Sequence record: OP870143.1
From: Escherichia phage vB_Eco_F22
Strand: one strand, 5' to 3'
DNA: 64,000 nucleotides
Position numbers and translations under genes: made by a program. Below, piece by piece: positions 1 through 64,000 of this stretch. The notes beneath the pieces are model-generated. The model searched no databases, had not been told where the DNA came from, and worked only from the letters and a program-made list of their open reading frames with translations. How positions within the stretch are numbered: the first letter of the stretch is position 1; every line of letters starts with the position of its first letter.

Positions 1-1
1 C

Positions 2-67
2 TCTGCTGGTAAGCTGGATGACAGCCTTTGGCAGGACATCCTTGAAACAGATTATGCATTAAGTTAA
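2..67 (+). CDS. 3' end of an upstream gene running off the window (partial CDS)
   Basis: Open frame from the window edge to TAA at 65-67, followed directly by a terminator hairpin. Confidence 0.25.
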   Translation, partial: SAGKLDDSLWQDILETDYALS

Positions 68-73
68 TAAACT

Positions 74-109
74 GGCCTCATACCTTCGGGTATGGGGCTT
101 TTATTTTTT
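74..109 (+). terminator. Rho-independent terminator
   Basis: Hairpin gcctcatacc-ttcg-ggtatgggg followed by cttttattttttg. Confidence 0.6.
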
Positions 110-111
110 GC

Positions 112-309
112 TTGGAGGTAGTCAACATGCCAGACATCTATGATGTTATTACTAAAACCGTACTGATAGTTTTATCTGCTATTGTGATACTCACTATAGT
201 TAACGCCCACAAATCCAAGTTTGCTTATTGCTACTATGGAGCATACTCTGCCGGATGTTTTGTATTAGCCGGTTGGATAGCTTACTGGATTTACCACATC
301 AACAACTAG
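112..309 (+). CDS. small hydrophobic membrane protein
   Basis: 65-aa ORF with two hydrophobic segments, bracketed by terminators. Confidence 0.5.
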   Translation: MEVVNMPDIYDVITKTVLIVLSAIVILTIVNAHKSKFAYCYYGAYSAGCFVLAGWIAYWIYHINN

Positions 310-337
310 CCACCCTCAAGGGTGGCTTTCTTTTTTA
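308..337 (+). terminator. Rho-independent terminator
   Basis: Hairpin agccaccc-tcaa-gggtggct followed by ttcttttttat. Confidence 0.65.
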
Positions 338-383
338 TCAGCCTTCATAATGATTAGGCATATTTACTCAAGAGGATACATAC

Positions 384-1217
384 ATGCCAACCCTAAAGAT
401 TGCGTTTAATAAAACTACCAACGTTGCTACCGTGCTTGATTCAGGTGGCAGTGTTCCAGGTGGTTCCGTGGAAGTAGGTACTTTTGAACATCCAGATGCC
501 ACTTACCCTGATAGCTTAGTTATCTATCACGGTGTTCGTGACCTGTTGTATAAACGTTCTGCTAAAAACCCTGCTGAAGAAGGCTTCTGGCCTGACAACA
601 TCGTGGATATGCAATCGGTCACTATCGACATGCAAGCTACTCCACGACTGACTGTTGCTACCAAACTGCCTCGTGTAGTCTCTGCCATCGAAGGAGTAGA
701 TGTTAACTGGCATATTGATGTAGCAGGTGGTAAAGCACCATTTACTTATAAGTGGCAATTCAAAGCTGATACTGCTGGTGCAGTATTCACTGATATTGAT
801 TCTGGTGATAACGCATCTGCTATCACTGCAACATTGACCCTTAGTAACGTAACAGCTGCTTCTGCCGGTACTTATAAAGTGATTGTTACTGATGCTAATG
901 GAACCACGGTAGAAGATACCTCGTTGCTGGCTGTAGGTTACTACGAAGCAAGTTCACTGGTAGCTACTCCTACTTCACTGGCTCTGTCTGTTGCTGAAGA
1001 TCTCGCCGCTGGCAAGACTGTAACCATTGCTGCTATGCCTGTTGGTTCATCTGCTGGTACTTTGTCTATCAAGACTGCTCCAGATTCTGCCCGTGCTACA
1101 GCTACCATTGCTGGTAACGTACTGACAGTTAAACCTGTGGCTGCTGGTGATGCTACTTCTGTTGTAGTTACCAACGGTACTGTCGATGTAACCATCGCTG
1201 TTACTGTTGCAGAGTAA
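384..1217 (+). CDS. Ig-like domain protein, possibly a capsid decoration protein (N4 gp17-like by position)
   Basis: 277-aa ORF, Thr/Ala/Val-rich beta-strand composition with Ig-like repeats (KAPFTYKWQF...TYKVIVTDANG); the decoration-protein assignment is inference from N4 gene order. Confidence 0.5.
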   Translation: MPTLKIAFNKTTNVATVLDSGGSVPGGSVEVGTFEHPDATYPDSLVIYHGVRDLLYKRSAKNPAEEGFWPDNIVDMQSVTIDMQATPRLTVATKLPRVVSAIEGVDVNWHIDVAGGKAPFTYKWQFKADTAGAVFTDIDSGDNASAITATLTLSNVTAASAGTYKVIVTDANGTTVEDTSLLAVGYYEASSLVATPTSLALSVAEDLAAGKTVTIAAMPVGSSAGTLSIKTAPDSARATATIAGNVLTVKPVAAGDATSVVVTNGTVDVTIAVTVAE

Positions 1218-1278
1218 GGGTATCCCTTATTTGGGGTTATAAACCCCGAAAGGAAACCCTCAAGTTTGGCCTCCCTAT

Positions 1279-1308
1279 TGAAGGGAGGTCTTTTTTTGAC
1301 TATTGTTT
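1279..1308 (+). terminator. Rho-independent terminator
   Basis: Hairpin ggcctccct-attgaa-gggaggtc followed by ttttttt. Confidence 0.65.
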
Positions 1309-1354
1309 GTCTGTTATATGAATATGTATCAATCTACTAACTAAGAAGGTAACT

Positions 1355-1615
1355 ATGCGTAAAATTGCTATTGGATTCGGTTGTAGTGCTGTTACGGGCC
1401 TTATCGCTTATGCTGCCCACGTAATCTTGGGTATGTCACTGATTGACCTGACACCGGTCATGGTAGCTGCTATCGCAGCCCCACTATTTGGTATCGTAGT
1501 CTTTGACTTTAAAGCATTCAGCCGTGCTGCTGCTGAAGTAAGCAATCTAATCCTGGGCCGACTTGGACATCGTTCCTTTGGTTCTGGTAGTCTATGCCGA
1601 CCTCATGGTCTGTAA
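1355..1615 (+). CDS. small membrane protein
   Basis: 86-aa ORF with hydrophobic helices; AAGG Shine-Dalgarno upstream. Confidence 0.5.
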   Translation: MRKIAIGFGCSAVTGLIAYAAHVILGMSLIDLTPVMVAAIAAPLFGIVVFDFKAFSRAAAEVSNLILGRLGHRSFGSGSLCRPHGL

Positions 1616-1635
1616 AGTATAAACTGATAGATAAA

Positions 1636-1660
1636 CCCCAGCATTGACTGGGGTTTTTTG
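1636..1660 (+). terminator. Rho-independent terminator
   Basis: Hairpin ccccag-cattga-ctgggg followed by ttttttg. Confidence 0.6.
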
Positions 1661-1675
1661 CATCTGGAGCCAGGA

Positions 1676-1865
1676 AATGTATAAAGAGATTGCATTCTTC
1701 TCGTTCTTGTTAGGAGGGTTAATTGGTGCAGGAATTGTAGCTATTTCTAATACCTACTTTGGTTCTACTCCAAACTCTGTAACACAAACCCACAAGCATG
1801 AATGTGAATTGAATATCCCTCGTAATCAAAACTGCGTAATGCAGTTCGTACCGGAGAAGAAATGA
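1676..1865 (+). CDS. small membrane protein (start moved to the ATG after the terminator)
   Basis: The track ORF 1644..1865 begins inside the terminator; ATG at 1676 is preceded by ggagccaggaa; hydrophobic N-terminus. Confidence 0.45.
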
Positions 1866-2047
1866 AACTTACCCAGTCCCAAGTAATATTCCTTCGCATG
1901 GTTCAAGGTGGTTCTGCCACCAGCAACCGTAATAACAAAACCGCACAGTCTCTTAAGAAGCTGGGCTTAGTACAGTTCAATACTGGTCTTGGGTGGTCAT
2001 TAACCCCTACCGGAGTAATTCAACTCAACGAATTAAAAGGTAACTAA
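1862..2047 (+). CDS. hypothetical protein
   Basis: 61-aa ORF whose start overlaps the stop of the previous gene (ATGA). Confidence 0.4.
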   Translation: MKLTQSQVIFLRMVQGGSATSNRNNKTAQSLKKLGLVQFNTGLGWSLTPTGVIQLNELKGN

Positions 2048-2374
2048 ATGAAAACTTTAATTGCTGTTGCTGTAGTAGCTTTATCAGTTCTGTCATTCGG
2101 TGCTCAAGCATCTAGTCGTGCAACCTTGCTGGAAGCTGCTGCTGATTACAAAGCTAATAATACAAACTTTGTGAACCAGGGTTACTTCATGGGCATGGTT
2201 ACCATGGGGGTGGAAGCAGGAAAGAACTGTGTACCTGACGATATGAAGTTAGGGCACATTTTTGACAGAGTGGCTTCTATTATTCTGTATGACCGAAAGG
2301 TTAATGCAATGAAAGTACCTTCAGACATGGTTCTGTTAGCGATTGATACAGCGTATCCCTGCGTTAAATCTTAA
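2048..2374 (+). CDS. small secreted/periplasmic protein with signal peptide
   Basis: N-terminus MKTLIAVAVVALSVLSFGAQA-SS is a Sec signal peptide with an AxA cleavage motif. Confidence 0.55.
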   Translation: MKTLIAVAVVALSVLSFGAQASSRATLLEAAADYKANNTNFVNQGYFMGMVTMGVEAGKNCVPDDMKLGHIFDRVASIILYDRKVNAMKVPSDMVLLAIDTAYPCVKS

Positions 2375-2408
2375 TTAGTAATTCCATTAACTTTAGGAGA
2401 GTAAGTAA

Positions 2409-3461
2409 ATGGCGAGCATTGACTCCTTGACTGTATGTAATACACGCCAAGCCCGTAACTTTATTATCCGTGCCTTACAAGCAGGTAACGTACCGTTCCT
2501 GACTTCATCGCCGGGCATGGGTAAATCTGCAATTATCCGTTCTGTTGCAGAAGAATTTGGCATGAAGCTGATTGACCATCGTCTATCTACTTCTGCCCCG
2601 GAAGACTTATCTGGTCTACCATTCCGTAATGGTGACCGTGCAGAGTTTATCCCTTTCGCTGACTTATTCCCTATTGAGGGTGACGAAGTACCGGAAGGTT
2701 ATAATGGCTGGCTCCTGTTCCTTGATGAGTTCAACTCAGCTAAGAAAGAAGTAGTAGCTGCTGCATATAAACTGATTCTAGACCGTATGACTGGACAGAA
2801 AAAACTTCACCCCAACGTGATGATTATCTGTGCCGGTAATAAAGCTACTGACCGTGCTATCGTTAACCCTCTAGGTACTGCAATGCAGTCCCGTGTTGTC
2901 CACTTCGAAATGGAACTTAACTTCGACATCTTTGTTGAAGACGTAATGATTCCACAAGAATGGGATGAGCGTCTGGTTGCATTTTTACATGCTAACCCAG
3001 GTTATCTGCACGACTTCGACCCTGCCCATAAGAACAAAACATTCTGTTGCCCTCGTACCTGGGACTTTGTTAATAAAGACCTCAAGAACCGACCAGAAGG
3101 TGCTTTGCCTGATGAAGATTCTATCTACTATGCAGGTCACGTTACTGCTGGTAAAGCTACAGAATTTGTTCAGTTCACCCAGGTATACAATCGTATGATT
3201 ACGATTGAGAAGGTAGTCAAAGACCCATTGGGCTGTGCACTACCGGAGGATAATAACCTGTGTTGGGCTACCGTTAACCACCTGGCTAACAAGACTACTG
3301 AAGATAACTTCGCTGATGTACTTAAGTACATTGAACGCTTTAAAACGTTCACCCATAAGATTCTGTACTTCCGTACAGTAGGCAAAGCATTACCAGAAAT
3401 TCAGGCTACCCCTGAATGGCGTAAGGCTGCTGCTAATATCTCTCGTTACATTCACGGATAA
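2409..3461 (+). CDS. MoxR-like AAA+ ATPase
   Basis: Walker A SSPGMGKSAI, Walker B LLFLDEFN, sensor-1-like CAGNK; GGAG RBS upstream. Confidence 0.85.
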   Translation: MASIDSLTVCNTRQARNFIIRALQAGNVPFLTSSPGMGKSAIIRSVAEEFGMKLIDHRLSTSAPEDLSGLPFRNGDRAEFIPFADLFPIEGDEVPEGYNGWLLFLDEFNSAKKEVVAAAYKLILDRMTGQKKLHPNVMIICAGNKATDRAIVNPLGTAMQSRVVHFEMELNFDIFVEDVMIPQEWDERLVAFLHANPGYLHDFDPAHKNKTFCCPRTWDFVNKDLKNRPEGALPDEDSIYYAGHVTAGKATEFVQFTQVYNRMITIEKVVKDPLGCALPEDNNLCWATVNHLANKTTEDNFADVLKYIERFKTFTHKILYFRTVGKALPEIQATPEWRKAAANISRYIHG

Positions 3462-3468
3462 TCACAAC

Positions 3469-4644
3469 ATGAACCAGATACCTCAGCACACACTTAGTGA
3501 TGAACAACTCATGCGTGAGTATGACCGTATTCAGGCCAAAGCCTTTCTCGGACGTAGTGCAGCGTTTTTTGGTTCATTGCTGTGTAGTCTTAAGTTCTCA
3601 TGGAAACGTGAAGACTGTCCTACCGCATGTACTGATGGGATAGAACTGCATTTCAACCCAGACTTCTTTATCTGGATGTGTCCTGATGCAAGAGAAACAG
3701 TATTAATGCACGAGCTATGGCATGTGGCATATCTACATGACATCCGTCGTGGAAGCCGTGACCCAGAAGTCTGGAACCAGGCTTGTGACCACTTCATTAA
3801 CCTTCAGTTAGAAGAAGATGGTTACAAGTTCACTGGTATCGACGAAGGTATTTGTAAAGACCCTCAATATAAAGGATGGGTCGAAGAAGACATCTACGAT
3901 GACCTGATGAAGAACCCTCAGAAAAGGCAGAAGCCGTCAGGGGGTGCTGGAGCAGGTCTTGCTGGCGACATGAAATCCCCCACTTCGGGACAGTCCCAGG
4001 GTGCTGTCGTCAATAACGTAGTACGTGCAATGCAAAGCCAGAAGATGGCTGGTGGACAGATGCCTGGTAAAGGTGCTGGTCGTATGGAAGAGGTCATTAC
4101 CCAATTCCTTAAACCAGTGGTTCCTTGGCAGGAAGTTCTGATGAACTTCTTTACCGACATTGATGACACACATTATACGTGGGCCAGACCTAATCGTCGT
4201 TACACTGACATCTATCTACCTTCACTGGAAGATGATGAAGGACGTCTACGTCACTTAGCCTACTTTGAGGATGTATCTGGTTCCATCAGTAGTGCTGACT
4301 CTCTGCGTTTTAACTCAGAGGTTGCCTACGTTAAGAGCCAGTTCAATCCTAAGAAGATGTCCCTAATTACCTTCGACGATATTATCCAGGAAGAAATAGA
4401 CATCACTGAAGAAGATACTTTTGAAGAGATTAAGATTACAGGTCGTGGTGGTACAAACCTTGAACCAGTACGCGAATGGATTATTAAGAATAAGCCAACC
4501 GCTGCAATCATATTCTCCGATATGTATGTTCGTCCAATGGAAGAATTGCCATTTGATATTTCCATCATCTGGTGTGTTCTGAATAATCCCAATGCTACCG
4601 TACCTTTTGGGGAGGTAGTTCATATCCCTAAAGGAATGAAATAA
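3469..4644 (+). CDS. VWA-domain protein with N-terminal HExxH metallopeptidase-like motif (MoxR partner)
   Basis: HELWH zinc-binding motif and MIDAS-like DVSGS in the C-terminal half; immediately downstream of the AAA gene. Confidence 0.75.
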   Translation: MNQIPQHTLSDEQLMREYDRIQAKAFLGRSAAFFGSLLCSLKFSWKREDCPTACTDGIELHFNPDFFIWMCPDARETVLMHELWHVAYLHDIRRGSRDPEVWNQACDHFINLQLEEDGYKFTGIDEGICKDPQYKGWVEEDIYDDLMKNPQKRQKPSGGAGAGLAGDMKSPTSGQSQGAVVNNVVRAMQSQKMAGGQMPGKGAGRMEEVITQFLKPVVPWQEVLMNFFTDIDDTHYTWARPNRRYTDIYLPSLEDDEGRLRHLAYFEDVSGSISSADSLRFNSEVAYVKSQFNPKKMSLITFDDIIQEEIDITEEDTFEEIKITGRGGTNLEPVREWIIKNKPTAAIIFSDMYVRPMEELPFDISIIWCVLNNPNATVPFGEVVHIPKGMK

Positions 4645-5150
4645 TGGTTGTTAATGGTAATTCTCTATATCGCTCATCTCAGTTGCTGGATGTTCCAGAC
4701 CATAAGGTATCTGAACATGGTGTAAGCTATGGATTAGGTGAAGCTGGCTACGATATTCGTATCAAACAGGACATTACCTTCTATCACTTATTTGGGTTGA
4801 TTCCAATGGTGAAGGTCGTTGATGGAAATCAAGTATCACGCCATTTCGGTAAGTTCACATTGGCTTCAGCAATTGAGAAGTTCAACATGTCCCCTTCCTG
4901 TGTAGCTATCGTTCACGATAAGTCTACATGGGCAAGACGTGCATTATCAGTGTTCAATACCGTAATAGAACCAGGATGGAAAGGGTATTTGACTCTTGAA
5001 CTGGTCTATCATGGTCGTAAGAAACTACATATCCCGGCTGGTGCTGGGATAGCTCAAGTATTATTTCATCTGGTTCAGGAACCTGCTAATTACAACGGCA
5101 AGTATCAGAACCAGGAAAATCAACCAGTAGCTGCAAGAAGCAGTAAATAA
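4644..5150 (+). CDS. dCTP deaminase / dUTPase-family protein
   Basis: 168 aa with the GEAGYDIR motif typical of the dUTPase/dCTP-deaminase fold; start overlaps the upstream stop (ATAATGG). Confidence 0.6.
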   Translation: MVVNGNSLYRSSQLLDVPDHKVSEHGVSYGLGEAGYDIRIKQDITFYHLFGLIPMVKVVDGNQVSRHFGKFTLASAIEKFNMSPSCVAIVHDKSTWARRALSVFNTVIEPGWKGYLTLELVYHGRKKLHIPAGAGIAQVLFHLVQEPANYNGKYQNQENQPVAARSSK

Positions 5151-5159
5151 GGAAAACTC

Positions 5160-5369
5160 ATGTCAGTATTTCAAGTAACTCATGCAACCTCAGATGTACG
5201 TTTAACCATTAATGCTGCAAATGTAGTTGCAGTGGAACAGATTCCACTGTCTGATTGCGCTCGTATTACACTTGTAAATGAAGGTACTTTGGATACCAAA
5301 GAAAGCTATCGTTCAGTACGTAATTACCTGAAGAAAGCTCTTGCTCCTGCAAGCAAAGATGCTGAGTAA
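5160..5369 (+). CDS. hypothetical protein
   Basis: 69-aa ORF in a tightly packed co-directional gene string. Confidence 0.45.
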   Translation: MSVFQVTHATSDVRLTINAANVVAVEQIPLSDCARITLVNEGTLDTKESYRSVRNYLKKALAPASKDAE

Positions 5370-5442
5370 GTAGCTGCCTAAATAGCCCAGCATAGTTGGG
5401 CTATTTGTGAAGAAACTAACTCAACCCCACATAGGAACTATC

Positions 5443-5703
5443 ATGGAATCTTTAGCAGCAATCCTTATTCTGTTATTTGCACTAGCTGTATACCTTATCC
5501 CTACCATTATTGCTTTTGCACGGGGCCATGCCTCTAAGTGGGGAATTGGTGTACTCAACATCGTATTAGGCTGGTCTTTGGTCTTCTGGGTAGTAGCACT
5601 GATTTGGTCACTGTCTAATAAAGGACAGTCTCAGACTACAATCGTTAACGTTGGTAGTGGGAACCAATACAACGTGTCTCAAACGAGCCAGTCTGATAAG
5701 TAA
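5443..5703 (+). CDS. superinfection-immunity-like small membrane protein (Imm-type motif)
   Basis: Motif IIAFARGH-x5-GIGVLNIVLGWSLVFWVVALIWSL resembles the superinfection-immunity membrane family; ATG at 5443 with AGGAA RBS is preferred over the GTG at 5407. Confidence 0.5.
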   Translation: MESLAAILILLFALAVYLIPTIIAFARGHASKWGIGVLNIVLGWSLVFWVVALIWSLSNKGQSQTTIVNVGSGNQYNVSQTSQSDK

Positions 5704-5777
5704 CTAACCTAAGCATCATTGCATAGTGGTGCTTGTGGAAGTTACTTTCAGCTCATTGCTTATCCATCTCCTAATCC

Positions 5778-5806
5778 AAGCCCACCTAACCCGTGGGCTT
5801 TTTTAA
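5778..5806 (+). terminator. Rho-independent terminator
   Basis: Hairpin aagcccac-ctaaccc-gtgggctt followed by ttttttaatt. Confidence 0.6.
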
Positions 5807-5820
5807 TTACAGGTACTCTT

Positions 5821-6204
5821 ATGTCAAACAGACAAAATGGTAAGTCTATCTTATATGGACTGGACTTAAGTAAACTGGAACAAACTGCAATGCTTACTTT
5901 AGGTAAAACTATACATGACCAAGTAGAGAATGAAATAGAATCAGATGTTTATGCAGCAATGCAAGCTGCTATTCTGAAAGGATGGACTAGTAGATCATTT
6001 AATGTTTTCCCATACATCCCTCCTGAACCTCATCTGAAATCTAAGGTAGACCGTATCATAGATAAGTTCTGGCTTAGTCCTTGCTATGACGAAATGCATC
6101 TTTACCTGGCTCAAATACAAAAGAATCCACGTACTAAGGATTTGTTCAAAGGCAAGAGCACTACCCATCATTACCCTTGGTATAGAAGAGGTAGTAAATA
6201 CTAA
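5821..6204 (+). CDS. hypothetical protein
   Basis: The track ORF 5719..6204 reads through the terminator; ATG at 5821 (MSNRQNGKS...) lies just after it. Confidence 0.5.
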   Translation: MSNRQNGKSILYGLDLSKLEQTAMLTLGKTIHDQVENEIESDVYAAMQAAILKGWTSRSFNVFPYIPPEPHLKSKVDRIIDKFWLSPCYDEMHLYLAQIQKNPRTKDLFKGKSTTHHYPWYRRGSKY

Positions 6205-6647
6205 TGCGTATCCCATTCCTAAGAAAAAGGGAACGAAATCCTGTTCTTTATAATAAAGGCATAGAGGATGAGTACGAACTTAACCGTAAGGCCCGTTCCT
6301 ACGCAGCAAAATTATTAATGGGGGCTACCAACCCTGATAGATTACTGGACTTTGTTTTCGAACAAGTCTTTATCATATACAGCTTAGCTATGTCTGCTGG
6401 TTCACAAGAAGTAAGTGATAAGGCAAGAGATGCTCTCTGTATGCTCCGTAAAGAGTATGAAGCCCTCATGTATGAAGACTTGTACTCCTTTAAAAAAGAA
6501 ACCGCTGTAGCGTGTTCTGTGGCTCTTACTGAAGGTATAGCAGTATTACAGGAACTACCACGTAGTGAGTTTAAACTGGTATATGTTCAGGCCAAGAGGA
6601 TTACAGAAAGCCGTAGTGGTATTACCAACTATCTAAGGTCATTCTAA
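6204..6647 (+). CDS. hypothetical protein
   Basis: 147-aa ORF with start/stop overlap to neighbours (translational coupling). Confidence 0.5.
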   Translation: MRIPFLRKRERNPVLYNKGIEDEYELNRKARSYAAKLLMGATNPDRLLDFVFEQVFIIYSLAMSAGSQEVSDKARDALCMLRKEYEALMYEDLYSFKKETAVACSVALTEGIAVLQELPRSEFKLVYVQAKRITESRSGITNYLRSF

Positions 6648-7591
6648 TGATTAAGGCAACTGTCATTGCAGATTCCGTTCATCATGCAACGGGTACTCGT
6701 ATTACTACCTTTGAATTGGTCTATCCCCGATTCATTCACAGTGAGTTTATGACCCACCGTGTATTCAACCGAAATGCTTCAAGTAGTCGTGCTATCCCTA
6801 CTTCTAAGTTCATCGAACAAGTTCGTAATGAACCAGTGATGCCAAGTCACTGGGGCAAGAACCAGAAGGGTATGCAGGCATTTGAGGAACTGTCCGAAGA
6901 CCAACGTAGTGATGCAATCTTTATCTGGAACCAGGCTGCGTCAAGTGCTGCTACCTATGCGGAAATGCTTCGTCGTGGACAAGTTCATAAGCAGATTGTT
7001 AACCGTATTCTGGAACCATTCACACATATCCGTGTAGTGGTAACTTCAACTAGCTGGGCTAATTTCTATGGCTTACGTGACCATGAAGATGCCCAACCAG
7101 AGATTCGTGAATTAGCTCAAGCAATGCGTAAGGCTCATAATGAAAGCACTCCAAGAGCACTCCCACAAGGGGAATGGCATTTACCGTATATTGCTCATAT
7201 TGATCGTGTCGGGGCTTATAATTACTGCAAACATCAGCGAATTACTCGTGATGAACCAAGTAGTGAAGAAGTGTATGGCTTACTTCTTAAGGTAAGTGCT
7301 GCTCGTTGTGCTCGTGCTTCTTACAACAATTTTGAAGGCCGTCCTTCTACTATTGAAGAAGACTTAGGATTGTTTGCTAAGTTAGTAGAGAACCAACCTA
7401 TTCATGCATCCCCTACAGAACACCAGGCAACTCCTATGCTGTTCGGTGATAAGTTCATTAACAACCAGAACCCATTAACCTGGGAACAGGGTGTTACTTC
7501 AATGGATCGTGAAGGTAATCTGTATTCAGGTAACCTGTTAGATTTCATCCAATTCCGTAAACTAATCCCCGGAGAAACAATTACAGAATGA
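6647..7591 (+). CDS. thyX: flavin-dependent thymidylate synthase
   Basis: ThyX-like signature FMTHRVFNRNASSSRAIP (HR-x7-S-x-SR), 314 aa. Confidence 0.7.
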   Translation: MIKATVIADSVHHATGTRITTFELVYPRFIHSEFMTHRVFNRNASSSRAIPTSKFIEQVRNEPVMPSHWGKNQKGMQAFEELSEDQRSDAIFIWNQAASSAATYAEMLRRGQVHKQIVNRILEPFTHIRVVVTSTSWANFYGLRDHEDAQPEIRELAQAMRKAHNESTPRALPQGEWHLPYIAHIDRVGAYNYCKHQRITRDEPSSEEVYGLLLKVSAARCARASYNNFEGRPSTIEEDLGLFAKLVENQPIHASPTEHQATPMLFGDKFINNQNPLTWEQGVTSMDREGNLYSGNLLDFIQFRKLIPGETITE

Positions 7592-7824
7592 AACGTTTAG
7601 CTATCCAAGCCCTGTTTATAAGTATCATCCTGGTTCTGGAATTTGTATTTGCACTGCATGGTGCACAGAGCCTAGAAGAGATGTTCTTCGTAGTAGCCCG
7701 TTTTTCTGCATGTGTTCTTAGCTTATGGTGTGTGTATTACTATGCACGCGATTATGTAGCCATCAAGGAACAGGATGATGCTAAGGAACGTCTATTACAA
7801 TTCGTAGAACAGAATCGTAAGTAA
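7588..7824 (+). CDS. small membrane protein
   Basis: 78 aa with hydrophobic N-terminal helices; start overlaps thyX stop (ATGA). Confidence 0.5.
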   Translation: MKRLAIQALFISIILVLEFVFALHGAQSLEEMFFVVARFSACVLSLWCVYYYARDYVAIKEQDDAKERLLQFVEQNRK

Positions 7825-7829
7825 ACCTA

Positions 7830-7857
7830 AGACCTCCTCCGGGAGGTCTTTTTTTGG
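7830..7857 (+). terminator. Rho-independent terminator
   Basis: Hairpin agacctcc-tccg-ggaggtct followed by ttttttt. Confidence 0.7.
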
Positions 7858-7884
7858 TTTCAATTAACTCTTTTAGGGGGGCAT

Positions 7885-8097
7885 ATGCCTGCTAAATACC
7901 GTATCAAAGACACTCCACTAATGTGTGAGGGTGAGAAGGGTGACATTGTATATGCCTGTATCCAGGATGATTTCAATGCTGCTCTGATGTTAACCCAAAT
8001 GACAAATACACTGCATGTATCAGTAACACTGGACCCTACCGGTGACTATCCATGCTTCCCTATCCCTGCCCATAACCTGGAGCAAATCCATGATTAA
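7885..8097 (+). CDS. hypothetical protein
   Basis: 70-aa ORF with GGGGGG/RBS-like sequence upstream. Confidence 0.45.
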   Translation: MPAKYRIKDTPLMCEGEKGDIVYACIQDDFNAALMLTQMTNTLHVSVTLDPTGDYPCFPIPAHNLEQIHD

Positions 8098-8404
8098 TCC
8101 TGAAGTTATTCATAGTAAAACTGGTAAGGCTATTCCACTTAGTGATATTGCAGTTACCGGTGATATTGCTGCTTGTCCGGCTAACATCGCTTCCCTGTGT
8201 ATGTGCATTGCTGCACTAGCAGAGGAACGTAAATTATGGCTGGAACCAAGCAAAGAAATGGTACTAGCTGGCATGTCTGAACTGAATGCACTTCTGAAAG
8301 AAATGTATGACGAGGATGGTCAATTAGTTGAGCCAACTGATGACCAGATTTCTGATGCTGTAGTATTTATCCTTCAAGCAATGGCAGGTAAACGTAATGG
8401 CTAA
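8090..8404 (+). CDS. hypothetical protein
   Basis: ATG at 8090 with GGAG RBS; overlaps the previous stop (ATGATTAA). Confidence 0.45.
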   Translation: MINPEVIHSKTGKAIPLSDIAVTGDIAACPANIASLCMCIAALAEERKLWLEPSKEMVLAGMSELNALLKEMYDEDGQLVEPTDDQISDAVVFILQAMAGKRNG

Positions 8405-8588
8405 TGTAAATATCGCCTCAGAGAAAACATATAGCATTCAAATTAATGGCTTAACAGAATATCAGGTCTTATTCCTAATGAATGCTTTTCAAAACAGTCC
8501 AGTGGGTCACCATCCTAATGATGAACCACGGGAAGAAGCTGAGCTTCGTAAAGCTATTTTTGATAAGTGTAAACAAGTACTACTTTAA
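8397..8588 (+). CDS. hypothetical protein
   Basis: 63-aa ORF overlapping the upstream stop. Confidence 0.4.
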   Translation: MANVNIASEKTYSIQINGLTEYQVLFLMNAFQNSPVGHHPNDEPREEAELRKAIFDKCKQVLL

Positions 8589-8615
8589 GCAACATTTAAA
8601 CTGGAGAGTAAATAA

Positions 8616-11180
8616 ATGTTAGTTGCAGATACTAATCAATCAGCCACTTCAGCGACACTGGGTGGCAAAGAAGCAATCGCCTTTGGCATCTCTGATGACC
8701 CGGCATTCTTTCACGTATTAAGTACTTCCTTGTATAACAACCCTACTCTGGCAGTAGTCCGTGAGACTATCTGTAACAGTTGGGATGCCCACATTGAAAC
8801 AGGTAAGACTGATACACCTATCCGTATTACCATTGATACTGACAACTTTATTACCTTCCGTGACTTTGGTAACGGAATCCCGGATGAACTCATTGGTTCC
8901 ATTTACGGTGTCTATGGTGCATCCACTAAGAAGTCCAACAGCAGTGTTACTGGTGGCTTTGGTCTGGGATGTAAATCCCCATTCGCTTATACAGATAGCT
9001 TCCAGGTTACTTCATGGAACCAAGGAAAGATGTCTGTGTATAACGTAGCTAAGGCTGCAATTGAGAATGATGGTAAACCAGGTATTGTTCCTATTGTTAC
9101 TGGTATTCCTACTGAGGAATCTGGTCTGGAAGTTAAATTCCAGTTAGGTAAGCACGACGTAAATACCTTTGTGCATTACATCACATCAATTGTGTTTAAC
9201 GGTGAAATTAAGGCCGAGCTTAGTCTTCCCAAATTAATTCGTGAAGAAACAGGTAATAGTATTCAACAAGGTGACTACACGCTACTGAATACATTAGGTA
9301 TGTCATTTGAACCTGGTTCGTATGATATGTCTGATAGCTGGTATCAAAGCTATATGGGTAGCAGTAACATCTTTGTTCGTTACGGTAACGTAATGTACCC
9401 AATAGTATCCAGCCCAGCTAGTGAAGAAGCTGTAGGTCTTATTCTCAACTTCATGAATATTATTGGTGCTGACACTTTAGTAGTTCAGGCTGCACCAGAT
9501 ACCTTAGCTATTGCCCCTAGTCGTGAAACCCTGTCTAACCAGAAGCTAACTGACGATGGTATTACTGCTCTATGTGTAGATTTAGTAGACCGTATGGAGA
9601 AAGAGATTAAGGCTAAGATTCCTGAAGCTATTAAGCAGATTGAAGAATACGCCTCTGAATCTTCTACTCAATATTGGGAATACCCATCTTTCCTGGGTGC
9701 TGTTACAGATAGAACTGTTCAACGCTATATGTCCTCCAGTTTGTGGGCTAAGCAACGTAAGCATCATATTAAGCACTGGCGTAATCTATCCAATAAGGCA
9801 TTACTAGCTCGCCCTGAGTATGCAGGTCTTAAAAAACTGTATAGTAAAGCTATGAGTGCTCTTAAGGATACTCGTGCAGATGGTACAAGATACCCATTCC
9901 AGGAATTAGTATACCGGCATCTGCACTTACCTCAGCTTGCTGCTTTAAAAGCCACTGGTATTAAGTGGTCTGGTTACATAATGAACCAAGGTTATAGTGT
10001 TGACCTGGTGAAAGGTAAACTTACTGACTACTTTAAGATAGGTTATAACTCCCATCTAGGTATTGGTATTTTCACTACTAAGAACGTTGTAGTTACTCGA
10101 CGTTTATCTGATTGTGCAGACTCTTTCTCATACTTCCCTGAATACAACCGGGGTGACCTGGAGCGTACAGCTTTTGTTCACGTCGTTGGTCCTAAGAAGG
10201 GTGAAGCAGAAAAAGCTGTAGCAAAGTTCACTGCTATGGGTTATCGGGTAATTGACCTTACTCAATATAATGAGTGGGACAAGCCAACTAACTTCCGTAG
10301 AGAACAGGCTAAGATAGCTGCCGAGAAGCGTGCTAAGACAATAGCTGCCAATAAAACCAAAGCAGGAGGTAAAACTAATGCACTGGTTTCATTGAATGCT
10401 GTACTAGGTATTATTCGTGAACGAAATATGAGTGGTGATTGGGAATCCAGGCCATATATTCAGGGGGAGTTTGCTGACCCAATCTACCATGAGAAGTCTG
10501 GTTTTGTTGAAGTAGAACTGCCCAAGTACTACGTACCAGCCAATCAGGTTGGTTCTGGTAGACCAGAAACTGCCAAGATAGGAACCATGTGGAAATGGTA
10601 TGAACTGTCCGATGAGATGAAAGCAGAAACTGTTGTCTGTCGTAATCAAATCGAAGTTAACAAGGCCAAACGTCGTGGTGCTATTCACATTGACGATATT
10701 CGTCTTAATGAACTGATGTCTGTTATTACCAGTAAGGGATTCAAGAAGTATGTCACTGAACAGCGTATCGGTGTTCTGGAATATGTAGGACTGGATGACA
10801 GAGAATACTGGGAAATTCTCGACATTCTGGGACTAACATTCAAACCATTACAGAATCTGGTTCTTAAACCAGAGTATGAATGGGCGTGTGACTTCCTAAG
10901 AAACCATCCACGTAACAAAGAGAGACTTATTGAGATGGGCCTCATTAAGTCAGTAGACGACTTAGAGCCATATGTAAGGATGGTTAATCCCCGTATGCAC
11001 AAGCATTACGAAGTACTTAAAAAGTACAAAGAACTATTCTGTTATAGCTGGGGTGCTGGTGACATCCTACAGAGCCTGGACTTGGGTAATTTAGTTAAAC
11101 ATCTCAAGAAGAATCCAGAGGATATTCCTGGGTTTAAGCCCCTCTACCATAATCGTCTAAATAAACTGAAAGGTAAATAA
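8616..11180 (+). CDS. rIIA: rIIA-like protein with GHKL-type ATPase domain
   Basis: GHKL Bergerat-fold motifs: N-box ETICNSWDA, G1 DFGNGIP, G2 GGFGLGCKSPF; 854 aa; GGAGAG RBS. Confidence 0.7.
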   Translation: MLVADTNQSATSATLGGKEAIAFGISDDPAFFHVLSTSLYNNPTLAVVRETICNSWDAHIETGKTDTPIRITIDTDNFITFRDFGNGIPDELIGSIYGVYGASTKKSNSSVTGGFGLGCKSPFAYTDSFQVTSWNQGKMSVYNVAKAAIENDGKPGIVPIVTGIPTEESGLEVKFQLGKHDVNTFVHYITSIVFNGEIKAELSLPKLIREETGNSIQQGDYTLLNTLGMSFEPGSYDMSDSWYQSYMGSSNIFVRYGNVMYPIVSSPASEEAVGLILNFMNIIGADTLVVQAAPDTLAIAPSRETLSNQKLTDDGITALCVDLVDRMEKEIKAKIPEAIKQIEEYASESSTQYWEYPSFLGAVTDRTVQRYMSSSLWAKQRKHHIKHWRNLSNKALLARPEYAGLKKLYSKAMSALKDTRADGTRYPFQELVYRHLHLPQLAALKATGIKWSGYIMNQGYSVDLVKGKLTDYFKIGYNSHLGIGIFTTKNVVVTRRLSDCADSFSYFPEYNRGDLERTAFVHVVGPKKGEAEKAVAKFTAMGYRVIDLTQYNEWDKPTNFRREQAKIAAEKRAKTIAANKTKAGGKTNALVSLNAVLGIIRERNMSGDWESRPYIQGEFADPIYHEKSGFVEVELPKYYVPANQVGSGRPETAKIGTMWKWYELSDEMKAETVVCRNQIEVNKAKRRGAIHIDDIRLNELMSVITSKGFKKYVTEQRIGVLEYVGLDDREYWEILDILGLTFKPLQNLVLKPEYEWACDFLRNHPRNKERLIEMGLIKSVDDLEPYVRMVNPRMHKHYEVLKKYKELFCYSWGAGDILQSLDLGNLVKHLKKNPEDIPGFKPLYHNRLNKLKGK

Positions 11181-11184
11181 TCTG

Positions 11185-13230
11185 ATGAAAATCGAATTGA
11201 TTTCTATCATCGCACTGGCAGTTGACAGTCGAAACCTCACACTGTGGAAGCCAGATGGCTCCACGGTTGTATATCCACAGAGTGACCCACGGGTTGCTCG
11301 TATTGTATCTGAAGCACAGACTAAAGGTCTGGGCACTATCCATGACCAAATAGAAGTAAACATTGCACCAGAAGTAGAGTTACGTATTGAATATCTGGAA
11401 GCAGAGAAGAACACCAACGGATTCGTCCGTTTCTTCAAGGTAGCTAAGGCTAAGCTAAAAGAGTTCTTCGAGGACGGTACAAGTAACCAGCCAGCTCGTA
11501 TCATTTCAGATATTAAGCTGGGTAATCCTATTAAGACATTAGTATCTAAAGCTATGGATACCTTCCTGGCTGTTCAGGCTAATGAACCAGAAGTAACAGT
11601 AGCAGATGGTTGCTATGACAAACGTGACAATCTGATGTGGGTTACTGGTTGGGACAAAGACCATAACCATCTTGCACTGGTTCGTTTTATTAACGACGTA
11701 CTGGGTTGGGGTTATGACCATACTAATCGCATCCTTGCACGGGAATGGCCTATTGCAATTCGTGCGGTATCCGATGATGAAATGGGTGAGTTTGCTAAAC
11801 AAGCTCAGAATATCAAAGGCGTACACGTTGTATTTACCAATCGTGAAGAAACACCACTGCCTTATGTGGAAGTGGTTAAAACTACTAACCAGGATAAGCT
11901 GGCTGCTGCTTCAGAGAAGCTGGCTGCATTAGGTGCTATCAGTACTGATGATGCTAACTTCCACACTGATGTGAAGGAAGATGAGGTAGTTGTTGCTGTT
12001 ACCAACAATGGGGTTATCCCTGGGGTTGAGAACCTGCAACGTCACCTGCGTCAGTCTGCCAAGCTGAAAGACTACAAGGGCTTTACCAAGTTCCTTGAGC
12101 GTCTGGCCCCGGTTATTAAAGACCGTCTGCACTCAGTGGAAGACCTGATGAAGTTCATGGAAACTGCTGAACTGCCTATCGCTGATGATGGCTCCATCCT
12201 GTTCCTGAAACGACTTAAGTTCAGGAGTACAGAAGATGGTAAACGTGTATTCGTTGACTGTCACTCAGGCAACATCCGTCAGTGGGTAGGCTGTAAAGTA
12301 CAGGTACGAGAAGACCTGGTAGACCCTGACCGTCGTCAGGACTGCTCCAATGGTCTGCACGTAGCATCCATGAGTTACATCCGTACCTTCGGCGGTAACG
12401 TAACTATCCTTGGTAAAGTAGCACCAGAAGATGTATTTGCTGTTCCTGAGTACAACACTAATAAGATGCGTGTAGCTGCGTATCACATTATTGCTGAACT
12501 ACCAGAAGAAGAACGTTGCAACGTTAACAATGGCATCTATCTGTCTAAGACAGAAGTAGGTAAGAAGTTACTTAATGATGCCATCGTTGGGAACCATAGC
12601 TCACCTACCACACTTGTTATGGTTGGTGGTCACTATGGTACTAACCTCAAATACACTAATCTCTCATCTGGTTTTGTAGAACAATTCCGTACAGTTGCTA
12701 ATAAAGAAGCACTGAATATGGAAGAGTCACTGAATGAAGCTGTAGCCGCTGAACCAGTGAAGGCTACTGACCTTAAACCTGTTGTTAAGAAGGCTCCAAC
12801 TGTGAAAGAACAAATTCAGGAACTCCTTGGTGAGTTCTTATCTGCATCTACTATGGAAGATAAGTTAGCTGCTGCTGACTTATTGGTAGAGTTACGTGGC
12901 AAAGCTCGTAAGCCTTGGGCTGCTCTAGGTGTTTGTAGTTCTGCTGTAGATGCTATTGCTGCTGTACGTAGTACTCGTATTCCTGTTCCAAAGCCTGAAC
13001 CAGTGAAGAAAGCTAAGGCTGTCCGTTCGGCTGCTGCTACTAAAGTAGCTCCGTCCGGTAAACACGCTGATAACCTGCGTAGCATCCTGAACGATACGTC
13101 ATATTCTGACTATCAGAAAGGCCATGCTCTGCAAGACTATAAGCGTCATGCTAAGAAGTCGTTCACTGCAATGGGTCTGACTGAAGAAGAAGCTAACTTA
13201 GCTACCAAACTGGTCAAAGCTGCTAAGTAA
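11185..13230 (+). CDS. rIIB: rIIB-like protein (assigned by adjacency to rIIA)
   Basis: 681-aa ORF directly downstream of the rIIA-like gene; no diagnostic motif recognised, so this is a positional call. Confidence 0.4.
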   Translation: MKIELISIIALAVDSRNLTLWKPDGSTVVYPQSDPRVARIVSEAQTKGLGTIHDQIEVNIAPEVELRIEYLEAEKNTNGFVRFFKVAKAKLKEFFEDGTSNQPARIISDIKLGNPIKTLVSKAMDTFLAVQANEPEVTVADGCYDKRDNLMWVTGWDKDHNHLALVRFINDVLGWGYDHTNRILAREWPIAIRAVSDDEMGEFAKQAQNIKGVHVVFTNREETPLPYVEVVKTTNQDKLAAASEKLAALGAISTDDANFHTDVKEDEVVVAVTNNGVIPGVENLQRHLRQSAKLKDYKGFTKFLERLAPVIKDRLHSVEDLMKFMETAELPIADDGSILFLKRLKFRSTEDGKRVFVDCHSGNIRQWVGCKVQVREDLVDPDRRQDCSNGLHVASMSYIRTFGGNVTILGKVAPEDVFAVPEYNTNKMRVAAYHIIAELPEEERCNVNNGIYLSKTEVGKKLLNDAIVGNHSSPTTLVMVGGHYGTNLKYTNLSSGFVEQFRTVANKEALNMEESLNEAVAAEPVKATDLKPVVKKAPTVKEQIQELLGEFLSASTMEDKLAAADLLVELRGKARKPWAALGVCSSAVDAIAAVRSTRIPVPKPEPVKKAKAVRSAAATKVAPSGKHADNLRSILNDTSYSDYQKGHALQDYKRHAKKSFTAMGLTEEEANLATKLVKAAK

Positions 13231-13245
13231 TAGCCTGTTCAAATG

Positions 13246-13272
13246 CCCTCACTTATAATAAAGTGAGGGTAA
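13246..13272 (+). terminator. terminator-like hairpin (weak T-tract)
   Basis: ccctcactt-ataata-aagtgaggg followed by taaattt. Confidence 0.35.
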
Positions 13273-13292
13273 ATTTGAAGAGGAAATGTACT

Positions 13293-13688
13293 ATGAGTAG
13301 TGTATATCGTGTAAACCGTAAGGCTACTGATGAAGACATCATTCGAATGAATGCTGTTGGATTGTCTCTGGCAACCATTGCTAAAACATTGGGTGTTCAC
13401 CCAACAACCGTGACCTTACGGTTACGTTCTTTAAACATTGAACCAGCCGACACACGTCGGACGTTCATGGAGAATGTACTCCGTCCATTACCAACCCATG
13501 TGGCAGATTGGCTATCAGAACAAGTTGGTCCTGCTTATGAGATTCGTTCATATGTAAGGGACTTGATTCTGGAGGCATATAATAATCGCCACCTTAACCA
13601 AGAGAGTGAGCATGACAAGTTCATCCGTTTGTACGCTGGAAAGAACCGAAGCCTGGTTCAAGAAAGCAGTACCGAATCCGACGAGTAA
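13293..13688 (+). CDS. helix-turn-helix DNA-binding protein
   Basis: HTH-like segment LSLATIAKTLGVHPTTVTLRLRSL; ATG at 13293 with GAGGAA RBS. Confidence 0.5.
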   Translation: MSSVYRVNRKATDEDIIRMNAVGLSLATIAKTLGVHPTTVTLRLRSLNIEPADTRRTFMENVLRPLPTHVADWLSEQVGPAYEIRSYVRDLILEAYNNRHLNQESEHDKFIRLYAGKNRSLVQESSTESDE

Positions 13689-14064
13689 GAACATTAGTAC
13701 CCAGGTGGGCTGTCACCTGGAAGAAGTAGCAGAGATGCTTAATGCCCTCACTAACGCTGACCCAGAGTTAGCTAGTAAGATGGGCTTCCTAAGTGAAGCC
13801 ATTGACCACGTAGGTAACCTCATCAAAAAGAATGGGGGTATTGTGGTCAAAGACCGTGTGGAACTGTTGGATGCTCTGGCTGATCAGATTGTTACAGCAA
13901 CTGGCATCGGTACTTTCCTTGGGATGAATGTCCCTGGAGCATTGGCTGAAGTCAATCGCTCAAACTATTCTAAGTTCGAAGATGGAGAACCCATCTTCAA
14001 TGAGAACAAGAAAGTCATGAAGGGGAAAGACTATACGCCACCAGACCTGAGTAAATTTATCTGA
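13606..14064 (+). CDS. MazG-like nucleotide pyrophosphohydrolase
   Basis: EExxE-type motif HLEEVAEML with characteristic helix spacing; N-terminus overlaps the previous gene by 83 nt in another frame. Confidence 0.55.
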   Translation: MSMTSSSVCTLERTEAWFKKAVPNPTSKNISTQVGCHLEEVAEMLNALTNADPELASKMGFLSEAIDHVGNLIKKNGGIVVKDRVELLDALADQIVTATGIGTFLGMNVPGALAEVNRSNYSKFEDGEPIFNENKKVMKGKDYTPPDLSKFI

Positions 14065-14070
14065 GGTATA

Positions 14071-14202
14071 TATGACTGAAGATTTTCTGGCATGGTTTGA
14101 TAAGAATTTCCCTGTACATCTTTGGCCTTCCGAAGAAGAACGAGAGGAAATTAAAACATACACATGGCTCGCTTGGCGTGATGCTAAAAGAGTAAATATT
14201 TA
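14071..14202 (+). CDS. small hypothetical protein (43 aa, not in the ORF track)
   Basis: ATG at 14071 with GAGG RBS, read by hand to TAA at 14200-14202, immediately followed by a terminator. Confidence 0.3.
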
Positions 14203-14207
14203 AAAAT

Positions 14208-14231
14208 AACCCTCTACGGAGGGTTTTTTAC
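14208..14231 (+). terminator. Rho-independent terminator
   Basis: Hairpin aaccctc-tacg-gagggtt followed by tttttt. Confidence 0.7.
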
Positions 14232-14242
14232 TGGAGATTTAA

Positions 14243-15553
14243 ATGTTTTCCAAACCTACCAAAGCCCCATTGAACCAGGGGCAAGAAGCGGTTGCGAAGG
14301 AGTTCTTCGACTTCCTGCTCGACCCTAATGCCACAGAGTTCGGAATCAGTGGACCTGGAGGAACTGGTAAGACATTCCTGATGTCGCACCTTATTGATGA
14401 CACTATGCCTGCATATATGGAAACCTGTTCTTTGATGGGAACCAAGCCTCTGTATAACGAAGTTGTCATGACTGCGACCACGAACAAAGCTGCTGAAGTT
14501 CTGGCTCAGGCTACTGGACGACCAACCTCTACCTATCATTCCTTCCAGGGACTGATTGTTAAGAATGACTTTAAGACTGGTGAAGCTAATGTCGTACCGT
14601 CTAAGTCATTCACTATTAAGAAGAACAAAATTATCTTCGTAGATGAAGCATCCATGATTGACCGTCAGTTACTTAAGTATGCTCGTGAAGGTACTCACCA
14701 GTGCAAACTGGTATTCGTAGGTGATGCTTCTCAGCTTCTGCCTGTTAAAGAGAGTAAGTCTCCAGTGTACGCAGGTAATATCCCAACACACTATCTGACT
14801 GAACAGATGCGTACCGATACACCAGAACTCAAAACATTGCACCAGCAATTGCGTGATACGGTGGAAGGTAAGACAGGCTTCCTACCTATTAAATGTATTC
14901 CAGGTATCATTGACTGGGTGCAGGGGGAAGAGATGGAGAAACTGGTTCTCAGTCACTTCACTCAGCCCACCAATAGCCGTATTGTTGCTTACACAAATGA
15001 CCAGGTTATTAATTACAATAACTACATTCGTGAAGCTAATGGATATGTGGGTGAATACTCCATCGGTGAACAGCTTGTTTCTAACTCAGCCGTTCGCTTA
15101 GGCGTGGATGACCGTCTGTCTATCGAGCAGGACGTAAAACTCATTGACCAGGATAGCAGTACTCGCATGATTAAGGTTACAGGTGACCTGGAACTGGAAG
15201 TTCGTGATAGTACTCTTGACCTTGGCTATGGTGGTATTGTTAGTGAAGTACCGGTTCCTACCGACCCAGACTACTTCAACCGTTTGGTTAAGTGGTTAGG
15301 TAAAGAGAAGAACTGGGAACCTTATTTCCGTCTTAAAGAAACCATTCCAGACCTTCGTGCTACTCATGCATGTACTGTTCATAAATCACAAGGCTCTACT
15401 TACGACACAATCTTTATTGATGCAAATGACCTCTCAAGCTGTCGCCAACCTGATATGGTTGCCCGTCTGCTTTACGTCGCTGTGTCTCGTGCTCGTAAGC
15501 GTGTAGTGTTCTATGGCAATCTTGCCAGTAAGTATGGTGGTCTAACTTTCTAA
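14243..15553 (+). CDS. SF1 DNA helicase (Dda/RecD-like)
   Basis: Walker A GPGGTGKTF, Walker B IIFVDEASM, and C-terminal helicase motifs (VHKSQGSTYD). Confidence 0.85.
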   Translation: MFSKPTKAPLNQGQEAVAKEFFDFLLDPNATEFGISGPGGTGKTFLMSHLIDDTMPAYMETCSLMGTKPLYNEVVMTATTNKAAEVLAQATGRPTSTYHSFQGLIVKNDFKTGEANVVPSKSFTIKKNKIIFVDEASMIDRQLLKYAREGTHQCKLVFVGDASQLLPVKESKSPVYAGNIPTHYLTEQMRTDTPELKTLHQQLRDTVEGKTGFLPIKCIPGIIDWVQGEEMEKLVLSHFTQPTNSRIVAYTNDQVINYNNYIREANGYVGEYSIGEQLVSNSAVRLGVDDRLSIEQDVKLIDQDSSTRMIKVTGDLELEVRDSTLDLGYGGIVSEVPVPTDPDYFNRLVKWLGKEKNWEPYFRLKETIPDLRATHACTVHKSQGSTYDTIFIDANDLSSCRQPDMVARLLYVAVSRARKRVVFYGNLASKYGGLTF

Positions 15554-15563
15554 GGGAGGGTAT

Positions 15564-16094
15564 ATGCCTCAGATTGGTTCAGCGACTATTGGTCAGGTTG
15601 CCAATAGCAGTGAGATAGTCAAACACCTGTTCTTAGCAGAACTGGTTCGTCTTGATGGTGTGTTAAACGGTATCATTGATAAGAACGACCGTATCAATGG
15701 TGTAGATGTATCGGCTGGATTCCTTCACCAAGGGGAGTTCTATCAGCGTTCTAACGCTACCAGACCTCCAACCTACGGTGAGCGATTAACACTTAATCCA
15801 GAACTTTGGCCTGCAATGGACAAGTATCTGAAAGCCTCCAGTCGTCTGATTATGGAAGTACACCTTGTGAACCAGACTGTATATCGACTGGTTCGCGGTT
15901 GTATGTCCTATCAGGATGTACGTGATGCTTTACCTGAATGTCTGGTAGCTCAGGACCAGACTGGTCAGTACAAAGGGCTACCACGTACTCGTGAAGCAGC
16001 TTGGACTCTTGCTGGTGATGCTATGGCAATCAAACAGTATGAGAAGATTCTACCTTCTATTGAGTACTATGCAGCTTCACATCTGATCTTCTAA
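15564..16094 (+). CDS. hypothetical protein
   Basis: 176-aa ORF with GGGAGGG RBS. Confidence 0.5.
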   Translation: MPQIGSATIGQVANSSEIVKHLFLAELVRLDGVLNGIIDKNDRINGVDVSAGFLHQGEFYQRSNATRPPTYGERLTLNPELWPAMDKYLKASSRLIMEVHLVNQTVYRLVRGCMSYQDVRDALPECLVAQDQTGQYKGLPRTREAAWTLAGDAMAIKQYEKILPSIEYYAASHLIF

Positions 16095-16103
16095 GGTAAA
16101 GCT

Positions 16104-18683
16104 ATGCGTTACATCACCTCTCAGGATACTGGCAAGTATCCTATTGCTATCCTCGGTCATCAAATCCGAAGGGAGGAGATGATTAAAACCTACCTGCTGC
16201 CTTATGACCTAAGCATGGAAGATTTCATCTTCCTTGAACTTCATTCTGCTCCCGGTAAGAAGAAGACTCCTGCAAGGGAGATTAAAGAGTTCATTCGGCA
16301 GGAACTACAGCAAGTACTGGATGATGCAGAGACTCAGTACATTATATGTACCGATTCTGACTACTTTAAGATACTGACTAAAGAAGCTAAAGCAGAGGCT
16401 AACCTCGGCTATGTTTGTGACTCAGTATGGGGTAAGCAGAAGGTTATCTATACACCCAGTTACAGACAGGTCTTTTATGACCCACCTGTAGTGAAAGCCA
16501 AGATTGCTCAGGGTATGGATGCATTACTTAACCACATTCGTGGACAGTATGCTGAACCAGGACAGGGAATCATTGAGTTTGAAGCCTATCCAGATACGCC
16601 TGAAAAGATTAAAGCCTGGTTAGACCAGTTGCTTGAGATGAATAAGCCTCTGGCTATAGACATCGAATCCTTCGGTTTAAAGCACTATAACGCTGGTATA
16701 GGAACGATTACGTTCTGTTGGAGTAAGACACAAGGCATAGCCTTTAATGTGGACTACGAGCCGATTAAGGGGGCTACTGAAGCTCCTTATGGGCGTATCA
16801 ACAGGAACGATGTTGTTCGTAACCTATTACGTGAGTTCTTCATTAAGTACACACAGCGGCAGATGTATCACAACATTAGCTATGACGTGTACATACTTAT
16901 CTATCAGTTATTCATGGATAATCTGATTGATACGGAGGGCTTACTGCATGGCATGGAAATCATGCTGCGTAACTGGGACTGTACTAAGTTAATCACATAT
17001 CTGGCTACTAACAGTTGTGCTGGCAATCACCTTAGTCTTAAAGACCAGGCTCAGGAGTATGCTGGTAACTATGCTCAGGATGATATTAAAGACATTCGTC
17101 TTATTCCTAATGAGCAATTGTTACGCTACAACCTCATTGATGGTTTGTGTACCTGGTACACCTATGAGAAGCACTGGGATACTCTCATTGCTGATGACCA
17201 ACTAGATGTTTACAACAACATCTTTAAGCCAGCCTGCGAAGATATTATCCAGATGCAACTTACCGGTATGCCCATGAATATGGATACCGTTAACCAAGTA
17301 GCTAAGGAGATGGAAACTGACAGGAACCAGGCTCTGAAAACTATTCGTGAGTCTAAGCTCATGAAGAATTTCACACTGATGCTTCGTCAGGAATGGGTAG
17401 ACGATAAGAATGCTAAGCTTAAGAAGAAGCAGGTAACATTGGCTGACTGTGACATTGAGTTTAATCCTAACTCCGGTCCACAATTACAGAAACTGTTATT
17501 TGATTATATTGGCTTACCGGTTCTTAGCCTTACTAAGAGCAAGCAACCTGCTACTGACGGCGACACTATTAAAGCACTGCGTACACATACGCAGAGTGAA
17601 GATGTTAAGGAACTGCTCAATGCACTTATCGACTATAAACTCGTGGATAAGATTATCACTAGTTTTATACCAGCTTTCAGGAATGCCCAACCGGGGCCAG
17701 ATGGCTGGCACTACCTATTCGGCAACCTCAATCTGGGAGGCACAGTATCAGGACGTCTCTCAGCGTCTGAACCTAACCTACAGACCATCCCCAGTGGTTC
17801 CAAATATGCCAAGAAGATTAAGAAATGCTTCGAAGCACCACCAGGCTGGATATTTTGTGGACTGGACTTTGCAAGCCTTGAAGACCGTATCTCAGCTTTA
17901 ACTACGAAAGACCCTCAGAAACTTAAGGTGTATACCGATGGTTATGATGGGCATAGTCTACGTGCATATGCTTACTTCGGTGAGCAGATGCCAGACATTG
18001 TAGATACAGTTGAGTCAATCAATTCTATTCAGACGAAGTACAAGCACTTGCGTAGTGATTCTAAAGCCCCAACCTTCTTGCTTACCTATGGTGGCACGTA
18101 TATGGGCTTGATGAAAAACTGTGGCTTCTCGGAAGAGAAAGCTAAGACAACAGAGAAACGTTATCACGATCTCTATGTAGTTAGTGATATGTGGGTTCAG
18201 GCTAAGCTAGACGAAGCTGCCAAAACTGGTTATGTAACTGCTGCATTTGGTTTGAGAGTGCGTACTCCTTTACTGGCTCAGGTATTACGTGGGACATGTA
18301 AGACTCCATATGAAGCAGAAGCTGAAGGTAGAACTGCTGGTAATGCCTTGGGGCAAAGCTGGTGTCTACTGAATAACCGTGCTGGTTCAGAGTTTATGCG
18401 TAAAGTCAGAGCCAGTGAGTTCAGATTAGATATACGTCCTAGTATTCACATTCATGATGCTCAGTACTTCATGATTCGTGACAACATGGATACCTTGCAG
18501 TACACGAACAAGCATTTGGTTGAAGCCGTTAACTGGCAAGACCATCCTGATATTGCTCATCCAGAAGTTGGTTTGGGTGGGGAACTATCCTTGTTTTACC
18601 CAACGTGGGCTAACGAGATTGAGATTCCAAATCACGCTACCCCAGAAGAAGTTAATCAAATAATTCAAAAGGCATTCGCATGA
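16104..18683 (+). CDS. family A (Pol I-like) DNA polymerase with 3'-5' exonuclease domain
   Basis: Exo motif LAIDIESFG (DxE), polymerase motif B-like RSDSKAPTFLLTYGG, motif C-like IHIHDAQ; 859 aa. Confidence 0.85.
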   Translation: MRYITSQDTGKYPIAILGHQIRREEMIKTYLLPYDLSMEDFIFLELHSAPGKKKTPAREIKEFIRQELQQVLDDAETQYIICTDSDYFKILTKEAKAEANLGYVCDSVWGKQKVIYTPSYRQVFYDPPVVKAKIAQGMDALLNHIRGQYAEPGQGIIEFEAYPDTPEKIKAWLDQLLEMNKPLAIDIESFGLKHYNAGIGTITFCWSKTQGIAFNVDYEPIKGATEAPYGRINRNDVVRNLLREFFIKYTQRQMYHNISYDVYILIYQLFMDNLIDTEGLLHGMEIMLRNWDCTKLITYLATNSCAGNHLSLKDQAQEYAGNYAQDDIKDIRLIPNEQLLRYNLIDGLCTWYTYEKHWDTLIADDQLDVYNNIFKPACEDIIQMQLTGMPMNMDTVNQVAKEMETDRNQALKTIRESKLMKNFTLMLRQEWVDDKNAKLKKKQVTLADCDIEFNPNSGPQLQKLLFDYIGLPVLSLTKSKQPATDGDTIKALRTHTQSEDVKELLNALIDYKLVDKIITSFIPAFRNAQPGPDGWHYLFGNLNLGGTVSGRLSASEPNLQTIPSGSKYAKKIKKCFEAPPGWIFCGLDFASLEDRISALTTKDPQKLKVYTDGYDGHSLRAYAYFGEQMPDIVDTVESINSIQTKYKHLRSDSKAPTFLLTYGGTYMGLMKNCGFSEEKAKTTEKRYHDLYVVSDMWVQAKLDEAAKTGYVTAAFGLRVRTPLLAQVLRGTCKTPYEAEAEGRTAGNALGQSWCLLNNRAGSEFMRKVRASEFRLDIRPSIHIHDAQYFMIRDNMDTLQYTNKHLVEAVNWQDHPDIAHPEVGLGGELSLFYPTWANEIEIPNHATPEEVNQIIQKAFA

Positions 18684-18985
18684 CTAAAAGTACTAAAGAA
18701 ACCGTCGTCAAAAAATATCATTGGATGGTGGCAGCACAGGTAATCTTCCAGCTTCCTAAAGCTGAAGATGGTTCCCTGCTTACCATGAACACAATGCTGC
18801 TCACTGACGAACCTCATGTGACTTATAAAGATTTGGCTCGTGTCAATCACTCCCTGAAGATTAGTCTGGACCAGCGTTTCGACACCTCGGTTGACCTGAA
18901 AGATATTGTTTATCTGTCTCTTAGCAACCTGGGTCTGATGTCTGAACCAGAGTTCCAGGCAAACATGATTCCCAAGGGGGAATAA
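18680..18985 (+). CDS. hypothetical protein
   Basis: 101-aa ORF with start overlapping the polymerase stop. Confidence 0.45.
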   Translation: MTKSTKETVVKKYHWMVAAQVIFQLPKAEDGSLLTMNTMLLTDEPHVTYKDLARVNHSLKISLDQRFDTSVDLKDIVYLSLSNLGLMSEPEFQANMIPKGE

Positions 18986-19269
18986 TGACTAAGCTCTCCG
19001 GTGGTCTTAATAACTACTATGTAGTTCCAATTAAGAATCCCCAACGGAAAGAGCAAGAGCCATATCAAGCAGAGTGTGAGGATATTATCCAAGCACTGGG
19101 CATGACCTTCGATGAAGGTTGTGCCTTTAAAGCTCTATGGCGAAATGCTGCTGCCCGTATGGGTAATGGTAAACCAGGTAACTCTTCGGTGTACGACTCA
19201 GAGAAGATTGTGCACTATGCCAATCGAATATTGAAAAAGGCTTATAATGAAGATAACCAACAATCATGA
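18985..19269 (+). CDS. hypothetical protein
   Basis: 94-aa ORF, translationally coupled to its neighbours. Confidence 0.45.
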   Translation: MTKLSGGLNNYYVVPIKNPQRKEQEPYQAECEDIIQALGMTFDEGCAFKALWRNAAARMGNGKPGNSSVYDSEKIVHYANRILKKAYNEDNQQS

Positions 19270-20227
19270 TGTCTCATTGGCTCTGGCTGTATGGCTATTA
19301 CATGACGAGTATGATTACGTAGACAATCCTAAGTACCTGTCTGCTACCACATTGCTTAAACCTATTAAGCAAATCGTCATGAAGCATCGTGTAGATTTTA
19401 GTGACCAGTCCATTGATGTTATGGATTTCGTATCCACATCAATGGGTACTGGCTTACATGACTCTATAGAGAAAGCCTGGAAGCTGGGCCATAAGACTGC
19501 ATTGAAGAAGCTAGGTTATCCTCAGCGAGTAATTGATGCAGTAGTCATTAACCCAACCAAAGCAGACTTTGCTGCTAATCCTGACCTTATCCCAATCTAC
19601 ATTGAACAACGTGGAACCAAACAGGTTAAGGGATGGACTATTGGTGGTAAGTTCGACATCGTAACGGAAGGTCTGCTGCAAGACTTCAAGTCTACCTCAA
19701 CCTATTCCTGGGTTGCTGGTTCCCGTGATGATGAACACAAGATGCAAGGCAGCTTGTATCGTTGGATTCACAACGACATCATTACTGAGGATGTAATTCG
19801 TATTAACTACATCTTCACCGACTTCATGAAACACATGGCTAACAGCAATCCGAACTATCCTGCTAATCGCATTATGCATAAGGATATTCCATTGCTATCT
19901 GTCGAGAAGACTGAGCGTTGGGTAGAGGAGAAGATTCACTTAATTGAAAAGTACTGGGATGCACCTGAAGAGGAAATCCCTGAATGTACTGACGAGGAGT
20001 TGTGGCGAACAGAGCCACAGTTCAAATACTTCTCTGATGCTTCTAAGGTAGATGTACCTGGAGCCAGAAGTACCAAAAACTTTGACGATATGGCATCTGC
20101 CCGTATCTTCATGGCTGAAAAAGGTGGCAAGGGTGCTATCAAGGTCGTGGAGGGACAGGTTAAAAGATGTCTTTACTGTCCTGTCGCATCTATTTGCAAA
20201 CAAAGAGAGAGATATTTTCCATCATGA
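19247..20227 (+). CDS. PD-(D/E)XK-type nuclease with C-terminal Cys cluster (Cas4/RecB-like)
   Basis: Candidate D...(E/D)xK core (GGKFDIV...LLQDFKS) and terminal cysteines (ECTDEE ... RCLYCPVASIC) as in Fe-S RecB-family nucleases. Confidence 0.5.
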   Translation: MKITNNHDVSLALAVWLLHDEYDYVDNPKYLSATTLLKPIKQIVMKHRVDFSDQSIDVMDFVSTSMGTGLHDSIEKAWKLGHKTALKKLGYPQRVIDAVVINPTKADFAANPDLIPIYIEQRGTKQVKGWTIGGKFDIVTEGLLQDFKSTSTYSWVAGSRDDEHKMQGSLYRWIHNDIITEDVIRINYIFTDFMKHMANSNPNYPANRIMHKDIPLLSVEKTERWVEEKIHLIEKYWDAPEEEIPECTDEELWRTEPQFKYFSDASKVDVPGARSTKNFDDMASARIFMAEKGGKGAIKVVEGQVKRCLYCPVASICKQRERYFPS

Positions 20228-22377
20228 GTATTGACCTTACCGGAGTAGTGCACCATCCAGCGATTGAAGAAATCGTAGATGTGCTCTGCAATAAAACCCA
20301 GAATAACGACCGGGGATTCTTCCGTGTCGAAGTAGCCTACTTCTTGGCTAAAATGGCATCCTGCATGGGTGCAACCATCGTAACTAAAGACCGTGGTGAC
20401 CTGCCGGTAAACATCTACGCTATGGCGTTGGCTACATCTGGTTTCGGTAAAGGTCACTCGGTAAATATCATTGAAGACGGGTTCATGACTGGCTTCCGTA
20501 AACGTTTTATGGAAGACACCATGCCCGTCATTGCAAATGACCGTTTATGGAAGATTGCTAACGAACGTGCTGCTCGTCAGGGTACGGACCAGAATGATGA
20601 GTTTGATAAAGTCGAAGCAGAGTATAAACGTGCTGGGGCATTCCCATTCACATTCGACTCTGGTACAGCACCTGCTGTAAAACAACTTCGTCACAAACTA
20701 CTTATGGCTGGTTGTGGTGCTATTAACCTACAGATTGATGAGATTGGTTCCAACCTCATTGCCAACGTTGAAGTACTTAACCTGTTCCTTGAGTTGTATG
20801 ACCAGGGGAAAGTAAAACAGAAGTTAACCAAGAACACTGCTGAAAGTATTCGTGGTGAAGAACTGGATGGTAAGACTCCTGCTAACCTGCTGCTGTTCGG
20901 TACTCCGAGTAAGCTGCTGGATGGTGGGCAGACTGAAGACCAGTTCTATGACTTCCTCGATACAGGGTATGCACGTCGTTGTCTGTTTGCGATTGGACAC
21001 TTAGACAAGCGAGCACATGCAACGCTGACCCCGGAAGAAATCTACCGTAACCTGATTAAGCAGGATAACGTTCAATCTCTTGGTAAGTGGGCTAACCACT
21101 TCCATAGTCTGGCTGACCCAAACCTGTTTGGCTTTAAGATGATTGTGGAAGATGCAGTGGGTATTGCTTTAATTACTTACAAAATTGATTGTGAGAAAAA
21201 AGCAGAAGCTATGGCTGACCACGAAGAAATTCGTAAGGCTGAAATCTCTCACCGTTACTTTAAGGCTCTTAAGCTGGCAGGTGCACTGGCGTTTGTTGAC
21301 CAGAGTTCATTCATTGAGATGTCTCACCTTAAACAAGCAATCCTGCTCGTAGAAGAATCCGGGGCAGCATTCCAGGGTATTCTCAATCGCGAGAAAGCCT
21401 ATGTGAAGCTGGCTAAGTACATTGCCTCCGTAGGTAAGGAAGTGACACATGCTGACTTGCTGGAGTCATTACCATTCTATAAGAGTGGTAATGCAGCTCG
21501 TAATGAGATGATGACTCTTGCTACAGCATGGGGTTACAAACAGCACATCATTATTAAGAAGACCTTCAATGAAGGTATTGAGTTCTTCCGTGGTGAGACT
21601 CTGAAAGAGACTGATACCAATGAGATGATAGTGGCATATAGTGATAGCTTTGCTTATGACTATGTTGGTGAACGTGTACCGTTTGACCAATTACATGTAT
21701 TAACCCAAGCTCCCGGTATGCACTGGGTGAACCATCACATGAAGAATGGACATCGTTCTGAAGAGAACGTTATTCCAGGATTTAACATGATTGTTATTGA
21801 CTGTGATGGTGGAGTACCTCTGCATACGTGCCATGAACTGATGAAGGAATATAAGTTCATGACCTATACCACTAAGCGTCACACCGACGAAGAGAACCGC
21901 TTCCGTCTGATTATTCCAATGAACTATGAGTTACACCTCGACACTGAGGAATACAAAGAGTTCATGAATAACGTTATGGCTTGGCTACCATTTGAAACGG
22001 ATGAGTCTGCTAACCAACGAGCCAAGAAGTGGATGTCCTGTGAGACTGGTTCCTATCATTACAACCTTGATGCAAATCTGTTGGATGTACGTGACTTTAT
22101 TCCTCGTACCAGTAAGAACGAGCAGTTCCAGAACCAGATGAAGGAAGTTCAGTCGTTAGACAATCTGGAGCGTTGGTTCGCTGGTCGTATTGCCTCCGGT
22201 AATCGTAATAATCAAATGATTAAGTACGCACTGGCATTAGTAGACAGTGGTTGGGACTTTGCTCAAGTACAGCAAGCCGTCTACTCATTCAATAAGAAAC
22301 TGGCTAATCCATTACCAGATGATGAATTGAATTCAACCGTAATGGTCACCGTGGCTAAACGCTTCGCTGGCAAGTAA
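20224..22377 (+). CDS. primase-like replication protein (assigned by position between nuclease and ATPase, N4 gp43-like)
   Basis: 717 aa from ATG at 20224; large replication-module protein; function is inferred from synteny, not from a clear motif. Confidence 0.45.
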   Translation: MSIDLTGVVHHPAIEEIVDVLCNKTQNNDRGFFRVEVAYFLAKMASCMGATIVTKDRGDLPVNIYAMALATSGFGKGHSVNIIEDGFMTGFRKRFMEDTMPVIANDRLWKIANERAARQGTDQNDEFDKVEAEYKRAGAFPFTFDSGTAPAVKQLRHKLLMAGCGAINLQIDEIGSNLIANVEVLNLFLELYDQGKVKQKLTKNTAESIRGEELDGKTPANLLLFGTPSKLLDGGQTEDQFYDFLDTGYARRCLFAIGHLDKRAHATLTPEEIYRNLIKQDNVQSLGKWANHFHSLADPNLFGFKMIVEDAVGIALITYKIDCEKKAEAMADHEEIRKAEISHRYFKALKLAGALAFVDQSSFIEMSHLKQAILLVEESGAAFQGILNREKAYVKLAKYIASVGKEVTHADLLESLPFYKSGNAARNEMMTLATAWGYKQHIIIKKTFNEGIEFFRGETLKETDTNEMIVAYSDSFAYDYVGERVPFDQLHVLTQAPGMHWVNHHMKNGHRSEENVIPGFNMIVIDCDGGVPLHTCHELMKEYKFMTYTTKRHTDEENRFRLIIPMNYELHLDTEEYKEFMNNVMAWLPFETDESANQRAKKWMSCETGSYHYNLDANLLDVRDFIPRTSKNEQFQNQMKEVQSLDNLERWFAGRIASGNRNNQMIKYALALVDSGWDFAQVQQAVYSFNKKLANPLPDDELNSTVMVTVAKRFAGK

Positions 22378-22433
22378 GCAAACAGGAGTCTTTCTTTGGT
22401 TTGAAGGACTCCTAAACTAAACGAGGAAAAATA

Positions 22434-23186
22434 ATGTCCGAAGAAATCTCCAACGATATGAACACTCAGCTAATCCTGATTGCAGGATTCTCAGCAAGTG
22501 GTAAATCAGCATCGCTGCGTAATATCCGGAACCAGGAACGCTGGCTGTATCTGAATACAGAAGCAGGCAAGCGTCTACCTTTTCGTAATAAATTCAACAC
22601 CTACAACATTGAAGACCCATATCAGATTTGGGAAGCATTTGATGTTGCATCTCCAGGTGGTGAAATGGCAGATGATGTTGATGGTATCATCATCGACTCT
22701 GCTACCTTCATGATGGACATGTTGGAATCCCAGTATGTATTGCCATCTGCTAATACTCAGAAAGCCTGGGGAGACTTTGCACAGTTCTTTAAAATACTGC
22801 TGCAACAGAAAGTCGTTAAGTTTGGTAAGCCAGTAATTATTACTGCACATGCCAAAGATGAACTCGACGAAGCTGCTGGTGTGATGAAAACATTCATCCC
22901 AGTTAAAGGCTCCCTGAAGAACAATGGCCTTGAGGCTTACTTCTCTACAGTGGTTTACGCAGAACGTGTAGACATTAAGGAACTGGAGAAGTACGGCAAC
23001 AAGATGCTTGATATTACGGAAGAAGAACGTGACTTAGGCTATAAGCACGTATTCCAGACACGTCCAACCAAGAAGTCTGTTGGTAAACGACTTCGCTCAC
23101 CGATGGGTATGTTTGATAAGTCGCAGACTTACATTGATAATGATGCCCAAAAACTCTTAGACCATCTGGCTGAATACTACGCTTAA
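22434..23186 (+). CDS. P-loop NTPase (RecA/Sak4-like small ATPase)
   Basis: Walker A GFSASGKS near the N-terminus and Walker B-like GIIIDS; 250 aa. Confidence 0.55.
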   Translation: MSEEISNDMNTQLILIAGFSASGKSASLRNIRNQERWLYLNTEAGKRLPFRNKFNTYNIEDPYQIWEAFDVASPGGEMADDVDGIIIDSATFMMDMLESQYVLPSANTQKAWGDFAQFFKILLQQKVVKFGKPVIITAHAKDELDEAAGVMKTFIPVKGSLKNNGLEAYFSTVVYAERVDIKELEKYGNKMLDITEEERDLGYKHVFQTRPTKKSVGKRLRSPMGMFDKSQTYIDNDAQKLLDHLAEYYA

Positions 23187-23226
23187 GCGTTTGCCTGGTT
23201 GTTAATCACTTATTAGGAAAAATATT

Positions 23227-24030
23227 ATGTCACTGTTCGGTAACTTGAAAGAAAAAACCAAAAACGTTGAAGCTGCAAAAGACACTCTTGGTGGTGGTGG
23301 CTTCGGTGCTAAAGAATCTGATATCTACACTGGTACTGTAAAAGTAGCTTACGTAGGTAAAGCTGATTCTGGTGCAGACTGGATGCAGTTAATCATCGAA
23401 AACCTGAAAGGTTCTGACGGCAATGATGCTGGTGAGTTCCGTGCTCAGGTGTACTTTACTTCCGGTAATGCTAAAGGCAATAAGCCGACTTACGAGAAGA
23501 ATGGTAAAGAATACTTCCTGCCTGGCTACACTGTCATTAATGACATGATGCTGATGGCTACTGGTTGTGAACTGCCAGATGCAGACTTCGAAGAGAAGAT
23601 TGTTAAAGTCTATGACTTCGACCTGAAAGCTGAAACCAATAAGTCTGTCATGGTTCCAGTTGACCTGGTTGGGCAGACTGTTACCTTCGCTCTGGAAAAG
23701 GTTCTGGAAGCTAAGCAGGTTAAAGGTGACAACGGTTACGTTGACTCCGGAGAAACTCGTGAAGTAAACGAGATTCAGAAAGTATTTCACCCGGAATTGC
23801 TGGTCACAGTCGTCGAGGCTCAGGAAGCAGAGAAGGCTGAGAAAGAACTGACCCCAGAACTGGCTGTATTCTATGCAGCATGGCTGGAAAAGAACAAAGG
23901 TAAAACCCGTGATAAGACCAAGGGTTCTGCTGGTGGTAATGGTAAAGGTGGCCTGCCTCCTAAACCAGGTGCAGGTGCTGGCACAGGTACTACTCCTGCT
24001 GGTGGTAAATCTCTGTTCGGTAAGCGTTAA
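23227..24030 (+). CDS. single-stranded DNA-binding protein-like (N4 gp45-like by position and size)
   Basis: 267-aa ORF with Gly-rich, low-complexity C-terminus; assignment is from synteny. Confidence 0.45.
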   Translation: MSLFGNLKEKTKNVEAAKDTLGGGGFGAKESDIYTGTVKVAYVGKADSGADWMQLIIENLKGSDGNDAGEFRAQVYFTSGNAKGNKPTYEKNGKEYFLPGYTVINDMMLMATGCELPDADFEEKIVKVYDFDLKAETNKSVMVPVDLVGQTVTFALEKVLEAKQVKGDNGYVDSGETREVNEIQKVFHPELLVTVVEAQEAEKAEKELTPELAVFYAAWLEKNKGKTRDKTKGSAGGNGKGGLPPKPGAGAGTGTTPAGGKSLFGKR

Positions 24031-24584
24031 TGAAAATCCCAATTGTCGGTGCAGACATTAGCCTCCGCAATTGGGGATTAGCTCGTGGGATGCTGGACAT
24101 TGAGTCCGGCGTCTTCGAGCAGGTCGAACTTAAACTGGTTCAAACTGAAGTTGACCACAACAAACAAGTTCGAACCAACTCCAAAGATATACAAGCTGCC
24201 CATGATTTGTTTCTTGGTTGTGAAGAATGGTTACGGTCTGCTAAAGCAGTATTCGTAGAAGTGCCAGTAGGCTCTCAGTCTGCTAATGGTATGAAGTCCT
24301 ATGGTGTATGCGTAGGATTAATCGGTGCATTCCGTGCATTGGGTTGCCCAATCTTTGAAGTATCCCCAATTGAAAACAAACTTGCACTGGTCGGTGATAA
24401 AACTGCATCCAAAGACACGATGATCCGTGCTGCTCATGCCATCTATCCTGAAGCCAACTGGCTCACAGATAAGAAAGGTAAACTTCTGAATAAGAATGAG
24501 CACTTAGCCGATGCAATCGGTGCAATCCACGCTGGGGTAAATCTTCCAGCTTTCCAAAATCTCATTAAATTAATAAAGGCATAA
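24030..24584 (+). CDS. RuvC-like Holliday junction resolvase
   Basis: N-terminal IVGADISLRNWGLARG (RuvC motif I-like) and C-terminal HLADAIGAIHAG (catalytic Asp region); start overlaps upstream stop (TAATG). Confidence 0.65.
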   Translation: MKIPIVGADISLRNWGLARGMLDIESGVFEQVELKLVQTEVDHNKQVRTNSKDIQAAHDLFLGCEEWLRSAKAVFVEVPVGSQSANGMKSYGVCVGLIGAFRALGCPIFEVSPIENKLALVGDKTASKDTMIRAAHAIYPEANWLTDKKGKLLNKNEHLADAIGAIHAGVNLPAFQNLIKLIKA

Positions 24585-24585
24585 T

Positions 24586-25035
24586 ATGCAAATCGTTCTG
24601 AACCAGTCTGAAGTAGAAGCTGCTATTGAAGCTTATGTAAACGAACAAGTTAATCTTGCCGGGGACATTAATATCCTGGTGAATGCAGATGGTACTGCCA
24701 CCATTGGAATCAATGAAGAGGTCGGTCATAGTGATGACACTCCCCCCGTGGTAGAGAAGAAGACTCGCCGTCCTCGTAAGAATCCACAGGAAGCCAAACA
24801 CCGTCCAGTAGAACCGGAACCGGCTGTTGAGGATGAAGCTGAAGAAGAGGTAAAGGAAGAAGAAACCCAGACCTCTACTGGTGGTGTGAACGAGAGTTCT
24901 ACGCCGGAAGCTGAAGAAGTAGTAGCTGAACCAGAAGCACAAGAAGAAGCTGTGCAGGAGGAAGTTAAGGCAGAAGAACCAGCAGAGAAACCTGCTGCGA
25001 AGCCTTCACTGTTCGCTGGCCTGAAACGTAGTTAA
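24586..25035 (+). CDS. acidic Glu-rich protein
   Basis: 149 aa; C-terminal ~70 residues are dominated by E/A/P/V low-complexity acid repeats. Confidence 0.55.
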   Translation: MQIVLNQSEVEAAIEAYVNEQVNLAGDINILVNADGTATIGINEEVGHSDDTPPVVEKKTRRPRKNPQEAKHRPVEPEPAVEDEAEEEVKEEETQTSTGGVNESSTPEAEEVVAEPEAQEEAVQEEVKAEEPAEKPAAKPSLFAGLKRS

Positions 25036-25266
25036 TCTGGTAGGTGGCTCAGAAGCTGCTGCTAGGTGTGGTAGTGTTTATAGTCCTGATGCTACTACTA
25101 GTCAGGATTATAGACGTGTCGGCTCCATACATAGCTTTTATCATCACTGTCATTATCCTGTGGAAATGCAGTGGTAAACACGGTGGTGACAAGCCGCCAG
25201 AATAACAACAACCGAACCAGTGGACTTTAATACTCTCCGAAGTCCATTGGTTCAACCGGGGTTGAT

Positions 25267-25437
25267 ATGAACAAATTTACTATTCACTGGCTCAATGGAA
25301 AGGTTAGTTCTTTCATGGGTGGAGAACCTGCTGAAGGAAACAAAGCATTCCACATTGATTCAGAAGGCTGCAAAATCTTAATACCATATGCTTGGTATAA
25401 AGATGGTGAAGTTGAAGCATTAAAAAAGAGTAGTTAA
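25267..25437 (+). CDS. small hypothetical protein (56 aa, not in the ORF track)
   Basis: ATG at 25267 read by hand to TAA 25435-25437; weak purine-rich RBS. Confidence 0.25.
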   Translation: MNKFTIHWLNGKVSSFMGGEPAEGNKAFHIDSEGCKILIPYAWYKDGEVEALKKSS

Positions 25438-25865
25438 TATCGTGAAGGGTTCTGTCAGAATCCTTTGAGATAGGAACTCCTATCATAACCTTTCTTAACT
25501 TAATCTTTGCCGTATGGCACTGACGCTAGGGGTGGCCCCCCATCCGTCAGACAGACTATTTTAAGAATGGGTTATCTCAGAAAATGTAAAGCAACATTCG
25601 GGTTAATCAATGGCCTCTCCTATAGAGGCCATTTCTGAATCTTAGGCTATATCCCAAAGGTTAATATCTTTGGGATAAGGCTTCAGATCCCTTATCAAAC
25701 TAACCGCTCAATGTTGAGCATTTTAATCACATAAGCCCCTATATGGGCTGGGTTAAATGTCGGATAGCATAGCTACCTACAGCATCGAATTGTTAGGTCT
25801 TACATGCAATATAGGGTATAAAGGGAGGACTCGTCCCCTCCCTCCTATTATGACATCCTATCAAT

Positions 25866-25929
25866 GAGTACACTTCAAGTGGTAGGCCTGCCGCTCTTGA
25901 AATTCATCTGCAAAGCTGGAAGTGTACTC
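25866..25929. repeat. 11-bp perfect inverted repeat separated by 42 nt
   Basis: gagtacacttc (25866-25876) and its exact reverse complement gaagtgtactc (25919-25929). Confidence 0.8.
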
Positions 25930-26109
25930 TTTGATAGTTTTCGTAAGCGATTATGCGGTTTTTTAGAAACGAACCAATAACATAAATGCAAACGATGATG
26001 TTGTTCTGATGGCAGCCTAATAAGCCAAGCGTCAGTCAGGAGTGAGTCGTCCTGATTATCAAACGACCGTGGAGTACTCCCGTCCATGTATTAGAAACGG
26101 GGGACCAAT

Positions 26110-26476
26110 TACCAGTTGCACGAGATGGCTTGACATGTTCAAGTTTGGACTAAGTGTGACACCGCTAGATTGGAGGGCTGCTGCGGTAAGCTATAGACTC
26201 CAACCGGAGGTTCGAATCCTTCACTGGTAACCAATTCAAAGTAGCACTGCATAGAACGCGAAAAGGTACAGCGACGTTAGCCATACGGTATTGTGAGGTT
26301 CGAGTCCTCACCTATGAGCAGTGACGACTGCAACAGTGCTACTCTGAATTGGAAGAATTAAGACGGGTCTGGTGAAGTAGATGGGGTTCGATTCCCCCAG
26401 GTGGAGTAATCCACTAGCGTGCTTGGTGCACGAATAAGACTTAATACTGGTGGTTCGATTCCATCCCCCGTTACCC
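26110..26476 (+). ncRNA. cluster of tRNA-like structured elements (T-arm-like hairpins; canonical cloverleaves not confirmed)
   Basis: Four T-arm-like hairpins with GGTTCGA(A/T/G)T loops at 26206-26222, 26294-26310, 26382-26398 and 26449-26465; acceptor-like long-range stems (taccagt/actggta, gtagcactg/cagtgctac, gacggg/cccgtt) enclose ~100-125 nt units rather than ~76 nt. Confidence 0.3.
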
Positions 26477-26667
26477 AAAGTCGCCAGGTACTTATGGCAA
26501 ATGGGTAGTAACGAACTAGTCATTCGTCAAACGCCCACCTAATTACGAGTCAGCAAGAACGCCTTCATTTAAACTTAAACAAAAAAGCTTAACGCAATAA
26601 TTATGTAGGGGTATGTAAGGATTGCGAAGAAGGAGCCAGTTAGAGCCTGGCATGACTCACCCATTAT

Positions 26668-26743
26668 GTCCACTTAGCTTAGACTGGGAAAGCAACCGAC
26701 TAATAATCGGAAGGTCACTGGTTCAAATCCAGTAGTGGACACC
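26668..26743 (+). tRNA. tRNA (cloverleaf folds by hand; anticodon reading uncertain)
   Basis: Acceptor gtccact/agtggac 7/7 bp, D-stem gctt/aagc, T-arm actgg-ttcaaat-ccagt, discriminator A then CC; anticodon stem has 4 of 5 pairs and the loop ctaataa gives an unusual AAT anticodon. Confidence 0.5.
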
Positions 26744-26977
26744 TATTCAGCAGTAACATAGTCCTGATTGCATAGCACTCTAAAGACAACACTGGTAAGA
26801 CAGTCCAGTGGCTGCTAATGTATTGTTATTCCCCTCGACGGGAATTTCGCTAGTGAAGGTAACACTTAAAAATCCAAAGCTACGTCTTACTACTATCGGG
26901 CTATCAACCCACGGTCGCTTAACCCTATAGCGGTAGTAGTTTGACGGCCTGCCTCGTTGACTGCGTTAAAGTCACTA

Positions 26978-27016
26978 AGTCCCTCGGAGCCGTCACTCTG
27001 GGGGACTTTTTTATTT
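26978..27016 (+). terminator. Rho-independent terminator closing the RNA island
   Basis: Stem agtccc...gggact followed by ttttttat. Confidence 0.5.
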
Positions 27017-27041
27017 GAGAACTACTTATTGGACGATTCAT

Positions 27042-27200
27042 ATGATTGACCTAATCTTAACACCGTATGCCTATGAGGTAACGGATAACCAAGGACGTAA
27101 GTCTTTGGTGTTTGCAGGTAGCGTAGCCTATAACAACGCAGTCATGTTTAAATACAAACTCAAACCACTCTATGAGGCTAATAATGGCAACAGTAAGTAA
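27042..27200 (+). CDS. small hypothetical protein
   Basis: Internal ATG of track ORF 27015..27200, placed after the terminator; 52 aa. Confidence 0.3.
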   Translation: MIDLILTPYAYEVTDNQGRKSLVFAGSVAYNNAVMFKYKLKPLYEANNGNSK

Positions 27201-27564
27201 AGAATCAATCGAAGCTAAGATTAAGAGCGTCTACTATTTCAACGGTGCTGATGCAGTAAAGTCTGCCTTCGTTAACCCTTCTGCACTTCCGGCAGACGAT
27301 TTGTCTAACCTGGGCCTGGTAACCTACTGTATTATCATCCTGGAAAACGGCTTCAAAGTTGAAGGTGTATCTGCCTGTGTTGACCCGACCATCTATGATG
27401 AGCAGAAAGGTCGTCAGTATGCATATGAAAACGCATTCAATAAGATTTGGGAAATAGAGGGTTACCTGCTGCGTCAGGCACTGCATGAGAAAGAGGAGAC
27501 TGCTAAGGCTCTGGCTTCCTTTGCAGAAAACAACACCTGTGATGGTGGTGGTTGCACCATTTAA
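27184..27564 (+). CDS. hypothetical protein
   Basis: ATG at 27184 with GAGG RBS; 126 aa. Confidence 0.5.
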   Translation: MATVSKESIEAKIKSVYYFNGADAVKSAFVNPSALPADDLSNLGLVTYCIIILENGFKVEGVSACVDPTIYDEQKGRQYAYENAFNKIWEIEGYLLRQALHEKEETAKALASFAENNTCDGGGCTI

Positions 27565-27644
27565 CAAACAGGTATATGGTAGTTTTTACCGAAAGGTACT
27601 GAACTACCTGTCATGTGGTAAGGCTCTAGAAGCCAAAACAAAAC

Positions 27645-27672
27645 AAGCCCTCCTAGTGAGGGCTTTATCATT
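27645..27672 (+). terminator. terminator-like hairpin
   Basis: aagccctc-ctagt-gagggctt followed by tatcattt. Confidence 0.4.
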
Positions 27673-27683
27673 TGAGGTAGTTA

Positions 27684-28171
27684 TGTCAGAAGAAATTAAA
27701 GTTCACTTCACCAACTACATTGGAACCAAGTGTGTAAATGGTTTCAAGATGAACAAGGAAACATATTGCAAACTTCGTGGCTGGGATGTGCCTGCTAATG
27801 AAGACCCATTAGAAGTAGGTTACCTAGTAGAATACCCGGATTCTAAACCTAACCATGAGCAATTCCGTGGTTATATTAGCTGGTCACCGAGGGCTGCATT
27901 TGAGGCTGCATATCATGATGTAGATAAAGGCTGTAGCTTTGGTCATGCAGTAGAACTTATAAAACTAGGTCACAGACTGACCCGTAAAGGCTGGAACGGT
28001 AAGGGAATGTATATCACCCTAGTATCTGGTGAAAATTGGGCTATGGATAAACATGAGAATACCATATGTGAGAAACGGGATTGGTTGGGCATAAAAACTG
28101 TTGATGACCAGTTTATGCCTTGGGTTCCATCCCAATCGGATGTATTAGCCGAAGACTGGATAATTCTATAG
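27684..28171 (+). CDS. DUF2829-like protein (Tad2-like candidate anti-defence protein)
   Basis: C-terminal half carries AVELIKLGHRLTRKGWNGKGMYI, which I recall as the hallmark of DUF2829; start at ATG 27684 (GAGG RBS) after the terminator hairpin. Confidence 0.45.
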
Positions 28172-28179
28172 GAAACTAT

Positions 28180-28473
28180 ATGGAACTCTTTAAGAAAGGG
28201 CAGCTTATACCAAAGCGTATTGGTGGATTGCATGTTCATCGTAAGGCAAGACATCGTTTAACCTTTGGTTGTGATGTACAAATTGATGGTAACAATTGGA
28301 TTGCCGTACCAGATACAGGAATTGCAATGGTTCACTGTAAGAAGTTAGGTATTCGTAGAAACAATGGTACTTATCAAAATGTACATGCTGATTTTGTAGA
28401 TATTCATTTTGAAGCCAACAGGATTGATTATGTAATCAAGACTGAACGAAAAATTCTTGTAGTTAAGAAGTAA
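28180..28473 (+). CDS. hypothetical protein
   Basis: ATG at 28180 with AGGAAA RBS; 97 aa; last plus-strand gene before the late block. Confidence 0.45.
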   Translation: MELFKKGQLIPKRIGGLHVHRKARHRLTFGCDVQIDGNNWIAVPDTGIAMVHCKKLGIRRNNGTYQNVHADFVDIHFEANRIDYVIKTERKILVVKK

Positions 28474-28475
28474 AA

Positions 28476-28510
28476 TAGAAGCCCCTCATTAGAGGGGCTT
28501 TTTTATTTTA
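28476..28510. terminator. bidirectional Rho-independent terminator between convergent genes
   Basis: Hairpin aagcccctc-atta-gaggggctt flanked by A-tract on one side and ttttttatttta on the other; the vRNAP stop codon lies in the T-tract. Confidence 0.7.
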
Positions 28511-31500
28511 GTTTACCAGGTTCATCCAAGGGTTCAGGTTGTGAGCACGTAGACCTTGCCCAAAGCCCCATGAGTAATCCAGCCCACCCTTAGCAGCAAT
28601 GCTAAAGATGTTGTCCTGAATAGGCAGACCAACATTACCAAACATGGTAGGAGTTGGAGCCAGCATTGCCATTGCTGCATGCACCGGGTTATTACGAATC
28701 ATGGACACTGCAACCTTAGCTGAACGAATCTTAAAGTTGTAGAACCACATCAAACCAACACTTTCCATATACCCACGGAAGCGACCTGGTAAACGGTCAT
28801 AGTTAACAAACTCTTCAGTTACACGTCCCAGTGCTTCTTCACGAGTCTTACCTTTACGCTGAGTCAATTCATCATAGATGATTGCTTTAGCGATAAAGTC
28901 AGAGTACTCAACTGTCTTTTGGATACCCTGGAACAGAGCAGTATCCTTGGTGATAAGTGCATAACGTCCAGCAGTACGTACAGACTTAGGTAACTTATCT
29001 GCCAGCTTTTCCATATATTCGTGAAGTTTGCCTTCAGTAATCAGAATGTCATCACGACCGATACCAGCATCTGCAATTGAAGAGAACTCACCAGCTTCCA
29101 ACAGAGGCCAGATGCTCATACGCTTATGGCTATCAGTAATGGACTGAATCTCAGCCTTAAGTTTACGAATCTGGTTCGGGTTAGTAGCTGCACGTAATTC
29201 TGCTTCTGCATCTACCTGACGCAGACGAGATTTCAGGTACTGGTTAATCTCAGCAGTTTTCTGTGGAATGCTTTTAGCAATGTTCTTAACCGGTACACCA
29301 CGGGCAACCATCTGGTAAAGGTTAGCCAAGAAGTTAACAGCAGGTACGACTACTGACTTAACTACAATCAGAGTCTTGGCTTCTTTAACTAAGTTTTGAA
29401 CCAGGTTCTCACCACCCATTGTGTACTTATAAGCACGGTTGCCAAATACACCCAGCATAGCTTTCTTGAAGGTATCCAATGTTTCCGGGGACCAACGAGA
29501 ATTACCAGACCAGGCATCACCTACAGAAGCTGCACGATAACCAAGTGCATCATTCAGCATGTCACGACGCACCCACAGTTCACCCTCACCAAACAGACTT
29601 TCTGCTTTCTGACGTGTTTCACTGTTCATTAGCTTAAGAGCATCAGCAGTTACTGGGTCCAGTTTAGAACCAAGAAGGTTAACGTACTGGGATTTATTAG
29701 AGGCAGACATCTTAATGTCGTTCTCATACATGCTATGCAGGTTCTCAATCAACATATTGTTGAAACGCTGAGCCTTAGCTTCTTCCACCTGACGACCACG
29801 CCATACACCAATTGCACGGGCAAGGTGATTCTCGCCTTCAATGTGCTTCAGCATGTTAGGGTCAATGGATTGCTCATAGGCAACCACATTACCTTTGTCA
29901 TCATATACAGGCAGAAGTGGTTCATTACCACGTTCACCACGAGCCAGTGCTTTAGTGATACGGTCTACGGAAGGCTTGTCAGTAATACGACCAGCTACCA
30001 TCGAACCCATCGTAAAGCCCGTACCGATGTCTACACCACCAGCAGTATTACGAACGTTTTGTAGGATACCCTGTGAGAAAGGAGCCTGTGCCTGTACCGG
30101 TGCGAAGTAGTAGCTGCGTGCTGGACCACGGTTAGCAGAGCTACCTTGATAAGTACCCAGACGTACATAAGATTTCTCAATCAAATCTCCAAACTGGCTA
30201 TCTTCAGCAACAATCAGATTAACACCCTGTTTAGTCTCACTAGGGATATGCCCTTTGTACTGGTTCAAGGTTGCACGCATATCAGACTTGGCTTTAGCCA
30301 TTTCATCTTTACGCTGACCAACCAGGTAAGAAGTAGCAAAGTCCATTCCATCAACTTCTGTCTGAGCCAGAGAAGATAACATCTCACGGTCGGACTTGTT
30401 CATTGCTTCCAGTGCATACAGGGTAATCAGTTTATCCAGTTGAGCTACATCTACAGTAGAACGAGCAGCCTGACGTTCACCAAGCATACGAGAGATTGCA
30501 GTAGCATTACGCAGCAGGTTATTACCGACTGTACCGTTAATCATGAACTGAGCCAGTTGCTTAGATTTACGACTAATAAGAGGCCAGTTACGACCAGCTT
30601 GTTTCTGCAAATCTGCTTCCAGCTTATTCACTTCACGGTCAACAATCTTCTGGTCAGATAGTAGGTCACGGATTTCAGCCAGAGACATAGTGTCACGCAG
30701 AACAGCTAAGTCAGTTTTACCCATGCCAGTGTGCATTGCTTTCCACTCATCGTTAGTCAGCTTACGGCTGAACTTAGATGCGATAGTGGTAGGCAGGTGT
30801 TCACGGAATTGCTGACGGTCTGCTTGTACCTGTGCACGAACTGCTTTAATCAAATCGTATACAGAAGCATTACTCTTAGTACGACCAGTTAAGTCATTAA
30901 CCAGGTCATGGAAGGGTTGCCATACCTTACCCTGGTTCATTGCAGCCATAACACCTTCAGCTACAATTGCACCATTCTTCTCAGTAGCAATAGCAGCCAC
31001 CAATTGTGCAGCATGGGCAGCACCTTTAACCAATGGATTCTTAGTATTAGCTGCAACTTCGCGAGCACTTTCTAAAGCACGAGTAGACAGTGCATCAATA
31101 GAATCCACCAGATACTGGTTAGCACGATCAATAGCATTACCACTAGGAGTAGCAACGGAATCATAGAATGACTGTGCATTGAGGCTAGTCTGCATGATTG
31201 TCTGAGCCAGTGCATCCATACCTTCCTGTACGTTGGTAGCTTTAGTGTCACCTGCTACACGGGCATTCAAGCTAGACATTGCAGCAGTACCAATGTTAGT
31301 CAGCATTGCATCAATGGTATTACCGGATTTCTTATCTGCTTTCATAACAGGAATGTTAGCCAGTACGTTACGTACCTCTTCACTTACCATTGCCAGACCA
31401 ACAAAGGTAGGCAGTAAGGAAGAACGACCCTGTGCATCAAACTCGATATTGTTAGCACCCATGATGGTATCGAACTTCTGCTGTGCATAGTAACGGTCAG

Positions 31501-34500
31501 CAGGGTTGGTACTATCCGGGTCAGCCATGAATGCTTCAACGGTCAGATTCTTAGTAACGTGTGCATAGTATTCCTGTGCACGAGATAGAGCAGCCGGACT
31601 AATAGCAGCCTCAGTAGCCAAAGCAGCAACGATATTAGTGAACAGGCGTTGTTCCTGCATATTCATAGTGAAACCATGAGCCTGAACATCACGGGTTACT
31701 TTAGTAGCATTCACTACTGCATCAGAGAACTTACCTTTACGAATTACTTGTTGCACTGGTTCTGAACCAATGTAGTTAGTAATCAGCTTATCAAAGGTCT
31801 GCCCCAATTCTTCCAGACGGGTATTGTCGCCATACGCCTTGTTATGGAACAAGGTAGTGTCCTTGGATACAGCAGCCGTAGGAGCCTGCCCACGCATAAC
31901 TACGGAAGAGTTAAACAGTAAGCCAGAGAACATATCATCTGCATTAGCAGGAGCTTTCTTACGACCGAATACCAGACGCTTGATTGCTTCATACACAGAC
32001 TGAACCATAGTCTTCAGTGCAGTAGTCTTCTTCTGCTTACTAATTAGTTCACGGTTGGTTAAGCCCCAAGCCATGTATTCGTTCAGTGCAGCAGCTTTAG
32101 CCATTGCCGGTTCAATGAAGCCATTAGACAAGTGACCGTTAATGGTATTGAGTGCATCAGCATATGCTTCACGTACTGCCGGGGTTTCATCCTTAACATC
32201 CAGAGTACGGAACTGGTTCATCAGGTCTTCAATATTCTGAACTGCTTCATTAGGAGTACCCTCATAATGAGCCAGTACAGATTCAAAAGTAGAAGCATGT
32301 ACCAATTCATGAACCAGAGTCTCTAAGGAAGGGGTAACTAAGTAGATGGTCTTATCATCAAAGTTAGTCCAGCCATATGCATTACCAGCTTCGGCAGCTT
32401 CAATATCTTCCGGTGCTGGGCGAGTAATGTTCTTCTCAATAGCATAAGCATCCAGCTGAGCAGGAGTACCGTAAACAACCTTGTAGTCTTTAGCAGCAAG
32501 GGATTTCTGTACTTCTTTCAATACCGCTTGCTGTTCAGGAGACATCTCTTTAGCCAGCTTAGTGATAGCAGTATTAGACAGCAGACGTACACCAGACTTC
32601 AGTACACGACCAACCTGTTCCATTGCTGGTACTTCTTTAACAGGTGTTTCTTCAGCAGGTACTTCTTTCACTGGTTCTGCTTTAGCAGCACGTACTGCAT
32701 CACGGCGCTTATTTAATTCGGCATCAAACAGTTCGTTTAGCTTAGCTACTTGCTGGTCTACAGTCAGACCTTCCAGAGAGATTTTACCGTTGTTCACATA
32801 AGGAGCACCTACAGCAGCCATCTGGTCAACAGTGGTCTGTACCTGGTTCATTACTTTGTGGCGAATATCTACACCTAAAGCAATGTTACGCAGATTACGT
32901 TCAATGAGGTTAACACCGGATTTCTCAATCATATCAATCTTATACTGCCTGTCTCCCTCAACACGACTGATATGGGAAAGCTGTTCAAAATCTAAAGCGG
33001 AACGAGCAATGTCATCAATTGTCTTATCTGACAACTTATTAAAGTCTACGTTCTTCATGAACTTAGAGAAGGAGTCATACACGTTCTTAATAGGATTGCC
33101 CTGCCAAGAAGTATAAACAGCCTCATTAGCTTTACGACTTGCATCAGTGATGTCATTGATACCAATGTTCATACCATCAAAGATTTTCAGGGTATTCTTC
33201 GGAGCACCTTTCATAGTAGAAAGGGTCTGCATCATCATGCCATCACCAGTACCAATGGTCATAAATGGAATACCTGCAACACCTGCTTGTGAAGGAGCAT
33301 AGATGCTCATTGGCACACGCATACGGTCGTCTAAGTTGGTAGCCAGTACTTGGTTAGCAACATCAGTATTCTCACTGCCAGCAATGTAAAAAGTCTGTGA
33401 ACCAGTCTCAATCATTGGAGCCAGTGGAGACAGGGATTTCTGAATTTCATTCAGCTCTTCCTGTGTTAAGAAATCGCCCTTCTTCCAGGTTGGGTCTTTT
33501 TCTTTTTCTGCCAGTTTAGCCTGTACTGCTTGTTGGAACATATCCTGCAATACTAAAGACTGAATTTGAGTAGCCTTCTGCAAGTTCTCAGTGGAGTGCA
33601 TCAGACCTTCACCAACGGTGAACCGGATACTTTGTCTCATTGGTTCAACGAAGAAGTGCAACATGTTCTCTTGTAGGTTCTTAAGAGCATCACCAGATAC
33701 AGTAAACTCCTGGGGATCTAACTCACCAGTCAGAGCACCATCTACTTCCTTAATAAATAACTTACCTTTACGCTTAGCTGGAATCTTACCAGTCAGTGCT
33801 TCCATAGAAGTAAGGAAGGTATCCAGCATAGCCTGAGCATCTGCCTCAGACGCAGCCTCCTTACCAAACAATGCCATAGCTGGGGAAATGCTAGGGTCAG
33901 TAGCACGTGCTTGTAGAACGTCACTGAGGCGTTCGTAGATGGCGTCAGTAATTGCACTAACCATCTTGCCAGCAATACCACGAGCACCAGAACCATAGAT
34001 GGTAATGGTCAGGGGGTTTTTAGCGATGCCACGTTTCAGGTCCAGAGTACCGTCTTCATTCAGGTTAAAGTCTTTAATGAACAGGTCCATTAGCTTCTGG
34101 AGATGATCCATCTGGCTCATAACAGGAACGTTGTTACGGTAAGCACTACGTAATTCATTTAGATAGAATTGCAAACTATTGGTAGATGCTTCATACAGGT
34201 CAACATTATCGTCGATAGAGCAATGTTCGTTCATCGTTTTACCAGCACGACCAAAGAACAAACCACCCTTGGCAGTATTCTTAATCCAATTTGGAGTGAA
34301 CTTACCTCCAGTCATTAATACCATTGCGTTGATTGGGCCGTTGGTTACACCATCGGCTTCAACGTACAGAGGAGTATTAAAATTAGCACGGTTATCACTG
34401 TTCAGGTAACGGGCATATTCCATCAGAGCCATGAGAGCCACGAAGGATTTGTTATCACCCAAAGAGGTCTTCAGGATATCTACTGCATCTGTCGGTAAGT

Positions 34501-37500
34501 GCCCAGACTTATCAAACTCAACCATCATATCAACAGCAGGTTTCAATTTGCCTTCCAGAGCTTTAGTCAACTCTTCAGACATAGCTTCACGGGACATTTT
34601 ATGTACCTTGATGCCTAATGCCTGAGCCAGTCCTAACTGGAAGTCAGAGAACGCTTGGCTATTTTCATTACTCAGGTCAATAGTAGAGAAGGTTGGCAGA
34701 ATTGCTTCACGAACCAGCTTACTGGATTGTGGGTTGTTCTTACCAAGCATCTGCATACGACCTACTCGGGTCATGTTATAGCCATAGTGAATGGGGGTAT
34801 CCAAACCATTCTCTTGTTCTTTTAGATGATTAATTAAACCGAACAGAGAATCATATGCCATAGATACTGATAAGTTCTTACCTTCCAGTGATTTAGCATT
34901 ATTTTTATTCAGCAAATCAGGATTAAGAGTACCAGCACCCATTAGTTCCAGAATGCTGTCTCGACCCAATGCTTCATAGAAGTTAACCATCGGCATGTGT
35001 ACACGGAACTCAGTAGCCTGTTCAGCTTTCAGTGCAGCTTTCTGTTCGGGGGTATTCTTAACAGCAGGATTACGTAACTGAGTTTGGGCCACGGAAGGAA
35101 TGTCGTCACCAAAGTACATTTTCTCTTCCGGATTTACCAACACAGCTTCTTCAATTGCTGTAGGGAAATTATTAATAGGGTCTTTATCAGCCAACTTATT
35201 AATAGTGTACAGACCAATAGTCTTATTAGAGTCCGGGTCAATCTCAGACACATCCAGCATAGTCTCTGTAACTGCACCCATCTCAATGAGGGAAGACAGA
35301 ATCTCTGTAGCCATTGCCACTGGAATGCCTTTTGTATAACCCAGTGGTGCATTAGGGTTACGATTCAAACCCCAATAAGATTCAATCTTCTGAGCCAGTG
35401 AGCTAGTAGCTTCGACCAGGGTCTGGGCATTCTCAAATTCAGCCAGAATACTTTCTGGTAACAAGGATGCTTCTACTCCAGTAATGGCAGCTACGTCTTT
35501 TATGTCTTTAATGGCAGCATTCTGTGCAGCAGTCAGTCGCCATTGCAGACCAGCAAGCACGGCAGTCTCTAACAACTGGTCATTGAACTTAAAGGTATCA
35601 CCATCTTTTTCAACGATATTCAGCAGTTTGCCACCTACCCAACGGTTAGCTTCAGTACCTTCTGCAAAACGTTTACCAACGTTCTTATTAGCAAGGAACT
35701 TAGCCAGTCGTTCAGACAGAGTAGTCTTCAGTGTTTCCCCAAAGTCCATCAAATCTTGGTAACGTTCTAACACATCACCCGTGAGAGCGTTATTTTCTTT
35801 TTGAGTGAATGCTTCAAAGCGAGCAGCAGAAGACAGTGCTTGCTTAATATCAGCTAAAGGAGATTCAGAACCAATGGTACGGGACTTGGGTTCTTCTGGC
35901 AGGGTAAATGCTTTCAGGAACTGGTTCGGTGTCTTTTCATTGTTATAGACAGGGAACACTGTTTCCATCTCAGAAAGAGGTTTGCCACCTACTGTATAAT
36001 CTGCTTTTAGCTGAGCCAGCGATACTTCATCTTTCTCCACGTTGTTAGTGTTACGGCCAGAGGTATCTACACCAACCAGAATCTGTGCATTATTGGCTTC
36101 AACGAAAGATTGAACAGTATTGAATTGTTCAGCGGTCAGCTTTTGATTATCAAACAGTTGTAGGGACACAAACGGTTGTTCACTGCCTTTATAGAAAGTA
36201 GAGCGAATAGAACCAGTATCCAAAGACATATCACGATAGCCATCATGCCCAAATACGTCAGACAGGCTGATATGGTCGCCATTAGAACCAACCACAGTAC
36301 CATCAGCAAACAACCACGGACTCTCTCTACGGTCACCACTCTTATTAAGAGTTTCCTGTGAAATGGTATTTTCTTTCACATAAGCATCTCTTTCAGATTC
36401 AGTAGGTTGCTCAATGGTATCCTCATTAGTGAGGGTAGCATCTACTGTTTCAGGCTTAGTAGTAGAAACTTCTTCTGTTTTTGGGCTAGTCTCCTTAGTA
36501 GGAGCAGTCTTATTTTCTACCACTGGTTTAGCTTTAGGCTGTACAGTAGTAGTGTCCTCTTGCACTGGTGCAGGAGTTTCATCAACCTGATTCACTGGTT
36601 CATTAGTCTGTTGAGACTGAGTGGCATCAAGACCACCTTGACGGAACTCTTTAACTACCTGGGCAGCAGGCTTGTTCAGACGTGAATCCAACGAGGTAAC
36701 TTTCACATGAGAAACATTAAGCTCCGGGTAAGCCGTAGCAAGTGCATTAGCAATATCAGCTACGGTTTTGGCCTCCAGTCCTACTTGCTGTGCAAACTTA
36801 ACAGACTTGGTATCGTAAGGATTAACACCGAGGCCAGTACGACTACGTACCCATTCACGGGAAGGCGAGAGAGCCTGATAATGAACAGACTTATTCTTAT
36901 CCGCATTCCCCGAAATCAGATGCTCATTCAACGCTCCGACCTTATTCTGCATGTGCTGGGCGAACTTCATAAAGTCGCTCAGATAAGCGGAGGCCAAATC
37001 GAAGTTACCAGAGTTATACGCAGAACGAATGCGTTTCGCATGTTGCAACGCAGAGTACTGTCCTTCATTAGAACGAGACTCGTCGGTTTTAATCTGTTTA
37101 CTAACAATGTCTTGAGGACGTAAGCCTAGTTCTTCTGCTTTAGCGTCGAACTCTCGTGCACCCTGTAACAAGGCAGCAGCAGATTGCAGGGCAGCACGTT
37201 GACGATTCCCCAGTGTAATCTTACCTTCGCTTGCGTGCTTCAGAACCATGTTCACTGAATCTGCATCCAGTACTTCTGGAGATACATCAGCAGCCATAGC
37301 AATGTTGTTTGCTTGGGCTTGATTAGCTTCTTCAGTAGCTTTCAGCTTACCTGCTTCAGCCTGTTCCTGAATCATAGAATGGATGGCACGGAATGCACGA
37401 AGTACTTTAGGGGTATTCTGTACGTTAGCCATCAGACCAGAGAACTGGTCTACGATTGCAGCAGCAGGGGAACCCTGTTCCAGATTAGCCAGAGCACCCG

Positions 37501-39355
37501 GGTCACGGTTAATGAAGCTATCCATGGACATGATGTTGTCATACATCTGGATTGCAGCTTCCATTTGAACGTTAGGGTCTTCGGCAGTATTAACCAGGTC
37601 AGCCATCTTCTGAATAGCTTCTACACGGTTAGTGGAACCAGAAACAGCTTCACGGATTACTGGGTTAGCTTGTTCCAACTCTACCGGGTCGAACTTCATT
37701 GCCTGAGTTAAGTCAGCAGCATACTGGGTAGCAGCAGCTTTCTCTTCCGGAGAAATATCCATTGCATCTACTGCTTCCTGTACAGTTGCTTGTGCTTGTT
37801 CTGCCTGAGCAGCAGCTTCCTGTGCAGCAGCATTAACCGTAGCATCAGCTACAGGGGATGCTTGTTCATTACGCTTGGCAACTTCTTCACCACGTTGAAC
37901 CAGAATGTTAGTAAGAGGAGATGCAGCTTTTGCTAGTGTTTTACCAACCAGAGAAGCACCAGCCAGGGTAGTACGAAGAGTAGGGCCAGCAGCAGCACCG
38001 GCAGCTTTAACAGTTGCACCAGGGACTTGAGCAACTCCAGCACTACCGAAGCCATAAAGTGCACCAAGACCTGCTTGCTCACCAACCCCTTTGAGGGTGT
38101 CACGGGATGCATCAACGTTTTCTTTGATTGCAGTATTCTGTGCGAACTGACCAAAGCCGGATTGAATACCTTCCTCTACAGTTTCACGCAGCATATTAGA
38201 ACCAGCACCTGCCAGTGAACCTACCTTAAGTGGGTTAAGTTCAAAGCGAGATACCAGTGGGCCGGTAGCAGCAGCAACTGGAGCAGTTAAGCCAGCAGCA
38301 ATGATACCTGTTTCAGATGCAGTCTGACGACGTGCTTCATCAGGAGATAAACCATCAGCAATATGCTGTTGGTAAACAGGAGACTTACTTGCCAGTTCTT
38401 GGTGGGACATCTTCATGATTTCAGAAGCAGTCTGTTGGTATGCACCACCAGCTTCCATACCACCGATTGCAATAGCAGGTGCAGCAACACGACCAGCAGA
38501 CAGTGCAACCTGTGCAGGACGTGAACCTAACCCAGCAGCTAAGGTAATACCCTTAACAGCTTTATCACCACCTACCATTACTTTACCGAGTGCAGATACA
38601 CCACGAATAAGTGGACCACCGGTAAAGAGGGAACCAACACCTTCACTCAGTCCGTCAGAGGCAGCCATACCATTATCAAGTGTATTAGCAACAGAATCGA
38701 AAGCATCACGACCAATACGAGACAAGGAGGCAACCAAATCGTTCTCCCCATTTTTGATGTCTTGTTCATAAAGTTTCTGATTCTTTTGAGCAGAAATCTG
38801 GTTCTGATTCTGAACAACCTTACGGGTAGCATTCAGTGCATCAGACTGTAGATTGTGTACGCCTTCATTCAACCAATCCATCCCGGAAGCAATGGTTGCC
38901 CCGGCATTATCATTGACCAAACCTGTGCCAAGAGCAGCAATGCCCCCAAGGGTATTAGCAACACCAAGACCAACACCAGAAAGAGTATCGCCAAATGCTT
39001 CTGCGTTAGTACGTTGTTTAGATAAGTCCTGACGTACAACATCCGCAGCATTAGCTCGGCTATTAAGAATTTGTAGACCTTGCTCATTACCGTATTTATT
39101 AATGATTTCTAATGGGGAGGCTTGAGTGAAATCTGCCTGAAGTGAACCTGGTTCGAATGCACCGATTCCAAGATTACCTACACGTCCGGTCTGGAGATTG
39201 TAAGCATTCTCTGGGGTTAATTGGAAAGGGATTTGCCCTTGTGCAGCTTGCTTCTGAGAGGTTGCAGTAGAGACATCGACTCGCTTAGCATTAGTGATGC
39301 TGTCTGCGAAACCTGCCAGACGGTCAAATGTTGACATAGCATGTTTCCTGTTCAA
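28508..39355 (-). CDS. virion-encapsidated RNA polymerase (giant vRNAP, N4 gp50-like)
   Basis: 3615-aa ORF; single-subunit RNAP-like motifs in the central region: motif A-like LYVEADGVTNGPINAM, motif B-like K-x-PLTITIYGSGARG; first gene of the late block. Confidence 0.8.
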   Translation of the reverse strand: MNRKHAMSTFDRLAGFADSITNAKRVDVSTATSQKQAAQGQIPFQLTPENAYNLQTGRVGNLGIGAFEPGSLQADFTQASPLEIINKYGNEQGLQILNSRANAADVVRQDLSKQRTNAEAFGDTLSGVGLGVANTLGGIAALGTGLVNDNAGATIASGMDWLNEGVHNLQSDALNATRKVVQNQNQISAQKNQKLYEQDIKNGENDLVASLSRIGRDAFDSVANTLDNGMAASDGLSEGVGSLFTGGPLIRGVSALGKVMVGGDKAVKGITLAAGLGSRPAQVALSAGRVAAPAIAIGGMEAGGAYQQTASEIMKMSHQELASKSPVYQQHIADGLSPDEARRQTASETGIIAAGLTAPVAAATGPLVSRFELNPLKVGSLAGAGSNMLRETVEEGIQSGFGQFAQNTAIKENVDASRDTLKGVGEQAGLGALYGFGSAGVAQVPGATVKAAGAAAGPTLRTTLAGASLVGKTLAKAASPLTNILVQRGEEVAKRNEQASPVADATVNAAAQEAAAQAEQAQATVQEAVDAMDISPEEKAAATQYAADLTQAMKFDPVELEQANPVIREAVSGSTNRVEAIQKMADLVNTAEDPNVQMEAAIQMYDNIMSMDSFINRDPGALANLEQGSPAAAIVDQFSGLMANVQNTPKVLRAFRAIHSMIQEQAEAGKLKATEEANQAQANNIAMAADVSPEVLDADSVNMVLKHASEGKITLGNRQRAALQSAAALLQGAREFDAKAEELGLRPQDIVSKQIKTDESRSNEGQYSALQHAKRIRSAYNSGNFDLASAYLSDFMKFAQHMQNKVGALNEHLISGNADKNKSVHYQALSPSREWVRSRTGLGVNPYDTKSVKFAQQVGLEAKTVADIANALATAYPELNVSHVKVTSLDSRLNKPAAQVVKEFRQGGLDATQSQQTNEPVNQVDETPAPVQEDTTTVQPKAKPVVENKTAPTKETSPKTEEVSTTKPETVDATLTNEDTIEQPTESERDAYVKENTISQETLNKSGDRRESPWLFADGTVVGSNGDHISLSDVFGHDGYRDMSLDTGSIRSTFYKGSEQPFVSLQLFDNQKLTAEQFNTVQSFVEANNAQILVGVDTSGRNTNNVEKDEVSLAQLKADYTVGGKPLSEMETVFPVYNNEKTPNQFLKAFTLPEEPKSRTIGSESPLADIKQALSSAARFEAFTQKENNALTGDVLERYQDLMDFGETLKTTLSERLAKFLANKNVGKRFAEGTEANRWVGGKLLNIVEKDGDTFKFNDQLLETAVLAGLQWRLTAAQNAAIKDIKDVAAITGVEASLLPESILAEFENAQTLVEATSSLAQKIESYWGLNRNPNAPLGYTKGIPVAMATEILSSLIEMGAVTETMLDVSEIDPDSNKTIGLYTINKLADKDPINNFPTAIEEAVLVNPEEKMYFGDDIPSVAQTQLRNPAVKNTPEQKAALKAEQATEFRVHMPMVNFYEALGRDSILELMGAGTLNPDLLNKNNAKSLEGKNLSVSMAYDSLFGLINHLKEQENGLDTPIHYGYNMTRVGRMQMLGKNNPQSSKLVREAILPTFSTIDLSNENSQAFSDFQLGLAQALGIKVHKMSREAMSEELTKALEGKLKPAVDMMVEFDKSGHLPTDAVDILKTSLGDNKSFVALMALMEYARYLNSDNRANFNTPLYVEADGVTNGPINAMVLMTGGKFTPNWIKNTAKGGLFFGRAGKTMNEHCSIDDNVDLYEASTNSLQFYLNELRSAYRNNVPVMSQMDHLQKLMDLFIKDFNLNEDGTLDLKRGIAKNPLTITIYGSGARGIAGKMVSAITDAIYERLSDVLQARATDPSISPAMALFGKEAASEADAQAMLDTFLTSMEALTGKIPAKRKGKLFIKEVDGALTGELDPQEFTVSGDALKNLQENMLHFFVEPMRQSIRFTVGEGLMHSTENLQKATQIQSLVLQDMFQQAVQAKLAEKEKDPTWKKGDFLTQEELNEIQKSLSPLAPMIETGSQTFYIAGSENTDVANQVLATNLDDRMRVPMSIYAPSQAGVAGIPFMTIGTGDGMMMQTLSTMKGAPKNTLKIFDGMNIGINDITDASRKANEAVYTSWQGNPIKNVYDSFSKFMKNVDFNKLSDKTIDDIARSALDFEQLSHISRVEGDRQYKIDMIEKSGVNLIERNLRNIALGVDIRHKVMNQVQTTVDQMAAVGAPYVNNGKISLEGLTVDQQVAKLNELFDAELNKRRDAVRAAKAEPVKEVPAEETPVKEVPAMEQVGRVLKSGVRLLSNTAITKLAKEMSPEQQAVLKEVQKSLAAKDYKVVYGTPAQLDAYAIEKNITRPAPEDIEAAEAGNAYGWTNFDDKTIYLVTPSLETLVHELVHASTFESVLAHYEGTPNEAVQNIEDLMNQFRTLDVKDETPAVREAYADALNTINGHLSNGFIEPAMAKAAALNEYMAWGLTNRELISKQKKTTALKTMVQSVYEAIKRLVFGRKKAPANADDMFSGLLFNSSVVMRGQAPTAAVSKDTTLFHNKAYGDNTRLEELGQTFDKLITNYIGSEPVQQVIRKGKFSDAVVNATKVTRDVQAHGFTMNMQEQRLFTNIVAALATEAAISPAALSRAQEYYAHVTKNLTVEAFMADPDSTNPADRYYAQQKFDTIMGANNIEFDAQGRSSLLPTFVGLAMVSEEVRNVLANIPVMKADKKSGNTIDAMLTNIGTAAMSSLNARVAGDTKATNVQEGMDALAQTIMQTSLNAQSFYDSVATPSGNAIDRANQYLVDSIDALSTRALESAREVAANTKNPLVKGAAHAAQLVAAIATEKNGAIVAEGVMAAMNQGKVWQPFHDLVNDLTGRTKSNASVYDLIKAVRAQVQADRQQFREHLPTTIASKFSRKLTNDEWKAMHTGMGKTDLAVLRDTMSLAEIRDLLSDQKIVDREVNKLEADLQKQAGRNWPLISRKSKQLAQFMINGTVGNNLLRNATAISRMLGERQAARSTVDVAQLDKLITLYALEAMNKSDREMLSSLAQTEVDGMDFATSYLVGQRKDEMAKAKSDMRATLNQYKGHIPSETKQGVNLIVAEDSQFGDLIEKSYVRLGTYQGSSANRGPARSYYFAPVQAQAPFSQGILQNVRNTAGGVDIGTGFTMGSMVAGRITDKPSVDRITKALARGERGNEPLLPVYDDKGNVVAYEQSIDPNMLKHIEGENHLARAIGVWRGRQVEEAKAQRFNNMLIENLHSMYENDIKMSASNKSQYVNLLGSKLDPVTADALKLMNSETRQKAESLFGEGELWVRRDMLNDALGYRAASVGDAWSGNSRWSPETLDTFKKAMLGVFGNRAYKYTMGGENLVQNLVKEAKTLIVVKSVVVPAVNFLANLYQMVARGVPVKNIAKSIPQKTAEINQYLKSRLRQVDAEAELRAATNPNQIRKLKAEIQSITDSHKRMSIWPLLEAGEFSSIADAGIGRDDILITEGKLHEYMEKLADKLPKSVRTAGRYALITKDTALFQGIQKTVEYSDFIAKAIIYDELTQRKGKTREEALGRVTEEFVNYDRLPGRFRGYMESVGLMWFYNFKIRSAKVAVSMIRNNPVHAAMAMLAPTPTMFGNVGLPIQDNIFSIAAKGGLDYSWGFGQGLRAHNLNPWMNLVN

Positions 39356-39398
39356 ACTTATATCGTATATAGGTAACTTACTCTACAGTAAGCCAGTG

Positions 39399-39425
39399 TA
39401 AGAAAAAAGCCCCGTAGGGCTTTTA
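39399..39425 (-). terminator. Rho-independent terminator (minus strand)
   Basis: aagccc-cgta-gggctt; on the minus strand it is followed by ttttttctt. Confidence 0.6.
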
Positions 39426-39431
39426 TTAGTA

Positions 39432-41384
39432 TTACCGATTTTGTCTTGGTTGCATATACTCGGGCAGTCCTTGTGCCTGACGTAAGTATCGTGCAGCACG
39501 CTCTTCATCTTCCTTGGCTCGTGCCCTGTCCACACTAGCCTGTGACTGGAAACCTCTTGGAGCCAGGTTAGCTGGGTCAGCTTGAACTTGTGCCTGTGCA
39601 GCTTGGAGCATTGCAGCAGCTTTAGTAACAGCTTCCTGTCTTGCAGGTAACAATGCAGTAAGACCTGTTTGTCCGGTGTTAATCTTATTCTGGGTATTTG
39701 CCAGTGCAGCTACAGCAGCATCATATGCAGTCTGTGCTGCCTGAATATTCTGCATAGCTTGAGCACGACCCAGGTTACGAACACTACCTTCCAGTGGCTC
39801 TCCCCGTTTCACACCCTCAATTAACTGTTCTACCTGACGGTCATTAAGACGCATACCATTACCGGCTTCATTGGTAATGAGTGGGTTAATTGCATCAATA
39901 GCACGGCTAATATAACCCTCTGGTACACCGGTCTGTGCACGTTGCATAACAGCAGCAGCCATAGCTGGTGACATATTCCCACGTTGAGAAATATCATTCA
40001 GTCGGTTCAGTACCCAGTTACGGTCAGCACCTTTAAAATCACCCTCCAACAGACGGTTAGCAATCTCACCTACTGGGGTATTATCAGTGACAGTACCGAG
40101 GAAGTCTGTATTAAGACTACCGGTGTTATCCTGCATAGAACGAGTACCAATCATACCGGTAGCCAGAGTAGATACTGCCTGATTACCAACCATAGCTAGT
40201 GGGTCAGCCCCCACTTCTGCTTGGGCAATAACAGGTTTAATCTGTTCCCAAGTCATATCCTTATAAGCACCCGGAGTAGAGTTAGGCAGAGCAGCCCAGG
40301 TATCTTTAAGGTTGCCATTCTTACGGGCCTCGAAGATAGCCTTACCAATCTTATCCTGGTTCTCAGGAGAAAGAGGCTGGCTTTGCCAATCTGAACCAAG
40401 AACTTTGGGAGCGAAGTCTTGCAGAGTAGCTTGGTTAATCTGGAATGCACCAACAGGTGAAGCACCCTGGTTCGTCTTCATACCTTCTTGATGCTTAACT
40501 ACATCACCAATACTCATTTGAGTAATAGGAGTAGAAGTACCAGCAAACTGGTAAGTAACATCATAAGGGGAACCCTGACGTGTACCAGCAGTACCCGGAG
40601 CAGATGCAGCACCCACACCATTACCGTATACACCCGGGTAAGCACTAGCCAGTAATCCCTGCAAACGTGCCTGTGCAACCGGGGACAGGTTCTTACTATA
40701 TGCTTCTGCCAACAGACGGGCATCATTAGGGTTCTCAGCACCACGGGTAATCTGTGACATTACACCCATAGCAGCCTGACTATCAGCATCATTACGCTGA
40801 GCAACACCTAAATCAAAACGATTCTGAGCTTGATTAATAGCCTGACCACCCTGACCTTGAAGACTACTCAGCATGTCCAATTGCTGGTTAGCAGGGAGTG
40901 CAGACAATGCATCACGGGTCTGACTTAATGCAGCATTAATACGGTTCTGGTCACCGGACTGATAAGCCTCAGACAGTAAACGAATAGCAGGGGAAGCATT
41001 ATCTAATGCAGAGTTAGTATCCTGCAAACGTCCAAAGATATAAGCATTGTAGTCATTGGTTCCCTGCTGACCTTGTTGAGTCAGTAATGTACCTGCTCTC
41101 TCGTCCAGATTCTGGAGAGTACGCTGGTTTATCAGTGAAGGGTCAACCCCCTGAAACAATGCACCAGATGCTAAAGCATTACGGTACTCATTCGGGTCTT
41201 GATACTGCATAGCATTCATCATGACGGCATTGCCAGCCTCCTGCTTGGCAGCGTTCTGGAAATTACCCAGTGCATCACTTAAGCCGGAGGTGGCGTTACC
41301 AATCATGTTGCCAAATGTGCGAATGCTGTCACCAACTCCAGAGAAGTTAGGTGCATCAACATTTCTCCACGTTATCTGAGCCAT
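39432..41384 (-). CDS. virion protein (N4 gp51-like by position)
   Basis: 650-aa Q/A/N-rich protein immediately upstream of the vRNAP gene. Confidence 0.55.
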   Translation of the reverse strand: MAQITWRNVDAPNFSGVGDSIRTFGNMIGNATSGLSDALGNFQNAAKQEAGNAVMMNAMQYQDPNEYRNALASGALFQGVDPSLINQRTLQNLDERAGTLLTQQGQQGTNDYNAYIFGRLQDTNSALDNASPAIRLLSEAYQSGDQNRINAALSQTRDALSALPANQQLDMLSSLQGQGGQAINQAQNRFDLGVAQRNDADSQAAMGVMSQITRGAENPNDARLLAEAYSKNLSPVAQARLQGLLASAYPGVYGNGVGAASAPGTAGTRQGSPYDVTYQFAGTSTPITQMSIGDVVKHQEGMKTNQGASPVGAFQINQATLQDFAPKVLGSDWQSQPLSPENQDKIGKAIFEARKNGNLKDTWAALPNSTPGAYKDMTWEQIKPVIAQAEVGADPLAMVGNQAVSTLATGMIGTRSMQDNTGSLNTDFLGTVTDNTPVGEIANRLLEGDFKGADRNWVLNRLNDISQRGNMSPAMAAAVMQRAQTGVPEGYISRAIDAINPLITNEAGNGMRLNDRQVEQLIEGVKRGEPLEGSVRNLGRAQAMQNIQAAQTAYDAAVAALANTQNKINTGQTGLTALLPARQEAVTKAAAMLQAAQAQVQADPANLAPRGFQSQASVDRARAKEDEERAARYLRQAQGLPEYMQPRQNR

Positions 41385-41396
41385 GATGGTTTCCTA

Positions 41397-41861
41397 TTAA
41401 CGGGTTAGTTTATTAGCTGCAATGTAAGCATCAGCTGAAGACTGGTCACGGTTCTCTGCTGTAGCACGACTACGAGCACGGTCTTCCAGTGCAGTGTTAT
41501 AAGACTTAATCTGGTTATTCAGGTTAGTGTTAGTAACACTCTTAGTAAAGTTCAACTGGTCTTTGGCTAACTTGTTAGCCTGGAAACCACTATAGATACC
41601 AGCTAAGGAACCAAGTGCACCAAGTCCTAGTTGGAAGGTGGGTACGTTCATACCCAACTGATTAGCTGAACCAGATAAGAAGGAGGTAGGGGAAGCCACT
41701 CCTGTACCTGTATTCATACCAATAGCTGCACCCGGATTATAGTTCATAGCTGGAGTATTAAAGTTTTGATTGTTATTAGACATCCAAGACATAGCAGCTG
41801 GCTGTGGGGTTTGGTTGCCTGTTAAAAATGACAAATCCATGGGGATTCTCCTGTTAAACAA
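41397..41861 (-). CDS. virion protein (N4 gp52-like by position)
   Basis: 154 aa, Gly/Asn-rich with a hydrophobic segment. Confidence 0.5.
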   Translation of the reverse strand: MFNRRIPMDLSFLTGNQTPQPAAMSWMSNNNQNFNTPAMNYNPGAAIGMNTGTGVASPTSFLSGSANQLGMNVPTFQLGLGALGSLAGIYSGFQANKLAKDQLNFTKSVTNTNLNNQIKSYNTALEDRARSRATAENRDQSSADAYIAANKLTR

Positions 41862-44496
41862 GGTCAGTATTAAGGGTCATATCAGAGTAGCTGCCAACCA
41901 TGTTTAAAGACATGTCAGCTATATCCGAACCAGTCATAAGAGTACGTGAGAGGAAAGAATCCATCGACTCCATTGACACAAATTGCATAGGGTCAATTAC
42001 ACCCTGCCCAGCAGTACCAAACATTTCTTCATACTGCTTATTGATTGCCATCATATCAGTATTGTACTGCTGCATTAAATTCTCTGCTTTCTGAATAGTA
42101 GCAGCCGTGGATGCATTAATATACTGACTAATGCCGTTACCCACTGAACTGGTAAGTTGCATGATGTTCTGAGCATTCATCATTTCACTGGCTAAGGTAG
42201 ATAAAGATGTACCAGTAGACATAGCAGTACCAACGTTCATAGCTACCATTGAAGCAACAGCAGCAATGATAAAACCTAGCTTATCACCAAAGAGTGAAGT
42301 GGATACTTTAGTGACAATAGATATCAGAATCATTGCAGCAATGGCGTTTGCTACAGCACCAACTATTACAGCAGCTAACCCAACAAAACCTAGCGATGCA
42401 CCAACTGCACCATATGCCCCAAGAATACCAGCACCACCAGTACCCATAGTAAATACGGATACAACGACAGCAACCACAACAACCACAATCTTAAAGGCAG
42501 AGGTTTGATACCACTTCTGCTTAACCTTCTTGTATGAGTTCATCACTAAGTAGGAACAAGCAGTAGACAGTTGGGTACTACGAGTCAGTGACATTGAACG
42601 GTAGATGTTAGTGTGTAGTGGAATAATGAATCCACTTTCCTCTGCATCACCCATTGCTTCGGCAACATCAATACTCACTGACTTATTTTTATATACTCTA
42701 TTGTTGTGGTTTAGTCCCAGTACTCTAAGTTTACGGTAGGTGTCATTACCATCCTGCCAAAGCAATTCATACTCCTGCATAGAATAAAACGTAGGAGTAA
42801 CTTCTAGTTTTTTGTTAGCACCAGTACGTATGTTCTTACGGGTAAGGGTTATATCCCCTGCATATCTGGCTCGAAGTTGCCCCTGCTTAGCACCAGCCCA
42901 TGCTTTACCAGAATGAGTAGTTTCAAACACATAGTTCCAACGGATGGTCATGTCATACTTATAATGCTTACTACTATGTACCCTAAACTCTCGCTTAGGT
43001 ATGACAGGGTATTCTGGTAGTGGAGGAGGTGTTCCAACAATTTGACCTTCCTGTCTGTTCCACCATTCTACGTATGCATCGACTGCATCGTTTGCTGCCT
43101 GATAACCTGCAATCACTGCTTCCAGTGTGGGGTAGGTTGGGTCAGGTGGGAATGCTTCAGTAGCCATCTGAAAGAAACGGTAGATGTATTCCTTAGCAGT
43201 ATCTTCTGGAGTGTTAAGAGATACACCGAATGTGCCATAGATGTACTGGATATCACCTATGTCGTCATTCTTCTTAAGCTCAGTAACTACTTTATTAAGC
43301 TTACCACCAGTAGCTTTATAGAGTGCCTTCTTACAGTGGGGGTAGATTGGGTCATTCTCTACCCATTGTTTATCATTCCTGATTGGAATGAATGGATAGA
43401 ATCGGTTATCGGTAGCTTCCGTTTCAAACAGTGAATCGAGTGCAACGTTACCAGAGTTCTGCTTATAGATAAGCATCTTAGGAGTACCAACAGCAGTCAT
43501 CTCAGTATCAGTACGAGTAGTCTGGGATGAGTACTTACGAACCAGTGTCTCTGTGGTTGTGGTAATTGTATCTGTGCGAGTAACACCACCACCTAAATCA
43601 ACTACATTGGTAGTTACAGTAGTACTGGATTGAACCTCACCAAACTTTGTATGAGTCATTACCCTGTCAGATACAACTACAGTTACATCATCAGGCTTCT
43701 CAGTGAACCCCCTACGGTAAACCTTAACGTAAGAGTTCCAGTTATCTACACTTGGTTCAGTAACAGTACTGTCTTCATCCGGTCTACCATCAGAGTAAAC
43801 AGAATGGGTCTGTATAGTCTTAGTAAGATTGGTTGTATTAGCTGTAGTATCGCTTGAGATAGTGGTCCACAACAAAGTAGACGGTAAGTCATCTTCATCA
43901 TCATAGACAGTAGTCGGACCTACTACCGGTGGATTGATAATAGGGGACTTATAGAATGAGTAATCAGCATAGAGATACAAAGCACCTGGTTCAAAGTTAG
44001 TAGGTGTGAATGTAATGGTAGAACCTCCATCCAGGGAGGTCATAGTAATTTCATTGGTATCTTCATCAATGTCTATATCAAATCGTTCCATAATTCGACT
44101 TGGGGCATTCTCATAAAGATACTGGTCACACCATTGCTCAAAGTCAGCAAAGCCAATCTCTGCTGCCTGAACATAGACAGATTCTCCGGCAGGTGGGGTA
44201 ATTTGACCCTCTATAACAGTAGGGTCAATCTTAGCCAGTACACCTAACGAAGAACCAGCCATACCAACTTCTGAATCATAGTGGTTCTTACTCCAGCTGG
44301 AGAACAGTCGCATACGAATACCCGGCCCATTCAGATAACTATCAGAGATAGTGTCTGCCATAGTGAATCCCGTATTGGAAACAATGTTACCAATGACTAC
44401 AGTCTTCATATAGTTTGGACGTTTGTGTATATCCCCTGCCATGTTATAGACAGAGGATGCTACGTATACTTTGGTCTTCCCACTGAATAAGCCCAT
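41854..44496 (-). CDS. large virion protein with C-terminal glycine-zipper transmembrane region
   Basis: 880 aa; C-terminal ~120 residues are Gly/Ala/Val-rich with repeated small-xxx-small spacing (IVVVVVAVVVSVFTMGTGGAGILGAYGAVGASLGFVGLAAVIVGAV). Confidence 0.55.
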   Translation of the reverse strand: MGLFSGKTKVYVASSVYNMAGDIHKRPNYMKTVVIGNIVSNTGFTMADTISDSYLNGPGIRMRLFSSWSKNHYDSEVGMAGSSLGVLAKIDPTVIEGQITPPAGESVYVQAAEIGFADFEQWCDQYLYENAPSRIMERFDIDIDEDTNEITMTSLDGGSTITFTPTNFEPGALYLYADYSFYKSPIINPPVVGPTTVYDDEDDLPSTLLWTTISSDTTANTTNLTKTIQTHSVYSDGRPDEDSTVTEPSVDNWNSYVKVYRRGFTEKPDDVTVVVSDRVMTHTKFGEVQSSTTVTTNVVDLGGGVTRTDTITTTTETLVRKYSSQTTRTDTEMTAVGTPKMLIYKQNSGNVALDSLFETEATDNRFYPFIPIRNDKQWVENDPIYPHCKKALYKATGGKLNKVVTELKKNDDIGDIQYIYGTFGVSLNTPEDTAKEYIYRFFQMATEAFPPDPTYPTLEAVIAGYQAANDAVDAYVEWWNRQEGQIVGTPPPLPEYPVIPKREFRVHSSKHYKYDMTIRWNYVFETTHSGKAWAGAKQGQLRARYAGDITLTRKNIRTGANKKLEVTPTFYSMQEYELLWQDGNDTYRKLRVLGLNHNNRVYKNKSVSIDVAEAMGDAEESGFIIPLHTNIYRSMSLTRSTQLSTACSYLVMNSYKKVKQKWYQTSAFKIVVVVVAVVVSVFTMGTGGAGILGAYGAVGASLGFVGLAAVIVGAVANAIAAMILISIVTKVSTSLFGDKLGFIIAAVASMVAMNVGTAMSTGTSLSTLASEMMNAQNIMQLTSSVGNGISQYINASTAATIQKAENLMQQYNTDMMAINKQYEEMFGTAGQGVIDPMQFVSMESMDSFLSRTLMTGSDIADMSLNMVGSYSDMTLNTDLV

Positions 44497-44497
44497 A

Positions 44498-45340
44498 TTA
44501 GTTCAGCCCGTTGTTAGACTTCAGCTTGGTCAGAATGGTATCAATACTTGCGTTAGTGAAACCATTAGGTGGGTTCAAGCCTTCATCAATAGTCTTCTGT
44601 GTAATCCATGCATCAGTAAACAGCTTAGATGCTTTAACTTCTGCATCACGTTGGTAAGAAGTAATTTGCTGAGAGTACAACTCTTTCTGCTTACCTACAG
44701 AACCAGTAACAGTAGCTCCATCACTTCGGGTATCTAGCGTCTGTGCACGTTGTGCTTCGGTCTGCTCAGTAATCAGCTTAAGCTGTTGAGGTAACATCTG
44801 GTCAGCATTAAATAATGCAGCACAGTATGTTTCAGACTCAGTAGCAATCTTCAGTTTAGTAAGAGCATACTCACTCTTAGCAGACAGTGCCTGAATCTTA
44901 GCCAGTACATACTGAGCTTTAGAAGTTGCCAGTTGAACGCGTGCAGTAACTGCCTGAATCTGTGCCATAGCAGCAGCCCAGTATGCTTGGTCACGACCAA
45001 GTAAAAACTGAACAGCATTACTCATGCACGATTCCATCATAGCAATGTATGCTTTGGTGTATTCACCACCAGTAATACGATTAGCTTTAAACTCAGCTTT
45101 AAGGTGATTGTGTGCAGATTCCATTAATGCATCAAACGTACCACTACCACCTACTTCACGGGTAGTAAGTGATTCATTTGTTACTTTAGTAATAGCATCA
45201 AAGATTGGGGAATTATCACCACCAGGGATATCCCATTCAGGACCAGACATATCAATGTCAGGGAGGGTAAAGTCATCACCCTTAGTTAACTCTTCTAGGA
45301 GTCGGTTAGCTTCTACCTCAGCAGAACAAGACATAATCAT
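44498..45340 (-). CDS. virion structural protein (N4 gp54-like by position)
   Basis: 280 aa, coiled-coil-prone central region. Confidence 0.5.
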
Positions 45341-45410
45341 TCCTCTTGGTTCAAAAAGAAACGGCCCACGGAGTTACCCCAGTGAGCCGTGTTGAACTGT
45401 AGCTTATACG

Positions 45411-46052
45411 TTAATCGTTCAGGCTACCAGCAGCAATCTGTGCTTGAGCCAGTTGAGCCAATTCTGCTTCAGTCAGCGGAGGCAATACTTCAATGGAGAA
45501 CTCACGTGCTTCTGTTGCACGGATATCCGGTAAGCCATTCTTACCTTTGCGAGTCGTAATGTTGATGAACTTACGCTCTTTAAGGAACTCATAAATACAG
45601 TACGGAATATGATAACCATTGTCGGTGACTTCACCGAATGGAACAAACTTACGTACAGTACCCATATATTCGTTAGCTACGGTGATAATCTCACCCGGCA
45701 GGTCTTTCTTCTTAGGATCAAGGTTCTGGATACGTACACGAATCAGTCGAGTCTGTTCTGCACGAATCTTCTGACCCAGAGTCATTTTCTTAACACCTGC
45801 TTCTTGTTTTTCACCCAAAGGATTAACAGCAGTTTCTTTTACTTCTGGTTCATCTTTTGCTTGTGCAGCTTCAATCTTCTCACGGAGTTTCTCAACGGAG
45901 ATGTTGTTAGAGAACTTAATATTCATCAATGTTGCACGTTGCTTAAGAACTTCAAGTTCGCTAGGCATTGCAATATCGTTAACGGTATCTTCGTTGCCCT
46001 GTACGTCCAGTTCTACGTCAGTGGTCGGTTTATCGTTAATGCTCATGTTCAT
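45411..46052 (-). CDS. head-associated hypothetical protein
   Basis: 213 aa, directly downstream (on the minus strand) of the capsid gene. Confidence 0.5.
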   Translation of the reverse strand: MNMSINDKPTTDVELDVQGNEDTVNDIAMPSELEVLKQRATLMNIKFSNNISVEKLREKIEAAQAKDEPEVKETAVNPLGEKQEAGVKKMTLGQKIRAEQTRLIRVRIQNLDPKKKDLPGEIITVANEYMGTVRKFVPFGEVTDNGYHIPYCIYEFLKERKFINITTRKGKNGLPDIRATEAREFSIEVLPPLTEAELAQLAQAQIAAGSLND

Positions 46053-46081
46053 ATTTCCTGTGGTTCAACTAGTTTTATTAA

Positions 46082-46110
46082 GAGGGGGACTTATGTCCCC
46101 CTTGTTTTAT
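46082..46110. terminator. GC-rich hairpin downstream of the capsid gene
   Basis: gagggggac-ttat-gtccccctt; the T-tract is on the plus-strand side only, so function on the minus transcript is uncertain. Confidence 0.35.
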
Positions 46111-46119
46111 TTAGGACTA

Positions 46120-47322
46120 TTACAGAGGAGCAACAGTCTTAATCAGAGCCAGACGTTCTGGACGTTTAACCAGGATACCGTAGTACCACTTGATGGAACT
46201 GAAGCCAGTCTCACCATACGGATCATTACGGTCAGCAGTTTCTCGACCAGGCATCTTAGTCATGATGGAGAACTTAACAGACTTACCATCAGTCTGGAAG
46301 CCAATGGTAGAGAAGGAGTCATCACCAACTACCAGCATCGGGAATACGTCGTAGTGTTCTTGACCACTAACCATAGAAGAACGATAACCTGGGTTAGTAG
46401 TAACCTGAGCACCAGCACCTGCCCAATGCAGCATTTCTGGAACCTGGATAATACGGAACTTGTCGATACAACCAATCTCACCATTCATCAGAGTACCAGC
46501 ATCAGCATAGTGCTGAACCTCGATGAATGCTTTGTTACCGAACAGGTCTTTCATCGCTTTCAGTTCTGGAACCAGTTCAGAACCAACGTACATTACACGA
46601 GTACCACCAAGTACTTTGGTATCAGTAAGTTTAGAACCAGTGATGATAGTAGTCTGGGTCGGAGTACGGTTCTCAGTAAGAATCTGGTCAAGACGCATCA
46701 GGTTCTTATAAGAAACTACAGACGGGGTAGAACCTTCACCGGTGATGGTAGCATCGGAGGTAGCAGCACCTGCATACAGTACAGTACCAGCAGCAGCCAG
46801 CAGGTCTTTCTGGAGAACAGCTTCAGTCAACTGTACAGCACCGTTCATCAGTTCACGGGACAGGTGCTCTTTCAGTTGGTCGTCAGAATCAAAGTCCAGA
46901 GACTCTTGAGTAAATTCGTAGAAGAAACCGAACTTATGAATGGAACCTTCACGAGACAGACGGGTAAAGCCTACACGGTTAACACGACCACCATTCTCTG
47001 TCAGCAGAGGCAGTTTAGAAGTGATGTTACCAACGTCTCGGGAAGAACCATACAGGTTACCATTAACGATGGTAGCACCCTTAGCATCAATACCCTGGTC
47101 GTTGATGTTCTTATCATCAAGCAGTGGGACGTACTCATACACCTTAACAGTCTTACCATAGTTCTTCGGCATGTTAATGGTGTTAGCCAGTGGCATGAAA
47201 TACTGGTCTTTACGGGACTGAATAATAGCTTTCTTCAGCCAGTAATAGGTATTCATCTGGTCGGAACCAGCACCATCAATGCTAGATTTCTGGCCGTCAA
47301 TTGGGGCGTTATAGTTTAACAT
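46120..47322 (-). CDS. major capsid protein
   Basis: 400 aa; position between a scaffold-like acidic protein and the downstream head gene; size matches N4-type capsid protein. Confidence 0.7.
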
Positions 47323-47338
47323 ATCATCTTATTCCTGT

Positions 47339-48559
47339 TTAAAGACTACCCGGTACTGGGAGTTTAGCGAAATCTTCATCACTCATAGCGAGTGGGTTTA
47401 CAATAGGTGTTGCTTTACGTGTAGCAGCCCGACTAAGGGAAGCTGCTTTAGCTTGCTCACTGTTAGCCAGAGTCTGCTTAGGTTGTGCTACACGCACTAC
47501 CGGCTGAACTACTGGTTTAACTGCTTGTACCGGTTCTGGCTTAGCCACTCGGTTAAATGCCCCTTGTTGTGCAAGGAGGTTACCGACGTGGTTATAAGCC
47601 TGAATGAACGGAGTACCTACCGGAATCTGGCCTAACATCTGAAGACGGTTCACTTCGTTTGCAATGGTGTCATAAATACCATTCTCACGTTGTTCGTGAA
47701 TAGTCTGGAGTAGGCCACGATTCTGGTAAAGAGCATCTTTACTGGCAGCATCCCATGTCGAGCCGATAACACCTAATGTAGCTTGTCCTTCTTGAGTAGA
47801 CTTTAAGTCGTCAATTTCGGTTGCAAAATCTGCTTCGGTGTCGGTAACACGGTGATTGCCACCCTGGTAGTTAATTTCCTCATCTGGGTTAAAGTCCAGA
47901 GGATCTGTACCAGAGTCTTTGAGCAACTTCTTAATGGCTTCAGGATTCTTTTTATCCAGGTCAATCAGGAAGGAAAGTTTGTCCTCATCCATTAAACCGT
48001 TGTTCTGTAACATCAGCATTACCTTACGGTAAGGCTTTAGTTCTTGCATCTTACGAGTATAGTTAGCACCCATCTGCATCAGGCTAATGGCCTCCTCCGG
48101 TGAACGGGGAGTAATCACTTTGCCGTTAGCTTTAAAAGGAGCCATCAACTTTTCGTAACTTTCCTTATAGTTGAAGTCAGCAGGCAGACCTTCAGACTGT
48201 TTGCCTTCTTCTTCCTGTTCCTGGCCTGGTTCAGTAGTAGAAGGTTCAGCTTTAGTAATCGGCTCGCCGTTACTATCAACTTCTGTGTCAACAACTTTAT
48301 CATCAACTTTATCAGAAGTTAAAGGATTTGCTGAATCTTCTTCATCTGGTTCGGCTTCGGGGGAGGTTTCTTCGGTTGGTAGGTCTTCAACAGCAGGGGT
48401 GTCAACTTCTTCATCAGGAGTCTGTACGCCGTTGGTTTCTGGGTTGTTCTGAGTGGAAGTATCTTCCTCAGCGATAATTGCTGGGGCTTCCATATTCAGA
48501 ATCTCATCATCCGACATTGCGAGAATGTCGGAAGCTGTGGTTGCAGCTTCCGTAGTCAT
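47339..48559 (-). CDS. acidic head-assembly/scaffolding-like protein
   Basis: 406 aa with a strongly acidic, low-complexity N-terminal third (E/D/T/P-rich). Confidence 0.5.
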   Translation of the reverse strand: MTTEAATTASDILAMSDDEILNMEAPAIIAEEDTSTQNNPETNGVQTPDEEVDTPAVEDLPTEETSPEAEPDEEDSANPLTSDKVDDKVVDTEVDSNGEPITKAEPSTTEPGQEQEEEGKQSEGLPADFNYKESYEKLMAPFKANGKVITPRSPEEAISLMQMGANYTRKMQELKPYRKVMLMLQNNGLMDEDKLSFLIDLDKKNPEAIKKLLKDSGTDPLDFNPDEEINYQGGNHRVTDTEADFATEIDDLKSTQEGQATLGVIGSTWDAASKDALYQNRGLLQTIHEQRENGIYDTIANEVNRLQMLGQIPVGTPFIQAYNHVGNLLAQQGAFNRVAKPEPVQAVKPVVQPVVRVAQPKQTLANSEQAKAASLSRAATRKATPIVNPLAMSDEDFAKLPVPGSL

Positions 48560-48578
48560 AGGAAATATCTCCGGTTAA

Positions 48579-48923
48579 TTATTCGTCTTCAGGTTCAGCA
48601 CGAACTGCGTCGAGTTCTTCTTCTACCTGTAGAATAACGTCAGCTTCGTTTTCACCCATGCGAATAGCGAGGTCGAGCCAACGACGTAAGTGACCAGCAG
48701 CTTGAGCCATGTTCAATGCATCTGCACGGTTATTTGCTTCAAGCAGTGGGTCACCAGACTCTTGCACGTAACGTGCACAATCTTCCGTACAGAACTGGCG
48801 AAGAATTACTTTACGGAACAGTGGATTCTCCAGAAGTTTACGTACATCTTCTGCATGTGCAACTGCACCTTTAGCAGCTTCCAGTCGATGTTCCAGTCCA
48901 GCGATTGTTGATTCTTTACTCAT
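48579..48923 (-). CDS. hypothetical protein
   Basis: 114-aa ORF between portal and scaffold-like genes. Confidence 0.5.
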   Translation of the reverse strand: MSKESTIAGLEHRLEAAKGAVAHAEDVRKLLENPLFRKVILRQFCTEDCARYVQESGDPLLEANNRADALNMAQAAGHLRRWLDLAIRMGENEADVILQVEEELDAVRAEPEDE

Positions 48924-48936
48924 GTGAAGGTCTGCC

Positions 48937-51207
48937 TTACAGGTTCATGCCAAGAGCCGATGCTGGGTCTTGGCTAGGGTCATAGTATTGGGAACTAAGT
49001 GAATAAGCCGGGTCTTGTTGAGCAGCTAAATCACGTTCTGGTATAGAGTTCCCGTCAGTCAAAGTATTATATCCAACAGCAGCAGATATGTTGGGGGTAG
49101 TTTCCCCTTCTTTAATAGGTGTTGTCAATGCCTTAGTTATCTGAAGGTTCTGGTTTCCTTGGGATTGTGCTTTTTGTTTTTCCATATCACGAGCATGTTT
49201 AGTACCAGATTCCTGTTCCAGATAATCCAGGTCTTTAAGGTCACCAGCAGAAGCAGCCTCTTTAGCCTTAGCCATATTGAGTGCAATCTTACTTTGTAAC
49301 TCTTCATTCTCAAGCTGTGCTTTCTGAATTGCCAATTGCTTAAGCTGTTCTTCCATAGGGTCTGGTTGTGGTTGCCAGGTACGTAACTCATGGGCCAGGT
49401 CAGGCATACGTTTAAGTTCTGCAATCTTAGCTACAAGAGATAATGTAATAGTCTGGTCAACCGTATTACCCAATGTTTGAACCATGAAGCTCAAGTCCTG
49501 AGATTTCTGGTTATCAATTTCAGCAGTGTTAATATCAACCTCAATGTCGAAGTTACCTTTAAGGTCTTCACGGTTAATCTCTACATACTGCTCGTTAGTA
49601 ATACGTACGACTTCTTTCTCAGATAAGAACACAGCATTCATTGCACAAATCTTAGTACCAATGTCTGCCATACCTTTAGCCAATCGACGAAGGATTGCCA
49701 TCTCACGTTTGGATGCTGCATCAAGTGCACCACGAATACCGGCAGCCACATCTCCATAAGCTGAACCAGTTACACCACCAGAGAATGCTTTGACCCCAGT
49801 TAATGCTTCTGCTTCCTGGTTTTGCATCTGAGTCATTACTATTGCTGACTGAGGTAACTCAGGGAACTTATGTTCCATAATGGCCTGACTAGGATTACCT
49901 TGCATTGGGTTATATTCATAGTCTTGTCCATCGTCATATCGACGTCGGTTTAGTGTATCCAGCATCCCTTTAGGATAACCACGTTGACCATTTGCACTTC
50001 GACCTAACAGGTCAATCATCCCACGCATAGTTGCACCAAGAATTGCTTGGTTATCTCCTAACAGTTCAGCATCAGCTTCACCGAATAGCTCTCGTTTACG
50101 TGGCATGTAAGGAACAACTACCAAAGGTAACTTACCATCCGGGAAAGGGTTCTTCTCCATACGAATAAGAGTAGAGCCAATCCAGGTAGCAACAATTGGT
50201 TCCAGAGAACCATCATCATTGATGTCGTAAAATCCCCAGTACTCATAAGCAACGACTTTCTTACGTAGTGCATCCTTAAACTGGAAGTCGCTTGGAGTTT
50301 TACTCTCATGGTCTGGATCAGTCATAGGACTGGAGCTTTCCCAATCAATCTTATCTAAATTGTGGTAACGATCTTTGTTCTTCATGAGGTCTGCTTTACA
50401 TGTCTCAAACGAGATAACTGCATACAGAGCCTTATCCAAATCACCATTACAACTAGGGTCAATAACTACGTTATTAGGGTTAAGCATTTCAACGGTGGGT
50501 CTGTTAACCAGTGCCTTCTCTACTTCTACTTCAGTAACCCCAGTCTGGATTGCATAGGTAGCTTCCCCAGTTTCATTGAAGTAGTTAACAGCTTCTTTAA
50601 TATCTTCAGGCATTGTTTCATCGTACTCACGAGGATTCTCTGCCTGAAGCTGTAAAGCCTGTTGAAGAACATCTGCCTGTTCCTGGTTCTCAATTGGATA
50701 CAACTGAAATACTGGAGTTTCAGTTTTAATCTTAACAGTCTTACGTTCCCAACCAATACGAGCAATACCAGTACCGTCATCTACGACACTGTGTACGTAA
50801 TCATCTATCAGTTTCACTTTATTAAGCTGGGTACGGAATTGGTAGTTAAGAACTAATTCATTCTGACGTGCAGCTAATTCATCTTCAAAAGTAACCGGAG
50901 TTACTTTAAAGAGTTTATTAGATGAGAGGAATGGTTCAGACAATGGAGCATATCGCCACTCTGCCTGACGGCGAACCAGTCTAGGCTGGACTTGCGAACG
51001 TCCCTTAACCTTTGGGGGTTTAGCCTTACCCTTGACTTCCATCAGGTCATTCCACTCACGAATCTGTGCCATAATCGCATCGTGAGCAGGTTTAGCTGAT
51101 TCCAAATCACCCTTCAGCAATTGGATACTTGGTTCCTTCTTCCAGTCCGTTATCTTCTCTGATTGAGCCGGGTCTGGTAAAGGCTTAAAAGTGTCTTGGT
51201 GTTCCAT
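48937..51207 (-). CDS. portal protein
   Basis: 756 aa; size and position (upstream of scaffold and capsid genes, downstream of lysis cassette) match N4-type portal. Confidence 0.7.
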
Positions 51208-51215
51208 AGTTATTC

Positions 51216-51716
51216 CTATTCAAAAAGTTTACGGTCAGCCTGAATTTGTTTACCCAACTCAATTAGTTGGTTGTCACGGAGTCTAACAGTTGCCCGGAGT
51301 TCTTCAACCAAACGTCTGCCTTCTTCAAGACTGTTGTCGAGTCTGGCTGCATGGCTTGCAAGACTTCTGCACTCAAGGGTTCCGGCTTCGGCTTGACGTT
51401 TATATACCGATGCTCGTCTTTCAGACTGTTGCATCCGGCTGTCGTAATCACTGCTAACGCGAGCAAGCTCGCTTGCGTAATTACTCTCAGCCGTCTGCAA
51501 CCGGGAAGTGAGTAACCCGACTTCATAACTATGGTTTCTTTGGAGAGCATTGTATTTGTCCTGTAGTTTTTGTATTGCCTTCAGGTCTTCAACCTTTTGG
51601 ACATCCCACTTCTTTTGAACAGTAGACTGCCCATTGGAATTGCCCCAAAAGTAAATGGTGGCCCCGAGGACCACCACCAGAAGATAAGGCCAACCTTTAG
51701 AGATTAGCATCTTCAT
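51216..51716 (-). CDS. i-spanin (Rz-like)
   Basis: N-terminal TM ([21 protein letters not shown]) then coiled-coil-prone periplasmic domain; last gene of lysis cassette. Confidence 0.5.
51263..51526 (-). CDS. o-spanin (Rz1-like) embedded in the i-spanin gene in another frame
   Basis: Lipobox [12 protein letters not shown] followed by a Pro-rich short periplasmic domain; fully inside 51216-51737 in the +1 frame. Confidence 0.5.
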   Translation of the reverse strand: MKSGYSLPGCRRLRVITQASLLALAVITTAGCNSLKDEHRYINVKPKPEPLSAEVLQAMQPDSTTVLKKADVWLKNSGQLLDSVTTN

Positions 51717-52332
51717 TACATGCCTCCAGTGGTACATTACCGATTCGGTTAGCTACCCAACCATACGTAAAGTCTGGCATGTTCAATGAGGTGTAGTGGT
51801 TCAGTTGTTTAGCATCAAGCAACTTAATCATTACCTTACATGCTGCAACTTTGCCTCGTTTTTTCTGTAATACTTTATATGCATTAACAGTACCTGCACC
51901 GACTTTACCATCAACTTGTATTTTAGGGTAGTCTTTGCCATCACGGGACATTTCATTAAGAGATTGCTGCAACCATTTAGCTGGTCTGGTTACACCAGTG
52001 TTAACACCAGCATCAACCAGTTTGTGTGTTACAGCAGGAGATATATCAGCGAAAGCTACGAAGTTAGGCTTGAGTACGTAGTCATCAATGTATATCTCAG
52101 CAGCCATCTCTTTCGATAAACCCTTCATGGAACCATTCCAACCATACTCAGTAGCCAGAACTTCTTTATGAGACTTAGCTACCGATTGGGTAATACCATG
52201 ATTAGTTTCCCCACCTGGGTCACGAGGATTGTTTACGTACCCTCCTTCCATATAGAACACTGCCCCCAGAATAGCAGCGACAACTCCTCCCACTGCACCA
52301 CCTTTTGCAGCAAGTTTTTGTTTAGCTTTCAT
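51697..52332 (-). CDS. SAR-endolysin, GH108-type N-acetylmuramidase
   Basis: N-terminal Gly/Ala-rich signal-anchor GGAVGGVVAAILGAVFY followed by EGGYVNNPRDPGGETNHGIT (GH108 hallmark). Confidence 0.75.
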   Translation of the reverse strand: MKAKQKLAAKGGAVGGVVAAILGAVFYMEGGYVNNPRDPGGETNHGITQSVAKSHKEVLATEYGWNGSMKGLSKEMAAEIYIDDYVLKPNFVAFADISPAVTHKLVDAGVNTGVTRPAKWLQQSLNEMSRDGKDYPKIQVDGKVGAGTVNAYKVLQKKRGKVAACKVMIKLLDAKQLNHYTSLNMPDFTYGWVANRIGNVPLEACNEDANL

Positions 52333-52582
52333 GAGAATCTTCCTTTGGATGGAATCGTATTAGTCTGCCCACAATATTTAAAGCAAACAGTGCGATTGTA
52401 ATACTGGAACCATGTGGGATATCTTCAAGGATGTGACGGGGTAGTCCTGTTAGCATTGGTTGGATAATATCTACAGCAGAAAACAGAATTAATCCAAACG
52501 TACTAATCTGAACAGATGCCCACTTCCAGGACTTCTTCCAGTTAGGTACTAGTCCTATCTTTCTTTTTAGCTTGCAAACCAT
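52322..52582 (-). CDS. holin-like two-TM membrane protein
   Basis: Two hydrophobic helices (ISTFGLILFSAV..., ITIALFALNIVG) with charged C-terminus; start chosen at the internal Met downstream of the overlapping gene. Confidence 0.45.
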   Translation of the reverse strand: MVCKLKRKIGLVPNWKKSWKWASVQISTFGLILFSAVDIIQPMLTGLPRHILEDIPHGSSITIALFALNIVGRLIRFHPKEDSHES

Positions 52583-52899
52583 GCGAATATCTCCCGTCTT
52601 GCAGCAGCCAATACACCAATAATTGCACCTGCTCCAGCCCAAACCCACTTACCAAAAATCCCAGCACCGGCAACTTTATGTTTAATGGTGATGAACTCTT
52701 CAATGGTGGGTTCAGACTTAGTGATGCTCTCTTCTACCCGTTTAAGTCGGGTACTAAGGTCGCCCATAGACTCACTTAGCTTTTTAATAGACTCTTCCAT
52801 TTTCTCCCTTTCTCTCGATTCACGAGTTTGGTTTTCGAAAATGTTTCTCAGTCTCTCCTCGAGTCTGGCTAGAGTTACGTTATCTGGTTCATTTCCCAT
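52567..52899 (-). CDS. lysis-associated membrane protein with coiled-coil N-terminus and C-terminal TM
   Basis: Charged coiled-coil segment then GAGIFGKWVWAGAGAIIGVLAAA hydrophobic helix; first gene of the lysis cluster. Confidence 0.4.
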   Translation of the reverse strand: MGNEPDNVTLARLEERLRNIFENQTRESREREKMEESIKKLSESMGDLSTRLKRVEESITKSEPTIEEFITIKHKVAGAGIFGKWVWAGAGAIIGVLAAARREIFAWFAS

Positions 52900-52970
52900 A
52901 GGGACTTTCTCAGGTTAGTTAAGTCGTGATTGACTGAAACAGTCTACATAAAGGATTGTTTGGGATACAA

Positions 52971-53005
52971 CAAAAAAGCCCCCAGACGGGGGCTTTGTTT
53001 TATTT
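52971..53005 (-). terminator. Rho-independent terminator (minus strand) after the tail fibre gene
   Basis: agccccc-agac-gggggct with tttttt on the minus strand. Confidence 0.65.
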
Positions 53006-55259
53006 AGGTGTTATCAGCAACTACCTCAAGTACTCCGTTATTAGAACGAAGGCGTTTGTAAGTACTATCCCCCACATCTCGGAGTATAATCCCTTTGGTA
53101 GCATACATAGTACCGAAACGTCCATCCTTAGAACCAATATCCTGCAAGGAATCTGTTACTGCTGTCATAACCCCTGCAACACGATTAACTTTACGGGCAT
53201 ACCAGACATTTTTGCCAACATCTTTATCCATAGCAACATCGAAGTTAAAGTTTGCAGTATTGGTAGATAAACCATTCATTGCTGCACTAGAAGTATCAAC
53301 AGTAATCTTGAGAGTACCTCCAGTAAGTCCATCAGCAGAAACGTACAACTCTGCATTCTTAAAGTTACGAATGCCACCTAGACCATTGGCAAAGGTAACT
53401 TTAGATGCATCACCATAAACAATTAACCGATTCTCTTTGAATCGTTCTGCGTAAAGACCGAAAGGAGTAGCGTCCTGATCTTCAATATTAATTGTTGCAT
53501 GGTTAGTGTTAATGGTGGGTGGGATACCAAATGTAATAGTATTCCCTTTAAACTCTTTAACTTTGAAATTCAAACGATACTCATCAGCATAATCATTTGC
53601 ATATCTGTTCTGAAGTTCACAATCAATAAAGCTATAACACTCAAAACCCATAGCAGCAGGCCAGCCAGTATCAATAATACTGCCTATGATGGTTGTGCCT
53701 ACAAACTTAATATTACGGGCATTACCAGCATTGGATACAGCACCCTCAGAGTGCATACTATGTAGCACGCCACCCACAACCAGAATATCGTTAACAGTCC
53801 CCGGTACGGATACAGTCTGGAATGCACACTTACCGGTGTTAACAATTTTAGGGTTAATAACACGAATGTTGTAAGGGTTTCCCCCTTCAGCTTCAATATC
53901 AATACCTGCTTCCGGTCCGGTATAATGAGTACCAATCCCACCAGCTTTATTGCCTGAGCGGGTAATTACTGGATTAATGATATCAATGTTAGCTCCACCA
54001 GTCAGGGAGTAGCAGTTGCGCCCACAGGAATCCCAGTAACAGTCTTCAATAACAGTGCGTGGAACAATATCCAAGAAACTGAAGCTACCGGTAGATTGAT
54101 GATATAAGCCATCTACAGGCGAATTAAGGTATTTATGTCGGTAAACACGAGCACCTGCTGACTGGTTAATCCACATGTTATAACAAGGAATCTGATAACC
54201 AGTGTTACCAAACTTACCCCCCCATACAGCAGAGGCTAAGTTACCATCACTGGTCCCACCATTAATTACGACGTTAGGTGCTTTGTACAGTTTAATAAGA
54301 AAACCTTGGTAAGCCATATAGCTATAATCAGGGGTTTCAGCTACAACATCCGGTGCAATAGAACCAGTAACAGGATCAAAAGCCCCTAAACGCATACCGT
54401 CATTAATCTTAAGTGTCCAGTTACTCATCTCCAGTTCGATATTAGCATCCGTCATATGAATGGAGAACCAGCCTTTAGCAGAAGCATCTGTCCAGGCACG
54501 CTGCTCATAGGAAGGTTTATAAGAACCACCCTGACCAGTAGAACCAGTGAGATACTGGGAACCTACTAAACTAGTGCCAGCAGGGAATATCACCTTAACC
54601 GGTTCAGTTACCTGTGTGCTTAAGTATTGACCCAATTCCCAAAGAGCGTCTGCGTTATCAGCAGAGTCAACAGTTACACCAAAATCCGTAGCATAGATTA
54701 CACGTCTACCCATTAAATCCATGTTAGCAGCTACGTTGGTATTAATTGCATTAGGCATACGAACATAGGGAACTTCTTCAGACTTAACTAATGGGCTTAA
54801 CTTACTCCAGGCATCATTAGCTACACCACCTGAGTTTTCTGGTGTAGAGGATGCCGGGACAACTTTAGGGAATGCACCATTCCAAATATAATACTCACCA
54901 TTATGAATCAGTCTTTGGTTTTTAACGGTAAGGGTAGCCCCAGTAGTAAATGAACCGGGAGAGTTAATATACTCCTTACGTTCTACAGCCAGAGCACCTA
55001 AGTCAACATTACCAGCAGAGTGAACTAATACCCCAGCAGGACTAAGACTTACAGCAGTAACACCTGAACCAATATCAGCAGGTAAGGAGTAAGCACGCTG
55101 TGACGCTTTGTCATAGATGACTTTATAACCGCTTAGTACAGCACCAGTAGAGAAGTAAACAACCTCAGATTGCTTAACCCCAAAGTGACGGGCTACTGCT
55201 TGTTTGTTGGTTAAGATTCCAGTTGAACCCTTACCACCTTGTGAAAACATTTCGTTCAT
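53004..55259 (-). CDS. tail fibre / tailspike protein (beta-helix-like)
   Basis: 751 aa rich in Gly/Asn/Thr/Val repeats typical of right-handed beta-helix tailspikes. Confidence 0.6.
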   Translation of the reverse strand: MNEMFSQGGKGSTGILTNKQAVARHFGVKQSEVVYFSTGAVLSGYKVIYDKASQRAYSLPADIGSGVTAVSLSPAGVLVHSAGNVDLGALAVERKEYINSPGSFTTGATLTVKNQRLIHNGEYYIWNGAFPKVVPASSTPENSGGVANDAWSKLSPLVKSEEVPYVRMPNAINTNVAANMDLMGRRVIYATDFGVTVDSADNADALWELGQYLSTQVTEPVKVIFPAGTSLVGSQYLTGSTGQGGSYKPSYEQRAWTDASAKGWFSIHMTDANIELEMSNWTLKINDGMRLGAFDPVTGSIAPDVVAETPDYSYMAYQGFLIKLYKAPNVVINGGTSDGNLASAVWGGKFGNTGYQIPCYNMWINQSAGARVYRHKYLNSPVDGLYHQSTGSFSFLDIVPRTVIEDCYWDSCGRNCYSLTGGANIDIINPVITRSGNKAGGIGTHYTGPEAGIDIEAEGGNPYNIRVINPKIVNTGKCAFQTVSVPGTVNDILVVGGVLHSMHSEGAVSNAGNARNIKFVGTTIIGSIIDTGWPAAMGFECYSFIDCELQNRYANDYADEYRLNFKVKEFKGNTITFGIPPTINTNHATINIEDQDATPFGLYAERFKENRLIVYGDASKVTFANGLGGIRNFKNAELYVSADGLTGGTLKITVDTSSAAMNGLSTNTANFNFDVAMDKDVGKNVWYARKVNRVAGVMTAVTDSLQDIGSKDGRFGTMYATKGIILRDVGDSTYKRLRSNNGVLEVVADNT

Positions 55260-55279
55260 ATAAACCTCATTGTTTTTCT

Positions 55280-55305
55280 ATAAAAGCCCCCTCGGGGGCT
55301 TTCTT
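55280..55305. terminator. intergenic GC hairpin of the AAGCCC family between the two tail genes
   Basis: aaagccccc-tcg-ggggcttt. Confidence 0.45.
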
Positions 55306-58300
55306 TAAAAGAATTGAGAATCAATTGAGTAGGTAATTGTCCCACGTAATTCAGCAGTAGGAGTAATGTCCGATTCTAATAGTGCTGTCGTAGCCTCTTC
55401 AGGCTGTTTAAGTATTTGAATTACATTAGACCCTCTATTCATTACTACAGAAAGTTGTGGGGTTCCTGGTTGCAATCCAGTATATGCACTAATAGTACCA
55501 CTTGCAGCATTCTTAGCAGGGTAGGGCATATTACGTATTTGCATAGCACCCGTTTGACCACCTGCACCATTAAGCTTAATAAAGAACTCTACGGTAACTG
55601 TATTACCTGTTTTAGTGTACTTAATATCTTTAGTAGCACCTCCCACATCTGAGGTTACTGAACCAAAAGTAATAGCTGCAAGGGGAACGTCAGCAGTTTC
55701 ATTCCATGCCTCAAAATTGATGAGGTTGGAATCTCCAGTTACAATATGTATAAACTTGTTGCTGCCAGTATTAACAATAATCTTAGAGCCAGCAGCATTA
55801 GCACTTACCCCAATCTTAGGCAGTTCTCCATTAGAGAAACGTCCATTGTTAAAGACAATATGGTTGTTAGGTCCATGTATCCACATATCCCTGGAGTATG
55901 TAGTTCCATATGCTAAAAAAGTATTAAATATGATAAAGTTATCATTACCTACTGAAATTAAAGGGTTTTGCTCATTTGTTTTAGGCAAGCAATAAAAATC
56001 ATCAACAGTCATATCATTGCCAGAATTAAAATGAGCAGCTACCCCATAACCTGCATCAGTAGCAGATGGTAACTCAGAACCACAACCACTAATGTGAAGT
56101 CCATTGTTATTGTCAAAGTAATAGGCAGTACGCACCGTACCATCAGAAGCACAGCTTTGCATATTACCATATTGATGATTCAGGATACGGTACGCCCCTG
56201 GTGCAACAGAAGGATCTGTTACTTTAGCAAAACAGTTTCTATAGTTAGCGGACGTACCACCCTCATGTAATATCTGACCCCAGGCACTAATATTACTAAT
56301 TTCAGTCATCCACACTTCTTTCATCCAAAGTGCAATTTTGGTTTTTAGAAAACCAAGATGATGCAGTTTAAAATTATGACCTTGTAATATTACTAAACCT
56401 GCTTCGCCCCCAGAGTCATCCCCCTCAAAGGTAATCCCCTCAATTATAGTACCAGCAGGGAAAGAATTTGCTTGGGGTTGATCTGGGTTAACATAACCAA
56501 CTGTATCTACTGTTAATGGCCCTACTGGTGTACCACTACCCATAGAAGAGGTCAGTGTAATGGTATCATTACCAGTCTTTTTAATACGTCTGGTTGAAAT
56601 AGGTATAGACCTACTTTCGGTAAACCTTAAGTCGTGATTACCTATATATGTTTCATACGAATCAAACATATAACCTGTAGATGGTGCTGAGAAACCATTT
56701 CTAATGTTGGCATATGAAATATCCAAAGCACTTTTAACATCCATAGCAGTATTAGTTATGGGTTCTTCATAACCAATGGTTGTTGCACCACCAATTGCTG
56801 CTAATTCTTGTTTATGCTTGGGTACTAAATCTTCCGCTGAATTTGGCACCCCAGAGTCATCCCCCTCAAAGGTAATCCCCTCAATTATAGTACCAGCAGG
56901 GAAAGAATTTGCTTGGGGTTGATCTGGGTTAACATAACCAACTGTATCTACTGTTAATGGCCCTACTGGTGTACCACTACCCATAGAAGAGGTCAGTGTA
57001 ATGGTATCATTACCAGTCTTTTTAATACGTCTGGTTGAAATAGGTATAGACCCACTTTCGGTAAACCTTAAGTCGTGATTACCTATATATGTTTCATACG
57101 AATCAAACATATAACCTGTAGATGGTGCTGAGAAACCATTTCTAATGTTGGCATATGAAATATCCAAAGCACTTTTAACATCCATAGCAGTATTAGTTAT
57201 GGGTTCTTCATAACCAATGGTTGTTGCACCACCAATTGCTGCTAATTCTTGTTTATGCTTGGGTACTAAATCTTCCGCTGAATTTGGCACAGGAGTTAAA
57301 GATACAACTACATTACCAGGCTGGTAAGTTAACTGACCATTACTAACGGATGCAATGTATACATTAGTAGGCAAAGCAGGTAACCCATACGCCTTCTGTT
57401 CACTAACAGAGTAGACAATCTTCTTATCATTTAGGAATTGAGTGGTGTCAGTACTAAGAATTACCTCACTATCCTTAACGTTAGCTGCACGAGCCACTTC
57501 CTGAACAGTATGGTCTACTATTTCAAGTATCTTAGCTTCCCCACCTAACTGGACAATCAAACGATCATTGGTTGCTAATGGTTCAGTAAGAATGATTTGG
57601 TTGTTATCTGCGTCAATTGTATAGGAGTTATTGGCTAACCCTTTGTAGAATCGTAAACCATTTTTATATACAGCTGGTACAGATTGGAAGGTATAGGGGA
57701 TATCAATTACCTGTTCCCCACCTACAGCAGCTCCATGGTTGTACAACCAGTTAAGGGTTACCCAATCGGAAACGTTAGGATTATCTGGGGTTGCAGGAAC
57801 ACCAGTACGCATTACTACTACAAAGTCACCCGATTCCAGTGGCGTAGCGAAGCTAACCTCAAAAGCTACTGGGTCGTACTCAAAATCATATCCCTCAGTC
57901 TGCCAGTCACCATTAACAATCATAAAGGGTGCACCAGCCGTTTCATCCGGGATACGAATGGTAGTCTCACCACCATTAGCAGAACCAGAGTTATAAATCC
58001 ACGGGATGTATCCACCATCATTGGTAGACTCGCCACCATCTCCACCAGTACCTGAAGTAGCTACCTTAACCCATGAACCAGTTGCAGTAACATCATCCGG
58101 GATGACTCCAGTACGATCACCCTCTACGTACAAGTAGTCAGTAACCTGACGGTCACCAGCAGGAGTCTTATCATAGATACGGGCAAAGGTAGCCTTAGTA
58201 GTTAATGCTTTAAGTTCTGCTTCAGACTGTACACCAAGAACCATTCCATACTGGTTCAGGAAGTCGTAGATAAGTTTCAGGTTACCCAAGTTACAGTAGA

Positions 58301-58427
58301 CAGTACGAACCACGTGGTAAGCATTACCAAGCAGTGCATCTACCATCGGGTCATTGGAACTGTTCTGGCAGTAAGGATTGGTCCAATCCTGTTTTGCATC
58401 GAAGGGGGTATGTGCGTTCATCGCCAT
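55305..58427 (-). CDS. large tail appendage/receptor-binding protein with an internal tandem domain duplication
   Basis: 1040 aa; a 147-aa segment (PNSAEDLVPKHKQELAAIGG...ITFEGDDSG) occurs twice in tandem. Confidence 0.6.
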   Translation of the reverse strand: MAMNAHTPFDAKQDWTNPYCQNSSNDPMVDALLGNAYHVVRTVYCNLGNLKLIYDFLNQYGMVLGVQSEAELKALTTKATFARIYDKTPAGDRQVTDYLYVEGDRTGVIPDDVTATGSWVKVATSGTGGDGGESTNDGGYIPWIYNSGSANGGETTIRIPDETAGAPFMIVNGDWQTEGYDFEYDPVAFEVSFATPLESGDFVVVMRTGVPATPDNPNVSDWVTLNWLYNHGAAVGGEQVIDIPYTFQSVPAVYKNGLRFYKGLANNSYTIDADNNQIILTEPLATNDRLIVQLGGEAKILEIVDHTVQEVARAANVKDSEVILSTDTTQFLNDKKIVYSVSEQKAYGLPALPTNVYIASVSNGQLTYQPGNVVVSLTPVPNSAEDLVPKHKQELAAIGGATTIGYEEPITNTAMDVKSALDISYANIRNGFSAPSTGYMFDSYETYIGNHDLRFTESGSIPISTRRIKKTGNDTITLTSSMGSGTPVGPLTVDTVGYVNPDQPQANSFPAGTIIEGITFEGDDSGVPNSAEDLVPKHKQELAAIGGATTIGYEEPITNTAMDVKSALDISYANIRNGFSAPSTGYMFDSYETYIGNHDLRFTESRSIPISTRRIKKTGNDTITLTSSMGSGTPVGPLTVDTVGYVNPDQPQANSFPAGTIIEGITFEGDDSGGEAGLVILQGHNFKLHHLGFLKTKIALWMKEVWMTEISNISAWGQILHEGGTSANYRNCFAKVTDPSVAPGAYRILNHQYGNMQSCASDGTVRTAYYFDNNNGLHISGCGSELPSATDAGYGVAAHFNSGNDMTVDDFYCLPKTNEQNPLISVGNDNFIIFNTFLAYGTTYSRDMWIHGPNNHIVFNNGRFSNGELPKIGVSANAAGSKIIVNTGSNKFIHIVTGDSNLINFEAWNETADVPLAAITFGSVTSDVGGATKDIKYTKTGNTVTVEFFIKLNGAGGQTGAMQIRNMPYPAKNAASGTISAYTGLQPGTPQLSVVMNRGSNVIQILKQPEEATTALLESDITPTAELRGTITYSIDSQFF
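56408..57290. repeat. tandem direct duplication, 2 x 441 bp with a single mismatch
   Basis: Copy 1 ~56408-56848 and copy 2 ~56849-57289 are identical except T at 56612 versus C at 57053. Confidence 0.85.
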
Positions 58428-59128
58428 CCTCGTTGTTCAAATTTAGTTTCGGTAATTGAAATACTTCCATTAGCTAGGTCGTAATCAACAACCTCACCAC
58501 AGATGCTTTCATACGTTTGCAGATATTCTGCTGCTTTAGCGTTAGCTTCCGGGGTATTCAAACCAGTGTGGTAACGGTAACCCACCCAGTTATGAAGTGC
58601 CGTCATTAGCGTATCAGCTAAATCAACTTCCTGTTCTTCATCCCCCGTAAGTACTGGGTGCTTAGCTTGATACGTTACGTTAAGTGCCTCGAAGTGTCGA
58701 GGTCGCATACACTGAATAGTATCAGGCCGTGGGGTGAAAATAGCACGAGGGTCTGAGTCGTCGTTCAGTCTACGTCGATTCCCAGAGTTATCAAACACAT
58801 TTAAGATTTTAATAACATCATCCTGGAAAGGTTTCATGAACCCATCCATGATGTACGGATATTGAACCTCAAGTGTAGGCTTAGTAAATCTGGAGTAAGC
58901 ATATTTGGATTGAAGAGGGTAATCGGTGCGACCTTCCTTCATCTCCACAATGCAGCTATTTGTCTTAAGAGGGAAACGACTATGCAGTCGTACCAGTCCT
59001 TCATTAATAGCTGCCAGTATCTCCGGCTTACTATCTGGTTCAATATCTAATCTGTCATCCGTGACTGCACCAGTACCCTTCAAGGTACTCAGTGCTAAGC
59101 CACGGTATACTTCCGATAATTTCTGCAT
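58418..59128 (-). CDS. virion/tail-associated hypothetical protein
   Basis: 236-aa ORF between terminase and tail genes. Confidence 0.5.
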   Translation of the reverse strand: MQKLSEVYRGLALSTLKGTGAVTDDRLDIEPDSKPEILAAINEGLVRLHSRFPLKTNSCIVEMKEGRTDYPLQSKYAYSRFTKPTLEVQYPYIMDGFMKPFQDDVIKILNVFDNSGNRRRLNDDSDPRAIFTPRPDTIQCMRPRHFEALNVTYQAKHPVLTGDEEQEVDLADTLMTALHNWVGYRYHTGLNTPEANAKAAEYLQTYESICGEVVDYDLANGSISITETKFEQRGWR

Positions 59129-59134
59129 GGTTCC

Positions 59135-60745
59135 TCACACAATGTATGAACGTAGTGGGTTAACACTATCTTCTTCTTCCTCATCCCACATTGGGTCACC
59201 CTTGTTATCCACCAGAGTCATACCTGCTTGTGGTTTCCAAGGATTGAGATAACCCAGCATGGAGATAGTATCAATACAGTCATCCTTACCTTTAATCCCA
59301 TTAATGGTAGCTAGTTTAATCTGGCCCATGAATAAACCCATAATAGTTGTATCTCTCAACTCTTCCGGGAAGTACATCTTACCAGCCTTGAACCAAGGAA
59401 CTACCAGGTTAAAACGTGACAGTTTAGAGGTTACAGGACGGATGCCGGGCTTACCACCCTCAGAGGATGCAAAGTTAAAGAAGACATTACGGTTAATCAT
59501 TTCTTTCTGAAGGAGTGATATGAATCCATTTTGCTGCCCTGTAATTTCGACCCCAACATTTTGTGGTTGGTATTCCTGAACCAGACGGAACAAGTCGTCA
59601 AAGTTCTTATCCATAAGCTGGCGATTAGCCACACCGTCAACCCAGAACCAATCTCCATTAGAACTATAAGCCCAAACTGATATGACACTGTAGTCACTAG
59701 TCTGTTTCTCCGAAGTAGCGAAGTCAGTTGTAATGTAATAGTTATAGCAGGACTTCATCCTCAGTAACTGTTGCCTGCTGTACCATTTAATCTCGCTATC
59801 CTGAACAAGACGTTCATCTTCAGAACTAATACGAAGCATAAGTTCCTGGTAAAAGCCAGCCAGCTTACCAGTCTTAACTGCCATATCGTATTGGGCTTTG
59901 ATGTAGTCATATGAGAAACGGTCATCCCATGCACCCTGAAATTCTTCCCTACTACATGGAAATTTTTCACACACAGGCCATACGTTAACATCCCATGCAC
60001 CGGACTCAACTGCTTCAATAATGATGTCTTCCTTATTAAAAGGAGTACCATTGAAGATTACTTTACGACGTGTCGGGTCAAGAGCATGGTTCACACCTTT
60101 ATAGACAGTATCCTTAATAGCTTCCATGCTTGTTTTAGAGTTAGCATCACCGTCACTAATTAAGTCATCCAGTACACAGAGTGTTGGACGCTTACCATAT
60201 ATCTTCGTACCACGAAGACCGGTCTTAGCACCAAATAACTTAACACCTAGTCGATGTCCTTCTGCATTACGAAACTCTAACAGGTTATCCGTAAAGGTAG
60301 CTTCAGGTATCCACTGCTGAAGGAACTCACTATTCTTGTATCGAAACTCAATGTTCTTACGTGCAGACTTAGCACCGTTATCCATTGAGTCAGATACGTA
60401 AATCATTCCTTCTACCTTACCCAGACTAGGTAAGTGACCAAACACTGCCAAGAATAGAGTAAAGTATTCCATGAACACAGCAGTCTTACCTGCACCACGG
60501 AAGCAAAGGTTAACTACATACTGGTTCGGGGTAATCATCTTATCCAGCATCTTTAGGTGAACTGGGGGTGTTTTGTTAGATTCACCTTCTTTGCCATTAA
60601 CCAACTTAATAAAGTTGGCAAAGGTAAGAGCAAACTGACTAGGAACATAGTTGGATGAATTGAGGTAGGAGTAATCCACCTGGTCTAGCCATTCATCCAG
60701 TTCCTGTTTAAGTAACTCAGACATCTGTAATGTCCTCATCTGCAC
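59135..60745 (-). CDS. terminase large subunit
   Basis: Walker A CFRGAGKTA, Walker B LCVLDDLIS, C-terminal nuclease-like acidic residues; 536 aa. Confidence 0.75.
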   Translation of the reverse strand: MQMRTLQMSELLKQELDEWLDQVDYSYLNSSNYVPSQFALTFANFIKLVNGKEGESNKTPPVHLKMLDKMITPNQYVVNLCFRGAGKTAVFMEYFTLFLAVFGHLPSLGKVEGMIYVSDSMDNGAKSARKNIEFRYKNSEFLQQWIPEATFTDNLLEFRNAEGHRLGVKLFGAKTGLRGTKIYGKRPTLCVLDDLISDGDANSKTSMEAIKDTVYKGVNHALDPTRRKVIFNGTPFNKEDIIIEAVESGAWDVNVWPVCEKFPCSREEFQGAWDDRFSYDYIKAQYDMAVKTGKLAGFYQELMLRISSEDERLVQDSEIKWYSRQQLLRMKSCYNYYITTDFATSEKQTSDYSVISVWAYSSNGDWFWVDGVANRQLMDKNFDDLFRLVQEYQPQNVGVEITGQQNGFISLLQKEMINRNVFFNFASSEGGKPGIRPVTSKLSRFNLVVPWFKAGKMYFPEELRDTTIMGLFMGQIKLATINGIKGKDDCIDTISMLGYLNPWKPQAGMTLVDNKGDPMWDEEEEDSVNPLRSYIV

Positions 60746-61406
60746 GTACTAGTTTAGAACCAGCAATCTCTTTAGTAGGTACACCACTATTGATTGCATT
60801 AATTTGCTGTTCAGCTAATGCAGCAAGTGTTGCCTTGAGGTCAGTCAACCCGGAGTTCTCTCTCAAGTCCAGATTGATATTCGTTACCTGGTCTTTTGGT
60901 TTAGCTAAATGAGTAAGGATAGAGTTAGCTGCATCACATCTTACTTTCTCGCTTGCTGCTGTAGTCATTAGTTCAACCTGAACATTGATTGCCTTCTGAT
61001 AATTGTCTTGGTTCACAATCCACACTGGAACCAAACTTTGTTCCATGATGAGGTTAACTAACTTACCTCTGTGGTAAGCAGATACATAAGCACTGATATC
61101 TTTCTCACTGGTTCCTCGTGCTACAAGTTCTGCTTGTCGGTTAGGGAATGTCTTGAAGTAGGCTTCCTTATTTGAGTAGCCCATGTGTTTGTAAGTCACA
61201 TACTGAACTGCATTCATGTAGTCCTGTGTCTTAAACTTACCTTCCTTCATAACACTAGAGTAAGAGATGAAGTTTTCACGAAATGCCTCAGCAACCAGTT
61301 GGTCTTGGGTTACGTTGTTAATCGTGTCTACCAACTCCTGGCTTACACTGTTCTTGAAGTTAGCAGGTAAGGCATTAATGATCTGCTGCTTAGTTAGCTC
61401 ACTCAT
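60717..61406 (-). CDS. putative terminase small subunit / packaging protein
   Basis: 229-aa ORF immediately upstream of and overlapping the terminase large subunit gene; first gene of the late strand. Confidence 0.4.
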   Translation of the reverse strand: MSELTKQQIINALPANFKNSVSQELVDTINNVTQDQLVAEAFRENFISYSSVMKEGKFKTQDYMNAVQYVTYKHMGYSNKEAYFKTFPNRQAELVARGTSEKDISAYVSAYHRGKLVNLIMEQSLVPVWIVNQDNYQKAINVQVELMTTAASEKVRCDAANSILTHLAKPKDQVTNINLDLRENSGLTDLKATLAALAEQQINAINSGVPTKEIAGSKLVRADEDITDV

Positions 61407-61468
61407 ACTTATCTCTCTACAAAGTTATGTCTATTAACGAAGATTCTTTTCTTGGGGTGAGATACCCC

Positions 61469-61497
61469 TTGAAGAAACTCTATCACACAGTTACACT
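61469..61497 (+). promoter_or_regulatory. candidate sigma70-like promoter in the divergent intergenic region
   Basis: ttgaag - 17 nt - tacact, about 80 nt upstream of the first array gene. Confidence 0.2.
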
Positions 61498-61577
61498 TTA
61501 GTCATGATATAGAAAAAGTTCATGATACTAAATAGTATGTAATGTTCCGATGACCCTATCCCCAAAAGGAGTAACCT

Positions 61578-61868
61578 TTGAGAATATTTATGAGAGTCCT
61601 CGACTCTAAAGACGAATACAAGGAGCTAGACCATACCAAGGCTGGTATTCTACCGGATGATATTATCATTACACATGATGAAAATACCTACCATGAATTA
61701 GCTGGGATGATGCTGTTAGAGAATCGTCCAGGCATTAAGATCTTAGAACCAAGTGAAACTTATACTTTAGATAAAATGGTTTCCTCTCTTGTGTTCTTTA
61801 CAAAATTACCTCATAGTGTCTCCATCAAACGAAGCAAAGATAGCGTTCGGATGACGGTGACGATGTGA
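61578..61868 (+). CDS. small protein, paralogue family member 1
   Basis: TTG start with AAAGGAG RBS; shares the core IIITHDENTYHELAGMMLLEN...ILEPSETY with the five downstream ORFs. Confidence 0.5.
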   Translation: MRIFMRVLDSKDEYKELDHTKAGILPDDIIITHDENTYHELAGMMLLENRPGIKILEPSETYTLDKMVSSLVFFTKLPHSVSIKRSKDSVRMTVTM

Positions 61869-62016
61869 TTAGTCATACCGCCTAGTAGACAGTGGCGGTA
61901 CTCGTAAAGAGTTAATAACTTCTACAGTCAGGGTTCCCCGGCTCCTTTCCTACTCCGTAGGTCTAACGGTACATAAGTACCTAGGGGGATGAACTGACCC
62001 GTGATTGAAAACGGTA

Positions 62017-62056
62017 AGGGGTAGAGTCGAGAGGCTCTACCCCATTTCTTTTTCTG
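62017..62056 (+). terminator. Rho-independent terminator
   Basis: ggggtagag-tcgagagg-ctctacccc followed by atttctttttctgg. Confidence 0.65.
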
Positions 62057-62069
62057 GAGGCATGCAATT

Positions 62070-62468
62070 ATGAGCATCTACTGTTTTGATATTGATATTA
62101 CCGGTGTACTGCATAAGCAAGAACCCTATCTCCTGGGGGAACCAGAAGCAGTAAGTAAGTTCATTGCCCCGTGGCAATCAGTATTCCTACCTGACTGTGA
62201 AGAATCCCATGAGGTCATTGGTTCTCTTTTCTTATCCAACCTTCAGCTTAACACTGAGATACTTACTGAACCAAAGGTATACGACCTTACCCGCTATGAT
62301 GGATTCAATGAGTTCTTCCCCGGTGTACGCTTCTATAAGATAGACGGTTGGGAATTGATAGCTGACCATAACGTCTTTAATAAAACACTTTCCATTTACT
62401 TCAGACCTATCCCTAAAGGAAGGAGAATCAATCATGAAATTCTTAATGACAGCCCCCAGTTTTGTTAA
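62070..62468 (+). CDS. small protein, paralogue family member 2
   Basis: Core VFLPDCEESHEVIGSLFLSN...ILTEPKVY; 132 aa. Confidence 0.55.
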   Translation: MSIYCFDIDITGVLHKQEPYLLGEPEAVSKFIAPWQSVFLPDCEESHEVIGSLFLSNLQLNTEILTEPKVYDLTRYDGFNEFFPGVRFYKIDGWELIADHNVFNKTLSIYFRPIPKGRRINHEILNDSPQFC

Positions 62469-62748
62469 AGGGGAGTCCATGTACACAACTGACTTCTCTT
62501 TAGAAGAAGTCATGAATAGCAAACCACAGCATGTAATCCTGGTTCCTACCTTAGAGGATTACCATGAAGTAAGAGGTCAACTCTTCCTAGCAGGTAATGA
62601 TCGTAAGGTTGTGTGTATCATTCCTCCTTCCGTCTATATAGATAGTAGTGCTTATGACGCTATACCCTTCATGTTGGTATCCGATGACTACCAATGGGAT
62701 ACCAGTTATGAGAATGAGGAATACCATTACTACTATGTAAGGAAGTAG
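62434..62748 (+). CDS. small protein, paralogue family member 3
   Basis: Strong RBS AAGGAAGGAG; core VILVPTLEDYHEVRGQLFLAGN; 104 aa. Confidence 0.55.
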   Translation: MKFLMTAPSFVKGESMYTTDFSLEEVMNSKPQHVILVPTLEDYHEVRGQLFLAGNDRKVVCIIPPSVYIDSSAYDAIPFMLVSDDYQWDTSYENEEYHYYYVRK

Positions 62749-62751
62749 GTT

Positions 62752-63072
62752 ATGCATCCGTACTGCCTCATTAGTTTTGCCACTACTTGCTATTTATCCC
62801 CATACACACTGGATAATATTCTGGCAGGTAGGGGTAGAGTTACCACTATCTTATACGAGCCAAGTGAAGAAGCAGATGTGTTCGTTGGTACTTGCTTAAT
62901 GTTGGGGCAACCTATCCGATTCGTTAAGATAGAAGATTCCGTAGAAATACCGGAACACACCTCCGTGTACATACTCTCTGAGAATGAACCTATGGTAGCT
63001 ACTACTCTTACAGGGAGACTCATTACCCTATATCCTTCCTCATATTTATCTAGCGACGAGTGTACCAAATGA
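62752..63072 (+). CDS. small protein, paralogue family member 4 (divergent)
   Basis: Core TILYEPSEEADVFVGTCLMLGQ; 106 aa. Confidence 0.5.
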   Translation: MHPYCLISFATTCYLSPYTLDNILAGRGRVTTILYEPSEEADVFVGTCLMLGQPIRFVKIEDSVEIPEHTSVYILSENEPMVATTLTGRLITLYPSSYLSSDECTK

Positions 63073-63407
63073 GTAGAGTGCTATTCCTACATCAATATAC
63101 GGATGAAGTTTCTTTTTACTCTGGGAACGTCACTAAAGCTATTGAGTGGTTATTGCTGCAAGACTGTCATATGCTCATGCTACCGGGTGAGTTAGCAGAT
63201 AGTACTCGTGGTTCTATTCTTCTACTTAATAGTCCAGCCAAGTTAACCATCCTTAATCCAGGAGAATCCATAAAGATACCTGCTGGTGAATCTGCATTCT
63301 TGTTCTTTGAACCAAGGATAGAGGAAGGGTTTGTTGGGCTTACTATAGATAGTAGACCTAATAAAGATTTTAAAAGAGTAAGGATTATATCTCATGAAAC
63401 TTACTAA
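63060..63407 (+). CDS. small protein, paralogue family member 5 (divergent)
   Basis: Core LMLPGELADSTRGSILLLNS; 115 aa; start overlaps previous stop. Confidence 0.5.
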   Translation: MYQMSRVLFLHQYTDEVSFYSGNVTKAIEWLLLQDCHMLMLPGELADSTRGSILLLNSPAKLTILNPGESIKIPAGESAFLFFEPRIEEGFVGLTIDSRPNKDFKRVRIISHETY

Positions 63408-63720
63408 GATAGGTTATGCTGGTGGACCTAACCCCACTATCCATACAACCTTGCAAGACCTTGAACCAAGAAGGCTCACTCCTATTATTCTAGTACCAGA
63501 TGAGCAAACACTACACGAAGTGAAAGGTCTGGCTCTAATACTAGGTAAGAAGGTTATTGTAAAACTACATGAACCAGGAAAGGCATTACCATGGTCCTCT
63601 TCCTTGTACTCCCCCTGGCATGTGAATACGGATAAGTACACTCTTACCTTCATCATGAGTGATACCTTACAATCTCCCCATTTGGTATACGCTCCCTCCT
63701 ATTTAACTGCTTATAAGTGA
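63394..63720 (+). CDS. small protein, paralogue family member 6
   Basis: Core IILVPDEQTLHEVKGLALILGK; 108 aa; start overlaps previous stop. Confidence 0.55.
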   Translation: MKLTKIGYAGGPNPTIHTTLQDLEPRRLTPIILVPDEQTLHEVKGLALILGKKVIVKLHEPGKALPWSSSLYSPWHVNTDKYTLTFIMSDTLQSPHLVYAPSYLTAYK

Positions 63721-63922
63721 GATAGTTATAATATTTTTGCATACCAATTTGGTCATAGCTATGTGTAACTGTAGTGGTGTGGCAGGGGCTACACCCTTAC
63801 ACTCAACCATCCCCCCCGGTATGTTGACCGTGTAGCCACTACCCTACCCCACCTTACACGTTACACGTTGCTCCGCAACCTATGGACATGTCGTCCTATC
63901 ATCAACTATTGGAGCTATCATC

Positions 63923-64000
63923 ATGACTACTACCGCTACTGTACGTATGACCGCAGGAACTTTACTTGGTACTGTTAACTCTGCTGCAACAGTAGTAGCA
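63923..64000 (+). CDS. 5' end of a gene running off the window (partial CDS)
   Basis: ATG at 63923 with GGAG RBS; open to the window end (MTTTATVRMTAGTLLG...). Confidence 0.3.
   Translation, partial: MTTTATVRMTAGTLLGTVNSAATVVA

Follow-up and report, generated by a model that had tools for sequence, protein, structure and literature searches.

We examined a 64-kb window of the genome of Escherichia phage vB_Eco_F22 (the whole stretch of DNA analysed, 64,000 nucleotides), in which a minus-strand tailspike gene contains a long tandem repeat (Table 1). The product of this gene is 100% identical to P0001 (WBF79665.1), recorded as 'tail fiber' of Escherichia phage vB_Eco_F22 and annotated from Met3 (1038 aa). 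The genome is N4-like and includes a 3615-aa virion RNA polymerase open reading frame. The order of genes is that of the E20 and G7C annotations, with the repeat-bearing gene lying between those for a gp63.1-type tailspike and a gp67-type adaptor, and these adjoining genes match Tail_spike_N and SU10_adaptor. The repeat-bearing gene is the G7C-gp66-type branched tailspike gene of an N4-like Gamaleyavirus. Promoter-like and terminator-like sites between 52500 and 59500 do not exceed the shuffled expectation. The window reaches about 220 bp into what appears, from G7C and E20, to be the equivalent of the terminal repeat, and the remaining 7.8 kb of the record, whose sequence lies beyond the window, seems to exceed its E20 counterpart by about 444 bp.

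Table 1. Features of the tailspike locus in vB_Eco_F22, in positions of the window; a slash marks the duplication junction.
Feature	Position	Strand	Details
gp66-type (RBP1) branched tailspike gene	55305..58427	-	1040 aa; from the open reading frame list and translation
N-terminal anchor and branching module	57291..58427	-	aa 1-379; outside the duplication
Copy 1, N-proximal	56850..57290	-	aa 380-526; probable ancestral Gly459; C at 57053 (+ strand)
Copy 2, C-proximal	56409..56849	-	aa 527-673; probable derived Arg606; T at 56612 (+ strand)
Rest of receptor-binding module	55305..56408	-	aa 674-1040 and stop; main right-handed beta-helix body, C-terminal beta domain
Between-copy difference	56612		T versus C at 57053; first base of codon 606, AGx Arg versus GGx Gly
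Novel duplication junction	56848..56849		+ strand ...GAATTTGGCA / CCCCAGAGTC...; protein ...FEGDDSG / VPNSAEDL...
Second tailspike (RBP2), gp63.1-type	53004..55259	-	751 aa; N-terminal docking domain; Pfam PF18668 Tail_spike_N, E 1e-18
Near-E20-identical tract	52859..58873		6 kb; spans the two tailspike genes and the beginning of the gp67-like gene; from base-level comparison

The two parts of the protein have different relatives. In phmmer searches against the PDB, aa 1-385 match Moo19 gp82 (9d80_D, E 2.5e-141), aa 140-386 match CBA120 TSP2 (6w4q, E 1.2e-24) and aa 101-211 match 7rej/7rfo 'Tailspike protein', while phrog_12242 'tail protein' spans aa 3-396. From these similarities, the N-terminal module is predicted to serve in virion attachment and, through gp10-like domains, in docking of the second tailspike. 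Across the 5' part of gp66, DNA identity to more than 20 Gamaleyaviruses is 75-91%; this homology to the gp66 genes of other Gamaleyavirus members breaks off at approximately 57316-57325, some 30 bp from the repeat boundary. The C-terminal module is an exchangeable receptor-binding module with a predicted beta-helix tailspike fold, modelled here as a monomer. It is covered by an alignment with 18 homologues, and the same module occurs on N-termini of the P22, TSP1 and T7 types. The AlphaFold monomer model (mcf29d93a6d62, pLDDT 85.9) is a right-handed beta-helix whose best Foldseek matches are the phage tailspikes 6f7k, 6eu4, 5w6p and 1qq1, the fold resembling the tailspikes of Det7, AS12, CBA120 and P22. 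The neighbouring RBP2 gene also matches PHROG tail spike families and is annotated 'tailspike protein' in E20; its product is the putative partner of the duplicated gene's product in a branched adsorption apparatus.

A branched apparatus of this kind, built from gp66 and gp63.1, is known from G7C (Kulikov 2012; Prokhorov 2017; both as cited in bioRxiv 10.1101/542787 and PMC10408124). The vB_Eco_F22 gene resembles G7C gp66 in its position and in the conserved N-terminal anchor and branching module. In contrast, its receptor-binding module represents a different allele. Only E20 and two metagenomic gp66 homologues share it, and its identity to tailspikes from prophages and metagenomes, P22-like ones among them, is 41-57%. 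Among members of the G7C gp66 type, only this one shows an internal duplication.

The repeat occupies 56408-57290 and consists of two copies of 441 bp plus one base. Tandem Repeats Finder reports a single array over this interval (period 441, 2.0 copies, 99% matches, no indels, score 1759). In a base-by-base comparison at a lag of 441, every position from 56408 to 56849 matches its partner except 56612, where T stands against C at 57053, and identity is at background level directly beyond the repeat limits. This repeat is far beyond chance, and the window contains no other direct repeat of at least 40 nt. Because 441 is 147 times 3, the frame is kept across both copies of the repeat. These results bear out the initial annotation, which had described a near-perfect tandem duplication, in frame within a tail appendage gene, whose copies differ by one base and one Gly/Arg residue: the array and the lag comparison agree on the former, base comparison and translation give the latter, and the open reading frame that holds both copies is a receptor-binding gene. 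Copy 1 starts in the linker 'VPNSAEDL' at the end of the conserved anchor, and copy 2 is continuous with the remaining beta-helix. Microhomology at the junction is limited to 1 nt (C). Near the boundaries we found no convincing inverted repeats, a 12-nt pair (56397-56408 and 57370-57381) being probably due to chance.

Structure prediction, one of the checks proposed in the initial annotation, shows how the unit relates to the fold. The 147 residues comprise the linker between anchor and spike, an N-terminal cap and roughly four rungs at the start of the beta-helix. Their C-terminal boundary falls between strands of a continuous, conserved beta-helix, right after the near-invariant FEGDDSG motif, whereas upstream the unit begins at aa 380, within 'PVPNSAE(D/S)L', the linker motif with which the conserved anchor ends. 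ZQ2 gp66 has this linker motif too but an unrelated receptor-binding module, and homology to other tailspike families starts about 10 residues past aa 380. The repeated unit is thus a fragment of a fold and not an autonomously folding domain. Two consecutive in-frame copies of 147 aa are present as first described, but they are not the domains they had been called, and a protein with a beta-helix tailspike fold is not a fibre of serial domains that could be lengthened by one more. In an AlphaFold model of the two-copy protein, copy 2 is the one built into the helix and the N-proximal copy is disordered (pLDDT 23-38), which is weak evidence, the homologues having been aligned to one copy only. 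An ancient internal repeat was ruled out, since the unit does not significantly resemble any other part of the module or of the protein. As translated, the product would consist of an intact anchor (aa 1-379), an extra partial copy and an intact receptor-binding module formed by copy 2 and the remainder (aa 527-1040), the 147 additional residues amounting to a second linker, N-cap and about four beta-helix rungs.

Comparison with homologous genes in related phages, likewise proposed at the outset, finds one copy in every relative: E20, the two metagenomic gp66 homologues (P0021 and P0022) and about 20 prophage or phage tailspikes. Apart from its single copy, the E20 gene differs at one base. 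E20, P0021 and P0022 all carry the Gly allele, and Gly occupies the variant site in 16 of the 18 homologues; the ancestral state was probably one copy with Gly, and Arg would be derived. The 6-kb tract differs from E20 by two substitutions only (56612 and 57598) and has no indels, while the DNA that flanks it is 3-8% different. Among 1.84 billion protein representatives there are eight genuine matches to the unit, each with one significant copy and none with a tandem double, and none of the IMG/VR relatives has a tandem double either. Of the matches with several reported stretches, the two of P0024 are a single copy, P0028 is spurious and of low complexity, and P0029 (four stretches, E 2e-4) is a weak match, probably to a repeat or low-complexity protein. 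The viral, metagenome and genome contigs searched contain no match to a 29-nt probe for the novel junction, nor to one for the left boundary in its ancestral form. From the latter it follows that the allele is rare at the DNA level; this result bears on neither the reality of the duplication nor an artefact. Neither the 1040-aa product nor the annotated 1038-aa P0001 is recorded in independent assemblies, and the duplication is known from a single record. On the isolation and sequencing method of vB_Eco_F22 and E20, a literature search returned only mentions in lists and trees, and there is no sibling phage of the same naming series among the 60 of 118 related records listed.

Of the explanations first offered for the repeat, a recent duplication, a site of copy-number variation and an assembly artefact all remain live. 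We lean, with moderate confidence and on comparison of sequences, towards the view that the gp66-type tailspike gene has undergone a real in-frame tandem duplication, which would be very young and is probably unstable. An illegitimate event, either a template switch during replication or non-homologous recombination, in each case with only 1 nt of shared sequence, would have fused the base that follows the 'FEGDDSG' codons with the one that precedes the 'VPNSAEDL' codons on a sister template. The upstream boundary would then fall in a flexible linker that connects the conserved anchor to the exchangeable receptor-binding module, and the protein would not be destroyed. The extra piece would most likely be a poorly ordered or partly folded spacer rather than a new functional domain, and docking of the second tailspike and virion attachment should stay unaffected. 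The change of Gly to Arg in copy 2 would be a later mutation at a conserved turn glycine. Since two identical copies of 441 bp recombine readily with each other, instability is to be expected, and different copy numbers probably coexist in the phage stock. The C-terminal modules of gp66 are known recombination hot spots (bioRxiv 10.1101/542787; PMC10408124).

The main rival is an error of assembly or finishing, which we regard as a serious but distinctly less probable explanation. A 441-bp overlap between two contigs, or between the ends of a single contig, would have been left unmerged on concatenation, and the mismatch would be a low-coverage consensus error or a polymorphic site. Near-perfect identity with one mismatch is typical of unmerged overlaps, and untrimmed overlaps occur in this phage group, as in the exact 127-bp overlap at the ends of the E20 record, because of which E20 was evidently assembled with k = 127. 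The vB_Eco_F22 repeat shares with such overlaps a near-perfect duplicated stretch that has no biological counterpart in relatives. However, these overlaps lie at record ends or at a rotation joint and are usually exact and equal to the assembler's k-mer, whereas the vB_Eco_F22 repeat is internal to a gene, contains a mismatch, is in frame, starts at a protein module boundary and has a length that is no standard k-mer overlap. A de Bruijn assembler, moreover, should be unable to create the junction without reads that contain it, but overlaps left by overlap-layout assemblers may still be compatible with an internal repeat of this length. The position of the boundary argues for a real duplication, since a random assembly break would come this near the junction of anchor and receptor-binding module in well under 1% of cases, and it is at exactly such a permissive site that a viable duplication is expected. 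Preservation of the frame has a 1-in-3 chance in an artefact and is required of a viable variant. The quality of the sequence points the same way: two substitutions and no indels in 6 kb relative to E20 indicate high quality, the tract around the repeat is otherwise error-free by this comparison, and there is no other duplicated segment in the window. Against a real duplication stands the substitution between the copies. With one difference from E20 in the 5.6 kb around the repeat, at most about 0.08 substitutions are predicted in 882 bp; the one observed is thus more than expected in so young a duplication and is more easily explained by a consensus error or polymorphism at overlapping contig ends. 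The downstream boundary, which cuts a conserved, structured beta-helix in a unit that is no structural domain, also tells against a real event, as does the extra copy, which is not predicted to fold and so makes a fitness cost plausible. Finally, an artefact would account for a duplication that is unique to one record and has no tandem double in the protein and IMG/VR searches.

If the duplication is real, it is also conceivable, but in our judgement unlikely, that selection has kept it. The 147 residues could lengthen or loosen the stalk between anchor and helix, or copy 2 could loop out as a 'fin', and either change could alter reach or host range, as proposed for the tail fibre duplications of phage EfV12-phi1, the Gly-to-Arg change then being a subsequent mutation, either adaptive or compensatory. 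In-frame duplications of adaptive value have precedent among receptor-binding genes, one non-synonymous change has already arisen in an otherwise almost unchanged tract, and placement in the linker leaves both modules intact. Yet the lack of a tandem double in relatives and representatives, the poor predicted folding of the extra copy and an Arg at a site where glycine is conserved, which looks more like damage than tuning, weigh against selection. We attach similarly low probability to the broader proposal that a real duplication is an intermediate or by-product of module exchange at the gp66 anchor linker, or else a selected 'stalk extension' or looped-out insert. Even less probable is an older duplication shared with relatives, two copies being the normal state of the allele and having collapsed in the short-read assemblies of E20, an ENA contig and a Logan contig. 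The exact sub-repeats of 204 and 236 bp exceed the k of 127 of E20 and would tend to collapse, and the closest relatives, among them P0021 and P0022 from metagenome and Logan assemblies, are short-read assemblies that may have collapsed such a repeat. However, these relatives are all Gly, with no mixture of alleles, homologues further removed, taken from complete genomes, are single-copy, and an identity of 440/441 argues for a very young event. A template and variable repeat pair of a diversity-generating retroelement is effectively refuted by the anatomy of the repeat, and we give it hardly any credence. On the coding strand the one differing site has A in one copy and G in the other, which fits such an element, but the copies lie in tandem in mid-gene rather than as a 3'-terminal variable repeat with a downstream template, they differ at one site only, and the near-identical E20 genome has no annotated reverse transcriptase. 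A unit of 441 bp is also far longer than typical repeats of these elements.

The closest known parallel to a real, young duplication is the Enterococcus phage EfV12-phi1, in which in-frame tandem duplications of 1.8 kb arose repeatedly in a tail fibre gene and were established by PCR and long reads (Wandro et al. 2019, PMC6365445). In both cases a segment of a receptor-binding gene stands head to tail with a near-identical, in-frame copy, and the duplicated region carries an occasional SNP. The duplication is absent from the ancestor or closest relative of EfV12-phi1 and may be so in vB_Eco_F22, whose relatives E20, P0021 and P0022 have a single copy in short-read assemblies that could have collapsed a repeat. 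The duplications of EfV12-phi1 lie in the fibre of a myovirus, range in copy number from 1 to more than 4, originated in parallel under coevolution and are demonstrated by read coverage as well as by PCR and long reads. In contrast, vB_Eco_F22 offers one record with two 441-bp copies in the beta-helix tailspike of a podovirus and with one boundary inside the fold.

Should the repeat be an artefact, the public record of vB_Eco_F22 would contain a 441-bp error and a tail fibre protein inflated by 147 residues, by which host-range predictors trained on receptor-binding protein sequences would be misled. If the duplication is an exchange intermediate or a stalk extension, a trimeric beta-helix tailspike would tolerate a 147-residue N-terminal partial self-copy, and copy number at the junction would vary within the population and modulate host range. 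If it is real, vB_Eco_F22 would provide a natural case of the receptor-binding genes of virulent phages changing by means beyond point mutation and module swapping, through a fresh partial self-duplication placed exactly at the junction of anchor and receptor-binding module. It would also give a handle on how much the folding of beta-helix tailspikes tolerates and on how unstable duplications are in phage stocks, a matter relevant to the quality control of therapeutic phages.

We found a single tandem array at 56408-57290 with a period of 441 bp, 2.0 copies, 99% matches and no indels (Tandem Repeats Finder), and in a base-by-base comparison at a lag of 441 every position from 56408 to 56849 matches except 56612 (T) versus 57053 (C), with identity back at background directly outside the repeat limits. 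Both analyses thus confirm, as written, the initial annotation of a near-perfect 441-bp tandem duplication with one mismatch. It is the only direct repeat of at least 40 nt in the 64-kb window. Separately, the 3615-aa virion RNA polymerase ORF present in the window contains, at 32628-32688, a short and imperfect tandem repeat of 30 bp (2 copies, 80% matches).

G7C-like coliphages of the genus Gamaleyavirus (Schitoviridae, N4-like) match the window at 91-97% identity. The repeat sits in a minus-strand ORF of 1040 aa (55305-58427), whose product is 100% identical to 'tail fiber [Escherichia phage vB_Eco_F22]' (WBF79665.1). Judged by its position between a gp63.1-type tailspike gene and a gp67-type adaptor gene, this gene is the orthologue of the G7C tailspike gene gp66, and its N-terminus agrees: PDB matches that confirm the assignment include the Moo19 tailspike gp82 (aa 1-385; 9d80, E 2.5e-141) and the branching domains of CBA120 TSP2 (aa 140-386; 6w4q). 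Residues 101-211 also match 7rej/7rfo, chains deposited as 'Tailspike protein', which we take to be the CBA120 TSP4 N-terminal structure (PMC8825819). The gp66 and gp63.1 proteins form a branched tailspike pair with conserved N-terminal parts and C-terminal parts that recombination exchanges (bioRxiv 10.1101/542787; PMC10408124).

Repeat copies and neighbouring genes, in window coordinates
Feature	Position	Strand	Residues	Remark
Copy 1 (N-proximal)	57290-56850	minus	380-526	variant residue Gly459
Copy 2 (C-proximal)	56849-56409	minus	527-673	variant residue Arg606
gp63.1-type tailspike gene	53004-55259			Pfam Tail_spike_N
gp67-type adaptor gene	58418-59128			

The upstream boundary emerges from an alignment with G7C, ZQ2, the near-identical relative E20 (OP745616.1) and two metagenomic gp66 homologues. 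The conserved N-terminal anchor ends in the linker '...SLTPVPNSAEDL', of which ZQ2 has 'PVPNSAESL' in common before an unrelated module. Homology of the receptor-binding module to other tailspike families (P22-type with a head-binding domain, TSP1-type and T7-type proteins) begins about 10 residues after the linker, at 'HKQELAA...', and DNA homology to other gp66 genes ends at about 57316-57325. Together, these limits place the start of the duplication (V380) inside the linker between anchor and receptor-binding module. A metagenomic gp66-type protein (P0024, 893 aa) has a receptor-binding module 40% identical to that of vB_Eco_F22 and a similar linker ('IPGSSEEL'), so that this β-helix family must have joined the gp66 anchor at least twice.

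The downstream boundary falls within the fold. In a single-copy AlphaFold model (copy 2 plus the remainder, 514 aa, 18 homologues in the alignment; mean pLDDT 85.9), the module is a right-handed parallel β-helix followed by a C-terminal β domain, and its top PDB matches (Foldseek) are the phage tailspikes Det7 gp208, AS12 gp42, CBA120 TSP2/TSP4 and P22. The 147-aa unit (model residues 1-147) takes in a linker and cap modelled at low confidence (helices 5-17 and 38-44) plus roughly the first four rungs (strands 53-142); it stops immediately past the near-invariant 'FEGDDSG' motif, at a point between strands 140-142 and 150-158. Since it ends inside a continuous β-helix, the unit is not a domain, and the proposal that the fibre gains one extra domain is not supported. 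No similarity between the unit and the rest of the module was detectable. A two-copy AlphaFold model places copy 2 in the helix and leaves copy 1 disordered (pLDDT 23-38), which is weak evidence, since homologues align to one copy alone.

On the plus strand the array reads ...TGCTTCGC / CCCCAGAGTC...GAATTTGGCA / CCCCAGAGTC...GAATTTGGCA / CAGGAG..., with slashes at the breakpoints, which have one base (C) in common and no more. We therefore reject homologous unequal crossing-over as the route; the duplication would have originated in an illegitimate event, through template switching or non-homologous joining. Examination of inverted repeats and of promoter-like and terminator-like sites revealed nothing notable. 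The new junction (56849-56867, minus strand) puts a purine-rich run, GAGGGGGA, 11-18 nt upstream of an in-frame GTG (Val527); an internal start there would yield the complete 514-aa receptor-binding module without the anchor, at a spacing longer than optimal.

E20 matches the whole gene at 99.9% identity, over 2,682 bp instead of 3,123 bp, and has one copy. When either copy is deleted in silico, the version keeping C (57053) has a single difference left from E20, at 57598 (Gln277 versus Leu). This makes one copy with Gly the ancestral state and Arg606 a derived residue. Two metagenomic gp66 proteins with the same module, P0021 (ENA, 890 aa) and P0022 (Logan, 893 aa), have one copy with Gly; 16 of 18 homologues carry Gly at this site, and all 18 of these more distant proteins, as well as two IMG/VR relatives, have one copy. 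Among 1.84 billion representatives searched with the unit (phmmer), none of the 10 hits has a true second copy, and the novel junction sequence is absent from three contig collections.

Window and E20 differ by 3-8% across most of the late region; over 52859-58873, which takes in the two tailspike genes and the beginning of the gp67-like gene, they differ at 56612 and 57598 alone, with no indels. This near-identity means that the host-recognition cassette was shared very recently and that the duplication is younger still. Further identical tracts exist (e.g., 50000-51500), a mosaic showing that Gamaleyavirus lineages have exchanged DNA by recombination very recently. Directly downstream of the second tailspike gene, some 120 bp in from the left end of the tailspike tract, is a perfect GC-rich hairpin of 9 bp flanked on each side by T runs (52975-52996; bidirectional terminator-like). 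The stretch most divergent from E20 (62500-62999, 123 differences in 500 bp) is a small-gene region near the right genome end. The window end (63780-64000) corresponds to at least the first 209 bp of the 1,160-bp G7C terminal repeat, so the record continues past the right genome end into the terminal repeat; by calculation, the remaining 7.8 kb of the record, beyond the window, would be ~444 bp longer than its E20 equivalent.

We lean towards a real duplication. The reading frame survives, for which the chance is 1 in 3, and one boundary lies at the sole site in the gene where an insertion spares both modules; a random contig end would fall there in well under 1% of cases, although the coincidence was noticed after the fact. 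The neighbouring sequence is clean, 441 is not a k-mer overlap length, and an assembler needs reads for any junction it makes. There is also precedent in EfV12-phi1: PCR and long reads verified in-frame duplications in its tail fibre gene (PMC6365445). A finishing or assembly error, which we regard as possible but somewhat doubtful, would fit a duplication known from one record and a downstream boundary that cuts the fold, and unmerged overlaps are common in phage records. It would also fit the mismatch count: at one substitution per ~5.6 kb, the two copies (882 bp) should hold at most ~0.08 substitutions, and the one observed is mildly surprising. The mismatch is compatible with consensus error or polymorphism, or with a redundant copy under relaxed or positive selection. 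That the duplication is adaptive is unlikely.

Short-read assemblies tend to collapse a near-perfect tandem repeat of 441 bp. P0021 and P0022 come from such assemblies, and the E20 record opens and closes with an identical 127-bp sequence (positions 1-127 and 71573-71699), the signature of a k = 127 short-read assembler whose circular-assembly overlap was left untrimmed. E20's single copy could in principle be a collapsed repeat, and the one-copy state of all three is thus weaker evidence than it looks. An older duplication collapsed in the other assemblies is very improbable.

If the duplication is real, the intact anchor (aa 1-379) should allow normal virion attachment and docking of the second tailspike, and the full receptor-binding module (aa 527-1040) would be intact, native linker included. 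The 147 additional residues would be inserted at the linker between the modules, where they probably serve as a flexible or partly folded spacer in each trimer chain. Alternatively, copy 1 could provide rungs 1-4, with copy 2 and its damaging Gly-to-Arg change looped out at the FEGDDSG turn. β-helix tailspikes accept large inserts in turns, such as the P22 'dorsal fin'. On general phage genetics, recombination between the copies should restore one-copy genomes, so that copy number is expected to vary within a stock. Whether recent tandem duplication or finishing error, this is an ordinary kind of event, in a gene already well known as recombination-prone.

Follow-up and report, generated by a model that had tools for sequence, protein, structure and literature searches.

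In this study, we have found that six consecutive small genes at the right end of an N4-like coliphage genome encode a single small alpha/beta protein family, two members of which (m4 and m5) are tied more weakly to the rest, and that the gap between the first two genes encodes a previously undescribed RNA that is conserved across the N4-like phage family. The window, i.e., the whole stretch of DNA that was analyzed (64,000 nucleotides of Escherichia phage vB_Eco_F22, OP870143.1), is that of a G7C-like N4-like coliphage (Gamaleyavirus).

Layout of the right-end module

[quoted passage not shown] All six plus-strand open reading frames (m1 to m6) are present where an earlier sequence-only reading of the DNA had placed them. 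The module has the following features:

60717..61406, minus strand: gp69 homologue, small-terminase-like, the conserved gene that bounds the module on the left
61407..61577, no strand assigned: divergent intergenic region, presumed to bear promoters, with a hairpin GGGGTGAGATACCCC and two TCATGATA repeats
61578..61868, plus strand: m1, type A, N4 gp70 homologue, 96 aa, TTG start, PHROG 7213
61874..62017, plus strand: core of the conserved structured RNA, ~145 nt, matched by covariance models R1/R2
62018..62053, plus strand: intrinsic terminator, 11-bp stem, 4-nt loop, T-run
62070..62468, plus strand: m2, type B, N4 gp71 homologue, 132 aa, PHROG 9160
62434..62748, plus strand: m3, type C (G7C gp71.1), 104 aa, 35-nt overlap with m2
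62752..63072, plus strand: m4, type D (G7C gp71.2), 106 aa, diverged, AD in place of HE
63069..63407 (ATG start) or from GTG at 63060, plus strand: m5, type E, 112 or 115 aa, PHROG 12606
63394..63720, plus strand: m6, type F, 108 aa, PHROG 16338, the hub of the family network

The gp69 homologue shares 77% identity with N4 gp69 and 63% with its JWAlpha counterpart. Next to it, the intergenic region 61407..61577 is near-invariant across 12 Gamaleyavirus loci and varies less than does the m1 coding sequence. Its presumed promoters could not be assigned to any class, and neither m1 nor m2 had a convincing promoter in a sigma-70 scan. A candidate promoter, TTA(C/G)ACTTTAG, upstream of m1 was rejected, since it was not enriched in the window (4 matches versus 3.6 expected). 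The TTG start of m1 was unchanged in 12 related phages, and Moonfish has no later ATG.

Although the array had been described as lying outside the conserved N4-like core, this was only half right: m1 is 36.6% identical to N4 gp70 (E 2.6e-25), m2 is 22.5% identical to N4 gp71 (E 3.2e-7), and N4, KP8, and Achromobacter phage JWAlpha all have the same order of gp69, A gene, terminator-bearing gap, array, and terminal repeat. The right-end genes of N4-like phages are labeled hypothetical in all of the records examined.

Downstream of m2 the genes are tightly packed: besides the 35-nt overlap of m2 and m3, there is a 3-nt spacer between m3 and m4, an ATGA overlap between the m4 stop codon and the m5 ATG at 63069, and a 14-nt overlap of m5 and m6. 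The Shine-Dalgarno sites and the overlapping start and stop codons of the array genes are conserved, and m2 to m6 probably constitute a translationally coupled block. The earlier description of the genes as overlapping start to stop therefore holds for m2 to m6, which overlap or abut, but not for m1, which is separated from m2 by a 201-nt gap that contains the structured RNA and the 11-bp intrinsic terminator.

Paralogy and variation of the array proteins

The proposal that these genes form a tandem array of six diverging paralogues was confirmed. Alignment revealed a common core that consists of a hydrophobic strand, P, E, HE-h-x-G, a hydrophobic helix, a strand, and P, with the AD variants of m4 and m5 visible in the family alignment. 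When per-type profiles were compared with hhalign, the best 20 of 190 pairs were all array-array pairs (E values of 3.7e-7 for C-F, 8.8e-7 for A-F, 7e-5 for B-C, and 7e-4 for D-E). An iterative HMM built from m6 orthologues gathered every type in the window and included no decoy, reversed, or unrelated ORF; m5, prior to its inclusion in the profile, went from an E value of 6e-3 to one of 9e-4. Strong links joined m1, m2, m3, and m6 with one another and m4 with m5 as a pair. The bridge between the two groups was weaker in the shuffle test, in which the m1-m5 score was reached by 2 of 1,000 shuffles and the m4-m6 score by 8 of 1,000, and m4 was joined to the other members chiefly through m5. For every member, the similarity exceeded that of the shuffled, reversed, and unrelated-ORF controls, and the shuffle and decoy results rule out chance similarity among unrelated ORFs. 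Two further types present in related arrays, G (K13) and H (K19), could not be linked to the family in profile comparisons and were excluded.

The family takes in N4 gp70 and gp71 and is covered by six PHROGs (7213, 9160, 11661, 12099, 12606, and 16338), all of them of unknown function. Each member from m1 to m6 matched one PHROG (1e-43 to 1e-64), and PHROG 16338, that of m6, was also matched by m1 (2e-4) and m3 (5e-4). The family had no match in Pfam-A or the PDB at accepted thresholds, by sequence or by fold, and none in PADLOC, which holds defense proteins rather than their inhibitors; no enzyme family was matched by the array proteins, and no named inhibitor was present among the Pfam, PDB, and BFVD matches. 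The family is thus uncharacterized, as had been suspected. Literature searches yielded no account of the paralogy of the array or of the RNA in the m1-m2 gap, and the mutual paralogy of the N4 gp70/gp71-type genes has so far gone unrecorded, these genes being assigned to separate PHROGs with no Pfam family.

A search of 1.84 billion representative proteins returned 20 representatives, of which 19 were real and came from N4-like phages; the other (P0360, 575 aa) was a repetitive, unrelated protein and was discarded. Matches to the family numbered 712, 358, and 325 database proteins, with the longer source contigs mostly about 70 to 75 kb in length, and homologues range from E. coli phages to Achromobacter phages.

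Fold comparison covered the models of m5 and m6. The AlphaFold2 model of m6 had a pLDDT of 82 and a pTM of 0.74; that of m5, a low-confidence model (pLDDT 67), had the same strand-helix-strand core. All BFVD matches of m6 at an E value of 0.03 or less were small N4-like phage proteins or unnamed entries; the named ones comprised five KP8 proteins, several Achromobacter phage proteins, and a protein of the N4-like phage OLB145, and Pseudomonas phage Zuri appeared at E values of 0.05 to 0.5. The matches of the low-confidence m5 model overlapped those of m6. Sequence comparison detects the family in Enquatrovirinae-type and JWAlpha-type Schitoviridae, and fold comparison extends it to the wider Schitoviridae; because the family HMM, even when iterated, did not reach the distant environmental Schitoviridae (L044 to L102), the distribution across the whole Schitoviridae is that given by fold matches only.

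Copy number varies among related N4-like phages, as a comparison proposed at the outset had anticipated: there are between two (N4) and eight (Moonfish) family members per phage. A constant A-B-C-D prefix, stable across Gamaleyavirus, is followed by a reshuffled suffix, and the nearest relative of each window gene is found in a different phage. The family has expanded by tandem duplication, and close relatives swap whole cassettes. Purifying selection on the array genes is about ten times weaker than that on the neighboring core gene (dN/dS of 0.18 to 0.29 for every array type versus 0.02 for gp69), and divergence from N4 shows the same disparity, with gp69 77% identical and m1 and m2 22 to 37% identical. 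Since dN/dS stayed below 1 and gene-wide positive selection was absent, an arms race is not demonstrated. Frameshifted or truncated array copies occur in UE-S5a and Bp4.

A structured RNA and terminator between m1 and m2

The RNA consists of a P1 hairpin, a three-way junction, and a 3' hairpin, with a pseudoknot in which GUAGA (61885-61889) pairs with UCUAC (61921-61925). Two unpaired motifs are conserved, AAUAAC (61914-61919) and CUCCUU (61942-61947); the latter, as (A/C)CUCCUU, is identical to the core of the anti-Shine-Dalgarno tail of 16S rRNA. The RNA was present in 40 of the 70 sources searched, and covariation was observed at 28 of 30 pairs, with 90.9% paired compared to 57.9% in shuffles and with none of 500 shuffles reaching the observed score. 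The pseudoknot, which lies outside the covariance model, was also supported (94.5% paired versus 75.5%), and the minimum free energy z-score of the RNA was -3.35. No Rfam 15 family (4,227 families, including phi29 pRNA, tRNA, and tmRNA) matched inside the element at an E value of 1 or less, none matched the N4, JWAlpha, L043, L044, or L066 loci, and ARAGORN found nothing. The sole Rfam match in the window was a chance match to mir-279 (E 0.98) that lies outside the element.

The terminator that follows the RNA ends 17 nt upstream of the m2 ATG, with a Shine-Dalgarno sequence, GGAGG, after it. It is kept in 12 of 12 loci, and N4, KP8, and JWAlpha likewise have a terminator there. A terminator directly after the RNA, with a neighboring gene that starts 33 to 75 nt past the RNA core, is present in the window, N4, KP8, Jgk1, L033, L043, and JWAlpha; at many distant loci, the next ORF is 100 to 470 nt from the core. 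Inspection by eye established no consistent alternative pairing that could serve as an antiterminator, and pairing of CUCCUU with the downstream Shine-Dalgarno sequence or a terminator arm was inconsistent between lineages.

The sequence-only reading had placed all six genes on one transcript, which is doubtful given the strong terminator and the conserved RNA between m1 and m2. Expression of m2 to m6 would require either transcription past the terminator that follows the RNA or an internal promoter. As to timing, our best guess is that the array is made in mid-infection, extrapolating from LUZ7, which has a different right-end family and in which transcripts from mid-infection span the right-end cluster (PMC9163698).

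Possible functions and related systems

Our preferred reading, to which we give slightly less than an even chance, is that the right end is an accessory module that encodes a repertoire of middle-phase, nonenzymatic binding proteins for host interaction or counter-defense. The proteins would be binding modules rather than enzymes, since members that are still maintained have AD, YN, or other residues in place of HE. Neither the H nor the E is retained in m4, m5, or several type C-like relatives, and for this reason the HE motif was dropped as a catalytic site. Made in the middle phase, the proteins may target the host or competing phages, and the composition of the repertoire may be tuned by the gain, loss, and swapping of cassettes. 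Counter-defense is a possible role. Several points were counted against the preferred reading: gene-wide positive selection is absent, the sole documented anti-defense hotspot of N4-like phages maps to another locus, between the primase-polymerase and vRNAP genes (bioRxiv 10.64898/2026.06.04.730250), and the stable A-B-C-D prefix fits a conserved phage-internal role equally well. The weaker tie of m4, the low-confidence m5 model, the unlinked types G and H, and the extrapolation of timing from LUZ7 were likewise weighed against it.

We consider it unlikely that the gp70/gp71-family proteins instead bind the pseudoknotted RNA, either autoregulating read-through or forming a functional RNP. In favor of such a system, an A-type gene sits directly upstream of the RNA (4 to 8 nt in Enquatrovirinae and ~70 nt in JWAlpha-like phages), the RNA and the protein family occur together in N4, KP8, JWAlpha, L042, and L043, the terminator immediately precedes the m2 ribosome-binding site, and the final ~85 nt at the 3' end of m1 are nearly invariant as DNA. 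It is quite unlikely that many Schitoviridae right ends encode an undescribed RNP or regulatory system composed of an RNA that displays (A/C)CUCCUU and proteins of this family; were this so, the system might sense a signal and gate expression of the variable array, or it might interfere with translation initiation or with factors acting at the 16S 3' end.

A role at the genome end in DNA metabolism, as accessories to replication, concatemer processing, or packaging, is also improbable. The array adjoins terminase genes and the terminal repeat, its A-B-C-D prefix is conserved, and the LUZ7 right end is transcribed in mid-infection alongside replication genes; indeed, the LUZ7 authors guessed at a DNA metabolism role for their own right-end cluster (PMC9163698). 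However, a copy number of two to eight, free cassette swapping, and divergence about ten times that of the adjoining core genes argue against such a role, and the same site in LUZ7 holds an unrelated family, as would be expected of a dispensable accessory site more than of a core function.

The sequence-only reading had favored host takeover, which in its immediate-early form, driven from a single cotranslated six-gene transcript, we regard as very unlikely. The proteins are small and mostly acidic, and their genes are tightly packed on the early/middle strand; however, N4 DNA enters the cell starting from its left end, which carries all of the vRNAP promoters (PMC4496689), the array is at the opposite end, the strong terminator parts m1 from m2, and the LUZ7 right end is transcribed in mid-infection (PMC9163698). 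That the array is evolutionary debris, i.e., functionless duplicated ORFs or chance similarity, is highly improbable and already largely refuted, since the lack of a known function, the narrowness of the family, and the broken copies in UE-S5a and Bp4 are outweighed by the low dN/dS of every type, the conserved Shine-Dalgarno sites and overlapping start and stop codons, homologues that persist from E. coli to Achromobacter phages, the confidently predicted m6 fold, and the shuffle and decoy controls.

Six PHROGs and N4 gp70 and gp71 merge here into one lineage-specific family that probably shares a fold and has no solved relative. N4-like phages are widely isolated for therapy, and because even near-identical phages carry different numbers of copies and different cassettes, the array genes are concrete candidates for strain-specific host range or counter-defense effects. 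The RNA would bring a conserved noncoding element into a phage family noted for its unusual transcription and provides a starting point for studying array expression. It resembles a transcriptional riboswitch in that its fold is covarying, pseudoknotted, and multihelix and in that an intrinsic terminator comes next, ahead of a ribosome-binding site; unlike the gene behind a riboswitch, however, the downstream gene is not adjacent in distant phages. It also resembles phi29 pRNA in its length (~150 to 180 nt), its three-way junction, its covarying loop interaction, and its location near a genome end.

The array is reminiscent of the anti-signaling hotspot of N4-like phages, which encodes Acb4-Sequestin, Bes1, Bes2, and Tad proteins (bioRxiv 10.64898/2026.06.04.730250). 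Both are variable accessory loci in the same phage family, and the hotspot proteins are small and functionally redundant, with a role of the sort that the sequence-only reading had proposed for the array; however, the hotspot lies elsewhere than at the right end, and its proteins showed no similarity to those of the window in any search. In LUZ7, 29 small ORFans (gp87 to gp115) occupy the syntenic site, on the plus strand right after the gp69-like gene (PMC9163698), and they likewise form a cluster of overlapping, small paralogous genes, at least 16 of which are linked by BLAST at an E value of <1e-3. The LUZ7 proteins differ in being ~65 aa long with a KYxKE motif; they were rejected as members of the window family (best E 0.41 against the family HMM), and the structured RNA of the m1-m2 gap was not detected in LUZ7 (best R2 E value, 0.83). 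The direct homologues of the array are N4 gp70 and gp71 and G7C gp70, gp71, gp71.1, and gp71.2, which occupy the same site between gp69 and the right terminal repeat. The N4 gp70-gp71 gap contains the same RNA and terminator as the m1-m2 gap; N4 has two family members and a 42-aa gp72, whereas the window has six.

Six genes at the right end of the genome

The six plus-strand ORFs that the sequence-only reading placed at 61578-63720 (m1 to m6, representing types A to F) are all present as described. The 68 phage records matched by megablast of 61400-64000 all belong to N4-like phages of Escherichia, Shigella, or Klebsiella in or near Gamaleyavirus; phage E20 is the top match (90% identity). The counterparts in G7C are gp70, gp71, gp71.1, and gp71.2, after which comes the terminal repeat; since the G7C genes precede that repeat and the gp69 homologue and large terminase lie on the left, the array occupies the extreme right end of the genome.

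Features of the array region
60717-61406, minus strand: gp69 homologue, left boundary of the region, with the large terminase
61578-63720, plus strand: array ORFs m1 to m6

The genes had also been said to overlap start to stop. This description fits m2 to m6, which are tightly packed (a 35-nt m2/m3 overlap, a 3-nt m3-m4 spacing, an ATGA shared by m4 and m5, and a 14-nt m5/m6 overlap), but not m1, which is set off by 201 nt of noncoding sequence with a terminator (11-bp stem) at its end, 17 nt 5' of the m2 ATG. The TTG start of m1, 7 nt 3' of a GGAG, is invariant in 12 related phages, and phage Moonfish lacks the later m1 ATG. Phages KP8 and JWAlpha have the same layout: the gp69 homologue, an A-type gene, a terminator-containing gap of ~250 nt, the array (genes of ~105 aa), and the terminal repeat.

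Downstream of m6 (63721-64000), the sequence enters GGCAGGGGCTAC, similar to the TGgGGGGCT motif that is conserved at the G7C left end, and an ATG then follows at 63924. Judged from this sequence, the window apparently crosses the terminal repeat and enters the early region of the left end, an arrangement like that of a circularly permuted or concatemer-like assembly. Separately, a 441-bp unit at 56408-57290 is present in exactly two tandem copies (99% identity) inside a tail fibre or tailspike gene, the 1040-aa ORF on the minus strand at 55305-58427; this in-frame doubling of a protein segment of ~147 aa may reflect either a genuine recent duplication or an artefact of assembly.

Only two columns are invariant in a plain six-way alignment of m1 to m6; therefore, controls were needed to assess homology. 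In a search of 38,880 PHROG families, every member matched its own family at 1e-43 or better, and m1 and m3 both cross-matched PHROG 16338 (E-values of 2e-4 and 5e-4). The locus was fetched from 17 related phages, the ORFs were clustered into types, and the type profiles were compared by hhalign, with unrelated small ORFs of these loci, grouped in nine clusters, as controls. The top 20 of 190 pairs were all array-array (including C-F at 3.7e-7, A-F at 8.8e-7, B-C at 7e-5, and D-E at 7e-4), and the first control pair appeared at a P of 0.024. An iterative HMM seeded with type F was used to search the array proteins, 138 ORFs from elsewhere in the window, and reversed sequences; it recruited types C and A, then type B and ORF clusters K34 and K31, then type E, then type D, and zero decoys. 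Before its inclusion, type E scored 6e-3 and then 9e-4, versus 0.64 and 0.05 for the best decoys, and type D scored 3.6e-4 after type E was included. The full-length identity of m4 and m5 is 31%. On the basis of these controlled comparisons, m1, m2, m3, and m6 can be firmly assigned to one family and m4 and m5 firmly related to each other, whereas the joining of the two groups carries moderate confidence; with that qualification, the paralogy proposed earlier is upheld.

An AlphaFold2 model of m6 (81-row alignment; pLDDT of 82, pTM of 0.74) has the order strand-strand-strand-helix-strand-strand-strand-strand. All of its BFVD matches at an E-value of 0.03 or below were small uncharacterised N4-like phage proteins or unnamed entries; the named matches included proteins from PhAPEC7, PhAPEC5, phi G17, EC1-UPM, and N4-like phage OLB145, five from Klebsiella phage KP8, and several from Achromobacter phages JWAlpha, JWDelta, and Axy. 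Weaker matches (E-values of 0.05-0.5) were to four Pseudomonas phage Zuri proteins. The m5 model was weaker (pLDDT of 67); it has the same central strand-helix-strand unit, and its BFVD matches overlap those of m6, including a 108-aa KP8 protein.

Among 1.84 billion representative proteins, a profile search gave 20 matches, 19 of which were evident members, all from N4-like phages; the other was a spurious repeat protein. Word-indexed searches returned 712, 358, and 325 proteins, and the longer source contigs were mostly ~70-75 kb. A family HMM built from Gamaleyavirus, Moo19, and N4 sequences only found five KP8 genes and two JWAlpha genes, the gp70-like gene among them. One type-D (m4-like) protein is listed in NCBI as an Enterococcus faecium hypothetical protein (P0334, on a 2.76-Mb contig); this record is probably contamination or misassembly with coliphage sequence.

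Copy number, mosaicism, and selection

The make-up of the array varies across related N4-like phages, from A B in N4 to eight genes in Moonfish.

Array composition by phage
N4: A B
G7C: A B C D
Window, E20, pSb-1, VTCCBPA_322: A B C D E F
ST4, Mimir124: A B C D E E
IME11: A B C D E G E
PGN829.1: A B C D F G E
SP5M: A B C D F E
phi G17: A B C D G H F
Moonfish: A B C D F G H F
Moo19: B C x x D F x

Types G (cluster K13) and H (K19) are cassettes of ~105-125 aa within the arrays of seven loci (L005, L009, L010, L011, L012, L013, and L016); their carriers are Moonfish, IME11, phi G17, CU10EC, PGN829.1, UE-S5a, and Bp4. A sequence link from G and H to the array family was sought and none was found; therefore, these types may be either highly diverged members of it or insertions with no relation to it.

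The nearest relatives of the window genes sit in different phages (ST4 for m2 and m5, VTCCBPA_322 for m3 and m4, and E20 for m1 and m6), which, on sequence grounds, indicates that the array is a recombinational mosaic. The dN/dS ratio is 0.18-0.29 for every type versus 0.02 for gp69, and identity to the N4 homologues is 77% for gp69, 37% for m1, and 22% for m2. These values indicate that the array genes are functional, yet evolving approximately ten times more freely than the core.

A conserved pseudoknotted RNA between members 1 and 2

The m1-m2 gap contains a conserved pseudoknotted RNA followed by a terminator, which was also located in other phages and in more than 30 metagenomic loci.

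Locations of the RNA element
Window, 61874-62053: pseudoknotted RNA with a three-way junction, then an intrinsic terminator, between the gp70- and gp71-type genes
N4 (locus L006), 5372-5503: RNA element
KP8 (locus L019), 2679-2857: RNA element
JWAlpha (locus L022), 4824-4972: RNA element

In a 12-locus Gamaleyavirus alignment, three stretches are near-invariant: the region between gp69 and m1, the final ~85 nt of m1, and the entire m1-m2 gap, whose few changes are compensatory. The coding sequence of m1 varies freely. RNAalifold predicted a P1 hairpin, a long stem around two hairpins (the three-way junction), another hairpin, and the terminator, and the window RNA had a folding z of -3.35. With a seven-sequence covariance model, the element was recovered from N4, KP8, and JWAlpha as well as from metagenomic relatives. 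A second model, applied to 70 sources (the window plus 69 Schitoviridae loci, mostly retrieved via gp69), detected it in 40. In the gp69-anchored loci, every match was upstream of gp69 and on the opposite strand.

In the alignment from the second model, both sides had changed in 28 of 30 pairs, and 90.9% of cells were paired, compared with 57.9% for shuffles and no more than 49% for slid controls; none of 500 shuffles reached the observed score. The pseudoknot pairs the 5' part of the P1 loop with the segment immediately 5' of a conserved CAG. At one position the pairs were UA (16), CG (14), and GU (3) and at the next GC (17) and AU (15), with zero mismatches; 94.5% of cells were paired versus 75.5% in shuffles, and again 0 of 500 shuffles reached the observed score. 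Since a covariance model cannot encode a pseudoknot, the alignment was not fitted to it. Conserved unpaired motifs include AAUAAC and, at the junction, (A/C)CUCCUU, which matches the core of the anti-Shine-Dalgarno tail of 16S rRNA. The element had no match among Rfam 15 families, either in the window or in five other loci, and ARAGORN found nothing.

Near-invariant DNA in the 12 phages at 61407-61577 and 61784-61868, despite a variable remainder of m1, suggests overlapping regulatory or RNA elements there. Conserved elements around m1 comprise a hairpin (GGGGTGAGATACCCC), two TCATGATA repeats, and a GTTA(C/G)ACTTTAG motif that is also present in loci L040 and L043; a promoter class was sought for them, and no assignment was reached.

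Possible roles and other right-end systems

The array is a tandem, lineage-specific family that varies in copy number, exchanges cassettes, and is under relaxed purifying selection. A literature search found no description of its paralogy or of the RNA element. We postulate that its products are non-enzymatic binding modules of the middle phase that would form an accessory host-interaction or counter-defence repertoire, with m2 to m6 expressed through terminator read-through.

As the sequence-only reading had noted, the motif has diverged in members 4 and 5: AD replaces HE in both, and several type-C-like relatives have YN or other residues, replacements that argue against a catalytic role. 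Five of the six proteins are acidic or near neutral (pI of 4.5-6.1), and m6 is basic (pI of 9.2). In Enquatrovirinae and JWAlpha-like phages, the next gene begins 33-75 nt past the RNA core, just 3' of the terminator; more distant phages keep the RNA with its own terminator, and the next ORF is up to hundreds of nucleotides away, so that the element may act as an independent RNA, either instead of or in addition to serving as a leader. Two of the rival explanations are an RNA-protein system and a role of the proteins in DNA metabolism at the genome end.

Host takeover, another of the earlier proposals, fares poorly in its immediate-early sense: according to the N4 review, injection starts with the left end, which alone carries the vRNAP promoters (PMC4496689), so immediate-early expression of right-end genes is unlikely. 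Non-functional debris is at odds with the dN/dS values.

As for the proposed accessory repertoire, an anti-CBASS/Thoeris hotspot of N4-like phages has been mapped in a 2026 preprint to the interval between the primase-polymerase and vRNAP genes (bioRxiv 10.64898/2026.06.04.730250), unlike the right-end array of the window. The syntenic right-end site of Pseudomonas phage LUZ7 (locus L103, 68698-74345) holds gp87-gp115, 29 'ORFans' that are covered by mid-infection transcripts (PMC9163698), and the RNA element was sought there and not detected. The LUZ7 cluster is likewise an array of paralogues: its proteins are largely one family of ~65 aa with a hydrophobic-KYxKE motif, different from and unrelated to the window family, and at least 16 of the genes are linked at a BLAST E-value of <1e-3. 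Because the same site holds another such array, the right end seems to be a general site of small-gene family expansion in Schitoviridae.
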